Part shown: in pieces, positions 1 through 64,000 of the stretch
Numbering within the stretch: the first letter of the stretch is position 1
Layout of the letters: the number at the start of each line of letters is the position of its first letter
Sequence record: DRR723986_2456
Reading direction: 5' to 3' (one strand)
DNA: 64,000 bases
The notes under the pieces: model-generated
Database searches by the model: none
Seen by the model: the letters and a program-made list of their open reading frames with translations, nothing else
What the model was told of the DNA's origin: nothing
Position numbers and translations under genes: made by a program

Positions 1-40
1 AAGCATTGCAGCGGACAAGCCGCTGAATGCCGCGTTATGA
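1..40 (+). mobile_element. attC: integron attC site (left end cut by window edge)
   Basis: Stem GCATT-G-CAGCGG (3-14) / CCGCTG-AATGC (20-30) with one unpaired G, then core-site-like GTTATGA at 34-40 just before a gene. Confidence 0.8.
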
Positions 41-62
41 ATACATGGAGAGTAGAGTAGGT

Positions 63-413
63 ATGAACTTCAATCCAGACTCCTTTTTAGGAGCCGGTTA
101 TAAACGATTAGATTTGAAATTTATTTTCGACAACCTTAGGAATGTTGGTATTGCTTCCGCGATTTTTGTTGCTGGCAGCTTTCTGATGAAAAATGGAGCG
201 ACATTTATTGCGCCCAATTTCAACTCAGAGTTGTGGGGAACTGTTATTTGTATTCTTGCGCTGCTTCTTCTTGCGTGTAATTTTTTGCAATTTGTATACC
301 TTTCCGCAAGCCTTGGCACGAAAACATCCATAAGCTGCGCCGCTGCATTGGCAGCCCCCGTCTATGTTGTTATTTCTTTATTGTTCGCTACATATACGAT
401 AAATGGTTTATAA
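63..413 (+). CDS. integron cassette hypothetical membrane protein (about 3 TM segments)
   Basis: AT-rich ORF filling the space between two attC sites, with three hydrophobic stretches. Start is ATG 63 or 45; the track start at 27 lies inside attC. Confidence 0.7.
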   Translation: MNFNPDSFLGAGYKRLDLKFIFDNLRNVGIASAIFVAGSFLMKNGATFIAPNFNSELWGTVICILALLLLACNFLQFVYLSASLGTKTSISCAAALAAPVYVVISLLFATYTINGL

Positions 414-422
414 GCGTGATAT

Positions 423-514
423 GCACAACAAGACTGAGCAGCATCGTAAACACTGCGTGTTTACTGTGCCTCAGTTGCATTCGCACCTCCGGCCGCTGTC
501 AGTAAGCGTTAAGC
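423..514 (+). mobile_element. attC: integron attC site
   Basis: Inverse core GCACAAC 423-429; ACTGA-G-CAGC (433-442) pairs with GCTG-TCAGT (495-503) with an extrahelical G; inner hairpin GTAAACAC/GTGTTTAC; core GTTAAGC 508-514. Confidence 0.85.
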
Positions 515-535
515 ATAGAAATTAAGGATACAGAC

Positions 536-1009
536 TTGAATCCACTAGTCTTGGTATTAGGTGCATTAGGAGCATTTGTTGCTGCTGACAGGCTGGCCGG
601 TGCGTTATTCCGAAAAAAAAGAATATTTGTTAGTTATTACTATGAAAAAGACAGGGCTATAAAACGATTGCTCAATGCTTGGAGCAAAAATGATAAATTT
701 GATATTGAGTTCGAAGATATGTCGGCAGACGTTTCACTTGCAACCAAAACAGACGACGAGCTAAAACAGGAGCTTACAGCGCGAATTAACGAGTCAGATA
801 TTGTGCTTGTCTTGATTGGAAGTAAAACCCATTCTCGAAAGTGGATTGACTATGAAGTGGGAGAAGCTGTCCGTCTTGCCAAGCCAATCGTTGCTGTTAA
901 ACAGGATAGGGGCAATATTTCACCCAAGAAGCTTAAAGGGGTGGGTGCAAATTGGGTATACGGTTTTCGGGCCAAGAAAGTAAGTAAAGCTCTCAAAGAG
1001 TGCATTTGA
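536..1009 (+). CDS. TIR-domain protein, ThsB/DUF1863-like, with N-terminal hydrophobic segment
   Basis: RIFVSY beta-A motif, IVLVLIGSKT, WIDYEV with catalytic-type Glu, PIVAV; TTG start after AAGGA. Confidence 0.85.
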   Translation: MNPLVLVLGALGAFVAADRLAGALFRKKRIFVSYYYEKDRAIKRLLNAWSKNDKFDIEFEDMSADVSLATKTDDELKQELTARINESDIVLVLIGSKTHSRKWIDYEVGEAVRLAKPIVAVKQDRGNISPKKLKGVGANWVYGFRAKKVSKALKECI

Positions 1010-1037
1010 AAGTTAAGCACAAAGGCAGGGTTGGCGC

Positions 1038-1487
1038 ATGAATGACGATGATTATATAAGTTCGAGGGTCGACAACCAAATAGACTGGTATGACCGAAAG
1101 AGCCAAGGAGCCCAGAGGTGGTTCAAGCTACTTAGAGGGGCTGAAATAGTTGCCGCTGCTACCATTCCATTGATCGCAGGCTTCGCCACTGAACCGTTTC
1201 CGGTTACTTTAGTTCTTGGAATTTTAGGCGCATCTATTGCTGTAATTTCAGCGGCAATAAGCTTAAATCAATTTCAAGAGAATTGGACTGAATATAGAAC
1301 TACGTGTGAGTCCTTAAAGCACGAAAAATTTCTATACCTGACGAGGGCCGAACCTTATCACGAGGAAGAGCCATTTCGTCTTTTCGTTCAAAGGGTGGAA
1401 AGCCTAATTTCTAAAGAAAATAGTGCCTGGTCTCAATACACTCAAGCAAGCATTGAAAACACAAAACCTAACGGCGGAAAGACTTAA
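1038..1487 (+). CDS. SLATT-family (DUF4231) two-TM protein
   Basis: R-x3-QIDWYDRKS, two hydrophobic helices, then WTEYRTTCESLKHEKFLYL and FVQRVESLISKE, as typical of DUF4231. Confidence 0.85.
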   Translation: MNDDDYISSRVDNQIDWYDRKSQGAQRWFKLLRGAEIVAAATIPLIAGFATEPFPVTLVLGILGASIAVISAAISLNQFQENWTEYRTTCESLKHEKFLYLTRAEPYHEEEPFRLFVQRVESLISKENSAWSQYTQASIENTKPNGGKT

Positions 1488-1488
1488 A

Positions 1489-2016
1489 ATGGCTAGCGGG
1501 ATACTCTATGATCTTGGTGTGGTAAAGAGGAAGGTGTTCGTAAGTTACCACCATGGAAATGACCGTCCCTATTATGACGCATTCATAAACTCATTTTCAA
1601 ATACCTATGACGTGGTCCATGACAACTCTGTAGAGCGTGCAGTTAATAGTGACAACACAGATTATGTTATTCGAAAAATAAGAGAAAACTACATCACCGG
1701 GAGCTCCTGCACGATTGTTCTTTGTGGCCCACAAACACCTTGGAGAAAATTTGTTGATTGGGAAATAAAAGCCACGCTAGATAAACAACATGCTCTGATT
1801 GGTGTGAATTTGCCCACAAATCCACTGAATGCGGGCAATAAATATACTGTACCAGATAGACTGCATGACAATATTCAATCTGGATTCGCGGTATGGGTCG
1901 ATTGGACGACATTCACCCAAACTCATGAAGCAGTACGGCAATATATCGAGTTGGCGAAATCAAGCTCTACTCAGCTGATAGACAATAGCCGTCCTTTGCG
2001 ACAGCGGAATCGGTAA
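1489..2016 (+). CDS. TIR-domain protein, ThsB/DUF1863-like
   Basis: RKVFVSYHH, IRENYITGSSCTIVLCG, WRKFVDWEIKATL (catalytic-type Glu), PDRLHDN; ATG 1 nt after the SLATT stop. Confidence 0.9.
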   Translation: MASGILYDLGVVKRKVFVSYHHGNDRPYYDAFINSFSNTYDVVHDNSVERAVNSDNTDYVIRKIRENYITGSSCTIVLCGPQTPWRKFVDWEIKATLDKQHALIGVNLPTNPLNAGNKYTVPDRLHDNIQSGFAVWVDWTTFTQTHEAVRQYIELAKSSSTQLIDNSRPLRQRNR

Positions 2017-2018
2017 GC

Positions 2019-2079
2019 GCTTAACAAACGCCTCAATTAGGACACTCGCAAGCTCGCGCCTATTACGCGGGCGTTACGA
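2019..2079 (+). mobile_element. attC: integron attC site (last of array)
   Basis: Inverse core GCTTAAC 2019-2025 is the exact complement of GTTAAGC at 508; imperfect stem AATTAGG/CCTATT; core GTTACGA 2073-2079. Confidence 0.85.
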
Positions 2080-2216
2080 GTCTGATCATGCATATATTGA
2101 CCATCCGAAATCAATGGGGTCAGAGTCATTGACCCTGATGCTAGCCCCCATCCACCTATAACTACCCCGTCCCTTTAGCCCTCGGGTAATGTCTGCACGG
2201 CCGACGGCTCACTGAA

Positions 2217-2573
2217 TCAAAACGGAATGTCGTCATCCGTGTTGCTAAAGGATTGATCATATGGCGTGTTGTCTGCTGGGGGGTAGGGTTCGCTATCTGC
2301 GGCACTGGCGTCTGACTGGATTTTCCAGCCCACCAGATTATTGAAGTAGCGCCCGTTGTACTCACGCCCGCGAATGTCGAAGCTCACGGTGACGCTCTGC
2401 CCAACACTAAGGCTGTCCAGTAGGCTGATCTTTTCTTTTAGGAATTCCAGGCTGATATCCTGCGGGTAGTTGCCGTCTTCGACGGTGACCACCATTTCCC
2501 GCTTGCTAAAACCACTATTGAAGGTTTGTGTTTCCTGAATCAGCTTAATTTTGCCGGTGAGCTCGTATGACAT
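2217..2573 (-). CDS. DUF3127 family OB-fold protein
   Basis: MSYELTGKIK, FSKREMVV, YPQDISLEF, FDIRGREYNGRYFNNL; acidic tail DDDIPF. Confidence 0.85.
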   Translation of the reverse strand: MSYELTGKIKLIQETQTFNSGFSKREMVVTVEDGNYPQDISLEFLKEKISLLDSLSVGQSVTVSFDIRGREYNGRYFNNLVGWKIQSDASAADSEPYPPADNTPYDQSFSNTDDDIPF

Positions 2574-2712
2574 GCTTCTCTCTCGGGGGTTGCGTGTGTG
2601 CCACCAATTGGCCAAACGCATTGTACCAATGCCGGATTGAATCGCCAGACTTGGCGTCAATGGGCAAACGTGATTCATTGCCGCCCTCTGGCTACCCCTT
2701 CTGGCTCCTCCC

Positions 2713-3390
2713 TCAATCCAACCCCAACCATGTTTTAAGACTGTTGCCGATATCGATGATCTCCTCCATACAGACTTCATGCTGCATGGGGTAGCTGCGG
2801 TAGGTGGGTTTAAAGCCCATGCTTTGCAGGATTTGATCGGCGGTATGGCCCATCACTTCGGGCACCATTGGGTCTTGGCTGCCGTGGAAAATATGGATGG
2901 GCAGCGCCTTGTTTGCTTCCGAGAGCGTGACTTCCTTGGCGGTGGCAAAGTAGGTAGACATTGTCAGTAAACCCGCCAGCGGTTTGGGGTAGGAAAGCGC
3001 GGTGTGGTACACCACTGCCCCGCCCTGACTAAAGCCTGCCAATACGATGCGCTCGCTGGGAATACCGGCATCCAGCTCGCGCTGAATTAGCTCACGCACA
3101 GCCGCAGAGGAGGCTTCTATCTGCTCGGTATCAATCTCGCGCTCAAGCGACATGGCGAGTATGTCATACCAGGCGGGCATGACCATGCCGCCGTTGATTG
3201 TGACGGGAATCTCCGGCGCATGGGGGAAGATAAAGCGCACGCGGTGATTTTCCGGTAGACCAAGATGAGGCACCACCGGTACAAAGTCGTGGCCGCTGGC
3301 ACCCAGGCCGTGTAGCCAAATAACGGCGGCATCGGCCGTCGTTTGCGGTTCTATTACTTCACATTTGAGCAAGACATTACTCCCGAACAT
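2713..3390 (-). CDS. phospholipase/carboxylesterase (alpha/beta hydrolase)
   Basis: WLHGLGA, PAWYDI, GFSQG nucleophile, HGSQDPMV, MQHEV. Confidence 0.92.
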   Translation of the reverse strand: MFGSNVLLKCEVIEPQTTADAAVIWLHGLGASGHDFVPVVPHLGLPENHRVRFIFPHAPEIPVTINGGMVMPAWYDILAMSLEREIDTEQIEASSAAVRELIQRELDAGIPSERIVLAGFSQGGAVVYHTALSYPKPLAGLLTMSTYFATAKEVTLSEANKALPIHIFHGSQDPMVPEVMGHTADQILQSMGFKPTYRSYPMQHEVCMEEIIDIGNSLKTWLGLD

Positions 3391-3708
3391 TAAAATTTGC
3401 GGTTAGGGTATCACGGACAGACAGCACAGGTCGGGACTCGCATAGCCCACATTCCCGGATTCCCGGAGCACCTAGCCAATCGACACCTATACCTAAATAG
3501 ATACTTCTCAATTCTCAATGCAGGCAGGCAGCTATTGTCTATACAAGCTGAGAGGGACTACACAAGAAGCGACAGCAAACAGCAATTTGTGCCGGCCAAT
3601 TTGCGCGGCATTTATCAGTGTTCTAGCATGTTGCGCACTGTAACCTGCGCGCCTGACATGGCCCGGCAGCGCCTACTTAAGCGAGCCATGGTAAAAAGGA
3701 ACTCTCTC

Positions 3709-4497
3709 ATGCTACGCCACCAGAACGGAAGCCTGCTCCAGCTTGAGGATGCAGAGATTTACTATCAGGTATCGGGCTCGCCAACCGGCCACCCGCTTTT
3801 GCTGCTTCATGGTGGCCTGGGTAGCCTGGAAGACTTTTCAGCGATCGCGGGCAGCATACCTGAGCACTTCTTTGTCATTGCCGTGGACCTTCGCGGCCAC
3901 GGCCGCTCCACAATAGGGAGAAAGCCCCTTAGCTACTTACAACACCAACTGGATGTTCAGGCCCTTATCGCTCACCTAAATCTGGACGAGTATTCAATAT
4001 TGGGATTCAGCGACGGCGGTATTGTCGGCTATCGCTTGGCCATCGAGAATGCCGCCATCAGAGCCCTTGTCACGGTAGGTGCTCAATGGCGAATTTCAGA
4101 CCAAGATGCCTGCTATGAAATACTCAGCGGGGTAACACCTGAAACATGGACAGAGATATTCCCCGACGCGCCTCGGAAATATTCTGAACTGAATCCACAC
4201 GGCAACTTTGCCGAGTTGGTTCAGAGCTGCACCAGGCTCTGGACGGACCTCGGCCCCTCTGGCTATCCGGGAGATGCCATTGCCCGCATTCAGTGCCCCA
4301 CCCTGATCCTTCGGGGTGATAGTGACTTCCTACTTTCTTTGGAAGAGGCAGCAGACGCACAAACCATGATCAATGGGGCATCACTTGGGAACATCCCCTT
4401 CTGCAGCCACGCGGCCATCGAAGAGTCTCCCGATATTGCAGCGCGCTTGATCTGTGATTTTCTGAACGAGCCCAGAAAACGCCATACCGATACCTAG
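3709..4497 (+). CDS. alpha/beta fold hydrolase
   Basis: LLHGGLG, DLRGHGRS, GFSDGG, GDSD, C-terminal His; start moved to the ATG after AAGGA. Confidence 0.88.
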   Translation: MLRHQNGSLLQLEDAEIYYQVSGSPTGHPLLLLHGGLGSLEDFSAIAGSIPEHFFVIAVDLRGHGRSTIGRKPLSYLQHQLDVQALIAHLNLDEYSILGFSDGGIVGYRLAIENAAIRALVTVGAQWRISDQDACYEILSGVTPETWTEIFPDAPRKYSELNPHGNFAELVQSCTRLWTDLGPSGYPGDAIARIQCPTLILRGDSDFLLSLEEAADAQTMINGASLGNIPFCSHAAIEESPDIAARLICDFLNEPRKRHTDT

Positions 4498-4525
4498 AAC
4501 AGCCGTACTCGTTTCTTTATGGGCC

Positions 4526-5008
4526 TTATGGACGGGCCGAAGGAGAGCAATAGTCAGCAAACAGCTTTTGCATTTTCTCCAAACGAATATAGCCTTGCAG
4601 TGTTCCCAGCAGTTGTCCCTGTGGGCCGAATATCAGCGTCCACGGTGTGGCGGGCACGTCGCCCACAACGTTCATCAACCTGGGCGTTGCACTCAGAGCA
4701 GGGTACTGAACCTTAGCGCGGCGCACCTCCTTGCGAAGACGCAACACATCGCCATTTACGCCGACAGACAAAGGCTGAAGGTGATCGCCGCACTGCGCCT
4801 GAAGACGATTAAGCACTTTCATTTGCCGATAACACCACGGGCAATCTGGCTCAAAGAAGCTCATCAACACCACTTTGCCACGGTACTCGCTCAATACATG
4901 CTCGCCGTCACCACGCAGGCTCGGCAGCGCGAGGTCTTGCAATGCAGCCTGAGCCAGGGAGTTCGCCCCCAGGCCCAGCAACAGCAGAATGCGAAGGGCA
5001 GCGCGCAT
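4526..5008 (-). CDS. exported TlpA/ResA-like thioredoxin-fold protein
   Basis: Signal peptide, LSEYRGKVVL, CPWC, cis-Pro motif ATP; overlaps the receptor stop codon. Confidence 0.85.
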   Translation of the reverse strand: MRAALRILLLLGLGANSLAQAALQDLALPSLRGDGEHVLSEYRGKVVLMSFFEPDCPWCYRQMKVLNRLQAQCGDHLQPLSVGVNGDVLRLRKEVRRAKVQYPALSATPRLMNVVGDVPATPWTLIFGPQGQLLGTLQGYIRLEKMQKLFADYCSPSARP

Positions 5009-7104
5009 CAGAAGGTGTACTTCACACCGGCGTAGGCTTCGCGACCACGCAGCGGCCCGTAAATATGCGCGACATCGTATTCCCCGCCCTCATAGAACAG
5101 CGGCGTTTCCATGTCTTCCGCTTGCGTGTATCCAAACAAGTTACTCACCCCGGCATAAACCTGCCACTGCTCGCTGAGTACCTTGGCGACCCGCATATCT
5201 ACCGTCCAATATGATTCGGCATCTTGCGACTTCGCTTCTGTACCTGCGGCATCAAAGCTTGGGCTTTCCGGCACGCCATACTCACTAAGGTCGCGACTGC
5301 CTACCCACGTCGCCGAGGCATAAAGATCCCAGCCCGCAAACTCCCAATCTGCGCTCAGCACAATGCGCTGCTCAACAGGCACCACACCATAGGAGGATTT
5401 GAATTCGTCTGAGTAATCGATGTTCTCTGCTGTCGCCATCAACGCCAGGTCATCGCGTACGTTCCAGGTAAACGCAACATCAGCGACCAGAACACTGGCA
5501 TCGTTTTCGGACTGAGTAAGCACGGGCACACCCGCATTGTTCTCATCGAGCGCCGCCAGATTTTCCACATTGGTGTGAGACAGTGAGCCCGTAACGGCAA
5601 GGGCCTCGGCCTCGTAGCTCAGGGCATAGTTGTATGAACTGGAGCGCTCAAGTTCGTCAATTTGGATATCAAACCCGACGCTGGCATCCAGAATGCCGTG
5701 GTCGCTTTCGAAGAACGACAGCGGCGCTCGATAGCCCCGACCAAAGGAAAAACGCGACGTCCATTGGTCGTTGTGGCTGTAGCGCATATCGATACGCGGG
5801 GAGGTAATACTCTCGTCGATCTCGGTACCCGGCTTTGAGGCATCCACAAAGTTCGCTTCAACCTGGTCAAAACGCAGCGCCATCGCTATTTCAAGGTTTT
5901 CTGTGGCCGACCAGGTGTCTTGCACGTAGAAGCCTTGCGTATCGTAGTCAAAACTGTCTGATACGTAGGCTGGGCTGGTGCTATTGGTCTGTGATCGAAG
6001 CTCTTCCGCCCGATTGTCGGCCCCCACAGTAAGTAAGTGGTCGTCGCTCACTGCCCAGTGAAACCGCGCATCCAGGTAGGTCATCTCGTCGTCGGCTTCA
6101 TAGATAAAGCCTTCATAGAACGAGTCCTGCGTGTGCTCGTTGTGCGCAACCGAAAGCTGCATATTCAAATCGCTGCTAAACTCGTGGAGCCAGCTCAGGT
6201 AGACCTCGTCCCGGTCAGACTGAATCCACTCGGTGGTCTCCCAGCCTCGGCCAATATAGTCCTTGCGCACATCGTCATCGACAAACAAACTGGCTGAGGC
6301 GAAATTTGGATCGCGATGGTAGTCGGCTTTTACCTGCCCAATGCTCGTACCTGTTGGGCCGCCAAAAATTTCGGATTCGGTGTGATTCACGCGCAGGCGA
6401 ACATTGTCACGCGTACCCAAATCCTGGGAGAGGTACATGGTCAACGAGGTGTTCTCCAGCTCGGGGTTCTCGCTTACACCATTGTCATCACCGTCATATT
6501 GATCGCGCGTGTCGTACTGCCCGATAAGCGTGAGTCGGGTGGTGTCTTCGTTCGCCAGCGCCGTCGCCACAACACTACCTTTTCTATACCCAAGCTCACC
6601 GGCAGACAAGTCCAGCTCAACGCCGTTCTCCCTCGCCTCTTTGGTGACCAGGTTTATCGTACCGCCAATGGCCTCAGGCGCTATTAATGAGGCCCCTGCG
6701 CCGCGAGCAATTTCGATATTCCCAATACCGGCGGATGCAGCGGCATCCAATCCGTAGAATCCCGACATCATCGTATAGGTGGGAATGCCATCCACCAGAA
6801 TGGTTGTATGCTCTCCGCGCAACCCGTTCAGCATGACCCGCTTAACACCGCACATAGAGCATTCATTATTAACACGAACGCCCGGCGCCTCCGCGATGGC
6901 CTCCGTAAGGCTTGCCGCATTCATTTTTTCTATGGATATGTTCGAGATGACTTCCGTCTTCTGAATAACGTCCTTCAACATACCCGCCTGATACAGGCGC
7001 TCGCGCAACCCCGTAACCGTCACCTCTTCCAACACGGTGTTGTCTGCCAAGCTAGGCGCCGCTAACAGCGCGCCAATTGCCGCCCCTAAAAATACGTTTT
7101 TCAT
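5008..7104 (-). CDS. TonB-dependent outer membrane receptor
   Basis: Signal peptide, TonB box EEVTVTG, plug motif IEIARGAGAS...AIGGTINLVTK, C-terminal GVKYTF. Confidence 0.93.
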   Translation of the reverse strand: MKNVFLGAAIGALLAAPSLADNTVLEEVTVTGLRERLYQAGMLKDVIQKTEVISNISIEKMNAASLTEAIAEAPGVRVNNECSMCGVKRVMLNGLRGEHTTILVDGIPTYTMMSGFYGLDAAASAGIGNIEIARGAGASLIAPEAIGGTINLVTKEARENGVELDLSAGELGYRKGSVVATALANEDTTRLTLIGQYDTRDQYDGDDNGVSENPELENTSLTMYLSQDLGTRDNVRLRVNHTESEIFGGPTGTSIGQVKADYHRDPNFASASLFVDDDVRKDYIGRGWETTEWIQSDRDEVYLSWLHEFSSDLNMQLSVAHNEHTQDSFYEGFIYEADDEMTYLDARFHWAVSDDHLLTVGADNRAEELRSQTNSTSPAYVSDSFDYDTQGFYVQDTWSATENLEIAMALRFDQVEANFVDASKPGTEIDESITSPRIDMRYSHNDQWTSRFSFGRGYRAPLSFFESDHGILDASVGFDIQIDELERSSSYNYALSYEAEALAVTGSLSHTNVENLAALDENNAGVPVLTQSENDASVLVADVAFTWNVRDDLALMATAENIDYSDEFKSSYGVVPVEQRIVLSADWEFAGWDLYASATWVGSRDLSEYGVPESPSFDAAGTEAKSQDAESYWTVDMRVAKVLSEQWQVYAGVSNLFGYTQAEDMETPLFYEGGEYDVAHIYGPLRGREAYAGVKYTF

Positions 7105-7159
7105 AGCGTTCCCTTTCAATATCGGCGATGGCCCAGAACACCATCACGCCGCGAATAAC

Positions 7160-7184
7160 GCTAATGATAATGATTTTTATTTGC
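7160..7184. promoter_or_regulatory. Fur box (two overlapping matches)
   Basis: GCTAATGATAATGATTTTT (7160-7178) matches GATAATGATAATCATTATC at 15/19 and GATAATGATTTTTATTTGC (7166-7184) at 14/19; upstream of the TonB receptor. Confidence 0.75.
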
Positions 7185-7244
7185 GAAATAAGATAAAGCG
7201 TCAATTTCTTGATCCAGATCAAGAATTGGCGCATTCCATGCGAC

Positions 7245-7550
7245 TTATTGTCCGATCAGAATCAGCTTTCCGGTCTCCGGGTCACGATATACAGTGCCCA
7301 GTGACTCGTAGCCGCTGCCGTCTTGCAGCTGTGATTGCACACTGTCCGGCGCCTGCGGCAGTTCTTCACCCAGCGATAAATCCCGCTGCTGGCGTGTGCT
7401 GTCAAAGTGCTGCTGTAGCTCGGGGCTATAGGCCACCAGCGCGGCGATCAGGCCGCAGGCAAATACCAGAATTATGTCCACCAGGTTCGCCATGGGCCCC
7501 AGTGGGTCGTCGTCGTGCTCAAAGAAGTGACTGCGCCGCCAATCATCCAT
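7245..7550 (-). CDS. DUF2149 family protein (ExbD-like, HmuV-like)
   Basis: DDDPLGPMANLVDIILVFACGL single TM with Asp; GTVYRDPETGKLILI. Confidence 0.85.
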   Translation of the reverse strand: MDDWRRSHFFEHDDDPLGPMANLVDIILVFACGLIAALVAYSPELQQHFDSTRQQRDLSLGEELPQAPDSVQSQLQDGSGYESLGTVYRDPETGKLILIGQ

Positions 7551-7554
7551 TGTG

Positions 7555-7998
7555 CTATTCCCCTGCGTCTGTCGACGGCGTTAGTGCCAGCAGCGCTCGG
7601 TCGTACCAGCGGCGGCGCAAGCGGCCAAGTACAAATCCGATCATGCCCGCCAACAAACCAATGACCGTCGTATCAAAAGCCGTGATCATCGCCGTGGTAA
7701 GCACCTGCAAGTCGCCCTCACCCAACGCGGCCAGCCCTGGCCCCAATGGAATCAGTGTGCCCATGAGGCCGAGCATGGGCGAGAGTCGCGTGACAAAATC
7801 TGCTCGCTCGATGCGCCGCCGCCCCGTTTCCAGTAGCGCGGCGCGGCTCATGCGGGCAATGCCGCCAAAGCGCTCACCCAGCGCCAGGCCACACTCAAAC
7901 ACGGCCACTGCCAACATAAGCAACAGTGCCCACACCACAGGCTCTAACAGCAGGCCAGATAACGTATGTAAAACATCCAGCGATAAACTCGAAAACAT
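7555..7998 (-). CDS. MotA/TolQ/ExbB proton channel family protein (HmuU-like)
   Basis: PMLGLMGTLIPL and AFDTTVIGL helices. Confidence 0.88.
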   Translation of the reverse strand: MFSSLSLDVLHTLSGLLLEPVVWALLLMLAVAVFECGLALGERFGGIARMSRAALLETGRRRIERADFVTRLSPMLGLMGTLIPLGPGLAALGEGDLQVLTTAMITAFDTTVIGLLAGMIGFVLGRLRRRWYDRALLALTPSTDAGE

Positions 7999-8020
7999 AG
8001 CGACTTTCCTTTTCTAACGA

Positions 8021-11000
8021 TTACGCATTAGCGCGAAAACCGCGGCGAATACCCACGCCAAATATCACGACGACGATTGCCAGCAGCCAATACCATGTTG
8101 GCGACATGCCACTGCGCGCCGACTCAGCCTGCTCACCGTCACCCTTCGCTGCCGACGACTCCTCGGCATGCTGGTCTGGCGCTAGCTCGCTAGGCGCCAC
8201 TTGCACCTCACGAATGGTGCTGGGCTGGGCAGCCGGTTGCTCGGCCGCCGTGCGGCTGCGCGCCAACACGGCCTCAAGCTCCGCAGCGCGCTCGACGCTG
8301 AGCTGGGCTTTTACTAGCTCATACATTGGGTGATTGGCATGGGTGTGGCCGCTGCCAGGGTTGCCGTGCTCAATAATATTGCTGGCAAACTGCTGGGCGA
8401 GCTGGGCGGTGGTTTGCTCACCGGCCTGCCAAAACCCTTTGTCGATGGCCACCAACATCACCGCCAAAATATTGGTTTGCACATAGCGCTTATCGCCTTC
8501 GCTCAGGAAGGTATCCAGCCCGAGGTCGCGACTGTCGTCGATGTATACGTCTTTTAGTTCGTTCCACACCGCGTCGCTGATTAACTCCGGGCTGGTGACT
8601 TCCCAGCCCCAGAGGTACTCGACGAATTCACTGCCCATGGTGCGCGCACCGGCGTAGCCCTCTTCCATTAGGGGTTTAATCCACTGTGGATTGAAGAAGC
8701 GACCGCGCAACTCGGTGGCGAGCGTTTTCTGTAGGCTGTCCATGCGCAGCGCGTCGCTGCGGGCATGATTGATCACCGCGCTTTCCGGCTGGCGACCGGT
8801 GACAGTTTCCACGGCCAAATTAAAACCGCCGAGGTAGTCGAAGGCGTCGTTATTGTCGATCAAACCATAGAGGTTACTGGCGCGCCCGAGAAAGGTTTTG
8901 GATACACCCGCCAGCTGGTCGCGAAACACCTGCTGCGCAGCCTCGCCCTGTAAACCCACGCCGAAGGCATGCCCCATGCGCTTGAGGTAGACCTCACCCA
9001 GCTCCTTCCGGTCTTGCCAGGCACCTGAACGCTCAACCAGTCGGTTAATACCTGCGCCGTAACCGCCCGGCGCAATACCAAAGACGCGCAGGCTGGCTTG
9101 CCGCCCCACTTCACTGGCATGCATCCCCGGCTGCGCGGCGAGCATCGCGCGCGCCTCTACCACCCAGTTAGTCGCCACTTGGTTTTTCTCCAGCGGCTCG
9201 CGACCACCAGCTGCGGTATCTTCGATCAGCGCCAGCGCGGCATTGAGGGCGGGCCGTAAATTCGGGTATCGCTCTGCGATGGTGTCGCGGCTGGCATCCA
9301 GCGCCATTAACACGGCGCGATCAAGCAAGGCCATATGTCGCCCGTATAAATCGCGAAACAGCCCGGAGGCGGTAAATAACACGTCCATACGCCGGGGCTG
9401 ATCCTCGCCCAGTTCGATGCGCTCCAGCCCTTTTACAATGCCGCGACTGTTCCACACCGGCCGCATACCCAGCAGTTTGAGGCCAAAGGCCACCATCGCC
9501 CCCTCGTCCCGCACCGCATCCGAGGCCCAAAGAATCACGCCCTGTTTATTGGCAGGGCCCGATTCGCCGTATTTGGCGGCAACGCGCTGGGCGTTTTCAC
9601 GCAGCAGAACCTCATCGCTTTGCTCACCGCGAAGCACCTGATCAGCCAACTGGCGCCCAACCTGATAGCCGAGCTTGCTGGGAATAAGACTGCCGTCCAG
9701 GGCGTGGAAGTTGCGTCCCGTGGGCAAGGCCTCGGGAGTTCGAATCGGGTCGTTGCCCTTACCGGGCGCAACAAAGCGCCCATTCAAACCATTGAGTAGC
9801 GCGGTCATCTCGGCTTTGGGAGAACGCGTCAGGTCTCGCCGCCACACCGCTTGTTCAGCCTTAGTCGCGCCGCTATCGGCCATCGAAGCCAACATGGTAT
9901 CAACGCCAGTCGTGCTCCAATCGCGCCCAAATACATGCAAGCCCAGCGGCATAAAGTCTTCCTGAACATGGGTCAGGTAGTGGCCGACTTCGTGGAGAAA
10001 GAGCTCTTCATCGATCTCTTCAAAACCGATACCTCGCACTTTTAGCTCTTCGTCCATCGACGCTTCCAGCTCATCGCGCAGGCCATATTCATCGATTTTC
10101 GCCCTGAGCTGCGCCAGTGCGCCGCTGCGGGTGAACGGGTCACTCGCGGCCTCGGCGCTCTCGACTAACTGCCGCACTTCCAATAGCTCATCGTAAAGCT
10201 CAGTAACTGCCAGAGGCGGTGTTAAGTGATCCACCATCACCGCCAGGCCACGACGCTTGGCTTGAATCCCTTCGCCAACACCATCGACGATATAGGGGTA
10301 CACCCCCGGCAGATCACCCGCGATAATGCTCGGGTAGTCGTCTTCCCCCAGGCCCACCCCCCTACGCGGCAAAAACTCGTAGGTGGAATGACGACCCACA
10401 TGCACCAGCGCATCGGCGCCAAAGTCATCCTGCAAGTAACGATAGAACGCCAGGTACTGATGCGGCGGCGGAAAACTCAAATTGGCGTGCAACAGCTCTT
10501 CGTTCAGTTCCCAGCCCCGCGGTGGCTGCGGGCCGACGAAGACATTGCCAAAGCGAACGCCGGGCACCAGCAAACGTTCGTCCCAGACCATTACCTTGCC
10601 GGGGGCATCGCCCCAGCCGCGAATGCCTTCAATGCCCAGCGCAACCAGCGCCACCACCCGCGCCTCGGCGGCCCGCCATGACGCCTGGCCACCACTGGCC
10701 ACGGCATCAATTTGCGTCTGGTATTCGCGCTCTAGCTGCTCCAATAAATCCAGCGCCCGATTGCGGCTTTTTTGACGCACACCATCGAGGGCGTGGTGAA
10801 GATTCGTGACGGTATTGTGCATACTCTCGGTGAGTAGCGTTAAACGTTTCTGGCGCAGGCGAAAATCCTGAAGTGCGCTGAGTCGCTCAAGCTGACTCAC
10901 CATGCGCTGGTGTAACTCTCCCAGCGGGCCAGCCACCATTTCTTGCTGCACAACCTTGGGCAGCGTGGCAAACCACTTCCGATAATCGTTTGCACTCAGG

Positions 11001-12466
11001 CTGGCGACCTTACCAGACATCTCCGCCAATGCCTGGCGATCTTCGGGTAAATTCACGCCCCTTTCCTGCAGCAAACTCAGCAAGGCCTCGGTACTCTCCG
11101 GGAGCTTTCCGGTGTGATAGCCCGCAGACTGCAGTGCCTGCAGCATTTCCAGCAAACTGTCGGGCACATTGAGATTATCTGCGCCGATATTGTGGCGACC
11201 GGGAGGATGGTTGTAGTAGACAATGGCGATCCGCTTATCGACGTTGCGCTTGTTTTGCAACGCCAACCAACGCTCTACCCGCCGCAGTTGCCGGGACAAC
11301 TCAGCGTCGACCACTTCGCTGCGACGCAGCTTGGCACCGGTGGCCGGGTCGATACCGGAGTCTGACGCCAGCGAGAGAATTTGCGCCTGTCCAATGCCTT
11401 GTAGTTCGGGCATGGCCAACCGGTAGTGCACTGAGTCTGCGGGCAAACCCTGAGCGGAAAGCTGCCAGTCACTATAGCCCCAGTCCAGCACTCGCAGGCC
11501 TTTCAACACGGGCAGGTTAAGCGCTTGCAGTGCATCGAGAACCGCTTGGCGACCTTCACCGCCGCCGACGACAAAGTCCTGCAGAGAAATAATGACCGAG
11601 GGCGTCGCTGCGCGCTTACCGGCCATTAGCGTTGCGATAGTATCAACAGCGTCGACGCTGGGCTCACCCCATGCCGCCAATAACGAGACGCACTGCCACT
11701 GCGGGTTTGCGCAAATGGCGCGATGCAACGCCCATTCACCATTGAGGTCGCCGGTGTTGTGGTCGAGCACCCAAACAATGGGTTTATCGGCAGACAGTGA
11801 TTTATCCAGCTCGTCACTCGTCAGCCAACGCTCCCCTTGTTTACCGTGTAAGGCCAAACGCAGCGGCGCCTGTTCGCGCAGTGGTGCGGCATCCCCATCA
11901 TTCAGCAGCGCAATCAACGACTCGGCATTCACCGCCGAGCGGTGAATCCAATACGCCCGTGCCTGCAACCACGCGCTGTAATCAGGAAATTTTTGCTGGC
12001 TGGCCGCCAGTGACTCAGCATCCAGCGCCAGGCCCTCGCTGCCCACAAACTGCTGACTAACGGCGCTGGAAAACGGCTGCCCATTGGCATCGCGCTGCAG
12101 CGCCATAAGCCGGTTGTCACTGTGCAATACAAAGCGGTGTTGACCGCGCGGATACGCCATTGCCAGCAGGCGTTCGACGGATTCGCCGAACACCCCGGCG
12201 AGAAGTAAGGAATGGTGACTCAACAGCAGCTGCTGTAAATCTGCGTCGTTCAGGCGCTCTACTTGGCTAACGGTGCGAATCGCTATATCCGCCTGCGGCT
12301 TCTTATCAAGATAGCGGTGAGCGCCCGCCACCAGCACTGAGGAAGAGCGGTCGGAGACGATCACCAGGCTAGCCTGCGCCGCCGAGCACAACATACTCGC
12401 TGTCAGTGCGAGGAGGAATACCAGTAACGCCTTAGTCCAGTGCCACTTATTAAAATGCTGATTCAC
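8021..12466 (-). CDS. CobN/ChlH-family chelatase-like protein, exported (BtuS/HmuS-like)
   Basis: YYNHPPG, GPQPPRG, PPPHQYLAFY, HVGRHSTYEFLP, GEGIQAKRRG, LPTGRNF, NPQWI...GYAGA; N-terminal signal peptide and C-terminal TM; GTG start after GGAAGG. Confidence 0.92.
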   Translation of the reverse strand: MNQHFNKWHWTKALLVFLLALTASMLCSAAQASLVIVSDRSSSVLVAGAHRYLDKKPQADIAIRTVSQVERLNDADLQQLLLSHHSLLLAGVFGESVERLLAMAYPRGQHRFVLHSDNRLMALQRDANGQPFSSAVSQQFVGSEGLALDAESLAASQQKFPDYSAWLQARAYWIHRSAVNAESLIALLNDGDAAPLREQAPLRLALHGKQGERWLTSDELDKSLSADKPIVWVLDHNTGDLNGEWALHRAICANPQWQCVSLLAAWGEPSVDAVDTIATLMAGKRAATPSVIISLQDFVVGGGEGRQAVLDALQALNLPVLKGLRVLDWGYSDWQLSAQGLPADSVHYRLAMPELQGIGQAQILSLASDSGIDPATGAKLRRSEVVDAELSRQLRRVERWLALQNKRNVDKRIAIVYYNHPPGRHNIGADNLNVPDSLLEMLQALQSAGYHTGKLPESTEALLSLLQERGVNLPEDRQALAEMSGKVASLSANDYRKWFATLPKVVQQEMVAGPLGELHQRMVSQLERLSALQDFRLRQKRLTLLTESMHNTVTNLHHALDGVRQKSRNRALDLLEQLEREYQTQIDAVASGGQASWRAAEARVVALVALGIEGIRGWGDAPGKVMVWDERLLVPGVRFGNVFVGPQPPRGWELNEELLHANLSFPPPHQYLAFYRYLQDDFGADALVHVGRHSTYEFLPRRGVGLGEDDYPSIIAGDLPGVYPYIVDGVGEGIQAKRRGLAVMVDHLTPPLAVTELYDELLEVRQLVESAEAASDPFTRSGALAQLRAKIDEYGLRDELEASMDEELKVRGIGFEEIDEELFLHEVGHYLTHVQEDFMPLGLHVFGRDWSTTGVDTMLASMADSGATKAEQAVWRRDLTRSPKAEMTALLNGLNGRFVAPGKGNDPIRTPEALPTGRNFHALDGSLIPSKLGYQVGRQLADQVLRGEQSDEVLLRENAQRVAAKYGESGPANKQGVILWASDAVRDEGAMVAFGLKLLGMRPVWNSRGIVKGLERIELGEDQPRRMDVLFTASGLFRDLYGRHMALLDRAVLMALDASRDTIAERYPNLRPALNAALALIEDTAAGGREPLEKNQVATNWVVEARAMLAAQPGMHASEVGRQASLRVFGIAPGGYGAGINRLVERSGAWQDRKELGEVYLKRMGHAFGVGLQGEAAQQVFRDQLAGVSKTFLGRASNLYGLIDNNDAFDYLGGFNLAVETVTGRQPESAVINHARSDALRMDSLQKTLATELRGRFFNPQWIKPLMEEGYAGARTMGSEFVEYLWGWEVTSPELISDAVWNELKDVYIDDSRDLGLDTFLSEGDKRYVQTNILAVMLVAIDKGFWQAGEQTTAQLAQQFASNIIEHGNPGSGHTHANHPMYELVKAQLSVERAAELEAVLARSRTAAEQPAAQPSTIREVQVAPSELAPDQHAEESSAAKGDGEQAESARSGMSPTWYWLLAIVVVIFGVGIRRGFRANA

Positions 12467-12663
12467 CCGAAGTCCCTTCCTGTACGGCAGCCAAAGTAAG
12501 GCTGTGATACCGCGTGCAAGTGGACGTCTCGACAACTGGCATAACCAGCTATTGCGCTCGCATGCCCACCCGCATGTGATTGATAAAACGCGGTTGTCGA
12601 AAAGGGAGGAATTTAGAAGGGAAAACTGACCCTGCTACGTCGCCCACCGCAACTACGCACTGT

Positions 12664-12866
12664 GTTCAGGCCGGTCTCCGGGCTTACAGAAGTGGATCTC
12701 TCCAAATGTTTGACGCCTTCCCGTCGTTAGACAGTGGCCGTGCCAAACTACTTCTGATTACCGTTGCGGGGGCAGCACAGGGCTAGCATGCATGGCCAGT
12801 ATCAGCACAGTATGCGCACCTGTTTCCCGTTTAACCCAAGTAAAACAACAATTGGGCACCTGGAAC
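12664..12866 (-). ncRNA. cobalamin riboswitch
   Basis: Minus strand reads AGGTGC...GTTAAACGGGAAACAGGTGCG...CTGCCCCCGCAACGGTAA...GCCACTG...CGGGAAGGC...AAGCCCGGAGACCGGCCTG (B12 box) in the leader of the CobN-like gene. Confidence 0.95.
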
Positions 12867-12974
12867 AGGGAGCGATCATACCGACTTAATTAACTCGGTC
12901 AAGACAAAGGCGCGGGCACTAAGTACCGGGTAGCAGACGCCAGACGATATTTAATCGCGCGAAATTTGTGTGGG

Positions 12975-13580
12975 TCAGCCAATGGCTTGCGAGATCAATA
13001 CTCTGAGTTTTTCCTCGTAGCCGCTGCGCAGTTCGCGATACATTTCCTCACCAAACATCTGGCTCAATGTCGGCTCGGAAACCAAAAAGTAATTCATCGC
13101 CCCGAGCAGCTGATACACGGTAATTAAGGCCTGAGCATCGGACGAAAAGGTGGACGGCGAGGCCTGCTTGGCCAACGCGATAAGCGACTCCAAAAATGGC
13201 CGCAAGTACCAGACATTGGCAGAGGTTGCGCGGTGTTTGTTGTCCAGGAGTTCGCGCATTAGCAGCTGCGTTTTGTGGGTCTGCCCTTCCAGCAGGCGGT
13301 AAAAGCGTATCAGCGTGTCTTCCAAGGCACTGCTACCCTCGCCGCTTGTGGCATCGCGCGCTGCCTCTAGTTCTGCCATCAACTGGTCAGAAATTCCTTT
13401 AAGCACTTCGCCATATAGCTTTTCCTTGCTGCCAAAGTGGTGAAGCAGGGCCTGCTTGGTATAGGGCAACTCGTCGGCAATGGCCGCAATGCTGGTGCCA
13501 TAGAAACCGCGCTCGGCAAACAGACGTGTTGCCACCGACAAAAATTGCTCTCGCGTATCCGCTGCCTCACTGGTCACCAT
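12975..13580 (-). CDS. TetR/AcrR family transcriptional regulator
   Basis: LFAERGFYGTSIAAIA...LLHHFGSKEKLY HTH. Confidence 0.92.
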   Translation of the reverse strand: MVTSEAADTREQFLSVATRLFAERGFYGTSIAAIADELPYTKQALLHHFGSKEKLYGEVLKGISDQLMAELEAARDATSGEGSSALEDTLIRFYRLLEGQTHKTQLLMRELLDNKHRATSANVWYLRPFLESLIALAKQASPSTFSSDAQALITVYQLLGAMNYFLVSEPTLSQMFGEEMYRELRSGYEEKLRVLISQAIG

Positions 13581-13631
13581 GCGCTCCTACTACTTTTATC
13601 AAACGGGCTGTTTGCTACCCTTTATCGCCAC

Positions 13632-13680
13632 TTGACAGCTTACCATGTGGTAAGTATGGTTTCACTTACCACATGGTAAG
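13632..13680 (+). promoter_or_regulatory. sigma70 promoter with two palindromic operator sites (probably TetR)
   Basis: TTGACA(13632)-17 bp-TATGGT(13655); CTTACCATGTGGTAAG 13639-13654 in the spacer and its exact reverse complement at 13665-13680. Confidence 0.85.
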
Positions 13681-13706
13681 CCGCGTAAATCGCAAGGGGT
13701 CGCAGC

Positions 13707-14852
13707 GTGAAACACACAACTGAAATCCACCGCATTAACGAGTTGCTGAAACTCAATGAAGAAAAGTCCGCCTTTCTTGACGACAGCGTTAGCCATAACC
13801 CTGTTGAGCACTACTATTCGGCGTCGATTTTCGAGCGGGAACAGGCCGCCATTTTCCGGCAACTACCCCAGCCTCTGGTGCACAGCAGCGAGCTGAGAGA
13901 ACCCGGCGCTTTTCTGCGCCGCACACTGGCCGGCTTACCTCTGCTCATCACCCGCGATGCCGGTGGCCACGTGCATGTTTTTTTAAATGTTTGCCGCCAC
14001 CGGGGCACGCGATTGGTAGATGAACAATCTGGCTGCAAACACCGCTTCACCTGCCCCTACCACGCCTGGACCTGGGACAACCGCGGCGAGCTTATTGGTG
14101 TACCCCATCAAAAGCTGGGCTTCCCCGATCTGGACCGCGCTCAACACGGCTTAAAACGACTTGGTTGCAGCGAGTTTGGTGGTTGGCTGTGGGTAAATCC
14201 GGCCGGCGAAGAAGCGCCGGATATCCCCGCCTTTTTGCAGGACTATGCCCCGGACTTTTCATGGTTTGGCGGCGAGTCGCTGCAGCTTCTCCACGTAGAG
14301 GAGCAAACCCGCGAGGTGAATTGGAAGTTGTTGGTGGAGGGCGGCATAGAGGCCTATCACTTCCGCGTGGCCCACCGAAACACCATCGCGCCTTACTTCT
14401 TCGACAACTTATCGAGCTACGAAAGCAGCGGGCCGCACCTGCGCTCCATACTTGCCAAACGCTCAATGGCCGACTTGCGCACACAAGCTGAAGCTGACTG
14501 GCAGCTGCGCGACCATGCTCAGGTGGTCTACACCTTGTTCCCAACCACCCAGCTCCTGGTGCAGTCTGACCATATTGGATGGGTGCACTTTGAGCCACTC
14601 AGCGCGTCGTCTACGCGTATGCGGCTGTGTACACTGGTGCCGGCAAACCGCGTCGAAACGGACAAAGACCTGGCGCACTGGGCGAAAAATCATGCGATAA
14701 CCGTGAAAACGCTCAGCGAGGATTTTGAAATTGGCGAGAGCATACAACAGGGGCTGCGTTCAGGCGCAAACGAAGCGCTAAACTTCGGCCGGTTTGAAGG
14801 GGCACTGGCGGTATTCAACCAGCAAATCAGTGATCGACTCTCGCCAGAATAG
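13707..14852 (+). CDS. Rieske non-heme iron oxygenase alpha subunit
   Basis: CRHRG...CPYHAW Rieske ligands; EAYHFRVAH and EDFE mononuclear Fe site. Confidence 0.92.
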   Translation: MKHTTEIHRINELLKLNEEKSAFLDDSVSHNPVEHYYSASIFEREQAAIFRQLPQPLVHSSELREPGAFLRRTLAGLPLLITRDAGGHVHVFLNVCRHRGTRLVDEQSGCKHRFTCPYHAWTWDNRGELIGVPHQKLGFPDLDRAQHGLKRLGCSEFGGWLWVNPAGEEAPDIPAFLQDYAPDFSWFGGESLQLLHVEEQTREVNWKLLVEGGIEAYHFRVAHRNTIAPYFFDNLSSYESSGPHLRSILAKRSMADLRTQAEADWQLRDHAQVVYTLFPTTQLLVQSDHIGWVHFEPLSASSTRMRLCTLVPANRVETDKDLAHWAKNHAITVKTLSEDFEIGESIQQGLRSGANEALNFGRFEGALAVFNQQISDRLSPE

Positions 14853-14901
14853 CGATAACACAGGGTTGCGATAAGAACGCAGCCTCTGTTTCCGAGGTGA
14901 T

Positions 14902-15930
14902 ATGAATACACGCGCTCGTAGCTATTTGCACATGCCGACCATCCCCCGCGAGTTTATCGCGCAGATGGTCGAACACCTGCAGCCACAGGAGCTGACAAAT
15001 TCCTCACTGAAGGGCTTGGTATCCGACCTGCTGAGTAAGAAAAAAGTCAGCATCAACGAATATCGCAGCTTGCACCGCTGTCTGGCCGAGCAATTAGATG
15101 ACGAAATGCTGGGCTTTCTGCCGCGACCCGTGCCGCGAGGAAGCCTTAATACCCTGAGCCATCTGCTGGTGCACAGTCCAGACCTGTACAGCGCCCTGGA
15201 AAACTACAATCGCTTTTACAGCCTGTTTCTCGATGCCGAGCAAACTCTGTTGGACTTGTCGCAGTTACGCAGCCAGCACTGTATCGAGCTCAGGCGCATT
15301 AACGGTCGTACGACCAGTCCTATGTTTCAACAAACCATCATGATGGCACTGGTGAAGATTCCCAGCTGGCTGGCGGGGCAACAATTGCCCATTCGCTCGC
15401 TGCACTTCCAGTTTGACGCAATGCCCTTCGACCGCGAGTTTGCCTATCTTTATGGCGCCGTACCGAGCTTTGGTGCGGCCTCGACACGCTTGCAATTTCA
15501 AGCGGCGGCGCTGGCCTTTGCGGTGCGGCCATCGCTGAATGCGGATGACTACAGCAAGCGATTTATGGAGCATTTTCTGTACTGGTCTGACGATGATGAC
15601 CTCACCCGGCGGGTGTACGCAGAAATCTCTCACCGCCTGGGGAACGATGACGCAGACGTGATTGCAATAGCGGGGATACTGGGTGTGTCGAAACACACCC
15701 TGGCCCGCCACCTCAAAGCCAGAGGCACGAGCTACTCGACCATTCTCGCTAAAGTGCGCCGCGACAAAGCGCTGTATCAGCTGGTAAATAGCGATGCCTC
15801 TATCGAAGCAATTGCCGAACAGCTCAGCTACACAGAAACCGGATCATTCAGCCGCTCTTTCAAAAGCTGGATGGGAATCAGCCCCGCCGACTATAGAAAG
15901 ACCGCGCAGCAAAATGCGACGAAATGCTAA
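14902..15930 (+). CDS. AraC family transcriptional regulator
   Basis: C-terminal IEAIAEQLSYTETGSFSRSFKSWMGISPADYR. Confidence 0.9.
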   Translation: MNTRARSYLHMPTIPREFIAQMVEHLQPQELTNSSLKGLVSDLLSKKKVSINEYRSLHRCLAEQLDDEMLGFLPRPVPRGSLNTLSHLLVHSPDLYSALENYNRFYSLFLDAEQTLLDLSQLRSQHCIELRRINGRTTSPMFQQTIMMALVKIPSWLAGQQLPIRSLHFQFDAMPFDREFAYLYGAVPSFGAASTRLQFQAAALAFAVRPSLNADDYSKRFMEHFLYWSDDDDLTRRVYAEISHRLGNDDADVIAIAGILGVSKHTLARHLKARGTSYSTILAKVRRDKALYQLVNSDASIEAIAEQLSYTETGSFSRSFKSWMGISPADYRKTAQQNATKC

Positions 15931-16031
15931 ATTCTTGCAACGCCTAAACATTCTTCCCACGACCACTGCCGCCTACACTGCATCCAAGGCTTACCTAAGG
16001 GCCAACAATTATCGATTCAGAGGAAAAGGCG

Positions 16032-16895
16032 ATGACGACATCCAAGCAAGAAAACTTTGACAGCTATGTGTCTTCTGAGACCGCTCGCAAGTACAAAAAA
16101 TCGGCCTCCGATGCATTGAGCAAAGTAGATCGACACATGCTGGATAAGCAGTTGGCCGCAGTTCAGCGAGATGGCTACGTTATTATCCCCAACGTCCTGT
16201 CTGCTGAACAACTGCATGAAATTCGACAAGAGGTGTCTCCCCTCCTGGACAGCACGGGCCGCAATGACTTTGAGGGAGCGCTGACCCAGCGACTGTATTC
16301 CGTTATTGCGAAGACTTTCGTTTGTAACCCGTTGGTCGAGCATCCACTTATTCTGGCGCTACTCGACAGCCTCTTTCAGCCGGGCTATCTCTTGTCACAG
16401 TTACAAGTCATCAATATTTTGCCGGGAGAGAGCCAGCAGGCCATACACACCGACGATGCTTTTTACGCTCTGCCGCGCCCACGGCAGGCACTAGGCGCCG
16501 CGACTGTGTGGGCGATAGATGACTTCACGACAGAAAATGGCGGCACCGTGGTGATTCCGGGGTCTCACCAATGGGGAGAGGGTGGCCCCAGCGACGAGCA
16601 ACTGTCCCGGCAAATTCACTGCGAAATGCCCGCAGGCTCAGTGGTGTTTTTTCTCGGAACCCTGTGGCATGGCGGCGGCGCGAACCGTTCCTCGTCCTCA
16701 CGGCTGGCTATCACTGCGCAGTATTGTGAGGGCTACTGCCGTACTCAGGAAAACTTCAGCTTATCTATACCACTGAAGCGCGTGGCAAAATGTTCAGAAG
16801 ATATTAAACGGATGCTGGGCTACTCAATTTATGGCCCATTTATGGGCATGGTCGATGGCAAGCATCCAAAGCGATTATTAGAGGGCCTGGCGTAA
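16032..16895 (+). CDS. phytanoyl-CoA dioxygenase (PhyH) family Fe(II)/2OG dioxygenase
   Basis: DGYVIIPNVLS, HTD, ENGGTVVIPGSH, WHGGGAN. Confidence 0.92.
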   Translation: MTTSKQENFDSYVSSETARKYKKSASDALSKVDRHMLDKQLAAVQRDGYVIIPNVLSAEQLHEIRQEVSPLLDSTGRNDFEGALTQRLYSVIAKTFVCNPLVEHPLILALLDSLFQPGYLLSQLQVINILPGESQQAIHTDDAFYALPRPRQALGAATVWAIDDFTTENGGTVVIPGSHQWGEGGPSDEQLSRQIHCEMPAGSVVFFLGTLWHGGGANRSSSSRLAITAQYCEGYCRTQENFSLSIPLKRVAKCSEDIKRMLGYSIYGPFMGMVDGKHPKRLLEGLA

Positions 16896-16910
16896 TTTAC
16901 TCGGTGATAG

Positions 16911-16937
16911 AAGCGCCGACAGTGACCGGCGCTTTTT
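16911..16937 (+). terminator. intrinsic terminator
   Basis: AAGCGCCG/CGGCGCTT hairpin plus T-run between convergent genes. Confidence 0.65.
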
Positions 16938-16960
16938 CAGTTAGCGTTTGCTCAACCGTA

Positions 16961-17500
16961 TCACTGATAGGCTCGCTTACCTCTTACCGGATAGTTGTTG
17001 TCCGGGTTTCGTATCCAGCGCAAACCGGATACCAAGGTGCTTATCTCTGGGCGAACGAAGGGGTTATTTGAGATATCCACCACATGTAGCTGGCCCTCAG
17101 CATTGATAACGAATATACCCGGCTCCGCAAAGGGATGGTCGGTTTCCTGCGCTGATCGCGGGTCAGAAATATACAGGCCCAGGGCCTGCATTTGCTCGAC
17201 AGACAAGCCAGTGTACAGGGGGAAGTTAACCTTGAGTTCGGCTTTGTGCGCTGCCAGCTGCTCAGGGCTGTCGGCGGACACCGCGGCAATATCTACCCCA
17301 CTATTTTTGAGCGTCTCTCTGACCTCCTCCAGACTGTTCAAGTACCGCGTACACAGAGGGCAATGCTTGCCGCGATAGACGACAATCATCATCCAGTCAC
17401 ACCCATTCTGTGGCGTAGTAATATCGCGAGCCGTTTGATCTTCGGCGATAACGTGTATGCTCGGAAAAGGCATACCCGCTTCTAGTTTAGGCGTTGTCAT
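16961..17500 (-). CDS. peroxiredoxin-like redoxin (AhpC/TSA family)
   Basis: YRGKHCPLC, AVSADS, EPGIFVI. Confidence 0.88.
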   Translation of the reverse strand: MTTPKLEAGMPFPSIHVIAEDQTARDITTPQNGCDWMMIVVYRGKHCPLCTRYLNSLEEVRETLKNSGVDIAAVSADSPEQLAAHKAELKVNFPLYTGLSVEQMQALGLYISDPRSAQETDHPFAEPGIFVINAEGQLHVVDISNNPFVRPEISTLVSGLRWIRNPDNNYPVRGKRAYQ

Positions 17501-17524
17501 AATGGCATCTCCCAGGTAAAACCA

Positions 17525-18109
17525 TTAAAGGTGAGTGGCGAGGTGGCGTTGAAAACGCGTAAAGTCACTGTCGATATCAGGCGCCTTCATCACATCGTGC
17601 GCAGAGAAAGTAGGCAGCGGCGTCGCGGCAAAAAACTTCATATTTAAATGAACTGGTGCGAGTAAATCATCGACACTCATGCCGCTAAAAAATGGCTCAG
17701 CGGGATCGTCAAAGGCCTCCTTTGGGGCATTGAACGTCACCGACAACATGTAGCGTGTGTTCGCCAACACTCCCCCAGTGCCATAGTTGCGCTTGGGCTC
17801 AGCGGCGCTGCGGCCGTCCCCTTCGCAGAGTCGCCCATCCATGCCTGCGGTATACACCTCGTCCATGTACTTTTTGAAAGACCAGGGTACCCCCATCCAG
17901 TTCGCGGGGAATTGCATCAGCACAACATCTGCCCACTGATGGTTAGCCACCTCCTCATCAACATTGTAGCCATCGGCAACAACCGTCTGGCGCACGGCGT
18001 CGCCGCGCTCGCCAAAGTAGGCTGCAGCGGCCGCAACGAAGGCCGCGTTTAACTCGCCCTTTGCGAAGTCATAGGGCTGATGCCCATTGATAATCAGAAT
18101 ATTACTCAT
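17525..18109 (-). CDS. mdaB: NAD(P)H-dependent quinone reductase (MdaB-like)
   Basis: ILIINGH, QFPANWMGVPWSFKKYMDEV, DGRS...YGTGG, HDVMKAP. Confidence 0.8.
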   Translation of the reverse strand: MSNILIINGHQPYDFAKGELNAAFVAAAAAYFGERGDAVRQTVVADGYNVDEEVANHQWADVVLMQFPANWMGVPWSFKKYMDEVYTAGMDGRLCEGDGRSAAEPKRNYGTGGVLANTRYMLSVTFNAPKEAFDDPAEPFFSGMSVDDLLAPVHLNMKFFAATPLPTFSAHDVMKAPDIDSDFTRFQRHLATHL

Positions 18110-18257
18110 GAAACCCTCCAGTCAGGTCAGGACTTGATTAAGCCAAGCAATGAGAGGACGATATCGACAGTGGTTACTAAAAACAACCAGTTACCTTTTG
18201 GTTACCTTTACATCAGCCCAACGGGTACAGTTGGGCGAAGAACGGGGAAAGCACACA

Positions 18258-18617
18258 ATGAAAGCACGGGTGAACGTTGACGAACGAGGCCGCCGAACCG
18301 CCAGTGATGCCTGCCTGGAGCCCTGCTCGATTGAGCGCGGCATGAGGGTGATTGGTGGGAAATGGACTGGCTCTATTATTTATCACCTAAAAGACGGTCC
18401 AGTACGGTTTAATGACCTGGTACGAATGCTCGGCGGGGCAAGTAAGAAGATGATAGATCAACGTCTGAAAGAGCTTGAAGCGCGCAATATGGTAACGCGT
18501 ACCGTGATCAGCGAGCGCCCGATCGCCGTCAATTATGCGCTGACAGACTTCGGCCGCAGTGCGCTGAAAATTTTGGACGACCTGCGAATATGGTCGGAGT
18601 CCAACAATATTACTTAA
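18258..18617 (+). CDS. HxlR family winged-helix regulator
   Basis: CSIERGMRVIGGKW, RFNDL, RLKELE, VNYALTDFG; divergent from the quinone reductase. Confidence 0.9.
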   Translation: MKARVNVDERGRRTASDACLEPCSIERGMRVIGGKWTGSIIYHLKDGPVRFNDLVRMLGGASKKMIDQRLKELEARNMVTRTVISERPIAVNYALTDFGRSALKILDDLRIWSESNNIT

Positions 18618-18691
18618 CTACCGTCGCGAATGGGTCTGCAGCGGCCACACAGACGCCCAGACACAACATCCACTATGTTTACGGGATTAAA

Positions 18692-18988
18692 ATGATTAAA
18701 CACATCGTACTCCTCACGTGGAAGCCGGAAACCACGAAAACTGAAATAGACGCCGTTAGCCAGGGGCTAGCCCGACTTCCAGAAGATATTCCAGAGATCG
18801 TCTCCTACCACTTTGGCCCCGATGCAAAGCTGTATCGCGGTAATGCCGACTACGCGTTGGTGGCTGAATTTCACTCGGAGGCGGACTTAAAAACCTATGT
18901 TACTCACCCCAGCCACCAGCGCTTTATGAAAGAGGTGGCAAACCCCATTCTCGACACCTTCCAGTCGGTACAGTTTGAAACGCCCTAA
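18692..18988 (+). CDS. Dabb family stress-responsive A/B barrel protein
   Basis: MIKHIVLLTWK, IPEI, YVTHPSHQ. Confidence 0.85.
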   Translation: MIKHIVLLTWKPETTKTEIDAVSQGLARLPEDIPEIVSYHFGPDAKLYRGNADYALVAEFHSEADLKTYVTHPSHQRFMKEVANPILDTFQSVQFETP

Positions 18989-19014
18989 ATTCCCGTGCTA
19001 GCTAGCTGCCAGAC

Positions 19015-20388
19015 CTAGTTAGCCCTTCTACTCAGAATAAGCGGGAGCTTTTCTGGCTTTGGTAGCGGAACAAACTGAAACTTCACTTCGAAATTTTTCG
19101 GTAATTCAAAAGTGAAATTCAGCAACATGTGATGCATGAATATCTTTCCCAGCATGACGCCAAAATGCATACCTATACACTTATGCGCACCGCCACCGAA
19201 CGGGAAATAGGCAAAGGGGTGAGATTTTTTTTCATTCCTCTCGCTGGAAAATCGGTCCGGGTCAAAAGTTGTTGGGCTGGACCAATATTTCTCTGAGTAG
19301 TGGTTGTGAATCGCTGCCATCATCACCGGCGTATGCGCAGGAACCTCGTAACCACCTAACTGGGTCGGCCGAATACTGCGACGAATCAGTATCGGAATGG
19401 GTGGATGCAAGCGCATACACTCATAGAAGCCATTCTCAACATCGCTCATAGCCTCCAGGCTATCAAAATCGAGTAGCGATTTGTCGAGCGCAAGACTCTG
19501 CTTTCGCGCCCTTTCCTGCCAGCGTTGATTAGCCGCATAGTAATACACCAGATGATTCAGTACGCTTGTCGCTGTATCGTGGGCAGCAAATAATATAAAT
19601 GCGGCATGATCACTGATTTCTTCATCGCTAAAGGGCGTGCCATCTTCCTTACACTCTTTGCTCATTAGTGTAAGCATGTCGCTCTTGTCGCTATGCCGCC
19701 TTGCCGGTATCAAGCTGGTAAAGTAATCCCTCAGGTAAGCCACCCCTTTTTTTGCCTTGTAGAAGGGGGTACCCGGAATATTCTTTTTTACCGGGTCGTT
19801 AAAACCAGCCTGGATGTTTAAGAACGCGTCGTTGAGCTTCTGATACTCCTCGCCGACATCATCAACACCGATGAATATTTCAGCACCTATACGCAGCAGT
19901 ATTTCTTTGATCTCTGGATAAAATTCCAGCGGTTTGTCGTCGTTCCAGCCGTCTATAAACAGCTTTACCAGCTCATTAATCTTTTGCGCGTAAGCCCTCA
20001 TCGACTCCGTTTTGAAGCATGTTTGCAGAATGCGCCGCTGCATTTTATGCACATCGAAGTCATACGCGAGTACGCCACCATCATAGAAGTGGCGCATCGT
20101 TTTTTGGTACCCCATTTCGGTAGACCAATTTTGATCCCTATCTAAAAACACCCGCTGGATATCATCTGCCCCCAATAGCAGCAGGCCTTTTTGGTCGCCA
20201 AACTGTATGCGCGACACTTCTCCCCACTTTTCGTAGTGCTCTTTGATCAAGCCAGGAAAGTCCACAAAGCCCCTTATGCCTCTTCCCACAAGCGGCAAGC
20301 CATAGCTCCCCGGTATATGCCTGATCCGAACACTGTCTTTTGCGCGGCGATAGCCGGTCTCCAGGTCGAGTTTTTCTACAGATTCCAT
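19015..20388 (-). CDS. cytochrome P450
   Basis: I-helix FAAHDT, ExxR (ECMR), FDPDRF, heme ligand FGGGAHKCIG. Confidence 0.95.
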   Translation of the reverse strand: MESVEKLDLETGYRRAKDSVRIRHIPGSYGLPLVGRGIRGFVDFPGLIKEHYEKWGEVSRIQFGDQKGLLLLGADDIQRVFLDRDQNWSTEMGYQKTMRHFYDGGVLAYDFDVHKMQRRILQTCFKTESMRAYAQKINELVKLFIDGWNDDKPLEFYPEIKEILLRIGAEIFIGVDDVGEEYQKLNDAFLNIQAGFNDPVKKNIPGTPFYKAKKGVAYLRDYFTSLIPARRHSDKSDMLTLMSKECKEDGTPFSDEEISDHAAFILFAAHDTATSVLNHLVYYYAANQRWQERARKQSLALDKSLLDFDSLEAMSDVENGFYECMRLHPPIPILIRRSIRPTQLGGYEVPAHTPVMMAAIHNHYSEKYWSSPTTFDPDRFSSERNEKKSHPFAYFPFGGGAHKCIGMHFGVMLGKIFMHHMLLNFTFELPKNFEVKFQFVPLPKPEKLPLILSRRAN

Positions 20389-20481
20389 AACAGCCCCTCG
20401 CCGCCAACTGGGTTACACATGTGTGCAACTTAGTTTGCTATGGTAAAGTTGTAAAATTAAAGATATGTAAGGGAAGGCGTC

Positions 20482-21096
20482 TTGGCGTTAACAGAAAAGC
20501 AAATTCAGCGAATCGAGAATCGCAAAAAGCAGTCTCGCGACAAGATCACCTCAAGCGCTTTAAAGCTCTTTGAGAAGCAGGGCATTGCCAATACAAGCGT
20601 CGTCGATATTGTCAAAGCATCAGGCGTAGCTCACAAAACCTTTTTCAATCACTTTAAGAACAAAGATGAGCTCATGATCCACTTGGCGACGGAAGCCGCC
20701 ACGATTGGCGACGTCTTTTTCGCAGAGGCATTAGCCTTCAGTGACGAACCCAGACTTCAGATAGAACATGCCTTAATGGGGATGGCACAAGCCTTTGTGC
20801 CGGTGAATCAGACTTACCGCGAACTCATCAATTATTATTTTATTTCAGGTAGCCATCGCGACATGCGTAATCAGCAGCGCAATCATTTTCAAGACAACAT
20901 TAGAGCCATTCTGACGACAGCTAAAGAAGACGGTAAGTTAGTCGACGACAATAACTTCGAAACCTATATGGATGTATTGGTAGGCGTTTTTATCTCTCTC
21001 ATTATCAGCTGGAATATTGAAGACGCCTTCCCCATCGAGGCGCGTATGGAGGGCGCTTTGAAACTGGTGAACGACAGCATTTTCAGAGCCATTTGA
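20482..21096 (+). CDS. TetR family transcriptional regulator
   Basis: LFEKQGIANTSVVDIVKASGVAHKTFFNHFKNKDEL; divergent from the P450. Confidence 0.88.
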   Translation: MALTEKQIQRIENRKKQSRDKITSSALKLFEKQGIANTSVVDIVKASGVAHKTFFNHFKNKDELMIHLATEAATIGDVFFAEALAFSDEPRLQIEHALMGMAQAFVPVNQTYRELINYYFISGSHRDMRNQQRNHFQDNIRAILTTAKEDGKLVDDNNFETYMDVLVGVFISLIISWNIEDAFPIEARMEGALKLVNDSIFRAI

Positions 21097-21159
21097 ACAG
21101 CGAAGATGAAAACCGACGCAGACCATGGAAATGTCTGCGCCAAGTTTATTCACCGCCGA

Positions 21160-22623
21160 CTAGCTCAATGCCTTTGCCAGCGGACGATCCACTCTCACTT
21201 TGAACGGCATTTGAATTTCATAGGTAACGCCTGCCACACGGGTTGGAATGGGCGAACCGGGTTCCAATTCCGGCGGCAACAAGCCTAAAGGACGGCTGCG
21301 CTGCCCGGATACGTATAAACGGTCCCCAGTGGGGGCAATGGCAATGCCGGTCACCTCGGTGAGGCTAGGGTTGCCGGGAAGCTGTAACAGCGGAATGGTG
21401 GTTCGGTCCGGCAACAGCACCATGCAGCGCATAAAACCGCCGTCTTCCACCACCAGCATTTCACCGTCCAGGGTCATGGCAATATTGTCCACCCCTGTCA
21501 TCGGCTCTTCGGCATTGTCGAAGGGGGAGCCTGCCACGTCATCCCGAGGGGCGTAGATGCTCTCGATGGTTTCGCCGTCAATATCAATGGCCCAGATATT
21601 GTCGTCACTCTTCGTGGAGAAGAAGATAAAGCCATTGAGGTACCAAACGCCTTCATTGCCACCAAAGATCGTGGCGTCGACCTCACCCACCGTAGCAGGC
21701 TGAGCGCGGCCGTCGTCAATGGCATCGTTCCATACAATCGGCGTTGGGCCAGCACGCGCGGCATCAATGCCGGCAGGCACATACAGCACCTGCAGTTTCC
21801 CGGCAGCCATGTCAGGGCGTTCATTGGCTACCGGCCAGCTGCTGCTCGTCCAGGCGGTGCGGTAGAAGCGGTCGGTTTCGCTGTCGATATCTTCGGTGTG
21901 GTAAATCGCTCGGCGCTCGGCATCAACCGCCACCATTTCGTGGGCTTTGCGGCCGAAGCACGGCAGCTCAACCGCCTCGCCGCCGTCGCGAAGCGGGCTG
22001 CATTCAAACATTTTGCCGTCCCAGATTTCCTCGCCGTTAATCCAGGTTCCCCAGGGGGTGGCGCCGCCAGAGCAATTCGTGGTGGTACCGCGCTGGCAGG
22101 GGTAGGCATCGACAAGATTACCCGCCGCATCAAAGCGCAAGGCACTGACCCCGCCGCCGAAAAAAGGCGGCAAGAACGCGGCGGTATCGCGGTCTAGATT
22201 GCGTCGGAATTCCCCAGTCGGGTCCTGGTCGCGGATCGTTGTCAGGTCGCGCGCTTCGGAGTTACTAACATAGATCCAGCCACCGTCGTCGGTTCTGAAT
22301 GTGCCGCCGCCATCGGGGTCTGAATGCCAGAAGAACAGCGGGTCAACACTGGGCACCGGCGGCTCGCCAAATACCGCCAACTGACGGGAGGTGAACCCCA
22401 GGGGCAGGCGAATGCCGTCGTCATTGGGCTCTTGCAGAGGGCCTATGTTGCGAAATTTACTGGAGAACGTCGCACTACCATTGCTGCTGGAACTGGACGA
22501 ACTGCCACCACAGGCGGTCAACCAGCTTGCCGTGGCAACACTGCCTGCCGAGAACAACAGGTTGCGCAGAAATAGTCGCCGCGACCAGCCCTTGCGCTCC
22601 GCTTCTTTAAGTAATGGATTCAT
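21160..22623 (-). CDS. phoX: PhoX-family (DUF839) alkaline phosphatase, Tat lipoprotein
   Basis: SRRLFL twin-Arg, LTAC lipobox, YVSNSE, NCSGGATPWGTWINGEE, HEMVAVD, DNI, EDG, EVTG; Pho boxes upstream. Confidence 0.85.
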   Translation of the reverse strand: MNPLLKEAERKGWSRRLFLRNLLFSAGSVATASWLTACGGSSSSSSSNGSATFSSKFRNIGPLQEPNDDGIRLPLGFTSRQLAVFGEPPVPSVDPLFFWHSDPDGGGTFRTDDGGWIYVSNSEARDLTTIRDQDPTGEFRRNLDRDTAAFLPPFFGGGVSALRFDAAGNLVDAYPCQRGTTTNCSGGATPWGTWINGEEIWDGKMFECSPLRDGGEAVELPCFGRKAHEMVAVDAERRAIYHTEDIDSETDRFYRTAWTSSSWPVANERPDMAAGKLQVLYVPAGIDAARAGPTPIVWNDAIDDGRAQPATVGEVDATIFGGNEGVWYLNGFIFFSTKSDDNIWAIDIDGETIESIYAPRDDVAGSPFDNAEEPMTGVDNIAMTLDGEMLVVEDGGFMRCMVLLPDRTTIPLLQLPGNPSLTEVTGIAIAPTGDRLYVSGQRSRPLGLLPPELEPGSPIPTRVAGVTYEIQMPFKVRVDRPLAKALS

Positions 22624-22702
22624 CCAACCTTCCCCTCTAGTTTTCTAACTACTATTTTCTATTACTTGGCCGCGGCGCCCAGCGCTAAAAAATGGCGGCC
22701 GT

Positions 22703-22762
22703 GTGACACCGAGATGACAACCCTACAGGTTTTAGCATAGTTATATGACAGCGAGATAACAT
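22703..22762 (-). promoter_or_regulatory. two Pho boxes (PhoB sites)
   Basis: Minus strand ATGTTAT-CTCG-CTGTCAT (22762-22745) and TTGTCAT-CTCG-GTGTCAC (22720-22703): 11-bp-periodic CTGTCAT-like repeats. Confidence 0.8.
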
Positions 22763-22775
22763 TCCGGGCTGACCC

Positions 22776-23678
22776 TCAGGCCAGCAGCGCCTCTGCACGC
22801 AACAGCTTACGCACCCAGCGGTGGGCGAGATCATGGTCCAGGCGCGGATGCCACGCTGCGGCGACGGTGATCGACGGCATCGTCGCCGCAATCTTTACCT
22901 CACTCAGCGGGCCAGACATTACCGATAACAGCCGGCGCGGGATCATCGCGATGAGATCGCTAGCCGCCAGCAAACTCGGCAACACCGCAAAATTGGGCAG
23001 CGTAACCGCCACTTTGTCGAGCAAAGGCGAGTGATGCAGGTCGCGGAATAAACCTCCTTCAAAGGCAAACCCCGTGGGTGAAACAATGACATGGTCATAA
23101 CCCAAAAACGACTCTGCGGAGGCTTGCTGGTCTGCCAGCGGGTGCCCCTGCCTTGCCGCTGCGATGTAAGGGTCGGTAAAAAGCTCTTCGCTGGAAAAGT
23201 CCGCCGGCAGGGCCTGCGGAAAACTCAACATCAGATCCAGCTCGCCGTCACGAACGCGCTCGGCAGCCGCCTTGCTGTCCAGGTCGAACAGGGCAACTTT
23301 TACCTTTGGCGCGAGGGCGCGAATTCGCTGAACCAGCGGCACTAACAGGGCGATTTGCAGGTAGTCATTCGCGGAAACCGACAGTGTGAATTCAGCTTCC
23401 TCGGGGACGAATAGCGGCGGCGCGATCAACTGCTGAGCATCGCTGAGTAATTGTTTGATGGCAGGCCGCAGTGATTCAGCACGGGAGGTTGGCGTTAACC
23501 CCCGGGGGTTGCGCACAAACAAGGGGTCGTCGAACAAATCGCGCAGTTTTTGCAGTGTGTAGCTGACACTCGGCTGGGTGACATGCAACCGCTTTGCCGC
23601 CTGAGAAACACTGCACTCATCCAGAAGCACATCCAGCACCTTCAGGGCATTCAAGTCGGCCTTCAAGATATCGTTCAT
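22776..23678 (-). CDS. LysR family transcriptional regulator
   Basis: DLNALKVL...SVSQAAKRLHVTQPSVSYTLQKLRDLFDDPLFVR. Confidence 0.93.
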   Translation of the reverse strand: MNDILKADLNALKVLDVLLDECSVSQAAKRLHVTQPSVSYTLQKLRDLFDDPLFVRNPRGLTPTSRAESLRPAIKQLLSDAQQLIAPPLFVPEEAEFTLSVSANDYLQIALLVPLVQRIRALAPKVKVALFDLDSKAAAERVRDGELDLMLSFPQALPADFSSEELFTDPYIAAARQGHPLADQQASAESFLGYDHVIVSPTGFAFEGGLFRDLHHSPLLDKVAVTLPNFAVLPSLLAASDLIAMIPRRLLSVMSGPLSEVKIAATMPSITVAAAWHPRLDHDLAHRWVRKLLRAEALLA

Positions 23679-23776
23679 TTTTATATCTTTTATAAAATTT
23701 AATAATTTGATTTATACCATGTGCATTTCTATAGTCCAGCCACGCTCCACACCTCTAGCCTTTTTGGGAGTCGACG

Positions 23777-26002
23777 ATGTCCTCGCGCAGCCAACATGCC
23801 TCAATTTGCCGAATGTGCCACGCCGCCTGTCCGGTCATTGTGGAAATGGAAGATGGCCTGCCTGTTAAGGTGACTGGCAACAAGGCCAGCCCGACCTATC
23901 ACGGGTTTTGCTGCAGTCGCGGCCAGGCCTCGGTGGAGCATATTCGCCACCCCGACCGCTTGCTGCACTCGCTGAAACGCATGCCCGATGGCCGTTTTGA
24001 GCCCATCGCAATTGAACAGGCAATGGACGAAATTGCCGAAAAATTGCAGGCCATCGTCGACCAACACGGGCCTCGCGCACTGGCCGCTTATTTCGGCACT
24101 TACTCCGGCCCCTACCCCACCGCCGGTACGTTGCTCGGCTCACTGGTGGCTTCGCTCGGGTCACCAATGATATTTGCCAGCGCCACCATCGACCAACCGG
24201 GCAAAGATATCGCCAACGCCATGCTCGGCCACTGGAAAGCCGGCCCCCAGGCCTTTGCCGACTCCGATGTTTGGCTGATGCTTGGCGGCAACCCCATGGT
24301 GACGATTGCCGGCGGCGTGCCCAGCCAAAACCCCGCGCGACGCCTCACCGACAAGATCAAAGATGGTATGAAACTCATCGTGATCGACCCGCGCAAAACC
24401 GAAACCGCCGCGCGCGCACAAGTTCACCTGCGCCCAACGCCCGGCGAAGATGTCGCGGTGCTGGCGGCAATGCTGCATGTCATCATCAAAGAGCAGTTAT
24501 ACGACGACGCCTTTATTACCGAAAACGTGAAAGGCTTTACCGAGCTGAAAAATGCCGTTGCCCCCTACACCCCAGAGCATGCTGCTGCGCGCGCCGACGT
24601 TCCCGCTGAGCAAATTACCGATTCTGCTCGGGTATTTGCTAAGGCTAAGCGCGGGGTAGCGACGGGCCTAACCGGCGCCAATATGTCCGGCCACAGCTCG
24701 CTGACCGAATATTTACTGCTGTGCCTGAACACCCTGTGCGGCCGCTTCGTGCGCGAGGGCGAGCCCGTCGCCAACCCCGGCGTACTGCTGCCGCGGGCAA
24801 CGCCCATCGCCGAAGCGGCCGACCCCGCCCCCTATCACAATGTTGGCGAAGCATTGCGCGTGCGCGGCCTTTCGCAGAGCGCGGCAGGCATGCCCACCGC
24901 GGCATTAGCAGACGAGATTTTGCTGGAAGGCGAAGGCCAGGTGAAGGCGCTTATCGTCAACAGCGGCAACCCCGTGGCGGCCTGGCCCGACCAGCAGAAA
25001 ACCGTGGCGGCGATGAAAAAGCTCGAGCTGCTGGTTCACGTGGATATCAAAATGTCGGCCACCGCCAAACTGGCCGACTACATTATTGCCCCGAAAGTCA
25101 GCTACGAGGTGCCGACCATTTCGCTCGCCGTCGAGCACCTGGAAAACTTCTCTTACCACTGGGGGCTGTGTGAGCCCTTCGGCATGTATGCCCCGGCGTT
25201 GATGGACACACCCGAGGGCTCCGACTTAATCGAGGAGTGGGAGTTTTATTACGGCCTGGCCCAGCGTTTAGGCATTGGGCTATTCAGCTTCCCAATGCAA
25301 TCGCGCACGGCGACGGTGCGTGAGGAGCGCGACTTTGTGATGCTGGATATGGACAACAAACCCAGCAGCGACGACATGCTGGAGCTGTTGTGCAACCGCT
25401 CTCGCATTCCCTTGGATGAAGTGAAAAAGCACCCGAATGGCGCGCTGTTCCCCGAGAAGATTGTCGCCGCCGCCAAGCGCTCCGATTGCACAGCCAGGCT
25501 GGATATTGGCAACCCCGATATGATGGCCGAGCTTGCCGCCGCAGTGGTGGCCAGGCCCCGCGATGACCGCTTTCCGTTTACGTTGGTGTCGCGCCGAATG
25601 AAAAACGCCTACAACTCATCGCTGCGGGATCTGCCACGCTTGGTGAAAACCAAACGCCCGTACAATCCAGCCTACTTGCACCCGGATGATCTCACCGCAC
25701 TCGGCCTCGATGATGGCGATTACATTGAGATTCGCTCGGCGCATGGGGCGATTGTTGGCATTGCCAACGCCGATAAAACGCTGAAACCCGGCGTACTATC
25801 GATGGCCCATGCCTACGGTGACGGGGCGTATTCTGAAAACGCGACTGCCCCTGAACAGAAGGATATTTTGTTCCGTGAGGGCAGCAACACCTCGGCATTG
25901 ATCAGCACGGATGATGCCTACGACCGCTTCTCAGGCATTCCCCGTATGAGCGCCCTGCCGGTTGCCATCCGCCCCGTCCCCGGTCAGCCCTCTCCGCAAT
26001 AG
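23777..26002 (+). CDS. molybdopterin (bis-MGD, DMSO-reductase superfamily) oxidoreductase
   Basis: N-terminal CRMCHAAC...C [4Fe-4S] motif, VIDPRKTETA, TAKLADYIIAP, C-terminal LHPDD...DGD binding domain. Confidence 0.9.
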   Translation: MSSRSQHASICRMCHAACPVIVEMEDGLPVKVTGNKASPTYHGFCCSRGQASVEHIRHPDRLLHSLKRMPDGRFEPIAIEQAMDEIAEKLQAIVDQHGPRALAAYFGTYSGPYPTAGTLLGSLVASLGSPMIFASATIDQPGKDIANAMLGHWKAGPQAFADSDVWLMLGGNPMVTIAGGVPSQNPARRLTDKIKDGMKLIVIDPRKTETAARAQVHLRPTPGEDVAVLAAMLHVIIKEQLYDDAFITENVKGFTELKNAVAPYTPEHAAARADVPAEQITDSARVFAKAKRGVATGLTGANMSGHSSLTEYLLLCLNTLCGRFVREGEPVANPGVLLPRATPIAEAADPAPYHNVGEALRVRGLSQSAAGMPTAALADEILLEGEGQVKALIVNSGNPVAAWPDQQKTVAAMKKLELLVHVDIKMSATAKLADYIIAPKVSYEVPTISLAVEHLENFSYHWGLCEPFGMYAPALMDTPEGSDLIEEWEFYYGLAQRLGIGLFSFPMQSRTATVREERDFVMLDMDNKPSSDDMLELLCNRSRIPLDEVKKHPNGALFPEKIVAAAKRSDCTARLDIGNPDMMAELAAAVVARPRDDRFPFTLVSRRMKNAYNSSLRDLPRLVKTKRPYNPAYLHPDDLTALGLDDGDYIEIRSAHGAIVGIANADKTLKPGVLSMAHAYGDGAYSENATAPEQKDILFREGSNTSALISTDDAYDRFSGIPRMSALPVAIRPVPGQPSPQ

Positions 26003-26020
26003 CGCGGGTGGAGTGCGGCA

Positions 26021-26578
26021 CTATTTCGGGAAAGCAGACGGCCGCGGCTGCGCCTCTGGCCAGCGTTGCGGCTGACGCTTAAATTCGCTGAGGTCGTAGC
26101 CCATCTCGGCGATGCGCACCAGCAGCTCCTGATAACGCGTCTCCGACAGCTGTGGTGAGCGCGCCATCAGCCACACGTAGTCGCGCTTCTCTCGCCCGAT
26201 AATGGTTTCTGAGTAATCCTCAGAGATATAGGCCACCCGATAGTCTGCCTTGAACGGCCAAAGGAATTGCATCTTCCACTGGGTGTTCGCCGTTCCCTCC
26301 ACCACGGTTGCCGAAGGGCGATACGTTTTGAGCGGGGCATCGAAACTGCCATCGCGAAAATGGTAAGCCACGGCGATACCGCCGTCGTCCTTAAGCTGGT
26401 AGCTCTCTATCCCGTTGTGAGCATCGCGCTCGGGGAACAGCGGAATAAAACCGATCACATACCAGTCTCCCATAAAGCGCTGAAGATCGAGCGAAGACGG
26501 TGCCGGGAGCGCGTCACGCGCCGTGGTGCAAGCTGAAAGAATCGTCATTGAAAGTCCGAGGATGGCCATACGTAACAT
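26021..26578 (-). CDS. blc: outer membrane lipocalin lipoprotein (Blc-like)
   Basis: LSAC lipobox, LDLQRFMGDWY, WPFKADY, YVWLMARSP. Confidence 0.85.
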   Translation of the reverse strand: MLRMAILGLSMTILSACTTARDALPAPSSLDLQRFMGDWYVIGFIPLFPERDAHNGIESYQLKDDGGIAVAYHFRDGSFDAPLKTYRPSATVVEGTANTQWKMQFLWPFKADYRVAYISEDYSETIIGREKRDYVWLMARSPQLSETRYQELLVRIAEMGYDLSEFKRQPQRWPEAQPRPSAFPK

Positions 26579-26676
26579 GTCACACTCCTTTGCCAGTGAA
26601 TGCCTGCTGTACGTAATTTGACCAAACTCAGAGCATTGAGAAATACACTCGTATTAACATCCCCATATGCCAATAA

Positions 26677-27723
26677 TTAAGGGGTATGTGAATACTTACC
26701 TACGTAGACTGCCAGCTTGCCGGTATTTCCGCCCTCTGCCAGCGTCGCTAGAGCTTTGGGCGCATTTTCCAAACCGTGGAAAAGCTGATTTTGGTTTACC
26801 AGTTTTCCAGCCAGAAACCACTGCTCAAGCTGCTGCAATATAGCAGGCACTTCAGCCATGTGGTCCAGAATTAAAAAGCCTTCCATGCGCAAGCGGTGCA
26901 GCGTCACCAGCGGTAAATTCTTCACGCCGTAGCTGTCCTGCTTGCCGTATTGCGACACACTGCCCGAGGCAACAATACAGCCGCCGATAGTCATTGTGGG
27001 CAGCACGGCATCAAGGATTTCGCCACCGACATTGTCGAAAAACAGCTCCACGCCGTCGGGGATCATTTCGCGAATGTCGGCGGTCAAATCGCGACTTGCC
27101 CGATAATCAACGGCGCCGTCCAAGCCCAGCTGCTCGGTGAGGAATTCACATTTACGGCTGCCACCAGCGATACCAAACACTTGAGCACCGGCAGCCTTGG
27201 CCAATTGCGCAGCCATTAACCCAGTAGCACCCGCCGCCCCGCTAATCAGCACCCGCTGCCCCGCTTGCAAACGGCCGACCGTCATCAAGCCAATATGCGC
27301 AGACCAGGCAGTGAGCCCCAGCGTTCCCATGTAGGCATCCAGTGGAATGTCAGAGTGAGGAGAAAACCTCAGCGTAAAGCCGTCGTTAAGCAGCTCATCA
27401 CCGCTTACCACCTTGTAATCGGCCCACGACTGCAGACTCATCACATAATCACCAAGCGCGAAGTCGGGGTGGCGCGACGCGACCACTTTTGCGATCACAT
27501 TACCGCGCATCAATTCGCCCAGCTGCAACTGCGGCAGGTAATCGCGCTTCTCGCTAAGCCACAGTAAATTGGATGCATCGAGCGACAATAGGCAGGTTTC
27601 CAGCAGAAGCTGCCCCTCCCCCAATTCGGGTAACGGCTCGCTCACCCAGCGCAGCTCGTCGCCAGCCAGGGTGTTGTCGAGATAGCGGGCAATACGCCAG
27701 CCGTTGCAGAATTCCGGTGACAT
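26677..27723 (-). CDS. NADP-dependent alkenal/enoyl reductase (CurA/PTGR-like MDR)
   Basis: LSLDAS, ISGAAGATG, GIAGG..KC, FFDNVGG, GNTGKL. Confidence 0.88.
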   Translation of the reverse strand: MSPEFCNGWRIARYLDNTLAGDELRWVSEPLPELGEGQLLLETCLLSLDASNLLWLSEKRDYLPQLQLGELMRGNVIAKVVASRHPDFALGDYVMSLQSWADYKVVSGDELLNDGFTLRFSPHSDIPLDAYMGTLGLTAWSAHIGLMTVGRLQAGQRVLISGAAGATGLMAAQLAKAAGAQVFGIAGGSRKCEFLTEQLGLDGAVDYRASRDLTADIREMIPDGVELFFDNVGGEILDAVLPTMTIGGCIVASGSVSQYGKQDSYGVKNLPLVTLHRLRMEGFLILDHMAEVPAILQQLEQWFLAGKLVNQNQLFHGLENAPKALATLAEGGNTGKLAVYVGKYSHTP

Positions 27724-28223
27724 GACTCATCCTTTTTTAGCTATTGTTAACGATGCCAGCGCACTATACGTGGCGCATAAAATTGCCCGCAATGTGTATC
27801 CACGACGAATCTACCCCGCAACGACGACAGCTTTGCCCCCATGCGCCTGGGCTGCACCGCCCTGTTTCGGACTGATACACTGCATCTCACACCAACGGAG
27901 CGATAGCCGCGATGAAACCCCACACACCGGCCCCTACATGCAGCGAAGACACCGGGCAACGCCCCCGTGAGCGGCGTTTCCAATTTTCCAGTAACCGCGG
28001 CAACGCCACCCACCGCGTGCGCTATGTTGAATCCGGTGGCGGTAACGCGGACCAGACATGTCGCCTTTGCCAACCAACTCTGCCCCCCAAGTCACGGTAA
28101 GCGCCGAAAAGTTTCCCCCCGAGTGCTTGCAGAAAAAACACGGAAAACAGCCCCAAATCCGCCCCGCTACGACATACGTAACAGTATTTTGTGCTGTAAA
28201 TAACAAGATAGTTTGGGGGATTT

Positions 28224-29003
28224 ATGAAAAGAACCACATTTGCGCTGCTGTCGATGATGGCAGCGAGCGGATCTGTACTTGCCGTTGAAAACTGGCAGGG
28301 ACTCTACACCGACCTACGCGCAGGCGCGGGTTTTAATCCAGGCGACAATGGTGAGTTGGAATTTCGCCGCGCAGATGGCAGCGACAACCGCGCGGCAATA
28401 GACAGCGCCTTTGGCGATAACTTCAACGGAGAATTTAACGCGGGCAGCTTACTGGGCGCCGCGATCGGCTATAAATTCCAGCAAGATCGCTGGGTCTATG
28501 GCGCCGAATTCAGCCTTTCCTCAGCTGATTTATCGCAGGATCAAAGCGCCTTCTCGGCCACGCCCGCCACGTATGTCGAGCGCCGGGAAATCGACCTACT
28601 CACCCATGCCTCGTTCAACATCGGCTATGCGAGCGAGCTGCCTATTCTGCCCTTCTTCAGCTTCGGCGCGTCCTATGGCGACGTCGATTACAGCTGGCAG
28701 GGTAACTCCGGCGCTTTTCGTGGTGACAACGGCAAGGATGACCGCAACATTGGTTACCACGTTGGTATTGGCGTTGAAGTGAAGCTTAACGGGCCGCTGT
28801 CGCTCACCTTCGAATATCAATATGTCGACCTCGGCGATGCTGACTTCTCCACCAACTTCAGCGGCGAGCAGGACTTACTGGGGCAGAATAACGGCGCCTT
28901 CAACGCCTTTGGCAATGCCGCCTCCGGGGGCACCAACGCACGGGGCAGCGACGACGACTTCGATTTTCAAACGGTCGGGGCGGCGCTGCGCTACCGCTTC
29001 TAA
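28224..29003 (+). CDS. outer membrane beta-barrel protein
   Basis: Signal peptide, amphipathic strands, EYQYVDLG, C-terminal LRYRF. Confidence 0.85.
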   Translation: MKRTTFALLSMMAASGSVLAVENWQGLYTDLRAGAGFNPGDNGELEFRRADGSDNRAAIDSAFGDNFNGEFNAGSLLGAAIGYKFQQDRWVYGAEFSLSSADLSQDQSAFSATPATYVERREIDLLTHASFNIGYASELPILPFFSFGASYGDVDYSWQGNSGAFRGDNGKDDRNIGYHVGIGVEVKLNGPLSLTFEYQYVDLGDADFSTNFSGEQDLLGQNNGAFNAFGNAASGGTNARGSDDDFDFQTVGAALRYRF

Positions 29004-29024
29004 GGCGTCTCTCCAGGCAGCGTG

Positions 29025-29321
29025 TCACGAACCGGCACGCTGCTTGGCCACCCACCTCACATGCTTGGCTATCGCCTCATCATCACGCAAGGCCTCTATG
29101 CTTGAAAACCGTTGCCCGAGAGTCAGCTCATCATAAAGCTGGTGGATACCGCTGTGGCATGGGCGACACAGCCATACCCCGGTATTTAATTCATTGCGGT
29201 TAAAGCGCTTGTAAAAGCGTGGCCGACGGTGGAGTTTTCGAGGGATCAAATGGTGAAACGTCAGCGCCACCTGCCTTTCGCAAAGCTGACACAGTTGTTG
29301 GGCGGGACGGCGTCGAGGCAT
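29025..29321 (-). CDS. small zinc-binding HNH-like protein (YisB-like)
   Basis: CQLCER, HHLIPR, LCRPCHSGIH. Confidence 0.75.
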   Translation of the reverse strand: MPRRRPAQQLCQLCERQVALTFHHLIPRKLHRRPRFYKRFNRNELNTGVWLCRPCHSGIHQLYDELTLGQRFSSIEALRDDEAIAKHVRWVAKQRAGS

Positions 29322-29335
29322 TGATATTTAACCCC

Positions 29336-29360
29336 AAAAAAAAGCCCCTGGGGGAGGGGC
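29336..29360 (-). terminator. intrinsic terminator with no convincing upstream CDS
   Basis: Minus strand GCCCCT-CCCCC-AGGGGC followed by eight T. Confidence 0.75.
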
Positions 29361-29559
29361 AAGAAGCAGGATCATGAAAAGCAACTACTCTTATGCGAAA
29401 TCCGCCCCTTTGGATCACCACTGACAACGTGTGCTAACGCACAACTTACCCAGCGCGACGACAAGCGCCCACCACTACTGCACTAAATTGTCTACTCGGT
29501 CACTTACACAGCGCGAGGCAACTCTTAGTATTGCCGCCTCTATTTTCCAGGCTGGCCCA

Positions 29560-30636
29560 GTGACTTCTCCAACAACATCTCAGCACCATATCGCTCATCT
29601 GCACGCTTTTCGCGGTTTCGCCATTTTGAATGTGATCGGCGCCCACGCCTGGACATCGCTAATGTTCCGGGTTGGGGGCTACGAAATGGCCGACAGCATG
29701 CGGCCACTGTATTCATTGATCCAGACCGTTTTCCACGATGCCACGCTGTATTTTGCGGTGATATCGGGCCTGCTGTTTACCAAAGTGTTGCGCGGCCGAC
29801 CCTGGGCAAACTTTTACCGCGCCAAGCTTAAGAACGTCATCCTGCCGTATGCCGTTTTGAGCGTGTTCTTTTTAACGGCACTGTGGGATTGGTATGTTGG
29901 CTACGCTGCCGACAACGGCTTGCCCACCGACTACGCCACCGCCCTGCTACGCGGCTTGCTACTCGGGCAAACACTGCCCCAGTTTTGGTATATCCCGGTG
30001 CTGGCAGTGCTGTTTGTGATCACGCCGATATTGGACGCACTTATCCAACACCCACAACGTCGCTGGCTGGCCGTAGCGCTGGTTATTCTGCCTTTGTTTA
30101 TCTCGCGCACGGGCATGGCGAATTCAGTCAGTGTGCAGACGATTGTCTATTTTAGCGGTGCCTACCTCTGCGGGATGTTGATGGGCCAACACTATGAAGC
30201 CGTTCAGGCTGCCATCACCCGCAACACTCTCAATCTATTCTTACTGGTATTGGCAAGCTCGGCGGCACTATTCGCTCTCTATGCCAACGGCTATAAAAGC
30301 AGTGGCTGGCTGTCGTACACCGAAAGCCTGTTCTACATACAAAAGCTGGCGATCACCGCGCTGATTCTGCATACCTTCCTTTGCCTGGAGGGCGGCTTAC
30401 CAAAGCTGTTGCACACGCTGGGCGACTACGCGTTCGCGATTTACTTCTTGCACTTAGTGTTTATCTTTTTACTGGCACAACTGCTCGTCGAGCCACTGCG
30501 AGCGCATCTGCACAGCGGCTGGATGTTCGCCGGGGGGCTATTGGTCATGGTGGGCAGTGCGGCATTGACCCTTGGCGCCAGCGCAATGTTAAAACGCTTG
30601 CTCGGCAGGTATTCAAGGATGATCATAGGAAGCTAA
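29560..30636 (+). CDS. acyltransferase family 3 membrane protein
   Basis: HAFRGFAIL..IGAH, FAVISG, FWYIP, GDYAFAIYFLH; about 10 TM; start uncertain. Confidence 0.88.
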   Translation: MTSPTTSQHHIAHLHAFRGFAILNVIGAHAWTSLMFRVGGYEMADSMRPLYSLIQTVFHDATLYFAVISGLLFTKVLRGRPWANFYRAKLKNVILPYAVLSVFFLTALWDWYVGYAADNGLPTDYATALLRGLLLGQTLPQFWYIPVLAVLFVITPILDALIQHPQRRWLAVALVILPLFISRTGMANSVSVQTIVYFSGAYLCGMLMGQHYEAVQAAITRNTLNLFLLVLASSAALFALYANGYKSSGWLSYTESLFYIQKLAITALILHTFLCLEGGLPKLLHTLGDYAFAIYFLHLVFIFLLAQLLVEPLRAHLHSGWMFAGGLLVMVGSAALTLGASAMLKRLLGRYSRMIIGS

Positions 30637-30666
30637 CGCAGCCAAAACGTAAGCAAGGGAGTTGCT

Positions 30667-31545
30667 ATGCGCTATGTATCGCGCGGCCTTGCCGCTTTCA
30701 TAATCGCCCTGATGGCCGCACTCAGCGCGCTCGCTGAACCGCCAACACCAAGCCCGCAAGCCTACCGCGATGGTTTGTATTGGCTGCCAGACCTACCCTA
30801 CGGCGACCACCCTCGTCAGCGCATGGATATCTATTTACCCAGTGTGACTCAGGGCGCACCAGTGATCGCAATGGTGCACGGCGGCGCGTGGCGTTTCGGC
30901 GACAAACGTCACCGCGCCGTGGTTAAGCACAAGCTGGCTCACTGGTCATCAAAGGGCTTTATTTTTGCGTCGATCAATTACCGGCTTTTGCCGGATGCCG
31001 ACCCAGGCGTTCAGCGCGACGATATCGCCCGCGCCCTCGCTCACTTGCAAACCACCGTTGGTCAATTGGGCGGCGACGCCGAACGCCTGATATTGATAGG
31101 GCATTCTGCCGGCGGCCATCTTGCCGCTTTACTCGCCGCACGCCCCGATATTGCCTATGCCGCTGGCGCCACGCCGTGGCGAGCGACCATCGTCCTCGAC
31201 AGCGCCGCCGTCGACCTGGAAACGCTAATGGGCGCACCGCATGCCAAACTCTACGACGCCGCTTTTGGCGATGAGCCCAAGCATTGGCAGCGTCTGTCAC
31301 CGCTTCGCCAATTACAGCCCAACGCCCGCGACTTTTTGCTGATCTGCTCCCAGCGTCGCGACAATGCCTGCCCCGCCGCGCAGCGCTTCGCTACCGCAGC
31401 AGAGGCGGCCGGCAGCCACGCCGAGGTCAGCCCTCAGCCATATACACACACGGGAATCAATGCGCGCCTGGGCCAGGCAAACGCCTACACAAGCGCGGTA
31501 GATGCCTTCATTCAAAGGCAGCTGTCGGGGCGCGATAAGCGCTAG
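30667..31545 (+). CDS. exported alpha/beta hydrolase (esterase, HSL-like)
   Basis: Signal peptide, HGGAW, INYRL, GHSAGG. Confidence 0.88.
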   Translation: MRYVSRGLAAFIIALMAALSALAEPPTPSPQAYRDGLYWLPDLPYGDHPRQRMDIYLPSVTQGAPVIAMVHGGAWRFGDKRHRAVVKHKLAHWSSKGFIFASINYRLLPDADPGVQRDDIARALAHLQTTVGQLGGDAERLILIGHSAGGHLAALLAARPDIAYAAGATPWRATIVLDSAAVDLETLMGAPHAKLYDAAFGDEPKHWQRLSPLRQLQPNARDFLLICSQRRDNACPAAQRFATAAEAAGSHAEVSPQPYTHTGINARLGQANAYTSAVDAFIQRQLSGRDKR

Positions 31546-32384
31546 TCAAAGTCCACGGCGCTGTGACGTTCTGCCATTTGCTCCTCTTCCGGCCCCCACA
31601 CGCGGTTTACGCGGCGACCGCGCTGCACCGCCGGGCGCTCAGAAATTTGCTCGGCCCAACGCACAACATGGGTATATGAGGTGACATCGAGAAACTCTGC
31701 CGCATCGTAGAGGTGGCCCAGCACCAGGGCGCCGTACCATGGGAAGGTGGCAATATCAGCAATCGTGTACTCGTCGCCGCACAGGTAGGTATTCTCAGCC
31801 AGGCGCTTATCCAGCACATCCAACTGGCGCTTCACCTCCATGGTGTAGCGTTCAATGGGGTATTCCAGTTTCTCCGGAGCATAGGCGTAGAAGTGACCAA
31901 AGCCCCCCCCCAGGAAAGGCGCACTGCCCATTTGCCACATCAACCAGGACTGACACTCGGCGCGCGTCGCCACATCTTTCGGGTAAAAAGCGTCAAACTT
32001 TTCAGCGAGGTAGAGCAGAATCGCGCCGGATTCAAACACCCGCGTTGGCGGCGTTGTACCGCGGTCCAATAAGGCCGGTATTTTTGAGTTGGGATTGATA
32101 TCGACAAAGCCACTGGAGAACTGGTCGCCCTCCATAATATTCACCAGATAGGCGTTGTATTCAGCCTTACTGATACCCAGCTCAAGTAGCTCTTCGAGCA
32201 TCACCGTCACTTTCACGCCATTGGGGGTTGCCAGCGAGTAAAGCTGCAAATCGTGGTTGCCGCTGGGCAGGGCTTTTTCGTGCGTCGCACCGGAGATCGG
32301 CCGGTTAATATTGGCAAACTTGCCGCCACTTTCACTGTTCCATGTCCAGACTTTGGGGGGGACATAGGGCTTGGATTCCGACAT
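31542..32384 (-). CDS. yghU: glutathione-dependent disulfide-bond oxidoreductase YghU
   Basis: YVPPKVWTW, INRPISGATH, ATPNGVK, INPNSKIPAL, ERHSAVDFD. Confidence 0.92.
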   Translation of the reverse strand: MSESKPYVPPKVWTWNSESGGKFANINRPISGATHEKALPSGNHDLQLYSLATPNGVKVTVMLEELLELGISKAEYNAYLVNIMEGDQFSSGFVDINPNSKIPALLDRGTTPPTRVFESGAILLYLAEKFDAFYPKDVATRAECQSWLMWQMGSAPFLGGGFGHFYAYAPEKLEYPIERYTMEVKRQLDVLDKRLAENTYLCGDEYTIADIATFPWYGALVLGHLYDAAEFLDVTSYTHVVRWAEQISERPAVQRGRRVNRVWGPEEEQMAERHSAVDFD

Positions 32385-32504
32385 ACACACATTCTCCACG
32401 TTGTTGTAGTAATGGCTCACCGCAGCACCTCGCGGTGAGCCTACCTTGCCACAATAGATGCAAGAGTACATAGCTTGTTACATCTCTCGTACTCCGGCTT
32501 TCTG

Positions 32505-33410
32505 CTATGACCGCGTGTCCATGACCGTGTTCATCGGCGAGCGCTGACGCCACAAGCCCTGGTGAACGGCCAAGGCGGTAATAATCATGCCCGCGCCCAG
32601 TAGCATCGCTGGCGTGATCGCCTCGTCGACGACCACACTGCCAATGGCCAGCGCCAGCACCGGCGACACCAAGGGAATCAACGACACGGTTTCCACTGGC
32701 ATGACTTTCAGAATGTAGTAATAGGCAACAAAGCCCACCAACGACGCAAACAAGGCAAGGTACAGCAGGGATGCCAGCGACACAGCACTGAACACCAGTG
32801 GCTCAAAGCCAACCCACAGCCACCAGCTCAACAACATACCGGGCAACGCGAAGGCCATTGCACCCAGTGCCTGCTCCACCGGCGACACAACGATGGTAGC
32901 GTTGAGCTTTTTCACCCACACGGCGCTGCCCGAGAACAGTAAATTAGACAGCAGCATTAGCGCGATACCGGTGTAGCTGTCGCCGGTGATTACCACATCG
33001 TCGGCCAGAATACACAGCAAGCCCAGCGCTGCCAGCGCAATGGCAAACAGCTTGCGCGGCACCAACATGCGCTCCCCCAACATCGGCCACGCCAGCGCCG
33101 CTGTAAAAAACGGCGACAAGCCAAACATCAGTGCGATCAGTCCCGAGGGAATATATTGCGCAGCCAAGTACACCAACGCCATATTGGGAAACAAGCTGAT
33201 GGATGCGGCGAAGTAAAGCTTCCAGTGGCGGCGAATATTTAAACCCGCCACACCAAACAGTGTGCACAGCGCACTGCCGACAAAAAACGCGATAAGAATA
33301 CGCAGGCTCAACGCCGCGATGGGGGCCAACGAATCGCCACCGAGTTTTATCGACAGTGGCGTCGTCGCCCAGATAAGAATAACCAGTAGATAGACAAACC
33401 GTACAAGCAT
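32505..33410 (-). CDS. DMT/EamA family transporter
   Basis: IWATTPL, 10-TM two-repeat pattern, SLLYLALFASLVGF. Confidence 0.9.
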   Translation of the reverse strand: MLVRFVYLLVILIWATTPLSIKLGGDSLAPIAALSLRILIAFFVGSALCTLFGVAGLNIRRHWKLYFAASISLFPNMALVYLAAQYIPSGLIALMFGLSPFFTAALAWPMLGERMLVPRKLFAIALAALGLLCILADDVVITGDSYTGIALMLLSNLLFSGSAVWVKKLNATIVVSPVEQALGAMAFALPGMLLSWWLWVGFEPLVFSAVSLASLLYLALFASLVGFVAYYYILKVMPVETVSLIPLVSPVLALAIGSVVVDEAITPAMLLGAGMIITALAVHQGLWRQRSPMNTVMDTRS

Positions 33411-33459
33411 GGCGCTTTACTCACGTATTTGCCGAGACATGTCCCCGAGGCCCACAACG

Positions 33460-33493
33460 AAAAAGGCCGCAGATGAAATGTCTGCGGCCTTTT
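33460..33493 (-). terminator. terminator in the 5' leader of the DMT gene (possible attenuator)
   Basis: AAAAGGCCGCAGA/TCTGCGGCCTTTT stem followed by T-rich tail on the minus strand, 50 nt before the start codon. Confidence 0.75.
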
Positions 33494-33818
33494 GGAATTG
33501 GGTATTTTCTAACCTTGTATCAATTCTCCGCCGCACACCATCGCGCCACACGCACAATACGGCGCATGGCAGCGAGAAATTTGGCGAAACACCACTGATA
33601 CATAATTTACATACTACATTCGTTAGTAACGCCATCACTATATGCCAGCGGCTTCCGTCGGCGCAAGACCTCTGAAGCACAAAGACAACTAACGATGATG
33701 GCATGCCGCTTACGCCCATCGCCAACGGCAGCCCCCACCCCCTATCCACCCACCCCCGCTTCCATCATCTGACATGCCATTCTTAACGCAAGAAACGAAC
33801 AGGCCACACCGAGAAACC

Positions 33819-33954
33819 GATGACATTTTTCATCATTAACATCAATATTGATGAAATAAAGAATCAACACAACAAAAGGACAGATAGCATGGATTAAAAA
33901 TAGACATAAAAATCAATAGGTTAAGAAAATAACGAGTTTGGCATAGCTATTGCT
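33819..33954 (+). promoter_or_regulatory. sigma54 promoter with IHF site and candidate upstream activator sites
   Basis: TGGCAT-AGCTA-TTGCT 33939-33954; AATCAATAGGTTA 33911-33923 fits WATCAANNNNTTR; palindrome GATGA-N6-TCATC 33819-33834 and a related site at 33849-33866. Confidence 0.85.
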
Positions 33955-33999
33955 ATTACCGCTCTAACGATAAGATTAATTCAGTCTAAGGTTTGTACC

Positions 34000-35148
34000 A
34001 TGAAGGTTTCTCGCTTCCGCTCTGCCCGCCAACTACTCACTGGCGAAGGCGCAACCGAACAATTACCCCAACACCTCAGCGCGCTGAATATCCACACCCC
34101 CTTGCTTGTCACTGACAAAGGTGTGCGCGACTCCGGCAGCCTGACACTAATCAGCCAACACCTGACCGAGGGTAGCTTCAGTATTTTTGACCAAGTGCCG
34201 CCAGAACCAGAGGTGGACATTGTGAAGGCCTGTGCAGCCGCTTTTAAACACGGCCAGCACGACGGCATCCTGGCAGTGGGCGGCGGCAGCGCGATGGACA
34301 TTGCCAAGTGCACCGCGGTGTATGTAGACCACGGCGGTGAGCTGGAAGACTTATTCGGCGAAGACCAGGTACGCCAGCGCCGTGTTCCCTTGCTCGCGAT
34401 TCCCACCACCGCAGGCACGGGATCAGAAGTGACCAACATCGCTATTTTGTCGGACCCCGAAGCCCAACTTAAGAAGGGCATTGTCAGCGACCACCTACTG
34501 CCCGACTTGGCGATAGTCTCCCCGGAAATGACCCTGAGCTGCCCGCCACCGGTAACCGCCGCGAGTGGCGTTGATGCGCTGGTGCATGCCCTGGAAGCCT
34601 ACCTGTCGAACTTTGCCAGCGATATCACCGACGCCCTCGCCATTAAAGCGATGACGCTGATCATTAACGCCCTGCCCAAGGCCTATGCCCAGGCCGATAA
34701 CCTCAGCGCCCGCGAAGCAATGGCCACCGGCAGTCTGCTGGCAGGCCTTGCCTTTGGTAATGCGGGTGTCGGCGCGGTGCACGCCCTCGCCTATCCACTG
34801 GGCGGCCGCTACCACATCTCCCACGGCGTCAGTAACGCCCTGCTGCTACCCCACGTGATGGAGGTGAACAAAATGGCCTGCATTGAACGCTTTAGCGATA
34901 TCGCCGCAGCTTTCGGCGCGCCGGTTCATCAACTCAGCCACCAGCAAGCCGCCGACTATGTGCTAGAGCGTCTTTACACGCTGTGCAGCGATGTGAACAT
35001 TCCCGCCCGCCTTCGCGACCTGAGCATTCCTGAAGCCGACTTACCCCAGCTGGCAGAGGAGGCCTTCGGCGTAAAGCGCCTGCTGCGCAACAACCCCCGA
35101 GACCTGAGCGTCAGTGAGATCCTCGGCATCTACCAAGCCGCGTACTAA
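34000..35148 (+). CDS. iron-containing alcohol dehydrogenase
   Basis: GGGSAMD, IPTTAGTGSEVT, DALVHALE, HALAYPLG..HISHG. Confidence 0.93.
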   Translation: MKVSRFRSARQLLTGEGATEQLPQHLSALNIHTPLLVTDKGVRDSGSLTLISQHLTEGSFSIFDQVPPEPEVDIVKACAAAFKHGQHDGILAVGGGSAMDIAKCTAVYVDHGGELEDLFGEDQVRQRRVPLLAIPTTAGTGSEVTNIAILSDPEAQLKKGIVSDHLLPDLAIVSPEMTLSCPPPVTAASGVDALVHALEAYLSNFASDITDALAIKAMTLIINALPKAYAQADNLSAREAMATGSLLAGLAFGNAGVGAVHALAYPLGGRYHISHGVSNALLLPHVMEVNKMACIERFSDIAAAFGAPVHQLSHQQAADYVLERLYTLCSDVNIPARLRDLSIPEADLPQLAEEAFGVKRLLRNNPRDLSVSEILGIYQAAY

Positions 35149-35189
35149 GCGCCTCACCGCGATCCAATAAAACAATAAAGGGACTCACC

Positions 35190-36575
35190 ATGACTGCATG
35201 GCAACAACGACGCGACGGCGATGAATCGCCGTACATTCCCCTTGGCCCTTTCAAGCTAAGGCTGCCATTTATCCACTACCGCTTTGAGCTGCCCGACTAC
35301 CTGCAGGGCCTGCTGATGTGCGCGGTAGATCTCGCGGCCATCCCGCTGATGGTCGAGCTGCTGGGCATGCCCTTTGAAGCAGCAATCGCCATCGTGATGC
35401 TCAACGGCCTGTTCTATCTGCTTCACCACCTGCTTGGCGACCCAGTAATCCCCGGCTGGATCACGCCTGCCATTCCTTTGCTGATCGCCTATGTGGAAAC
35501 CTTTGCGCCGGGCAGCGACCGCGTTCACGCCTTGATCGCCTTTCAGATGATGCTGGGGATATTCGCACTAACGCTGGGAAGAACCCGGCTAGCGGCAAAG
35601 GTTGTTCACATGATCCCCGCGGCAATCAAGTCGGGCATTATCATGGGGGCCGGCATTGCCGCCATCGCCATTGTCTTTAAAGAAGGCGGCCGCTTTGACC
35701 AATACCCCATCACCATTAGCATTGCGGTGGGCATTGCGTTTTACCTGATTTTTTCCAAGCACTTTGCCACGCTTCGCCAACGCAGCCGCGGCTGGGCCAA
35801 CCTCGCCAAGCTGGGGATTTTCCCCATCATTGCCCTGGCCGTCGTTGTTGCACCGCTGGCCGGCGAAGCGCCGTGGCCCGATATTACCTGGGGCTTTACC
35901 CAACCCAACTTCGCCCTGATGTTCAGTGACTACACCGTGTTTGGCCTTGGCCTGCCACCGCTAGCCATGTTCGTCACTGCCCTGCCCACCGTTCTCGCTG
36001 CCTATATCGTGTTATTCGGCGATGTACTGCAAAGCAAGGCAATTCTCGCCGAGGCCGATGCGGTTCGCCAAGACGAAAAAATCGACTACGACCCCAACCG
36101 GGCGCACATGATTTTCGGCGGACGCAATTTTCTTATGAGCATACTCGGCCCCGATGTGGTGATGTGCGGCCCGCTGTGGGCGGCAATGCACGTGGTTATT
36201 GTTGAGCGCTACAAACAGGGCAAGGCGTCAATGAACTCCATCTTCGGCGGTTCGGGCTCCTTCCGCTGGGGAACCAACACCGGCCTTTTGCTGCTGCCAA
36301 TTGTCAGCCTTGTGCAACCCATTCTCGGTATCGCACTGGCGCTTACCTTACTAATACAGGGCTTTGTCAGCGTACGCATTGGTGTGATGGAAGCGCGCAG
36401 CCAGCGCGACCTCGGCATTGCCGGCGTCATCGCCGCCATCTTAACCATTAAAGGCGCCACCTGGGCGTTTGCCGCTGGCATCTTACTCACAGCGCTGATC
36501 TACGGCCGCAACTTTTTCAAAGGCGACGTCGACACCACGTTCACCAAAGACCAAAACGAGGTGAGCAATGGATAA
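35190..36575 (+). CDS. multi-pass membrane permease, family uncertain (NCS2/SLC23-like)
   Basis: More than 10 hydrophobic segments, PGWITPAIP; inside a catabolic operon. Confidence 0.7.
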   Translation: MTAWQQRRDGDESPYIPLGPFKLRLPFIHYRFELPDYLQGLLMCAVDLAAIPLMVELLGMPFEAAIAIVMLNGLFYLLHHLLGDPVIPGWITPAIPLLIAYVETFAPGSDRVHALIAFQMMLGIFALTLGRTRLAAKVVHMIPAAIKSGIIMGAGIAAIAIVFKEGGRFDQYPITISIAVGIAFYLIFSKHFATLRQRSRGWANLAKLGIFPIIALAVVVAPLAGEAPWPDITWGFTQPNFALMFSDYTVFGLGLPPLAMFVTALPTVLAAYIVLFGDVLQSKAILAEADAVRQDEKIDYDPNRAHMIFGGRNFLMSILGPDVVMCGPLWAAMHVVIVERYKQGKASMNSIFGGSGSFRWGTNTGLLLLPIVSLVQPILGIALALTLLIQGFVSVRIGVMEARSQRDLGIAGVIAAILTIKGATWAFAAGILLTALIYGRNFFKGDVDTTFTKDQNEVSNG

Positions 36576-37938
36576 GCTTGAGTTAGCGCTGCTGCAGCCA
36601 GTGCTCGACACCCTGCAAGACGGCGTGTACATCACCGACGAAAATGGCCTGACGCTCACCATAAACCGCGCCTACGAACGAATTACCGGCATCCAGCGGC
36701 ACAAAGTCGTTGGCAAACATATGACCGAGCTCGTCAAAGCGGGGTACATCTCCAAGTCCGTTTCGCTGGAAGTGATCCGCGAGCAGGAGCCGGTAACGCT
36801 GGTGCAAACCATTCACGACAGCCGCAAAATTGTGGTGAGTGGCAACCCTATGTTCAATGAACAGGGCGAGCTGCAATATGTGATTACCAATGTTCGCGAT
36901 ATCACCGAACTACTGAATGCCAAGCATGCCCAGGAGCAGCTTGAGCAAATTATTAACACCCGTCAGGAATACAGCCTAAAAGCGCCGGATACGGCCTTGG
37001 ATAGCAGCATTATTCTCAGCAACCGTTCCCAGGCGTGCTATGAGCTTGCCGAACGCATTGCACCAACACTGGTAAAAGTGCTGATACAAGGTGAGACCGG
37101 TACCGGCAAAACACTGCTGGCACAGTTTATCCATCAACACAGCGAACGCAGCGACGGGCCGTTCATCTCACTGAACTGCGCCGCCATGCCAGAAGGTTTG
37201 ATTGAAGCCGAGCTGTTTGGCTATGTGGCCGGTGCCTTTACCGGTGCCAGTAATCGCGGCAAGGACGGGCTGCTGGATATTGCCCACGGCGGCACGCTGT
37301 TCCTCGACGAGATTGGCGACCTGCCGCTGGCGCTGCAGGCAAAGCTGCTGAAAGTTGTTGAGGAAAATCGCTTCCTGCCGCTGGGCGCCACCCGCTTTAA
37401 AGATACCAATATTCGGCTGATCACCGCGACGCATCACGACTTGAAAGAGGCCGTTGCCCGCGGCCGATTCCGCGAAGACCTCTATTACCGCCTGTGTGTT
37501 GTGCCCATTACCTTGCCGCCGCTGCGCCAGCGCAAAGACGAGATCATTCCACTCCTCAACCACTACCTGCAATTTTTTGCCGAGCAATACCAGGTCACCA
37601 AACAACTAGACCCGGAAGCCGTTGAGCTACTGATCAATTACTCCTGGCCCGGCAATGTTCGCGAATTGATGAACCTTACCGAGCGGCTATTGCTCAGTGC
37701 CACGGGCGAGACCATCGGCCCCAACGACCTGCCCGCTGAGGTGCAACCCACGCTTCAACCTGGCGAGCCAGGCATTGCCGGCACTCTGAAAGAACAAGTT
37801 GCCGCACTGGAAAAACGCCTGATCACCACCGCACTGCAACAGCATCGCACCACCCGTGCAGCAGCGGCCTCTTTGGGTATAGACCAATCCACGCTGGTGA
37901 AGAAATCCCAGCGCTGGAAGACCGACGTGAACCAATAA
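36568..37938 (+). CDS. PAS-domain sigma54-dependent transcriptional activator
   Basis: PAS N-terminus, GETGTGKT, GAFTGA, LFLDEIGD, FREDLYYRL, WPGNVREL, C-terminal HTH. Confidence 0.95.
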   Translation: MDKLELALLQPVLDTLQDGVYITDENGLTLTINRAYERITGIQRHKVVGKHMTELVKAGYISKSVSLEVIREQEPVTLVQTIHDSRKIVVSGNPMFNEQGELQYVITNVRDITELLNAKHAQEQLEQIINTRQEYSLKAPDTALDSSIILSNRSQACYELAERIAPTLVKVLIQGETGTGKTLLAQFIHQHSERSDGPFISLNCAAMPEGLIEAELFGYVAGAFTGASNRGKDGLLDIAHGGTLFLDEIGDLPLALQAKLLKVVEENRFLPLGATRFKDTNIRLITATHHDLKEAVARGRFREDLYYRLCVVPITLPPLRQRKDEIIPLLNHYLQFFAEQYQVTKQLDPEAVELLINYSWPGNVRELMNLTERLLLSATGETIGPNDLPAEVQPTLQPGEPGIAGTLKEQVAALEKRLITTALQQHRTTRAAAASLGIDQSTLVKKSQRWKTDVNQ

Positions 37939-37946
37939 CTCAGGAT

Positions 37947-39404
37947 GTGAACGTGAATTTAGCCAATACGCCCTTTTTCAAAAATCAGTGTTTTATCGAC
38001 GGTCAATGGCTGTCCAGCAGCGATACCGCCGCTGTTCACAACCCGGCAAACGGCGAGGTCATTACTCACGTACCAATGATGGGTGCGGCAGACACTGAGC
38101 GCGCCATTCAGGCAGCCGAGCGCGCGCAGCGCGAATGGCGTCAGCGCAGTGCAGACGAGCGAGCAACCTTGCTAAAGCGCTGGCACCAGCTTGTGGTGGA
38201 AAACAGCCGTGGTCTTGGCGAACTGATGTCACTGGAGCAGGGCAAACCCGTCGCGGAAGCCGAAGGTGAAGTCCTGTACGCCGCCAGCTACATCGAATGG
38301 TTCGCCGAGGAAGCCCGGCGCCTGTATGGCGAAACCATCCCCGGCCATCAGGCTGACAAACGCATTGTGGTCACCCGCGAAGCCGTCGGCGTTTGCGCGG
38401 CCATCACACCGTGGAATTTTCCCGCAGCAATGATCGCCCGCAAAGTGGCTCCGGCATTGGCAGCGGGTTGTTCAATTATCGTAAAGCCCGCTCTGGAAAC
38501 CCCGTTGTCGGCGTTTGCTCTCGCGGCCCTGGCCGAGCAAGCTGGCCTGCCCGCGGGGGTGTTTAACGTGATTAGCGGCCACGCGCCCGATATCGGCAAT
38601 GTCCTTACCGCCAGCCCTGTTGTACGCAAGCTCAGCTTTACCGGCTCGACGGCGGTCGGCGCAAAACTGATGGCCGACAGCGCCGCCAACCTGAAAAAAC
38701 TGTCACTCGAACTTGGCGGCAATGCACCGTTTATCGTATTTAACGACGCCGACATCGAGCATGCCACCGACGAGTTGATTAAGGGTAAATTCCGCAACGC
38801 CGGGCAAACCTGTGTCTGCCCCAACCGGGTATATGTGCAGCGCGGCGTCTACGCCAAATTCAGCGAACGCCTGCAGGCGAAGGTCGCCAACCTGCGTGTT
38901 GGCCCGGGCTCGGAGCCCGACACCGATATCGGCCCGTTAATCAGTCGCGACGCCGCCGACAAAGTGAAGGCGCAGATCGACGATGCCCTTGGCAAAGGCG
39001 CAGAGCTGCTGTGTGGCGGCCAACGTCACGAGCGGGGAGACAACTGGTTTCAACCGAGCGTTATCGGCAATGCCAATCGCGACATGCTCTGCGCCCGCGA
39101 AGAAACTTTCGGGCCACTCATCCCCCTGTTCCCCTTTAGCGACGAGGCCGAGGTGATCGCGGCGGCAAACGCTACCGAGTTTGGTCTGGCCGCCTACCTA
39201 TTTTCAAACAACATACACACCATTGAGCGCACCACCGAAGAGCTGGAGTACGGCATGGTCGGCATCAACACCGGCATGATCTCCACCGCTGTAGCCCCCT
39301 TCGGCGGCATTAAGTCCAGCGGTTTCGGCCGCGAGGGCTCGCACTTTGGTATCGAGGATTACACCGAACTGAAATACCGGTGTTACCACATTGCTGCGCG
39401 GTAA
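37947..39404 (+). CDS. gabD: succinate-semialdehyde dehydrogenase (GabD-like)
   Basis: EQGKP, WFAEEARR, TPWNFP, SFTGST, LELGGNAP, FRNAGQTCVC, EETFGP, SGFGREGS. Confidence 0.9.
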   Translation: MNVNLANTPFFKNQCFIDGQWLSSSDTAAVHNPANGEVITHVPMMGAADTERAIQAAERAQREWRQRSADERATLLKRWHQLVVENSRGLGELMSLEQGKPVAEAEGEVLYAASYIEWFAEEARRLYGETIPGHQADKRIVVTREAVGVCAAITPWNFPAAMIARKVAPALAAGCSIIVKPALETPLSAFALAALAEQAGLPAGVFNVISGHAPDIGNVLTASPVVRKLSFTGSTAVGAKLMADSAANLKKLSLELGGNAPFIVFNDADIEHATDELIKGKFRNAGQTCVCPNRVYVQRGVYAKFSERLQAKVANLRVGPGSEPDTDIGPLISRDAADKVKAQIDDALGKGAELLCGGQRHERGDNWFQPSVIGNANRDMLCAREETFGPLIPLFPFSDEAEVIAAANATEFGLAAYLFSNNIHTIERTTEELEYGMVGINTGMISTAVAPFGGIKSSGFGREGSHFGIEDYTELKYRCYHIAAR

Positions 39405-39491
39405 GCCGCCTGCAACGAGGAAGGCGGTGCACACCGCACCGCATAGATAGGTCATTGAATGACGACAATAAACAGCAAAAGGAAGCATAGT

Positions 39492-40541
39492 ATGATCAGC
39501 TCTCTGCACAACACACGCAAACGTTTCGCTGGTATGGCACTGGCGAGTTGTATCGGTTTGTTCGGCGCCGCCGCTAGTCATGCGGCCGGCGACATCGAAG
39601 CGCTGCAGAAAAAGTCCCCCAACAACTGGGGCAAATGGGGCAAGGAAGACCAGATCGGCGGCCTCAACTACCTCGATGGCAAACAAGTATTGCGCGGGGT
39701 TGCCGAGATAAAAACCGGCGAACGCTTCACCCTGCAGCTGCCCATGACCCACGGTGTTGGCCCGGTCTTCCCCGGCCGCGTACCGGTTATGCACTTTATG
39801 TCTCAGGATGAAAGCATCTACTCATCCAATAAAATTAACGAACTGCCCGGCGGTGTGAAGTATTCTGACGACGCTGTATTTATGTACCTGCAAGGCACTA
39901 CTCACGTCGATGCCCTTGGCCACGCGTGGTATGGCGACAAGGTGTACAACGGCAAGTCTGCCGACACCACCACCCACGGCCACAGCTTTGTGGATATTGG
40001 CACGCTGGGCGAAGCCGGTATTGCCGGGCGCGGTGTACTGCTCGATGTTGGCCGCGCAATGGGTGATAAGAACCACCGCCTGGCACCAAATGCCTGCATT
40101 AACCTCGACGATATCAAGGCAACCGCCAAGCGCCAGAAGGTCAATATTGAGAAGCGTGACATTTTGTTGATCCGCACCGGCTCTATGGGCCGCTTCTACG
40201 ACGAAAACGACAAGCAAAACTGGAATGCGCAAACCGAACCCGGCCTGTGCTACAGCACCGCCTTGATCAAATGGTTAGACAAGATGGAGATCCCCGTGAT
40301 CGCCGCCGACAACCTGGCCATTGAACGCGCCAACCAAGTCATCGATGGCGACAACTATGTCATTCCCCTGCACGGCGCGCTGATCCGCGACCTGGGTATT
40401 GTGCTGTCAGAAATCTACTGGCTGGACGACCTGGCAGAGTCCAGCGCGAAAGACGGTCGCTACAGCTTCTTCTTCAATGCTGCGCCACTGAAAATGAAAG
40501 GCGGCTCCGGCTCTCCCGTTAACCCCATCGTTATTAAGTAA
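39492..40541 (+). CDS. exported cyclase-family (kynurenine formamidase-like) metal hydrolase
   Basis: Signal peptide ending ASHA, NNWGKWG..DQIGGLN, GTTHVDALGH, GRGVLLD, LIRTG, GSGSPVNP. Confidence 0.88.
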   Translation: MISSLHNTRKRFAGMALASCIGLFGAAASHAAGDIEALQKKSPNNWGKWGKEDQIGGLNYLDGKQVLRGVAEIKTGERFTLQLPMTHGVGPVFPGRVPVMHFMSQDESIYSSNKINELPGGVKYSDDAVFMYLQGTTHVDALGHAWYGDKVYNGKSADTTTHGHSFVDIGTLGEAGIAGRGVLLDVGRAMGDKNHRLAPNACINLDDIKATAKRQKVNIEKRDILLIRTGSMGRFYDENDKQNWNAQTEPGLCYSTALIKWLDKMEIPVIAADNLAIERANQVIDGDNYVIPLHGALIRDLGIVLSEIYWLDDLAESSAKDGRYSFFFNAAPLKMKGGSGSPVNPIVIK

Positions 40542-40717
40542 CACCACCCTTCCCTAGTGCCCGCCTGTGCGGGCTCCCCTTCGGGCAATGGCCTCAGTCA
40601 CTGCCCTGGGGAACGGCTGCGCCAGAATTTTGCTTTTGGCCGAAAAATGCCTGCGGGAAAGGTCAGCACGATATCGAGATAACTGCCGAATAACGGCAAA
40701 ATAACAAGGACACTCAC

Positions 40718-41884
40718 ATGAACAAACATACCCTACTCAGCTGCTTAGGCAGCAGCCTCCTGATAGCGGCGCCAGCCTCGCAGGCCCTGGAAATTAACGC
40801 CGACGACTGGACCCTTAGCTTCGGCGGCTATATCAACACCCACCTGGTATATGCCAAATGCGACGACAACGCCCCAACAGTGGCGGGTAACGCCTTGCTG
40901 TGCACCGGCGAAGACGCCAGCGCCGTTTCCAACGGTTACAGCCCGGCAAGCTTTCAACTCAGTGCCAGCACCCAACGCAACGGCTTCAACATTCGCGCGA
41001 CGGTGGCCATTGAACCGGGAACCACCGACAACGCCGCCTTCAATGGCAATGGCGACGGTGAAGCCTGGCGCGCTTTTTTCACCGTTGGTAACGATGAAGT
41101 GGGCACATTAACGGTAGGCCGCGCCTATGGCGTCTACGGCATAGACGTGCTGGTAGAAGACATGTCTCTCGCCTCGGTGGGGGCACCGCTCGCCGTAAAA
41201 AGCCCACTCAACACCAGCCTGGGCGGCGCCGGTTACGGCTATATTTTTGCCGACCGCCTCTCGCAAATCACCTATGACTATAAAGCCAGTAACGGCGTGA
41301 GTACCGCCATCGGTTTATACCAGCCGCTGGATTTAGTTTCTTTCGGCGGCAATGGCTATGTTGGCGATACCGGCAGCCAGGAACCGGGCCTGCACGGCAA
41401 ACTGCGCTTTGACCACCAGTGGGGTTTTGTCTCAACCACCTTCCTTCGTCAAAGCGTGGATGTTGCGAATGGCAACGACTACGAAGCACTGGCCGTCGAC
41501 CTCACCGCCGCCATCAGCCTGGGGAATACCCGTCTCATGGCATCGGCATTCGACGCGACTGGCGTGGGCTACTACGGGCTGTTTATCGACGCCGCGGACA
41601 TCAATGGTGAAGCGCGAGATACCCAGGGCTGGTTTGTGCAGCTCAGCCACCGGATCGGCGACACCAAACTCGGCATTAACTACGGTGAATCCAGTGTAGA
41701 GCTGGCACCCGCCGACACGGACACCCAACTCGACACGCAGGCAAAACTCACTCTCGGCGTTTACCACACCCTGCTGCCAGGGCTGGTGCTTGCTGGTGAA
41801 TACTCTGAGCTGACGGCAGACAACCACCGCTCTGAAGAGATGGAAAACCAAGCCGTAAGCGTGGGCTTGGCGCTGTCATTTTAA
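40718..41884 (+). CDS. porin
   Basis: Signal peptide, amphipathic strands, GTLTVGR, C-terminal VGLALSF. Confidence 0.85.
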   Translation: MNKHTLLSCLGSSLLIAAPASQALEINADDWTLSFGGYINTHLVYAKCDDNAPTVAGNALLCTGEDASAVSNGYSPASFQLSASTQRNGFNIRATVAIEPGTTDNAAFNGNGDGEAWRAFFTVGNDEVGTLTVGRAYGVYGIDVLVEDMSLASVGAPLAVKSPLNTSLGGAGYGYIFADRLSQITYDYKASNGVSTAIGLYQPLDLVSFGGNGYVGDTGSQEPGLHGKLRFDHQWGFVSTTFLRQSVDVANGNDYEALAVDLTAAISLGNTRLMASAFDATGVGYYGLFIDAADINGEARDTQGWFVQLSHRIGDTKLGINYGESSVELAPADTDTQLDTQAKLTLGVYHTLLPGLVLAGEYSELTADNHRSEEMENQAVSVGLALSF

Positions 41885-41949
41885 AGACACAGCCCCGGCC
41901 AATGTCTTAGTCCCACCCGATGCACGCGGATCTCTCCGCTGTGGTCTTT

Positions 41950-41974
41950 GCGGCTGCGATGCAGCCGCCTTTTT
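41950..41974 (+). terminator. intrinsic terminator
   Basis: GCGGCTGC-GAT-GCAGCCGC then CTTTTT after the porin gene. Confidence 0.65.
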
Positions 41975-41992
41975 CAACTCCCAGCCAACTGG

Positions 41993-42763
41993 TTACCCGG
42001 CGTAGGTCTCATTGAGATAGTCGATAATGTCTGCCGACTCAAACATCGCCACCCCCGTGTTGGGGTCGACCAGATACGGCACCTGACTGCGACCGGTTAG
42101 CTCCCGCAAACGCCGCCGGTTATCACTGGTTATTGGCGCATCGGGGAAGAATTTTTCGCGCACGATCGGCGGCCCCATTTCCTGCCAACGGGACTTGGCG
42201 AAATTACGCAGGCGGTAAGGGATCTCCAACTCGCTTAAACGCTCTCTAACCAAACGCGCGTAGGGGCTGGACTCAAAGCTATACAATTCCAGCGGCTCAG
42301 CGGGCGCTGTGGACTCCGCCGCATACATACCGCGTGGTTTTGGCGACGATCGCAATGCCGTTGCCGCCAGCGACGACAACATATCCACCTGACGCAATAC
42401 TCCCCGCGAGGCGCGGCGGCGACCACCACCATACTGGTGGTAGAGATAGTCGATGATCTCTGCAGACTCCAGTAGCACCACATCATTGTTGGGGTCGACC
42501 AGCAGCGGGAACTGGCTGGCACCGCTCAAGTCGATCGCGGTGCCACGAAAGCGCATGCCGCCTTTCGGGCAAGGGTAGATCATCGCATCCAGGTCCAGCT
42601 CACACACTACTTCCCGAACGAGCCGACAGAATGGACAGCCCTCATACTCGTAGAGCTCAAGTAATTTTTCCGGCTTGCTCGGGGTCGATGCAAAGGCGGC
42701 GGTGCCGCGCCAGGCACGACTGGAGCTGGCAAAAACAGATGTCGCGATATCGAGCGCTTTCAT
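41993..42763 (-). CDS. tandem GST-N/glutaredoxin-like domain protein
   Basis: Two copies of LELY..E..P..RLVRE...P.LVDPN....ESA.IIDYL. Confidence 0.85.
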   Translation of the reverse strand: MKALDIATSVFASSSRAWRGTAAFASTPSKPEKLLELYEYEGCPFCRLVREVVCELDLDAMIYPCPKGGMRFRGTAIDLSGASQFPLLVDPNNDVVLLESAEIIDYLYHQYGGGRRRASRGVLRQVDMLSSLAATALRSSPKPRGMYAAESTAPAEPLELYSFESSPYARLVRERLSELEIPYRLRNFAKSRWQEMGPPIVREKFFPDAPITSDNRRRLRELTGRSQVPYLVDPNTGVAMFESADIIDYLNETYAG

Positions 42764-42827
42764 GACGGCTTCCTCATAAAATTTGCCCGCTACCCTAGCA
42801 CAGAATGCCTACAGGAAGGCGACACAA

Positions 42828-43556
42828 CTAACGCGCTTTGCGACGCTTGCCCTTACCGGCTTTACCGCTTTCTTCACCCGGCAACTGCGCCTCTAACCAC
42901 AATAAGGTATCGAGGTAGCCAACAAACTGCTTCAGGTAGGCCGGCGAGCGTTCGCGCATATTGGTCAACGAGCGAATAGCCAGCATTTGCGGGTTGAGAG
43001 GGCCGGGATCCTGGGGGGCGTTTTGAATGGCCTGATCGATGCGCTGCTCGATATCCTGATGGCGCTGGCGGCTGCGCAATTGGCGCAATGCGCGCAGCTC
43101 TTTTGGCGGCTCGCTGGTCGCCTTATCGGGCGCATGGCTCTGGGAAGCGCCCAACAGCGAAAATTCCTGCTGGCGGAGCAAGGCACTGATCGGCGAACTT
43201 GCTTCGTCGCTGGTGGCGTCATCCGGTGTTTCTCGGTTTAGCTCTGCTTGCAGGGCCCGCAGAGCTGAAGCAGCGCCACTGCGACGAGTCGCCAATTGCT
43301 GGCGGTGAGTCGCCAGCACACCAGCCAGTCGGCTCGGCTGCTCGCTGAATTGCTCACAGTCGCGCCGGTAATCGGCAAGCATTGATGCCGCGCGGCGCAA
43401 TAGTGGCGCCTGCACTGACGGTCGCTGCTGTTGCGCCTTCTCCAACAGACTTTCCACGCCGCGCAGGCGCGGTGGGTCGAACTGAGGGCACTGCCCTTTC
43501 AGCGTCGCCAGCGTTGCCTGCAATTCAGCCAGTGGCATACCGGGAGCGGGAGTCAC
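42828..43556 (-). CDS. zorG: DUF2894 protein (Zorya type III ZorG-like)
   Basis: FDPPR, PGPLNPQMLAIRSL, SPAYLKQFVGYLDTLLWLE; last gene of a coupled four-gene operon. Confidence 0.78.
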   Translation of the reverse strand: MTPAPGMPLAELQATLATLKGQCPQFDPPRLRGVESLLEKAQQQRPSVQAPLLRRAASMLADYRRDCEQFSEQPSRLAGVLATHRQQLATRRSGAASALRALQAELNRETPDDATSDEASSPISALLRQQEFSLLGASQSHAPDKATSEPPKELRALRQLRSRQRHQDIEQRIDQAIQNAPQDPGPLNPQMLAIRSLTNMRERSPAYLKQFVGYLDTLLWLEAQLPGEESGKAGKGKRRKAR

Positions 43557-44188
43557 TTCGCCTCCTGCTTCACGCGGGGGACGGGCGCCATTTCCACGCG
43601 GCGGTTTTGGGCGCGACCATCTTCGCTATTATTGGCAGCCACCGGTTGCTGGTCGCCAAAGGCGGCGGCAAACACGCTGTCGGCGGGCATGCCTTCGTCG
43701 ATCAACGCGCGGGTAACCGTTAGCGCTCGCTGCGCAGACAGCTCCCAGTTGTCAGAGAATTGCAAGTTGCCCTGCTGAATGGGCAGGTCGTCGGTGAAAC
43801 CGCTCACCATCAGCAGTTGATCATTTTCCTGCACATACAATTTGAGCGGCGGGATCAGGCTGCGCAGCAGTTCTCGGCCTTCTTGCTGGAGTTCCGCCGA
43901 GTTCAGCGAAAACAACACACTGCCGCTTATGCCAATGCGGCCATCGCGCAGGGTCACTCGACCACTGGCCAAGGGCGCAGCAAGCGCCTCTTCCAGCACG
44001 GCGCGGCGCTGTTGCTCCACCTCCCGCTGGGCGACTTCTTTTTCCAGGCTTTTCGCCAGCTCCAGCTGAAAGCCCAGCGCCCAAATGAGCAACAGCACGA
44101 ACACACCCACCATGCCGGTCATCAGGTCGCCAAAGATCGCCCAGATTGGCGGCTCCTGGCTCAAGCCGTCGTCAAGTTCGCGACTCAC
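43553..44188 (-). CDS. zorB: MotB/OmpA-domain protein (ZorB-like)
   Basis: WAIFGDLM TM with Asp, GFTDD.P, NWELSAQRA, NRRVE. Confidence 0.85.
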   Translation of the reverse strand: MSRELDDGLSQEPPIWAIFGDLMTGMVGVFVLLLIWALGFQLELAKSLEKEVAQREVEQQRRAVLEEALAAPLASGRVTLRDGRIGISGSVLFSLNSAELQQEGRELLRSLIPPLKLYVQENDQLLMVSGFTDDLPIQQGNLQFSDNWELSAQRALTVTRALIDEGMPADSVFAAAFGDQQPVAANNSEDGRAQNRRVEMAPVPRVKQEAK

Positions 44189-46473
44189 GCCTCGGCCCCT
44201 TCGGCGTTCATGTTCAGCTCAAGCTGCTCGGCACTGTCGGTAAGGGCTTGCAGGCGCGCCAAAATATCCTGATGGGTGAGCAGGTTGTGGTCGATAATTT
44301 CCCGCGCCTGGGCAACGTAGTAACTCATTTGCTCATCGCTGCGCTCGCCGCTTTCCTTGAGGGTTTGTTCGACACTGGCCAGCGCCGCCAGCAGTTCGCC
44401 GTTACTGTCACCAAACTGCTGCACCGCGGCGGCAAAGGTGTCGCCCACGCCGGACAGCTCCAGCGCGCTACCCGCCAGTTGATCGCCAAGCTCGGCCAGC
44501 TGACCGGCGCGCTGCTCAATGCTGTCACCCAAACGCTCACCCAGCTGCTTGAGAGTATCGCCGCTGTTAGCGAGCAACTGCTCAACCGCTTCGCGCTGCG
44601 CCTGACTGTTGTCGCGCAGGCCATCGGTCAAACTGGCCAGCTCCGACATTAACTCACGGCGCTCATCGAGCAGGCTGTTATCGCGTTCAATGTTCTTGGT
44701 AATTTCGCCGCGTAATTGCTCCATCAGCTCAGCCGCAACGCGGGGCGCCTCCGACGCGGATTCGATCAGATTGGCCAGCGGCGCCTCTAATGAATTGCCC
44801 AGTTCGGCCAATTGCGTCGCCACGGCGGCTTGCAAGGTTTCCAGTCGGCTCACGGCGGCATCGCCGCGCTGCGCTTCCTCGTCGCGTAGCTGTTGCAATT
44901 GACCTTGCAGGGCATCGATCAGTGCACTGCTGCGCTCTGCGACATTTGCTTGCCAGCGCTGCTCCGCGGCCTGTTGCTGGCTCAGTTGCTCGGCAATGGC
45001 TGCCTGCAGCGTTTCCAAACGGCTTACCGCCGCGTCGCCGCGCTGCCCTTCTTCATCACGCAGCTGTTGCAACTGGCCCTGCAGGGCATCGATCAGCTGC
45101 GTGCTTCGCGCCGCCACACTTTCCTGCCAGCGCTGCTCAGCCGCTTGCTGTTCTTCAAGTTGCTGGCGCTGCTGCTCCAGGAACTGTTGGTTGACGCTGT
45201 TCAACGCCGCATTGCGGGTTTCGGCATCCTCGCCCAGGGAGCGGGCCACTGCCGACAACATGGTTTCGGCATTGGCAAAGGCCGCCTGCCACTGCTGTAA
45301 CCGCTCAGCTTCGGCATCGCGCTGAGCCTGCAGCGCCTCGGCACTGCGCTGGGCGGCATCGTCCAGCAACTGGCGGCTGTCGCGGGCCATCTGCTCGGCG
45401 CTACTGCTGAGGCTTTGACCCACCGCATCGGCCAATTCGCGATTGGCGCGCTGCTGATTTTCCAGGCCCTTTTGCCAGGTGCTATCAATGGTGGCCGCGC
45501 TTTGTTCAAGCTGGCTAGACATCGCTTCAAGGCGCGCATTGGCGGCCTCGTCAAACTGTTGGTGGCGCTGCTGTAGGTCGCGCTCCAACCCTGCCAGCAG
45601 CCCCTCTACAACCGGCTTGATGGTTTCGCCGGCCTGACGACCGCTGTCCGCCAAACTGCGATTGAGTGACTCGGCCACAGCATTGGCCAGTGATTGAAAA
45701 TCCTGTTGCACGCTCTGCTGAAACTGCTGCTGGTTGTCGAGCAATTGCTGGCTGAGCTGCTCGCCCATCGCACCGAGGCGCTCACTCAGTGCCGTGAGCT
45801 GGCTGGCAACGGTGGGCAGCGCATCGGCTTGTTGTTGCAGGGCGGAATAGGTTTGTTGGCGCTGATGACTGAGAGAGTAATTACGGAAGCGGCTGTCGCG
45901 CTGTTGATCCAACTCGCGGGATACCTCAATACGCTCGCGGCGGCTGAGCGTAGCGATAAAACCCAGCATCGCCGATGCCGCCACACCGGCCACAGAGGTA
46001 CCAAAGGCCATGCCCAGACCCTTGATCGGTGTGGTCAAGCCGTCGCGAATAGCGCTTAGCTCGGTGCTACCCTCCAGCGCCTGTACGGCGCCGCCCAGGG
46101 TTTCGACCATACCGACGAAGGTGCCCATCAAACCCAGCATGACCAGCAGGCCAACCAGATAGGGCGTGAGCACGGGCACCGGCAGCCCTACGTATTCCCC
46201 TTCGATACGCTGACGCACCGGGTTGCGCAGCGACGCGGGCAAGGCATCCAGCCAGCGATTCAGCTCCACATCGCCGCCCTGCGCCAGGGCCGCGTGCAGC
46301 GCGCCAGTGGCCTGCTGATAGCGCAGCAATTCAGCCCCGCCGGTAAAGTAGGCCAGCGCGATGAGTAACATCACTACCGATGCCAGCAAGTGGCCGGCGG
46401 CAACAGCCACCCCCATCCACAGAATAACCAGCGCGCCAAGAATAAAGGCAGCCAGGGAAAGCAATCGTGTCAT
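44185..46473 (-). CDS. zorA: MotA-like membrane protein with long coiled-coil tail, DUF802 (ZorA-like)
   Basis: MLGLMGTFVGM and AFGTSVAG helices, then about 550 aa of Gln/Ala/Glu-rich helical tail. Confidence 0.85.
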   Translation of the reverse strand: MTRLLSLAAFILGALVILWMGVAVAAGHLLASVVMLLIALAYFTGGAELLRYQQATGALHAALAQGGDVELNRWLDALPASLRNPVRQRIEGEYVGLPVPVLTPYLVGLLVMLGLMGTFVGMVETLGGAVQALEGSTELSAIRDGLTTPIKGLGMAFGTSVAGVAASAMLGFIATLSRRERIEVSRELDQQRDSRFRNYSLSHQRQQTYSALQQQADALPTVASQLTALSERLGAMGEQLSQQLLDNQQQFQQSVQQDFQSLANAVAESLNRSLADSGRQAGETIKPVVEGLLAGLERDLQQRHQQFDEAANARLEAMSSQLEQSAATIDSTWQKGLENQQRANRELADAVGQSLSSSAEQMARDSRQLLDDAAQRSAEALQAQRDAEAERLQQWQAAFANAETMLSAVARSLGEDAETRNAALNSVNQQFLEQQRQQLEEQQAAEQRWQESVAARSTQLIDALQGQLQQLRDEEGQRGDAAVSRLETLQAAIAEQLSQQQAAEQRWQANVAERSSALIDALQGQLQQLRDEEAQRGDAAVSRLETLQAAVATQLAELGNSLEAPLANLIESASEAPRVAAELMEQLRGEITKNIERDNSLLDERRELMSELASLTDGLRDNSQAQREAVEQLLANSGDTLKQLGERLGDSIEQRAGQLAELGDQLAGSALELSGVGDTFAAAVQQFGDSNGELLAALASVEQTLKESGERSDEQMSYYVAQAREIIDHNLLTHQDILARLQALTDSAEQLELNMNAEGAEA
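44809..45150 (-). repeat. tandem 174-bp (58-aa) duplication in the ZorA-like tail
   Basis: QQAAEQRWQ...LIDALQGQLQQLRDEE.QRGDAAVSRLETLQAA occurs twice; GGCATCGATCAG at 44911 and 45085. Confidence 0.9.
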
Positions 46474-47243
46474 GGAGTGTCCTCGTGTTCGGAGTCCAGG
46501 GCTTCCAATAGACCCTGTAGCGGCTGCAGGCGCAGCGCGAGTTCAGCAAGTAGCAAACTCTGCATGTCGGTATGAAATTGCCAGAGCCAGCCCCCTTCCG
46601 CGAGCCACTGCTCACTGGTAGTTGGCTGCTCGGTATCGGCATCGATGTTTTGTTGCTCACTGCGCAGCGCGAAAAAATGCTGCGCCAGTAATTTAGGTAA
46701 GGCAGAAAGTGCACGACGGCTGTATACCGCCAGCGTGCCCTCCATCATGGTATCCAGCGCGGCCAGCTGGGCCAGCGCCTCGGAGCGACCCGCCAACAGC
46801 TTGCGTAACTCGCCGCGCAAGCTGATGACCCGATGGTCAATTTCACTTTGATGCAGGGCATAAAAGCGTTGATAAGGCGCGTACCCGGCGGCATCGCTGC
46901 CGAAAGTGTCGGCGTTTGGCGAGGGTAGAATAAATCCCGCCGGGCTGCTCGCCATCGCCTCCGGGTCGAGGGTAAAACTCGCGGAGATCGCCTCAATCAT
47001 GTCGGCGCGACGCGCCATAAAAAGGGTCTGGGCATCATCGCCAGCGGCTTCGCCGGTTGCCTTCACGCGTCGCAAGCCGCGCAGTGACTCCGACAGGGCA
47101 ATCGCTCCGGAGAGGTCAATCAATTCGGCCAGTTTGTCGGCAAAACCCGCGCGCGGCGCAGCACTCGCCGCCACACCCAAGGCATTGAGGGTATGGGCCA
47201 GTCGCGAAGGTGTCGGCGGGGCGTGCGCGGCGGCCTTGGGCAT
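46470..47243 (-). CDS. zorF: DUF3348 protein (Zorya type III ZorF-like)
   Basis: YAPYQRFY, LAQLAALD, WL..F..DMQSLLLAELALRLQPLQGLLEAL; first gene of the operon. Confidence 0.78.
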   Translation of the reverse strand: MPKAAAHAPPTPSRLAHTLNALGVAASAAPRAGFADKLAELIDLSGAIALSESLRGLRRVKATGEAAGDDAQTLFMARRADMIEAISASFTLDPEAMASSPAGFILPSPNADTFGSDAAGYAPYQRFYALHQSEIDHRVISLRGELRKLLAGRSEALAQLAALDTMMEGTLAVYSRRALSALPKLLAQHFFALRSEQQNIDADTEQPTTSEQWLAEGGWLWQFHTDMQSLLLAELALRLQPLQGLLEALDSEHEDTP

Positions 47244-47551
47244 AGAATCCTAGTGCGAGTTCTCATCGAACACGATGAGCGAGTTTATTCGGGACAGGCC
47301 ATTCTGCCAGCGTGACAAAATTTAGAGTGGTCACTGACGCCTGTTACAGGCCACAGCGGAACGGCGTTGCTTCTACTTTTTTGGCTATGCTTTTGCATTT
47401 TTGCGCCCCATTATCGCCATTTTACCGCCCGATTCAATACAACTGCACAGGCGATGTATTGGCTTTTCTGCCCCTTTTAGACGATTTTTTGCGCCAGACA
47501 GCCCCACGGGAATTCCGTACTATGGCGGAATTACCCGTAACGGAGCAGTCA

Positions 47552-48355
47552 ATGAGTACCACAGCTGGCGCGAGCATTCTGTTTATTCCCCACGGCGGCG
47601 GCCCGCTGCCCCTGCTGGGCGACCCCGGCCATGCCCGGCTGTGCGCCTTTCTAACGCAAATGGGGCAAAGCCTGCCAAGGCCGCAAGCGATTGTACTGAT
47701 CAGCGCGCACTGGGAGGCCGAGCAAGCCCGGATTACCAGCGCCGCTCGCCCCGAGCTGATTTACGACTACAGCGGCTTTCCGCCGGAATCTTATCAACTG
47801 ATGTATCCCGCCTCAGGCCATGCGACGCTGGCTTGCGAGCTGCAGCGCGCCCTCAGCAACGAAGGGCTAATCGCTCATCTTGATGCAACGCGCGGCTTCG
47901 ACCACGGTATGTTTGTGCCGCTAACGCTGATGTACCCCAATGCCGATATTCCCGTTGTGCAGCTTTCGCTGTTGAGCAGCCTCGATGGCGCCGAGCATAT
48001 CGCCATGGGACGCGCCTTACGGGTATTGCGTGACCGCCGACTATTGGTGTTAGGCAGCGGCGCCACCTATCACAACCTGCAAGCCTATTTTGCCGGCACG
48101 ATGGACCGCGACGCCCACCACCAGTTTGAAAACTGGCTGGCGCAACAGTGCTGCGACGAAACGCTCTCCGACGATACCCGACAAACTGCACTTGCCCACT
48201 GGCAGCGCGCGCCGGGGGCACTGCACTGCCACCCTCGCGCAGAGCATTTAATGCCACTGCAGGTCTGCGCAGGCATGGCCCGAGGCCCCGCTCAACGGGT
48301 ATTTTTTGACGAGGTCATGGGCGAACTCAGCAGCGCATTTTTGTGGCAATACTAG
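47552..48355 (+). CDS. DODA-type class III extradiol dioxygenase (LigB/YgiD-like)
   Basis: FIPHGGGP, ISAHW, RGFDHG, IPVVQLS, GSG..YHNL, HPRAEHLMPL. Confidence 0.9.
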   Translation: MSTTAGASILFIPHGGGPLPLLGDPGHARLCAFLTQMGQSLPRPQAIVLISAHWEAEQARITSAARPELIYDYSGFPPESYQLMYPASGHATLACELQRALSNEGLIAHLDATRGFDHGMFVPLTLMYPNADIPVVQLSLLSSLDGAEHIAMGRALRVLRDRRLLVLGSGATYHNLQAYFAGTMDRDAHHQFENWLAQQCCDETLSDDTRQTALAHWQRAPGALHCHPRAEHLMPLQVCAGMARGPAQRVFFDEVMGELSSAFLWQY

Positions 48356-48513
48356 GGCTGGCTCACCCTCATCGCACTGCAGCTGCTAAGGGCAAATGGC
48401 GCCTGTCCTTTGGATCGTCACTAATGAACACTTGTTAATTTATTTTTATCCGCCAGCCGACTACACTGGGCCTCGCCATCGATCGCCACAACAATAAACA
48501 CAGGACCCCGGCT

Positions 48514-49776
48514 ATGCCAAAACTCAGCGACCCCCTTACGCTTCCCTGCGGCGCAACACTGCCCAACCGCTTGCTGAAATCTGCGATGACAGAGGGCCTC
48601 GCCGACGAGCACGATCACGCCACCCCGCGGCTCGCCAGACTTTACCAAGCATGGTCAGAGGGCGGCACAGGCACCCTGGTAACCGGTAACGTGATGGTCG
48701 ACCACCGTTTTTTAGAGCGCCCGGGCAACGTGGTAATCGACCACAACGGCGGCGAAGAGCAGCTGAAACACTGGGCAAAAGCCGGACAGGTCGCCGGTAA
48801 CCAGTTGTGGATGCAAATCAACCATCCGGGGCGACAGTGCCAAAAGGTCGTATCGCACCAGCCACTGGCCCCCTCGGATGTGGGCATTGACCTGGCCGGG
48901 ATGTTCGGCAAACCGCGCCCCATGACCGAAGACGACATCGAGCGTGCAATCAGTGGCTATGCACGCGTTGCCGGCATCGCCAAGGAAACCGGCTTTAGCG
49001 GCGTGCAGATTCACGCTGCCCACGGCTACTTGATCAGCCAATTTCTGTCGCCGCTGGCAAACCGCCGCCAGGATCAGTGGGGCGGTAGTCTGGAGAATCG
49101 CGCTCGCTTCCTGCTGGAGGTTATTCGCCGCTGTCGCGAGGCGGTCGGCCCCGAATTCCCGATAGCCCTGAAACTCAACTCCGCCGATTTTTCCAAGGGT
49201 GGCTTTAGTCACGACGAAAGCCTGCAAGTCGCGGCTTGGGTGTCGGAAGCCGGCATCGACTTGCTGGAGATTTCCGGAGGCACTTACGAAAAACTGGCAC
49301 TGATGGGCGACCAGGAAGAAGGCGCCGCCGCCAGCCAAGCGCGGGAGGCCTATTTTTTGGACTACGCCAAAGGCATTCGCGACGTCACCTCAATACCCCT
49401 GGCGGTTACCGGCGGCTTCCGCAGCTATAACGCCATGCAAGCCGCACTGGATAGTGGCGCGATGGACGTGGTGGGCATTGCGCGGCCTCTGTGCATGGAG
49501 CCCGATGTAAAACCCCTGTTGCGTGGCGAAAAACTCGGTTTTCGCGCCTGGGAAAAAGAGCTGCGCATCGGCCCCGGTTGGCTCGGCCCCAACAGCCCCA
49601 ACCGCACCCTTCGCACCCTGAATTTTGGTCTGGCGACCCAGTGGTACTACCAACAAATCATCAACCTCGCCGAGGGCAAACCGCCAGTCGAAGACACCGG
49701 CCTGCTGCGCCGCGCCGCCAAGCACATGATCGGCGAACGCAAATTGGCGAAGCGCCGAGTGGCGCGGAACAGCTAG
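48514..49776 (+). CDS. NADH:flavin oxidoreductase (old yellow enzyme family)
   Basis: NRLLKSAMTE, QIHAAHGYLISQFLSP, WGGSLENRAR, EISGGTYE. Confidence 0.92.
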   Translation: MPKLSDPLTLPCGATLPNRLLKSAMTEGLADEHDHATPRLARLYQAWSEGGTGTLVTGNVMVDHRFLERPGNVVIDHNGGEEQLKHWAKAGQVAGNQLWMQINHPGRQCQKVVSHQPLAPSDVGIDLAGMFGKPRPMTEDDIERAISGYARVAGIAKETGFSGVQIHAAHGYLISQFLSPLANRRQDQWGGSLENRARFLLEVIRRCREAVGPEFPIALKLNSADFSKGGFSHDESLQVAAWVSEAGIDLLEISGGTYEKLALMGDQEEGAAASQAREAYFLDYAKGIRDVTSIPLAVTGGFRSYNAMQAALDSGAMDVVGIARPLCMEPDVKPLLRGEKLGFRAWEKELRIGPGWLGPNSPNRTLRTLNFGLATQWYYQQIINLAEGKPPVEDTGLLRRAAKHMIGERKLAKRRVARNS

Positions 49777-49791
49777 GGCGAGTGCAGCCCT

Positions 49792-50826
49792 CTACTCAGG
49801 CTGCACTGCCGACTGCGCATAGGGTTTCAAGGGCGGTTCTTCGGTCACTAATGATAGGTCGGGGAAACCCTGACCGCCTTCGCTGGCAAACACATCGATA
49901 AAATCGGTAAGCAGGCTTGGCGATAGCGCCGGCTCGGGTAAAAATGGCAGTAAACCACATATCTCGCCGCCGGCCCGCTCTGGGCTGGCTGGCCCACCGT
50001 TGGCCAGCGCGTCGAGCACCAGCTCGTAGGTCGCACGGTCGGTCAAACCGATCGTCGCATGCTCGACGATGCGTCCCGGGCAAACATCTTGAATCAGAAT
50101 ATTGGCAACTCTGGGGTTGTCCTGCTGCCAATCCAACGCCGCCGTTGGCACTGGTGACACCGGCTGCACCAGCTCGTCAAACTGGGTGTAGATATTGGTG
50201 TAATCAATATCACCCGGCGTTTCATCGTCGCTATTCAGCGCCTGCATATAGTTCGACTCTTGCCCAAACTGAAAAAATACTGCCGGCATGGGCAGGCCAA
50301 GCGCTGTTAATTGCGCAAATTCCAGGCCGTGGTTAGGCGTCGCCAGAAGAATCATGTCCTCAATTTTGTCGCGCAGGCTCGGCCACCAACGCACTGCCCA
50401 GCGCGGCCCCATACCGCCCTGACTATGGCCAATAACAGAAACCTTGCGCCCGGAGTCGGCAATTTGATCAATCGCATTCACCACATATTCGGCGGCAATC
50501 TGCGCATCACTTAACCCGCGATTGGGGTAGGTCACAATACAAACATCGTAACCCTCGCCCAACAGCAGGGGCTCGTAATTCCACGTCCACTGCTCTTCGC
50601 CGTGGGTAAACGTGCCGTGCACCAGCAGCACAACAGGCCCGCTCTCGGTGAAGGGGTTACAGACCAGCCCCTCGTTGAGCACCGACATTTCTGTTTCAAA
50701 GGTCGGCTCAGAAAAACGCTCACCGGAGGAACCGGAGCCCGACGAGGAGCCTCCACAGGCGGTTAATACCGCGATAAATAACAACCCCAGTGTTGTGAGA
50801 CGTCCTTTTTTCACATGGTCAAACAT
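49792..50826 (-). CDS. lipoprotein lipase/esterase, CalB-like
   Basis: LTAC lipobox, LLVHGT, GHSQGG, FDELVQP, VEHAT. Confidence 0.85.
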   Translation of the reverse strand: MFDHVKKGRLTTLGLLFIAVLTACGGSSSGSGSSGERFSEPTFETEMSVLNEGLVCNPFTESGPVVLLVHGTFTHGEEQWTWNYEPLLLGEGYDVCIVTYPNRGLSDAQIAAEYVVNAIDQIADSGRKVSVIGHSQGGMGPRWAVRWWPSLRDKIEDMILLATPNHGLEFAQLTALGLPMPAVFFQFGQESNYMQALNSDDETPGDIDYTNIYTQFDELVQPVSPVPTAALDWQQDNPRVANILIQDVCPGRIVEHATIGLTDRATYELVLDALANGGPASPERAGGEICGLLPFLPEPALSPSLLTDFIDVFASEGGQGFPDLSLVTEEPPLKPYAQSAVQPE

Positions 50827-50932
50827 GGCTTGCCCTCGGTAGTTTTAGCGCTTGGCGCTGCGAGATCGCTCATTGTTTGGCAAGGCGCGCAGCTGATCAA
50901 TCGTCCGTTTTACATAATTATAGAGAGACGCC

Positions 50933-51832
50933 ATGAGCCTACCACGCAAGGATGTCGAATTTTTAAGCCAGGGCACTCGCTGCCGCGCATGGCATTACCC
51001 CACGGCCACACCACAAGCCTGCATTGTGATGGCGCACGGTTTGGGCGGTACACGGGATGCGGGCCTGGAGCCCTACGCCCAGCGGTTTGCCGACGCGGGC
51101 TTTGCAGTGCTGCTATTTGACTACCGCCACTTTGGCGCCTCTGACGGTGAACCCCGGCAATTGCTGTCTGTTTCCAAACAGCTGCAGGATTGGCGCGCCG
51201 CCATCAGTTTTGCTGAAACCCTGCCCAATGTTGACGCCAAGCGCATTGCGCTGTGGGGCAGCTCGTTCTCGGGTGGACATGTGATCAGTACGGCGGCCGC
51301 CGATAAGCGTGTGGCCGCGGTGGCTGCTCAGGGGCCGATGATGGACGGTCTGGCCTCGGTAGCGGCCATGCTCGGCTATGCAGGCGTCGGCCGGCTACTC
51401 AAACTCAGCGCCTACGGCGTGGCCGACCTGGCCAAATCCGCCCTTGGCGGCTCACCGGTGATGGTGCCCATTATCGCTAAGCCCGGTGGCTTTGCCGCCA
51501 TGAGCAGCCACGACGCCTGGAGTGGCTACCGCGCTATTCAACCCGACAACTGGCAAAATGCCATGGCTGGCCGCCTGGCCCTGGCGCTAGGCACCTATCG
51601 CCCCACACTCAAGGCAAAGCAAGTCCATTGCCCTGCGCTGATTCAAGCCTGTTTGCGCGACACCGTGGCACCGGCTTCGGCAGCGATCAAGCTGGCGCAT
51701 AAGCTCGGCGCGAAAGCCACGCTCAAACAATACGATATCGGCCATTTCGATATTTATGTTGGCGAGGCGTTTGAACAGGCGGTGAGCGATCAGATCGCCT
51801 TTTTCCAAAAGCACTTAAACGGCACTCAATAA
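50933..51832 (+). CDS. alpha/beta hydrolase
   Basis: MAHGLGG, FDYRHFGASDGEPRQ, WGSSFSGG, GHFDIY. Confidence 0.9.
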   Translation: MSLPRKDVEFLSQGTRCRAWHYPTATPQACIVMAHGLGGTRDAGLEPYAQRFADAGFAVLLFDYRHFGASDGEPRQLLSVSKQLQDWRAAISFAETLPNVDAKRIALWGSSFSGGHVISTAAADKRVAAVAAQGPMMDGLASVAAMLGYAGVGRLLKLSAYGVADLAKSALGGSPVMVPIIAKPGGFAAMSSHDAWSGYRAIQPDNWQNAMAGRLALALGTYRPTLKAKQVHCPALIQACLRDTVAPASAAIKLAHKLGAKATLKQYDIGHFDIYVGEAFEQAVSDQIAFFQKHLNGTQ

Positions 51833-51848
51833 CCAACCTGCACCGGCG

Positions 51849-53543
51849 TCAACGCGCTCTCGCTGCGATGCGCCGGTATTCTCGGTAACTCGGTGTCCAG
51901 AAGTTGCGCTCTATATCTGCGCGTAACTCTTCGTCACTGCGCTCGCGGGCCAGGCCCTGCGCCTGAGCCACTTTGGCAACGGCAAAGGCGATGGCACGAC
52001 TCAACTCAGCGAGCTCGGTTAGCGGCGGCAGCACCCTATTGCGTTTATCGTGATACTGGCTAGCGGCCTCGGCGAGGCAACGACTGGCGGCCATTAGCAT
52101 TTCGTCGCTGACGCGGCTGGCACGGCTGGCCACCACTCCCAGGCCAATGCCGGGGAAGATATAGCTGTTATTGCACTGCGAAATTTCGTAGCGCTGCTGC
52201 GCGTATTCCACCGCTGAGAACGGGCTGCCAGTGGCAACGATAGCCTGCCCATTCGTCCATTCAAGAATCTGCTGCGGCTGCGCTTCAACATGCTTTGATG
52301 GGTTACTTAATGGCAGGATGATGGGCCGCTCACAACGCTGGTGCAGACGGCGAATTGCCTCTTCGGTAAACAGACCGGGCTTGCCGGAAACCCCTATCAG
52401 TACGCCCACATCGATATTGCTAACAACATCCAGCAGGCTGGGATAGTCGCCATCATATTGCCACGCCGATACCGCCGAGTCGGGCTGAGCCAGCGCTGCC
52501 TGAAAATCCAACAGCCCGTCCATGCGCTGCATAAGTAAGCCAAAGCGGTCGATCATGTAGAGTTGGGCGCGAGCTTCGGCGTCGCTCAAGCCCTCTTCCA
52601 CCATTGCACGAATCAATTGCTCGGCAATGCCACAACCCGCCGACCCCGCACCGACGAACACGATATTCTGATCCCGCAGCCGTTCGCCCTTGCGCTTACA
52701 CGCGGAAAGTACCGTCCCCAGGGTGACGGCAGCGGTTCCCTGAATATCATCGTTAAAGCAACAAACACGCTCTTTATGCCGCTGTAAAATCGGCATGGCA
52801 TTGGGCTGAGCAAAATCTTCAAACTGAATCAGCACACCTGGCCAGCGCTGTTGCGCCGCGTCGATAAACTGGTCGACAAAGGCGTTGTACTCATCCTTTT
52901 CAATACGCGGGTGACGCATACCCATATACATGGGGTCGTCGAGCAATGTTTGATTATTCGTGCCCACATCCAACACAACCGGCAATGTGTAGGCGGGGCT
53001 AATTCCACCGCAGGCGGTATACAAAGATAGTTTGCCTATGGGAATGCCCATTCCCCCAATGCCCTGGTCGCCCAGACCCAACACGCGCTCACCGTCGGTG
53101 ACCACCAGCACTTTTACTCGGTCCTTACTGACACTGTGCAAAATGTCATCCAAGTAGTCACGGTCTTCATAGGAGACAAAGATGCCGCGGGCACTGCGAT
53201 AAATGTCGGAAAAATGCTCGCAAGCCTCGCCCACCGTCGGGGTGTAGATAATGGGCAACATCTCTTCAAGGTGATCATTCAGCAGGCGATAAAACAGGGT
53301 TTCATTGTTGTCTTGCACCGCCCGCAGGTAGATATGTTTATTGATCGGCTCATCGAAGCTGCAGTACTGCATATAGGCACGTTCGACTTGCTCGTCGATA
53401 TTTTCGTAGCGCGGCGGCAACAGCCCCATCAAGTTAAAGCTGCGACGCTCCTTTTCAGTAAATGCCGAGCCTTTATTTAGCAGCGGGGTTTCCAACAACA
53501 TGGGGCCTGCGTAAGAGATATACAGCGGTTTCTCAGAATTCAT
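51849..53543 (-). CDS. maeA: NAD-dependent malic enzyme
   Basis: [52 protein letters not shown]. Confidence 0.95.
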
Positions 53544-53761
53544 AATGGACTCGTATCGGAGGGGTATAAACAGCTTCTCGGCGCGTCATTCTACACATGA
53601 ATAACGCCAATCACAAAATAAATACCACTAAAGTCTATGCGACGATTGCCAAGCTCGCACAGGGTAACACGCCCCATGCAAACTGCTATGCAAGCTGCGA
53701 CGCAAGCACAAAACCGGCAACGGAATAAAATAAATACTCTTTATTTTCAATGACTTAAACA

Positions 53762-53777
53762 GGGAACAAAACTTGCA
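53762..53777 (+). promoter_or_regulatory. possible sigma54 promoter
   Basis: GG-AAC-AAAAC-TTGCA with correct GG-N10-GC spacing; IHF-like TTTCAATGACTTA just upstream. Confidence 0.5.
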
Positions 53778-53835
53778 GCCTATTACCTCAGGAAATTCAC
53801 ACTGCGCAGTAGATATGCGCGCCGGAGCGTTTTGG

Positions 53836-54294
53836 ATGCGTAGCATTGCGAATCACCCCAGCCCGATTGAGTCGTCACGCATACTCATTATCGATGACTC
53901 TCCCGTAGAGCTGTTCCGAATGGAGGCCTTACTAAGGAGGCATCACTTTGAAGCCCTGTGTTGTAACGACCCCAGCAAAGCACTGCAAATTTTACTGACT
54001 GAGCATATCGACATTGTGCTTTGCGACTGGCAAATGCCCAAGATCACTGGATTAGCGCTCTGCCAAACCATTAGTCAGAGCCCTGCAATGGGCGCACCCT
54101 ACTTCATTATGCTAACGGGGCGGAAAGACCGGGCAGACATGATCGCAGCCATGGACGCGGGCGCCGACGACTTTATCTGCAAGCCTGCCGCCAGCGAAGA
54201 ACTTCGCGCTCGCATTCAGGCAGGCTTGAGACGCTTGGACAAGGAGCGTTCCATGATGATGCGCCAGCAACCGCTACTTCTCTGCGGCGAATAA
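53836..54294 (+). CDS. stand-alone response regulator receiver protein
   Basis: ILIIDD, CDWQMP, MLT, GADDFICKP; no output domain. Confidence 0.85.
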   Translation: MRSIANHPSPIESSRILIIDDSPVELFRMEALLRRHHFEALCCNDPSKALQILLTEHIDIVLCDWQMPKITGLALCQTISQSPAMGAPYFIMLTGRKDRADMIAAMDAGADDFICKPAASEELRARIQAGLRRLDKERSMMMRQQPLLLCGE

Positions 54295-55761
54295 ATACAC
54301 CATTAACGCCTCGCGCTGCGCTTCATTTAAATTTAACTGAGGCATCGGTGGTGTCGGCGTTATAAAAAAGCTCATCAAGCTCTGCGCAGAATAACGCTCC
54401 GCCAACCCTTGCAGGGGGCGCAATCCTTTACCCTCATGACACTCGGCGCAGGCATAGCGTTCATATAAGCTACCACCCATTGCCACAAGCCGCTCGCGAT
54501 CGCGCTGACTGTAGTCGCGCAGTGGATCGGTTTGGTCGTGCTCAGCACGGGTATTAACCGCTGCGCGACTGGCTTCACCGCGGTGCACACGATAGACCCG
54601 GCCACTGTAATCATCGGAGATAAATATCTCTCCGCTTGCCGCCTCCACAACATCCACTGGGCGACCCAGCAAGCTGTCGGCCTGCAGGAAGTTACTTAAA
54701 AAGTCGCGCTGGACAATACTGCCGTCTTGCTGCCAGTGAAGTGACACCACTTTGTAGCCATCTGGCTCACTGCGATTCCAGGAGCCGTGCAAGGCCACAA
54801 GGGCCGAGCGCGCGTAAGGCCCGTCCTGGTGCCGCAAAAAACGAATACCGAGGGGGGCATTATGCGCGGGGAAATTATGGGCAGGCGGTCTGTTTTGCGG
54901 CAAACCTTGCGGAATTTTCTCACCGAAGTCCGGGTCCAGCTGATCCGCATTGTAGTAGGGCCAACCATAGAAGCCGCCCTGCACCACCTCATTCAGCTCG
55001 CAGGGCGGGAAGTTGTCACCCAATAAATCGCGGCCATTATCAGTGGCAAAAAGCCGCTGATCCCAGGGCGTCCAGTCAAAGCCAACACTGTTGCGTAAAC
55101 CGCGCGCATAGATTTCCAGACCACTGCCATCCGCTTGCATGCGCATGATCGTCGCGCGTTGCGGGTCACTTTCTTCACACACATTACAGGTGGACCCGGA
55201 GCTGAGATACAGCCAGCCATCTGGGCCAAACGCTATGGTTTTTGTCCAATGGTTGCCGCCATCGCCAAATCCGCTCACCAACCGTTGGTAGTCACCTTGA
55301 ACGCGGCCATCACTGTCCAGCGCCACGCGACCAATTGCATTCGACTCGGCAACGTATAAGTGATTTTCTCGCAATGCCAGGCCATGCGGCCGCGTCAGCC
55401 CCGCCAGCACGACCTCTTGAGCGTCGGGCAAGCCATCACCATTGTGGTCTGCAGCAAGACGCAGCACTTCACCGGTGCGCGGGCGACTGACAAAAAGATC
55501 GCCACCTGAGGTGATGGCAAGAAAACGAATATTTCCCAGACCACTGGCATACACATCAACGCGATATCCCTCCGCGACTGTCAGATCAGTACCGCCATCC
55601 ATCGGCGCGGCATCGCTGTAGCCAACGGCCGCATGCAACAGCGCCCGAGAGGCCGTTGCCATACCCGGCGAGCCAAATTGAATCAAGACAAACGGGCTGG
55701 CGACAATCAGGATCAGGCAGAGTAACAGCGCAGAAAAAACAAAGACCAACGTGCGTTTCAA
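54274..55761 (-). CDS. PQQ-dependent sugar/sorbosone dehydrogenase family protein with C-terminal cytochrome c
   Basis: HWTKTIAFGPDG, GSTCNVC, GLRN, DNGRD, YGWPY, HGSWNR; CAECH heme motif. Confidence 0.9.
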   Translation of the reverse strand: MKRTLVFVFSALLLCLILIVASPFVLIQFGSPGMATASRALLHAAVGYSDAAPMDGGTDLTVAEGYRVDVYASGLGNIRFLAITSGGDLFVSRPRTGEVLRLAADHNGDGLPDAQEVVLAGLTRPHGLALRENHLYVAESNAIGRVALDSDGRVQGDYQRLVSGFGDGGNHWTKTIAFGPDGWLYLSSGSTCNVCEESDPQRATIMRMQADGSGLEIYARGLRNSVGFDWTPWDQRLFATDNGRDLLGDNFPPCELNEVVQGGFYGWPYYNADQLDPDFGEKIPQGLPQNRPPAHNFPAHNAPLGIRFLRHQDGPYARSALVALHGSWNRSEPDGYKVVSLHWQQDGSIVQRDFLSNFLQADSLLGRPVDVVEAASGEIFISDDYSGRVYRVHRGEASRAAVNTRAEHDQTDPLRDYSQRDRERLVAMGGSLYERYACAECHEGKGLRPLQGLAERYSAQSLMSFFITPTPPMPQLNLNEAQREALMVYLFAAEK

Positions 55762-55803
55762 AAGTGTATTTCCCCTTAGTGTTTATTTCGGCTCAACAGC
55801 GCC

Positions 55804-58800
55804 TTATGACGTCTCACCGGCTTCGCCAGTGGCGTGTGGCAGCGACGAATCGGGCAGTTGAGCCAACGACGCGTCAACCAGATCCTGAAGCTCTCGCAAC
55901 ACCACAGTGAACACCGACAAATCCTCGGCTGCCGCAATTCTGACACTGTCGATGATGGTATTGTAACGACTCAAGCGCGACTGATTGTCAGTTTGCCAGC
56001 TATCGAGTATGTCAGACAAACTCCGTTGCGCGTCACTCAATAGGCCAATGCTTAGCTGGCGCAACAATGACTCCAGGCTATCCACATAGGACTCCCGCGC
56101 CAGGTCCTGCCAACGCCCACCCGGCTGCCAGGAAATTAGCACCTGCAGCGCCCAATCCATTTGCAAGGTTTCTAGCAGAGCGAACTGCAACTTGCTGAAA
56201 CGCTCCGCCGGGCAATTAACTTCCAAGGCGGCATCCACGCAGCCTGGCAGCATAAAATAGGCATCAAATGCCGCAATCGTGGTCGCCAATTCTTCCGGCA
56301 CCCCGGCATCTATCCAGCGCGCGCTTCTGCTGCGGTATTCCTCTGCCCATACACCGCGCAGATTCTCCACCACGCACGGCATGAGCGCGGCGAAGCCCGG
56401 CTGCATTTTTTCAATCAATCGCGACGGCTGTATATGGTGGATATTTCGCAAAAACCAGCGCGTGCTGCGTCGCCCAAGACGCATAATCTGGTGAAACAAG
56501 GCGTACTGCACGGTGCTATCGACACCTTGATCCAACGCTTCTACGCGGCGCCACAGCCCTTCAATACCAAATAACTCGACGACGGTGACAAACGCACAGG
56601 CTGTCTCTACTGCTGTTGCCCCCAGGGAGATTTCCTGACGATGGCTGTAGCGAAAGCCCATGATGTTCACCAGCTCATTGGCCAACTGCGTGGCAATGAT
56701 TTCCCTGGCCAGACGGTGGTCGCGAATCTGTGAGGCATAGTCGCGACGAAGACGCTGAGGGAAGGCCCTGTATACACGCTCAAGCAACCAGGGGTCGTCG
56801 GTATCCGCCAGCGCCATCAACTGTTCCTTAAGCTCAACTTTGGCGTAGGAAACCAGCAGCGCTAATTCCGGTCGCGTCCAGCTTTTCCCCTCGCTGTGCA
56901 GCTCGTTAATACGCTCGTTATCAGGCAAAAACTCCAGCTCTCGATTCAGCGCCCCCGTCTCTTCCAGGTGCTCAACAAAGCGAAGGTAGTCGTGGTGGTG
57001 CTTATCGCGGCTATAGCTTGCCAGGCTGATTGCCAGGGTCTGACGGTAGTTGTTATGCAACACCAAGGACGCCACATCATCCGTCATATCGGCAAGCAGC
57101 TGATTGCGCTGCTTGGACGTTAAGTCCTCGGACTCGAGCTGTGCATTGAGCAGAATCTTTATATTTACTTCGTGGTCAGAACAATCCACACCAGCAGCGT
57201 TGTCGATAAAGTCGGTATTACAAATACCGCCATTGCGGCAAAACTCCAAACGCCCGAGCTGGGTAACGCCGAGATTTCCGCCCTCGCCAAATACCCGGCA
57301 ACGCAGCTCGCTGCCATTTATCCGCAAAGGGTCATTGGCGCGATCACCAACATCGGCATGACTTTCTTCCGCGGCTTTTACATAGGTGCCAATGCCACCG
57401 TTCCAAATCAGGTCTACCTTCGCCTGCAGCAGGCGGCGAATCAGTTGCGTGGGAGTGAGTGCGGCGTCATCACAGGCCAATAGCTGCTGCATTTCCGGCG
57501 ACAATGGCACCTGCTTGGCGCTGCGCGAGAAGACGCCACCGCCCGTCGAGATTAATTCGGTACTGTAGTCGGCCCAACTTGACCTGGGCCGCTCAAATAA
57601 GCGCTTGCGCTCCTGCCAGGAAGCTTCTGCATCGGGCGTTGGGTCAATAAAAATATGCAGGTGGTTGAAGGCAGCAACCACCTTCAGCGACTTGGACAAC
57701 AACATGCCGTTGCCAAATACATCCCCGCCCATGTCGCCGATACCGATCACCGTCACCGGATCGCGCTGCACATCAATACCGAGCTCACGGAAGTGCCGTT
57801 GCACCGCGACCCAAGCACCCCTGGCGGTAATTCCCATCGCTTTGTGGTCATAACCGTTACTGCCCCCGGAGGCAAAGGCATCGCCCAGCCAAAAGCCGCG
57901 ACTGAGGGCAATATCATTGGCAATATCGGAAAAACTCGCCGTGCCCTTATCCGCCGCAACCACCAAGTAGGGGTCGTCGTCATCGCGGCAAACGACAGAC
58001 TCGGGCGGCACCACACGATCACCCTCGCGGTTATCGGTAATATCCAACAGGCTGCCAATAAACAACTTGTAGCAGGCCACGCCCTCGGAAAACAGCTCCT
58101 CACGCGACTCAAGCTGCGCCGAGCGCCGGGCGACAAAGCCCCCTTTAGCACCGGTGGGAACTATGACGGCATTTTTCACCTGCTGCGCTTTTACCAGCCC
58201 CAGGATTTCGGTGCGGTAATCCTCCAGGCGGTCGGACCAGCGTATGCCGCCTCGCGCAACTTTACCGCCCCGCAGATGGACACCCTCCACTCGCGGCGAA
58301 AACACAAATATCTCGTACTCCGGGCGTGGTGCTGGCGCAAAACTAAGATCGCGGGTGCTGATCTTCAACGCAATACAATCGCGGTATTGCAGCGCGTCAT
58401 CCTGTTGAAAGAAGTTACACCGCAGCGTGGCGTCGATACACTCAAGGTATTGCCGCAGCACCTGATCCTCATTGAGGTTTTGCACTTCATCCAGCGCATG
58501 AAGAATGCCGTCTCGTAGCTTATTTTCCCGCTCTTCACTGCTTTTTTGCGCGCCGCGCCTCGGGTCAAACAGGCAGCGAAACAAGGCCATTAAATCCCGA
58601 GTAATATCGACATTACTGCTCAACACCGAAGCGATAAAGTCCAAGCTCAACAGTGAGCCGAGCTGCTTGATGTAGCGCGCATAGGCGCGAATCAGCGCCA
58701 CAGAACGCCAGTCCAATCTGGCGCCAATGACTAGACGATTGAAGCTGTCATTCTCGGCCTTGCCCTGCCAGATCGCGCGCAAAGCGTCTTCATAGCTGTC

Positions 58801-60669
58801 GCGCACTGACTCCAGATTAAGCTTCCTACCGCCGCCCAGATCGTGCTCCAACACGAAGTCGTGCATCCAGATATCGCTTTCACCGTCGGGGCAAATTTGA
58901 TACGGGTGCTCCACCAATACCCGCGAGCCCATTTTCTCCAACATCGGCAATATATCTGATAGCTGCAGCGATTCTTCGCGATGAAATAGCTTTAAGCGCA
59001 AGCGATTATCGTCACTGCCGGCCTGATGAAAAAGGCTGATGCTGATATCACTGCTGTCTGTAAGGCGCCGACAGAGCTCAATATCATTCACCGCCAGCAG
59101 CGGCGAAAAACGATCCCGATAAGCCGCCGAAAATGCCTGCTGGTATTGCAGGGCTAGCGAGCGACCGGTTTCCTCGCCATGACGCTCAATACACAGCTCG
59201 GTAAAGCGCTGCCGCCAGTCCCGGCACAATTCAATAATCTCAGCTTCCAGGGCTCCGCGATCAAGCTGACGAAATTGCTGATCGTGAATGCGGTAAACCA
59301 ACTGCATGCGCGCCAGCACCGATTCCGAAAGAAACTGCGTGGACAACTCACAATCGCTACTGCCAATGGCTTGCCCAAGCAGTCGTTCGATGTCCTTTTC
59401 CATCTTTACCGCTTCGCGCGGCAAGTAAACGATGCAGCTCACGAATTTTTCAAAGCGATCAACGCGCAGCACCAATTTCACTGCGCGCCGCTCGTAAATT
59501 TTCCAAATTGCCAGGAGCGCGTCGAGCAGGTCGCTTTGCTCAGCCTGAATGAGCTCGTCTCTGGGGTGGCGCTCAATGATCAGCGCGAAGGTTTTGCCAT
59601 TGTGGCTGGCGCCATCAAGCTGGGAGTGGTGTCGCAACCATTGCGCCTTGCTGCGCAGTAGCGGTATTCGCTCGACGCTGTGGTAGTACATACCAGCGGT
59701 ATACAGGCCGAGCACCCTTGTCTCACCAACCGCCTGGCCCTGCTCATTGAAACGTTTTATCACGATATAGTCGGCGTAAACGTGGCGGTGTACCGTCGAT
59801 TTTTGCGAGGTTTTCGTAAACGCCAATGCCGATCGCTGGGCGTAGAAGTCGGCAAAGCCCTGGCACAATTCAGTCAAGGCAACAGCGGGCAGCGGCGCGC
59901 GCTTACCCATTAGGCCCAACTGATTATCCGGTACCTCGGCAATGTAGGGTTGATCATTTTGGCTGGAGAGAAGAAAGTCCGACATCCCCAAAAACGTGAA
60001 ATTGCCATCACGCAGCCAACGCAGAAACACGGCCTCTTCGTTATCCTCCCCAAAGGTTCGCTCACTTTCGTCTATACAGGCCTGCAAACGCTCAAGCATC
60101 GCCGGGAAGTGCTCGACAACTCGCTCAACGTCGTCACTGGCGGTGCGCAGATCGGAGGTCAATGCGTGAAGCACACTCTGATCACTGCAGGTGTCTATCA
60201 ATACATAGCCGACACTTTCGCAACAGGCGTCACTATTGCGACTCGTCGAGAGCGCCTCCAACCTTCCCTCAGGGCTGCGTTCAACCCACATTAAGTTGCT
60301 CTCAAACACGTGCACATTTAGGTTAGAGTTATTCAGCGCGATACGCAGAGAATCAACGAGAAATGGGCGATCGGGCTGGCAGTAGTAGATTACGGTGTGC
60401 TTACTCAGCCAACCGTCGCTTTCCAGGTCCGGATTAAAGACTTTGACCAATGACTCCGATTCAGCGCGCTGGGAGACAAAGTCATACAAGCCATATAACA
60501 AACCGAAGTTAGCATCAGCTTCCCAACTCAGCTGGCTCTCGTCAGGGTGAACATGTACCACCTGATCGAGAAACTGACGAAAAACCTTCGCGTCACTCCC
60601 ATCCAGCTGTTTATCCGCAACCGTTGCGATACGCTTGAGTAATTGCTGCCTAATGTTCAGGTTAGTCAT
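55804..60669 (-). CDS. gdhB: large NAD-specific glutamate dehydrogenase
   Basis: GVHLRGGKVARGGIRWSDR, KAQQVKNAVIVP, VAADKGTA, GDAFASGGS, DFIDN..GVDCSDHEVNIKI. Confidence 0.95.
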   Translation of the reverse strand: MTNLNIRQQLLKRIATVADKQLDGSDAKVFRQFLDQVVHVHPDESQLSWEADANFGLLYGLYDFVSQRAESESLVKVFNPDLESDGWLSKHTVIYYCQPDRPFLVDSLRIALNNSNLNVHVFESNLMWVERSPEGRLEALSTSRNSDACCESVGYVLIDTCSDQSVLHALTSDLRTASDDVERVVEHFPAMLERLQACIDESERTFGEDNEEAVFLRWLRDGNFTFLGMSDFLLSSQNDQPYIAEVPDNQLGLMGKRAPLPAVALTELCQGFADFYAQRSALAFTKTSQKSTVHRHVYADYIVIKRFNEQGQAVGETRVLGLYTAGMYYHSVERIPLLRSKAQWLRHHSQLDGASHNGKTFALIIERHPRDELIQAEQSDLLDALLAIWKIYERRAVKLVLRVDRFEKFVSCIVYLPREAVKMEKDIERLLGQAIGSSDCELSTQFLSESVLARMQLVYRIHDQQFRQLDRGALEAEIIELCRDWRQRFTELCIERHGEETGRSLALQYQQAFSAAYRDRFSPLLAVNDIELCRRLTDSSDISISLFHQAGSDDNRLRLKLFHREESLQLSDILPMLEKMGSRVLVEHPYQICPDGESDIWMHDFVLEHDLGGGRKLNLESVRDSYEDALRAIWQGKAENDSFNRLVIGARLDWRSVALIRAYARYIKQLGSLLSLDFIASVLSSNVDITRDLMALFRCLFDPRRGAQKSSEERENKLRDGILHALDEVQNLNEDQVLRQYLECIDATLRCNFFQQDDALQYRDCIALKISTRDLSFAPAPRPEYEIFVFSPRVEGVHLRGGKVARGGIRWSDRLEDYRTEILGLVKAQQVKNAVIVPTGAKGGFVARRSAQLESREELFSEGVACYKLFIGSLLDITDNREGDRVVPPESVVCRDDDDPYLVVAADKGTASFSDIANDIALSRGFWLGDAFASGGSNGYDHKAMGITARGAWVAVQRHFRELGIDVQRDPVTVIGIGDMGGDVFGNGMLLSKSLKVVAAFNHLHIFIDPTPDAEASWQERKRLFERPRSSWADYSTELISTGGGVFSRSAKQVPLSPEMQQLLACDDAALTPTQLIRRLLQAKVDLIWNGGIGTYVKAAEESHADVGDRANDPLRINGSELRCRVFGEGGNLGVTQLGRLEFCRNGGICNTDFIDNAAGVDCSDHEVNIKILLNAQLESEDLTSKQRNQLLADMTDDVASLVLHNNYRQTLAISLASYSRDKHHHDYLRFVEHLEETGALNRELEFLPDNERINELHSEGKSWTRPELALLVSYAKVELKEQLMALADTDDPWLLERVYRAFPQRLRRDYASQIRDHRLAREIIATQLANELVNIMGFRYSHRQEISLGATAVETACAFVTVVELFGIEGLWRRVEALDQGVDSTVQYALFHQIMRLGRRSTRWFLRNIHHIQPSRLIEKMQPGFAALMPCVVENLRGVWAEEYRSRSARWIDAGVPEELATTIAAFDAYFMLPGCVDAALEVNCPAERFSKLQFALLETLQMDWALQVLISWQPGGRWQDLARESYVDSLESLLRQLSIGLLSDAQRSLSDILDSWQTDNQSRLSRYNTIIDSVRIAAAEDLSVFTVVLRELQDLVDASLAQLPDSSLPHATGEAGETS

Positions 60670-60699
60670 ATCAACGGTCTCACTCTGCAAAAAAGCAAA

Positions 60700-60754
60700 G
60701 CGGCCTGCCAGACACGCCGCTCAACCTGAGTCTAGCAGCTGTCTGGCAGGCCGC
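60700..60754 (-). terminator. 15-bp inverted repeat, terminator-like
   Basis: GCGGCCTGCCAGACA / TGTCTGGCAGGCCGC followed on the minus strand by TTTGCTTTTTT. Confidence 0.6.
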
Positions 60755-60797
60755 CCGCAAGGCCGCAAGCGCCGTCACACATGGCAGCAAAGGCGCA

Positions 60798-61265
60798 TTA
60801 GTATTCGCGAATAATCACCCGCGTGTTCCAGTCATTACCCTTACCATGAACCCGGTGGTTTTTGTGGGGACGGTGTCCGCCCTTGTGATAGTGCCGGTCG
60901 TAGCGGCTGCTGTGGTGACGCCAATAGTCGCGTTTGTGATGGTGTTTGCCATAGTGAGGGCGGCTGTAATCGTAAGCGCCATCATCGTAGCCATCTCGAT
61001 AGCCGGATCGATAGGCATGCTGATAACCGCGCCGGTAATTAGGGTGCTTCGCCACCCGGTGACCACAATGTGCATGGTGACGGTGCACATATCTGGCGTC
61101 GCTATCGTGCGCGGCGTAAACCACTGCGGCACCCAGCAACACTGCGGCAGCAACCTCAGCATTGTCGGCACGCGCCTGGCTTGGCAATGCCATTGTGCCG
61201 ACCAACAACACGACCACCGCCGCCAATAGATGGTTTTCTGACGACACTCTACCTGTCTTGTTCAT
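60798..61265 (-). CDS. hypothetical exported His/Tyr/Arg-rich protein
   Basis: GGAGGA RBS, signal peptide (ARA-D), short hydrophobic helix, low-complexity H/Y/R/G/D tail. Confidence 0.7.
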   Translation of the reverse strand: MNKTGRVSSENHLLAAVVVLLVGTMALPSQARADNAEVAAAVLLGAAVVYAAHDSDARYVHRHHAHCGHRVAKHPNYRRGYQHAYRSGYRDGYDDGAYDYSRPHYGKHHHKRDYWRHHSSRYDRHYHKGGHRPHKNHRVHGKGNDWNTRVIIREY

Positions 61266-61498
61266 CGCTATATCCTCCATTAGAGTTTTTAGCCTAATCA
61301 GGTTTGCCTTAACCCCAACTGAAGCACCTGACCTCCACACTTTTGTGCCTGCCGGACCAGGCCCACCCTCAGCGCCACTCGGTTCACAACACCGCCCACT
61401 TGAGCGAGGGACTACGCATTTAGCGTCGCAATTTGCGAAAAACCGATAGCGCTTCCCGCCAAAAACCCCAAACCAATGAAATAAAAGGATTTTTTAAT

Positions 61499-61514
61499 TG
61501 GTATCAATTTTGCG
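61499..61514 (+). promoter_or_regulatory. sigma54 promoter
   Basis: TGGTAT-CAATT-TTGCG upstream of the LruC-domain gene. Confidence 0.65.
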
Positions 61515-61553
61515 ATTAGTAGGACATCTGCCAACGAATAAGTGATGACCAAT

Positions 61554-63638
61554 ATGAAACGCAAAATTCTGGGCCTTGTAAGCCTGCTTTCATGCACCAC
61601 CTCGCTGACGCATTCCCTGCCCTTTGAGCGCTGCCCCGGGGAGGCCTTTCTTATTCAAGACAGGGTGGCGCAGCTGTACAGCGTCGACCTCGCCACCGGC
61701 TTCAGTAAGCCGCTGAGCAAGCCGGGTTGGACGAGTGCCAAAATGAATGCCCTCGCCTTCAATTTAAGTGACAGCTATCTCTACGCCTACAACTACGAAA
61801 CGGGCTCTATCAGCCGCCTTGGCGCTGACAACAGCGTGGCGGAACTCAATGCCAATATGCAGGGCTTAAGTTTTTTTGTCGGTGATATATCGCCCACGGA
61901 AAACGCCTACTACTTCTACCGAAGCGGTAGCGATTACGGTCTGTATCGGCTCTCGTTGGACAGTCTCAACGATGACTATCTATCGCTGCAGAAAGTTATT
62001 TCCGGCGCGGCACTGAATCTCAAGATTTACGATATGGCCTTCCACCCCAGCAACGGCATGGTCTATGCCGTAGATAACCAAGGCGCACTTTGGAAGATAG
62101 ATATTTCGAACAACACCGCTGAAAAGCTCGGCAATACCGGCGAATCAGGAACGTTTGGCGCCGCCTATTTCGACGTTGATGGCAACCTCTATATTTCCCG
62201 CAACAACGATGGCCTCATCTTCCAAATTGACGTTTCACAAAGCACGCCGAAAGCCGTTCGCTTTGCCTCTGGCCCGGCCTCCAGCAACAACGATGGCGCC
62301 CGATGTGCGCTGGCCCCTATCGTTACCAGCGGCATCGCCATTGCGGATTTCGGCAGCGCTCCGGACAGCTACGCTAGCTCGCTGCAAAACAACGGTGCCC
62401 GCCATGCCAAGGGCAACGGCGAGCTATATCTGGGCGCGAGCATCAGCTACGAAGCCGACGCCAAGCTGTCCGAGCTAGGCAACGCGACAACCGAGAATGA
62501 TGGCGTTGCCTTTCTTAATACGCCTCTGCGTGGGAAAAGCGCATTAGTGTCAGTTGAAAGCAGCGGCGCAGGTTTGCTCAGTGCCTGGGCGGATTGGAAT
62601 GGCGACGGCAATTTCAGCGACGACGAACAGTGGTTGGTGGACCATCCAGTCGCGGCCGGAACGGCAATGCTCTCCTATACCGCCCCCACCGATGCAGCGA
62701 TCGGTGAAAGCTGGATGCGCTTTCGCTTGAGTACCACACCCGGGCTGACCAGTCAGGGTGGTGCACCCGACGGCGAGGTGGAAGATTACGCCATTGAGAT
62801 TGCTGAACAGCCCGCCACCACCATTTTTTACCCCGGTGAAAATGACCGCGCGACACTGGCCTTTGAGGATAATTGGCCGCTGATGGGCGACTACGATATG
62901 AATGATGTAGTCATTCAATACCGCTTAGCCAAACGCCAACTCGGCGACTCGCTGACCCATATCGAGATAGAAGGGGAAGTGGTCGCCCATGGCGCGAGTT
63001 ACCACAATGGCTTTGCTTTCCGCCTTCCCGGACTTAACCGCGACGATGTTATCGAAGCGTTGAGCCACCTATCGATCAACGGCCTTCCACAAGCCAGCGT
63101 CATGGAGCCAGATCAAGATGACGCCATCGTGATCATCGCAGAGGATCTTCACCAATACACCACCCCGGGGGAAAACTGCCGCTACTACCGCACCGAGCCC
63201 GGCTGCGGTTCGAACATACAAATGCGTTTTAGTGCCACGATCACACTGCAAACAGGCGTGCCATCAGAGCGCCTTGGCGACTTCCCCTTCGACCCATTTC
63301 TTTTCGCCACGCCAGGCTACACAAGAAACTATCTGTTTGGAGAAGCACCGGGACGCCGCTTCGAAATTCATCTCAGAGGGATGGCCCCAACAAGCGCCTT
63401 TCAACAGAATTTTCTTGGCAGAGGTGACGACGCCAGCAATACCAACGTGTACTACGTCAACCAAAACAACATGCCCTGGGCAATGAACATACCGGCAAAA
63501 TGGGATTACCCCTCAGAGTACATGGACATTCACTACGCCTACCCCAAATTCCACGACCACATACGCTCGTCGGGAAAAGAACACCTGGACTGGTACAACC
63601 GTGAAAACGCCAACACCAAAAACATTTTCAACCGCTAA
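61554..63638 (+). CDS. exported LruC/DUF4842-domain protein with beta-propeller-like N-terminus and GEVED domain
   Basis: Signal peptide, NNDGARC, WADWNGDGNF, DGEVEDY, LAFEDNWP..GDYDMNDVV, PWAMNIP; start 61542-61554. Confidence 0.85.
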   Translation: MKRKILGLVSLLSCTTSLTHSLPFERCPGEAFLIQDRVAQLYSVDLATGFSKPLSKPGWTSAKMNALAFNLSDSYLYAYNYETGSISRLGADNSVAELNANMQGLSFFVGDISPTENAYYFYRSGSDYGLYRLSLDSLNDDYLSLQKVISGAALNLKIYDMAFHPSNGMVYAVDNQGALWKIDISNNTAEKLGNTGESGTFGAAYFDVDGNLYISRNNDGLIFQIDVSQSTPKAVRFASGPASSNNDGARCALAPIVTSGIAIADFGSAPDSYASSLQNNGARHAKGNGELYLGASISYEADAKLSELGNATTENDGVAFLNTPLRGKSALVSVESSGAGLLSAWADWNGDGNFSDDEQWLVDHPVAAGTAMLSYTAPTDAAIGESWMRFRLSTTPGLTSQGGAPDGEVEDYAIEIAEQPATTIFYPGENDRATLAFEDNWPLMGDYDMNDVVIQYRLAKRQLGDSLTHIEIEGEVVAHGASYHNGFAFRLPGLNRDDVIEALSHLSINGLPQASVMEPDQDDAIVIIAEDLHQYTTPGENCRYYRTEPGCGSNIQMRFSATITLQTGVPSERLGDFPFDPFLFATPGYTRNYLFGEAPGRRFEIHLRGMAPTSAFQQNFLGRGDDASNTNVYYVNQNNMPWAMNIPAKWDYPSEYMDIHYAYPKFHDHIRSSGKEHLDWYNRENANTKNIFNR

Positions 63639-63665
63639 ACACGGCGACACACCGAGGTCATTATT

Positions 63666-64000
63666 ATGAGCAGCCACTCACTTATCGCACCACTCTGCCT
63701 TAGCCTTGCCATTACCGCCTGTGGTGGTGGAGGTGGTGGCGGCGGCGGTGGAAACAATACGGCAAGTACTGCCGACAGCGACAGCGCAAACATCACCCCA
63801 GCGCCCGTTCAGCAGCCCGTCGCTGTCGACGAACCGCAGCCGCCCGCGGAAACCACCGCCGATTTACAAGTGCCCGAGGGCTTTGATCTTCGCCAAGACT
63901 ACACACTGACCGTCACCAGTTACATTGGCGACAGCGGTGGCAATGAATTCCTGACTATTTGCCGCAACTACAGCGAAAATGCCGACGGCTTCGACGTCGA
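63666..64000 (+). CDS. lipoprotein, partial (runs off window)
   Basis: GAGG RBS; MSSHSLIAPLCLSLAITAC lipobox then ten Gly; frame stays open to the window end. Confidence 0.75.
   Translation, partial: MSSHSLIAPLCLSLAITACGGGGGGGGGGNNTASTADSDSANITPAPVQQPVAVDEPQPPAETTADLQVPEGFDLRQDYTLTVTSYIGDSGGNEFLTICRNYSENADGFDV

Follow-up and report, generated by a model that had tools for sequence, protein, structure and literature searches.

Near the start of a 64,000-nucleotide stretch of DNA (the window), a compact gene cassette bounded by attC sites, the last in its array, probably codes for an anti-phage system of the type VII Thoeris kind with two sensors. Type VII Thoeris, the combination of a TIR protein (ThsB) with a SLATT protein (ThsH), was named and tested by Yirmiya et al. 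(bioRxiv 10.64898/2025.12.03.692087, December 2025). The cassette opens no new class of system. Its interest is that a complete signaling-type defense system travels in an integron cassette between bacteria of very different kinds and keeps an apparent fusion seam, where a second, membrane-tethered sensor was added; if the fusion is real, it lets us see integrons build multi-gene defense operons out of single cassettes. At 1.6 kb it is also compact, and as a natural construct it could be used to study the contribution of a second ThsB and the effect, if any, of membrane tethering on a TIR.

Organization of the Cassette

The cassette comprises three tightly packed genes in the open reading frame list, encoding a ThsB-type TIR (TIR1), a SLATT_1/DUF4231 protein and a second ThsB-type TIR (TIR2), with gaps of 28 nt between the first two and 1 nt between the last two. 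The initial annotation had placed three such genes in an integron cassette, and the reading frames and domain matches agree with this. The features of the region are as follows.

1–40, plus strand: probable 3' end of the attC of the preceding cassette, a hairpin followed by the R'-like GTTATGA at 34–40, cut by the start of the window
63–413, plus strand: gene of the upstream cassette (35–508), small hydrophobic protein; the listed reading frame is 27–413, and the ATG at 63 is clear of the attC
421–514, plus strand: attC of the upstream cassette, R'' GCACAAC at 423–429 and R' GTTAAGC at 508–514
509–2073, plus strand: three-gene cassette, 1565 bp, moved as a single unit to judge from its shared ends in unrelated flanks
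536–1009, plus strand: TIR1, ThsB-type TIR of 157 residues with an N-terminal membrane anchor (about residues 3–25, then RKKR) and Glu107
1012–1018, plus strand: internal GTTAAGC core between TIR1 and SLATT, a putative remnant recombination site at the 5' edge of the SLATT-TIR2 cassette
1038–1487, plus strand: SLATT_1/DUF4231 protein of 149 residues, predicted ThsH-type effector with two transmembrane segments and cytoplasmic N- and C-terminal helices
1489–2016, plus strand: TIR2, soluble ThsB-type TIR of 175 residues with Glu92, starting 1 nt past the SLATT stop
2019–2079, plus strand: attC of the cassette, 61 bp, R'' GCTTAAC at 2019–2025 and R' GTTACGA at 2073–2079, crossover after G2073
2107–3386, no strand assigned: conserved chromosomal flank beyond the last cassette, with a DUF3127 gene (2217–2573, minus strand) and a carboxylesterase gene (2713–3390, minus strand), both from Pfam

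Boundaries of the Cassette

The unit had been placed at 509–2073, with the GTTAAGC core at 508 matched by the inverse core at 2019. The GTTAAGC motif alone proves nothing because it occurs no more often in the window than chance would give (8 matches versus 8.0 expected). The attC palindromes were judged by core match, folding, and comparison, folding energy alone being weak evidence; because the energies of the integrated form and of the attC sites of relatives were mostly not better than those of shuffled sequences (200 shuffles each), we relied on comparative breakpoints. A metagenome contig (L039) aligns to positions 508–2075 of the window with 90.9% identity over 1570 columns, and a 50-kb contig from an isolate-labelled sequencing run (run X2) aligns to positions 506–2076 at ~96%, the DNA on either side of the latter match being unlike that of the window (loose ends on both sides). 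The ends of the cassette agree within 1–3 bases across these contexts (506/508 to 2075/2076), and the homology begins and breaks off at the cores. Breakpoints that fall at the cores are decisive for the boundaries, and on this comparative basis the segment 509–2073 is an attC-bounded, integron-type gene cassette that is mobile as one unit.

The crossover G|TT at 508|509 sets the 5' end of the cassette, and homology with L039 and the run X2 contig begins at 508 and 506, respectively. The bottom strand of the upstream attC can be folded into a single long, imperfect hairpin in which the two ends pair (−20.4 kcal/mol, z −2.1, with 6 of 200 shuffles folding as well). In the attC of the cassette itself, R'' fits the RYYYAAC consensus at 7/7 positions, whereas R' fits GTTRRRY at 5/7 in the integrated form (GTTACGA) and at 7/7 in the excised form (GTTAAGC). 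In the excised circle, where the first bases of the cassette itself serve as R', a closing stem of 7–8 bp joins R'' and R' on both strands; the top strand of the integrated site is not distinguishable from shuffles (17 of 200 as good), and its bottom strand has a z of −2.1. This attC has been kept along with the cassette in four relatives (L027, L039, L042, and L013), in which similarity stops directly after GTT. The remnant at 1–40 forms a bottom-strand hairpin of −11.1 kcal/mol (z −3.7), matched by none of 200 shuffles, but is regarded as only a probable attC because GTTATGA fits GTTRRRY at 5/7 positions. With this probable partial site, the attC sites at 421–514 and 2019–2079 make up an array in a single orientation.

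Internal Core and Cassette Fusion

A third copy of GTTAAGC, at 1012–1018, was overlooked in the initial annotation. Two relatives (L027 and L013) align only to window positions 1012–2076 and 1012–2075, respectively, with unrelated flanks, and the homology of a third (L017) also begins at 1012. In L012, L013, L017, L019, and L027, GTTAAGC lies ~20–25 nt upstream of the SLATT ATG and is preceded by unrelated DNA. SLATT-TIR2 (1013–2073) is by itself a widespread two-gene cassette. Because this pair is a cassette of its own that starts at the 1012–1018 core, the three-gene unit looks like a cassette fusion, most likely of a TIR1 cassette to the SLATT-TIR2 cassette with loss of the intervening attC; inspection by eye between TIR1 and SLATT and over the 3' end of TIR1 (~932–1018) gave no convincing attC-like palindrome. 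The earlier description of one excisable unit is borne out by the shared ends found elsewhere but needs qualifying, in that the unit appears to be a composite of a widespread two-gene cassette and an added TIR gene.

TIR Proteins

TIR1 and TIR2 match the Pfam family ThsB_TIR (PF08937) at 2.1e-19 and 9.2e-23, respectively, and both match PADLOC ThsB models. TIR1 has a TTG start codon, as it does in L039, L015, and L042. TIR2 is best read from the ATG at 1489, not as the longer reading frame from the GTG at 1423, because its homologues start there. The AF2 model of TIR1 has a mean pLDDT of 74.9, with the ThsB crystal structures 8wcf, 8fz9, and 8v6t as its best fold matches; TIR2 has PDB matches to 8wcf, 6lhy, and 9b7d. 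In alignments, Glu107 of TIR1 (WIDYE) and Glu92 of TIR2 (FVDWE) fall at the position of the WVRYE Glu in the ThsB structures 6LHY and 9B7D, which we take to be the catalytic residue. Glu107 and the hydrophobic N terminus are kept in 14/14 sequences of the TIR1 family and Glu92 is invariant in 18/18 sequences of TIR2, confirming the earlier observation that both TIRs retain a catalytic-type Glu. All three proteins are under purifying selection, with dN/dS values relative to L039 of 0.18 for TIR1, 0.06 for SLATT, and 0.13 for TIR2.

Pfam, PADLOC, and solved structures place both TIRs among the ThsB proteins, which speaks against a reading in which they deplete NAD+ as effectors, in the way known from some CBASS, Pycsar, and pAgo systems, and SLATT is an accessory or independent membrane component. 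Bacterial TIRs can indeed be NADase effectors (bioRxiv 10.64898/2025.12.03.692087). However, in addition to the family assignment, the cassette has no CD-NTase, pAgo, or cyclase gene, and external cADPR suffices for toxicity in the published type VII systems, according to the same preprint; we give this reading almost no credence.

The family of TIR1 is small, with 27 clusters versus 1386 for TIR2 and 632 for SLATT, and a SLATT gene adjoins the TIR1-family gene in 10/10 loci (L014, L015, L022, and L039–L045). Besides L039, the relatives with all three genes are L015, L022, L041, L042, and L044; other arrangements are found in L043 and L045. A literature search for membrane-anchored ThsB TIRs matched only reviews and abstract books. 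We tentatively consider it possible that TIR1 represents a distinct, SLATT-dedicated class of membrane-anchored ThsB that sits at the membrane beside the effector, in a system built in integrons by fusion of TIR1 and SLATT-TIR2 cassettes. In this reading, the anchored TIR1 might respond to a cue of infection near the envelope or supply its signal locally.

The same properties could also suit a TIR1 that is a membrane-tethered regulator or adaptor of SLATT, for example one that holds SLATT inactive, recruits it by direct contact, or degrades the signal, so that only TIR2 makes the signal. The conserved anchor puts TIR1 at the same membrane as SLATT, its small family is always SLATT-linked, and the SLATT-TIR2 pair is self-sufficient as a cassette in many genomes. 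Nevertheless, the invariance of Glu107 extends to the surrounding ThsB motif in all 14 sequences, as for an active enzyme, and the best structural matches of TIR1 are catalytic ThsB proteins. Several ThsB genes per Thoeris system are, moreover, commonplace, which counts against a purely regulatory TIR1. Multiple TIR proteins are described for type III Thoeris in bioRxiv 10.64898/2025.12.03.692087, and a regulatory TIR1 seems to us unlikely.

SLATT Protein

The product of the middle gene matches DUF4231 (1.4e-24) and SLATT_1 (4.8e-15) in Pfam and NF033634 in NCBIfam (SLATT_1, 8.9e-40) but no model of the 2023 PADLOC library, so that the PADLOC check proposed in the initial annotation recovered both TIRs as ThsB and not their partner. 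Its AF2 model (pLDDT 94.1) has four helices (residues 3–48, 53–77, 79–101, and 112–142), two of them transmembrane, and the hydrophobic windows fall at about residues 45–78. Comparison with PDB sequences gave no relative (best E 0.17), and when the model was compared with PDB folds, nothing but generic helical bundles came up, none of them at E ≤ 0.001. Arg10, Arg87, and Trp131, in the cytoplasmic helices, are invariant in 122/122 diverse homologues. Identity to SLATT is 65–95% among the 120 homologues listed, and Chlorobiaceae, Thiothrix, Nitrosomonas, Desulforhopalus, and Vibrio are among the names of their sources. None of the 10 longer SLATT-containing representatives scanned has a TIR or other significant Pfam domain in its extension, and there is thus no Rosetta-stone support for a TIR partnership from fusions.

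Among loci of full-length homologues in species genomes, at least one TIR gene adjoins SLATT in 13/26, and at least two TIR genes are present in 6 of these 13. Together with the 10/10 linkage of the TIR1 family, this shows that the genes are linked across taxa. The SLATT family is not always TIR-linked, since 13/26 loci, three of them on truncated or IS-broken contigs, have no TIR gene in flanks of up to ~4 kb a side. These TIR-less loci are hard to square with a role of the unit mainly as an addiction or stabilization module of the array, in which a toxic SLATT is restrained by the TIRs as an obligatory antitoxin, in the manner of toxin-antitoxin cassettes. In favor of this role, SLATT is a predicted membrane toxin, the unit is placed at the end of the array, and chromosomal integrons do contain toxin-antitoxin cassettes with several genes. 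On the other hand, the neighbors of L039 are other defense-type genes, and tested TIR and SLATT systems are reported to be phage-defensive and triggered by cADPR (bioRxiv 10.64898/2025.12.03.692087); we consider an addiction module very unlikely.

Relationship to Known Systems

Three type VII systems are reported by Yirmiya et al. to be defensive, and their TIRs made canonical cADPR on infection. Supplied cADPR, and not 2'- or 3'cADPR, stopped growth with two of the three, those from an Alteromonadales scaffold and from B. licheniformis. An AF3 model of ThsH as a homo-hexamer has positively charged inter-protomer pockets that are proposed as cADPR sites. The tested examples include those of Pseudohongiella nitratireducens SCS-111 as well as the Alteromonadales metagenome scaffold, both marine Gammaproteobacteria. 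As in these systems, the cassette has ThsB-type TIRs with the retained Glu that adjoin a small SLATT membrane protein in one operon, and no SIR2, SLOG, Macro, or other Thoeris effector domain. The operons of the preprint have two genes, whereas the cassette has three, and the likeness is one of domain families and gene adjacency. Integrons, a flanking second TIR, and membrane anchoring of ThsB are not mentioned in the text of the preprint, so far as it is available. The architecture had been put forward as potentially novel; because the pairing of TIR and SLATT matches a named system, that novelty falls away, and the description of the cassette as a Thoeris without ThsA is essentially correct but has ceased to be new. 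What is new here, modestly, is carriage in a cassette, the apparent cassette fusion, and the small family of membrane-anchored ThsB paralogues beside SLATT.

The absence of a ThsA-type domain, as claimed in the initial annotation, stands; SIR2, SLOG, and Macro domains were not found in TIR1, SLATT, TIR2, or the upstream-cassette reading frame with Pfam, PADLOC, or NCBIfam. Type I and type II Thoeris were rejected because neither a SIR2-SLOG ThsA nor a TM-Macro effector is encoded in the cassette or the upstream reading frame. The cassette shares with type I Thoeris (a SIR2-SLOG ThsA plus at least one ThsB) the ThsB-family TIRs and the Glu at the same catalytic position, but it lacks ThsA and would be expected to signal through cADPR and not 3'cADPR. 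Type I loci reportedly often have several thsB genes. CBASS systems with two-transmembrane SLATT effectors resemble the cassette in the effector fold and in the presumed nucleotide-triggered oligomerization that breaches the membrane, as described for the CBASS effectors (bioRxiv 10.64898/2025.12.03.692087), whereas here the maker of the signal would be a TIR. CBASS was rejected, no CD-NTase (SMODS) gene being found among the three genes.

The brc22 and brc23 ('Tragantia') elements are phage-resistance integron cassettes of two genes, a ThsB homologue and a non-ThsA gene (bioRxiv 10.1101/2024.07.02.601719). They are like the present cassette in pairing a ThsB homologue with a non-ThsA partner. 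Their partner, however, is a protein of ~300 residues with a different predicted fold, and they are found in mobile integrons, whereas here the partner is SLATT and three genes lie in a chromosomal array. In temperate Staphylococcus phages (such as phages X2 and 187), a DUF4231 gene is followed by an overlapping TIR gene between repressor and integrase. The order, SLATT then TIR, is the same, and the phage SLATT is 43% identical to that of the cassette, but the phage pair belongs to a prophage lysogeny module, not a cassette, and includes just one TIR, with none anchored in the membrane. The main text of a preprint on defense in chromosomal integrons does not mention TIR, SLATT, Thoeris, DUF4231, or ThsB.

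Proposed Mechanism

Going by homology with the type VII systems already published, infection would lead one or both ThsB-type TIRs to convert NAD+ to a cyclic ADP-ribose signal by means of the catalytic Glu, with TIR1 predicted to be tethered at the inner face of the membrane and TIR2 to be soluble. The signal, canonical cADPR in the tested systems, would bind the cytoplasmic helices of the small, two-transmembrane ThsH-type SLATT protein. SLATT would then oligomerize, breaching the membrane and aborting the infection. The paired TIRs most likely broaden the range of phages that are sensed. The earlier proposal that a TIR signal acts on a SLATT effector remains the best reading, but there is no need for its corollary, a novel site of binding or contact between the proteins themselves, given the cADPR pockets proposed between SLATT protomers and the invariance of Arg10, Arg87, and Trp131 in the cytoplasmic helices.

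Array Context and Expression

The Thoeris cassette is the last unit of the cassette array. The nearest genome compared (G001) aligns only from 2107 onward (89–98%), without positions 1–2106, and at the same junction has other attC-like DNA plus an IS. No integron integrase gene (intI) was found within the 64-kb window, and the array runs off the start of the window; G001 has intI on another contig. In 4/5 host genomes of relatives, intI was found above the curated cut-off. It was judged non-adjacent in G002, at a distance of ~490 kb if contig C3 is the contig of L027, and in G006, where its coordinate falls past the end of the contig of L022. The upstream-cassette protein (63–413), which lies outside the Thoeris unit, has two hydrophobic stretches and no match in Pfam, PADLOC, or NCBIfam.

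No sigma-70-like promoter was found upstream of TIR1, with 2 promoter-like sites in positions 1–2300 versus a shuffle mean of 4.1, and Rfam gave no match in positions 1–8000. Being last in the array, the cassette may be poorly expressed. Two RNA-labelled runs match, as contigs, only positions 1650–1902, 2022–2076, and 2135–2282 and are neutral on expression. The defense-type genes that neighbor the cassette in L039 encode a HEPN protein, two TIR_2 proteins, and an HNH/ABC-3C CTD11 protein.

Genes and Predicted Structures of the Cassette

The cassette at 509–2073 contains a SLATT gene between two TIR genes.

536–1009, + strand: TIR1, TTG start, 157 amino acids
1038–1487, + strand: SLATT, 149 amino acids
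1489–2016, + strand: TIR2, ATG start, 175 amino acids

The intergenic gaps are 28 nt (TIR1/SLATT) and 1 nt (SLATT/TIR2), and a promoter scan found no promoter-like site upstream of TIR1. The start of TIR2 is taken as ATG 1489, not GTG 1423 of the listed open reading frame, because homologues begin at the ATG. TIR1 and TIR2 match Pfam ThsB_TIR (2.1e-19 and 9.2e-23, respectively) and the ThsB models of PADLOC (2023); the middle protein matches DUF4231 and SLATT_1 in Pfam, SLATT_1 in NCBIfam (8.9e-40), and no PADLOC (2023) model. We take the glutamate of the ThsB WVRYE motif to be catalytic. In alignments with the ThsB structures 6LHY and 9B7D, it corresponds to E107 of TIR1 (WIDYE) and E92 of TIR2 (FVDWE), which are invariant in all 14 aligned TIR1 homologues and all 18 aligned TIR2 homologues. 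Purifying selection acts on each of the three genes: between the window and a metagenome contig, L039, dN/dS is 0.18 for TIR1, 0.06 for SLATT, and 0.13 for TIR2.

The AF2 model of SLATT is confident (pLDDT 94.1) and comprises four helices. In this model, the end of helix 1 and helix 2 form a predicted transmembrane hairpin, and the N- and C-terminal helices are predicted to be cytoplasmic. Across 122 diverse homologues, Arg10, Arg87, and Trp131 (R10, R87, W131) never vary, and several aromatic residues hardly do; all of these lie in the putative cytoplasmic helices, as would suit a nucleotide pocket. The AF2 model of TIR1 has a helix followed by a TIR fold (mean pLDDT 74.9, below 50 in the anchor), and the closest folds in the Protein Data Bank are the ThsB crystal structures 8wcf, 8fz9, and 8v6t. 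The N terminus of TIR1 is hydrophobic at approximately residues 3–25, followed by RKKR. A hydrophobic N-terminal segment is common to the 14 aligned family members; TIR2 contains none. Most simply, TIR1 and TIR2 are two sensors, both with the conserved glutamate; that the anchored TIR1 is instead a regulator or adaptor seems improbable.

Probable Assignment to Type VII Thoeris

Yirmiya et al. (bioRxiv, December 2025, 10.64898/2025.12.03.692087) sought TIR systems by scanning defense islands and, in the text of the preprint, designate TIR genes adjoining SLATT genes as type VII Thoeris, with ThsH as the effector. Their systems come from Pseudohongiella nitratireducens, an Alteromonadales metagenome scaffold, and Bacillus licheniformis. 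The authors report that the TIRs of all three make canonical cADPR, only on infection, and that adding cADPR halts the growth of cells with two of the systems (Alteromonadales scaffold and B. licheniformis), an effect not seen with 2'- or 3'cADPR. Their AF3 model of ThsH is a predicted homo-hexamer, with positively charged pockets at the interfaces of its protomers. Because the cassette fits this published description in domains, gene order, and catalytic residue, it is, in our view, very likely a type VII Thoeris system. The initial annotation held that the novelty of the architecture needed checking and would fall if a system already named matched it exactly; for the architecture, type VII Thoeris is such a match.

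By analogy with the published systems, the TIRs would produce a cyclic ADP-ribose signal on infection, SLATT would bind it via its cytoplasmic helices, and SLATT would then oligomerize and breach the membrane. Beyond TIRs with an intact glutamate beside a SLATT gene, we infer all of this by homology.

The text of the Yirmiya et al. preprint does not mention integrons, and the main text of a preprint on defense in chromosomal integrons does not mention TIR, SLATT, or Thoeris, although supplementary tables may list such loci. The text of the preprint "Mobile Integrons Encode Phage Defense Systems" (bioRxiv 10.1101/2024.07.02.601719) describes two-gene cassettes in which ThsB has a different partner, whereas the partner here is SLATT. 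A TIR and SLATT system carried as an integron cassette, and its fused three-gene form, appear not to have been described, and a literature search returned nothing relevant on a membrane-anchored ThsB family, with the reservation that supplementary tables may well list such loci.

Cassette Boundaries and the Array

Positions 1–2106 are the end of a cassette array, with ordinary chromosome from 2107 onward. Of the genomes compared, the one nearest to the window (G001) matches it only from 2107 (89–98%) and, at the same junction, holds attC-like DNA unlike that of the window together with an insertion sequence. The status of 509–2073 as a cassette rests on comparative evidence rather than on motif count or folding energy: the GTTAAGC 7-mer occurs in the window as often as chance predicts (8 times, against 8.0 expected), and attC folding energies in the integrated form are unimpressive. 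L039 matches 508–2075 (90.9% over 1570 columns) between unrelated flanks, with similarity that starts at GTTAAGC and, at the downstream core, stops directly past GTT. A 50-kb contig of sequencing run X2, labelled as a single organism, matches 506–2076 with 66 differences and has unlike sequence on either side. These breakpoints place the G/TT crossovers at 508/509 and 2073/2074 and bear out the cassette ends of the initial annotation. The attC sites were called from comparative breakpoints and hand reading, not with the IntegronFinder model.

2019–2079, + strand: cassette attC; R'' is GCTTAAC, a perfect RYYYAAC
421–514, + strand: upstream attC; its bottom strand folds into a single long imperfect hairpin pairing both ends

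In the excised-circle form, the cassette attC would have GTTAAGC as R' and a closing stem of 7–8 bp on both strands. The upstream hairpin has a z of -2.1, with 6 of 200 shuffles equally good, and a third attC end is probable at 1–40. The 64-kb window holds no integron integrase; the array continues beyond the window start, where an integrase or a thsA cassette may lie, and is either a complete integron or an integrase-less cassette cluster.

The upstream cassette (35–508) encodes a small protein (27–413) in which two stretches are hydrophobic; searches of Pfam, PADLOC, and NCBIfam placed it in no family. A DUF3127 gene (2217–2573, - strand), conserved in G001, directly adjoins the array end. 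At the same junction, the G001 locus (L003, G001:C2) has other cassette-like DNA at ~1384–5100 with an attC-like end (...GTTAAGT) and an IS3-like element inserted within one gene; intI of G001 is on another contig, at the contig end, with none near this junction. The junction looks like a variable cassette hotspot common to relatives.

Probable Composite Origin of the Three-gene Unit

A third GTTAAGC lies at 1012–1018, three bases past the TIR1 stop. Homology to MAGs of Cycloclasticus (L027, 79.7%), Chlorobiaceae (L013), and Nitrosomonas (L017) starts exactly at 1012, extending to 2076 and 2075 in L027 and L013, respectively. In these three loci and in L012 and L019, GTTAAGC stands ~20–25 nt ahead of the SLATT start, and the DNA ahead of it is unrelated and often attC-like in appearance. 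This shared boundary identifies SLATT-TIR2 as a two-gene cassette with a wide distribution. In the window, L039, and the run X2 contig, TIR1 directly precedes SLATT-TIR2 with no attC in between; the three-gene order recurs in L015, L022, L041, L042, and L044, and L014 has TIR1 and SLATT with different TIRs. The simplest account is that two cassettes fused by losing the attC between them, and the family sizes (27 homologue clusters for TIR1, 632 for SLATT, and 1386 for TIR2) suggest that TIR1 joined later. Conceivably, the two-gene form arose instead from the three-gene unit through recombination at the internal core. In L015 (Thiohalomonadaceae), the TIR1-SLATT spacer (3966–4000) has no GTTAAGC but a short perfect palindrome, GCGTTG AGTC CAACGC, which may be what is left, in another form, of an attC that was lost.

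TIR-SLATT Linkage in Other Genomes

A genome scan gave 27 SLATT homologue loci, 26 of them full length. Half of the latter (13 of 26) have an adjacent TIR or TIR-like gene, as judged by Pfam and a local TIR profile, and six of these 13 have two or three. The other 13 have no TIR gene in the examined flanks; three of these loci lie on contigs that are truncated or broken by an IS. Three related gammaproteobacterial MAGs (L018, L020, and L021; SLATT at 4001–4450, 76–79% identical) have no nearby TIR; their SLATT genes are orphans and, as judged by eye, have a TIR-less context in common, next to a glutathione-S-transferase-like gene. Conversely, a SLATT gene lies beside the TIR1-family gene in all 10 loci (three from genomes and seven from metagenomes), in L043 as a SLATT_1 fragment upstream. 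In L045 (2438–4415), the same parts are arranged differently: a TIR1-like gene is convergent to a 330-residue double-SLATT protein (tandem SLATT_3 and SLATT_1) and another ThsB-type TIR. The cassette neighbors in L039 (647–5131) are defense-type genes, encoding a HEPN-domain protein, two small TIR_2 proteins (145 and 140 residues) just upstream, and an HNH and ABC-3C CTD11 protein downstream, so that four TIR genes surround one SLATT gene.

Among the 120 listed of the 632 SLATT homologues, identity is 65–95% and sources include Chlorobiaceae, Thiothrix, Nitrosomonas, Desulforhopalus, and Vibrio; SLATT is unusually conserved for a mobile gene. SLATT homologues with 43% identity also occur in lysogeny modules of temperate Staphylococcus phages, where the next gene in each case is an overlapping TIR; the phage homologues come from 34 records, mostly Staphylococcus and Streptococcus, with the gene region read for Staphylococcus phage X2 (L046; distinct from run X2). 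There, a DUF4231/SLATT gene and its overlapping TIR gene (2498–3336) lie between repressor and integrase.
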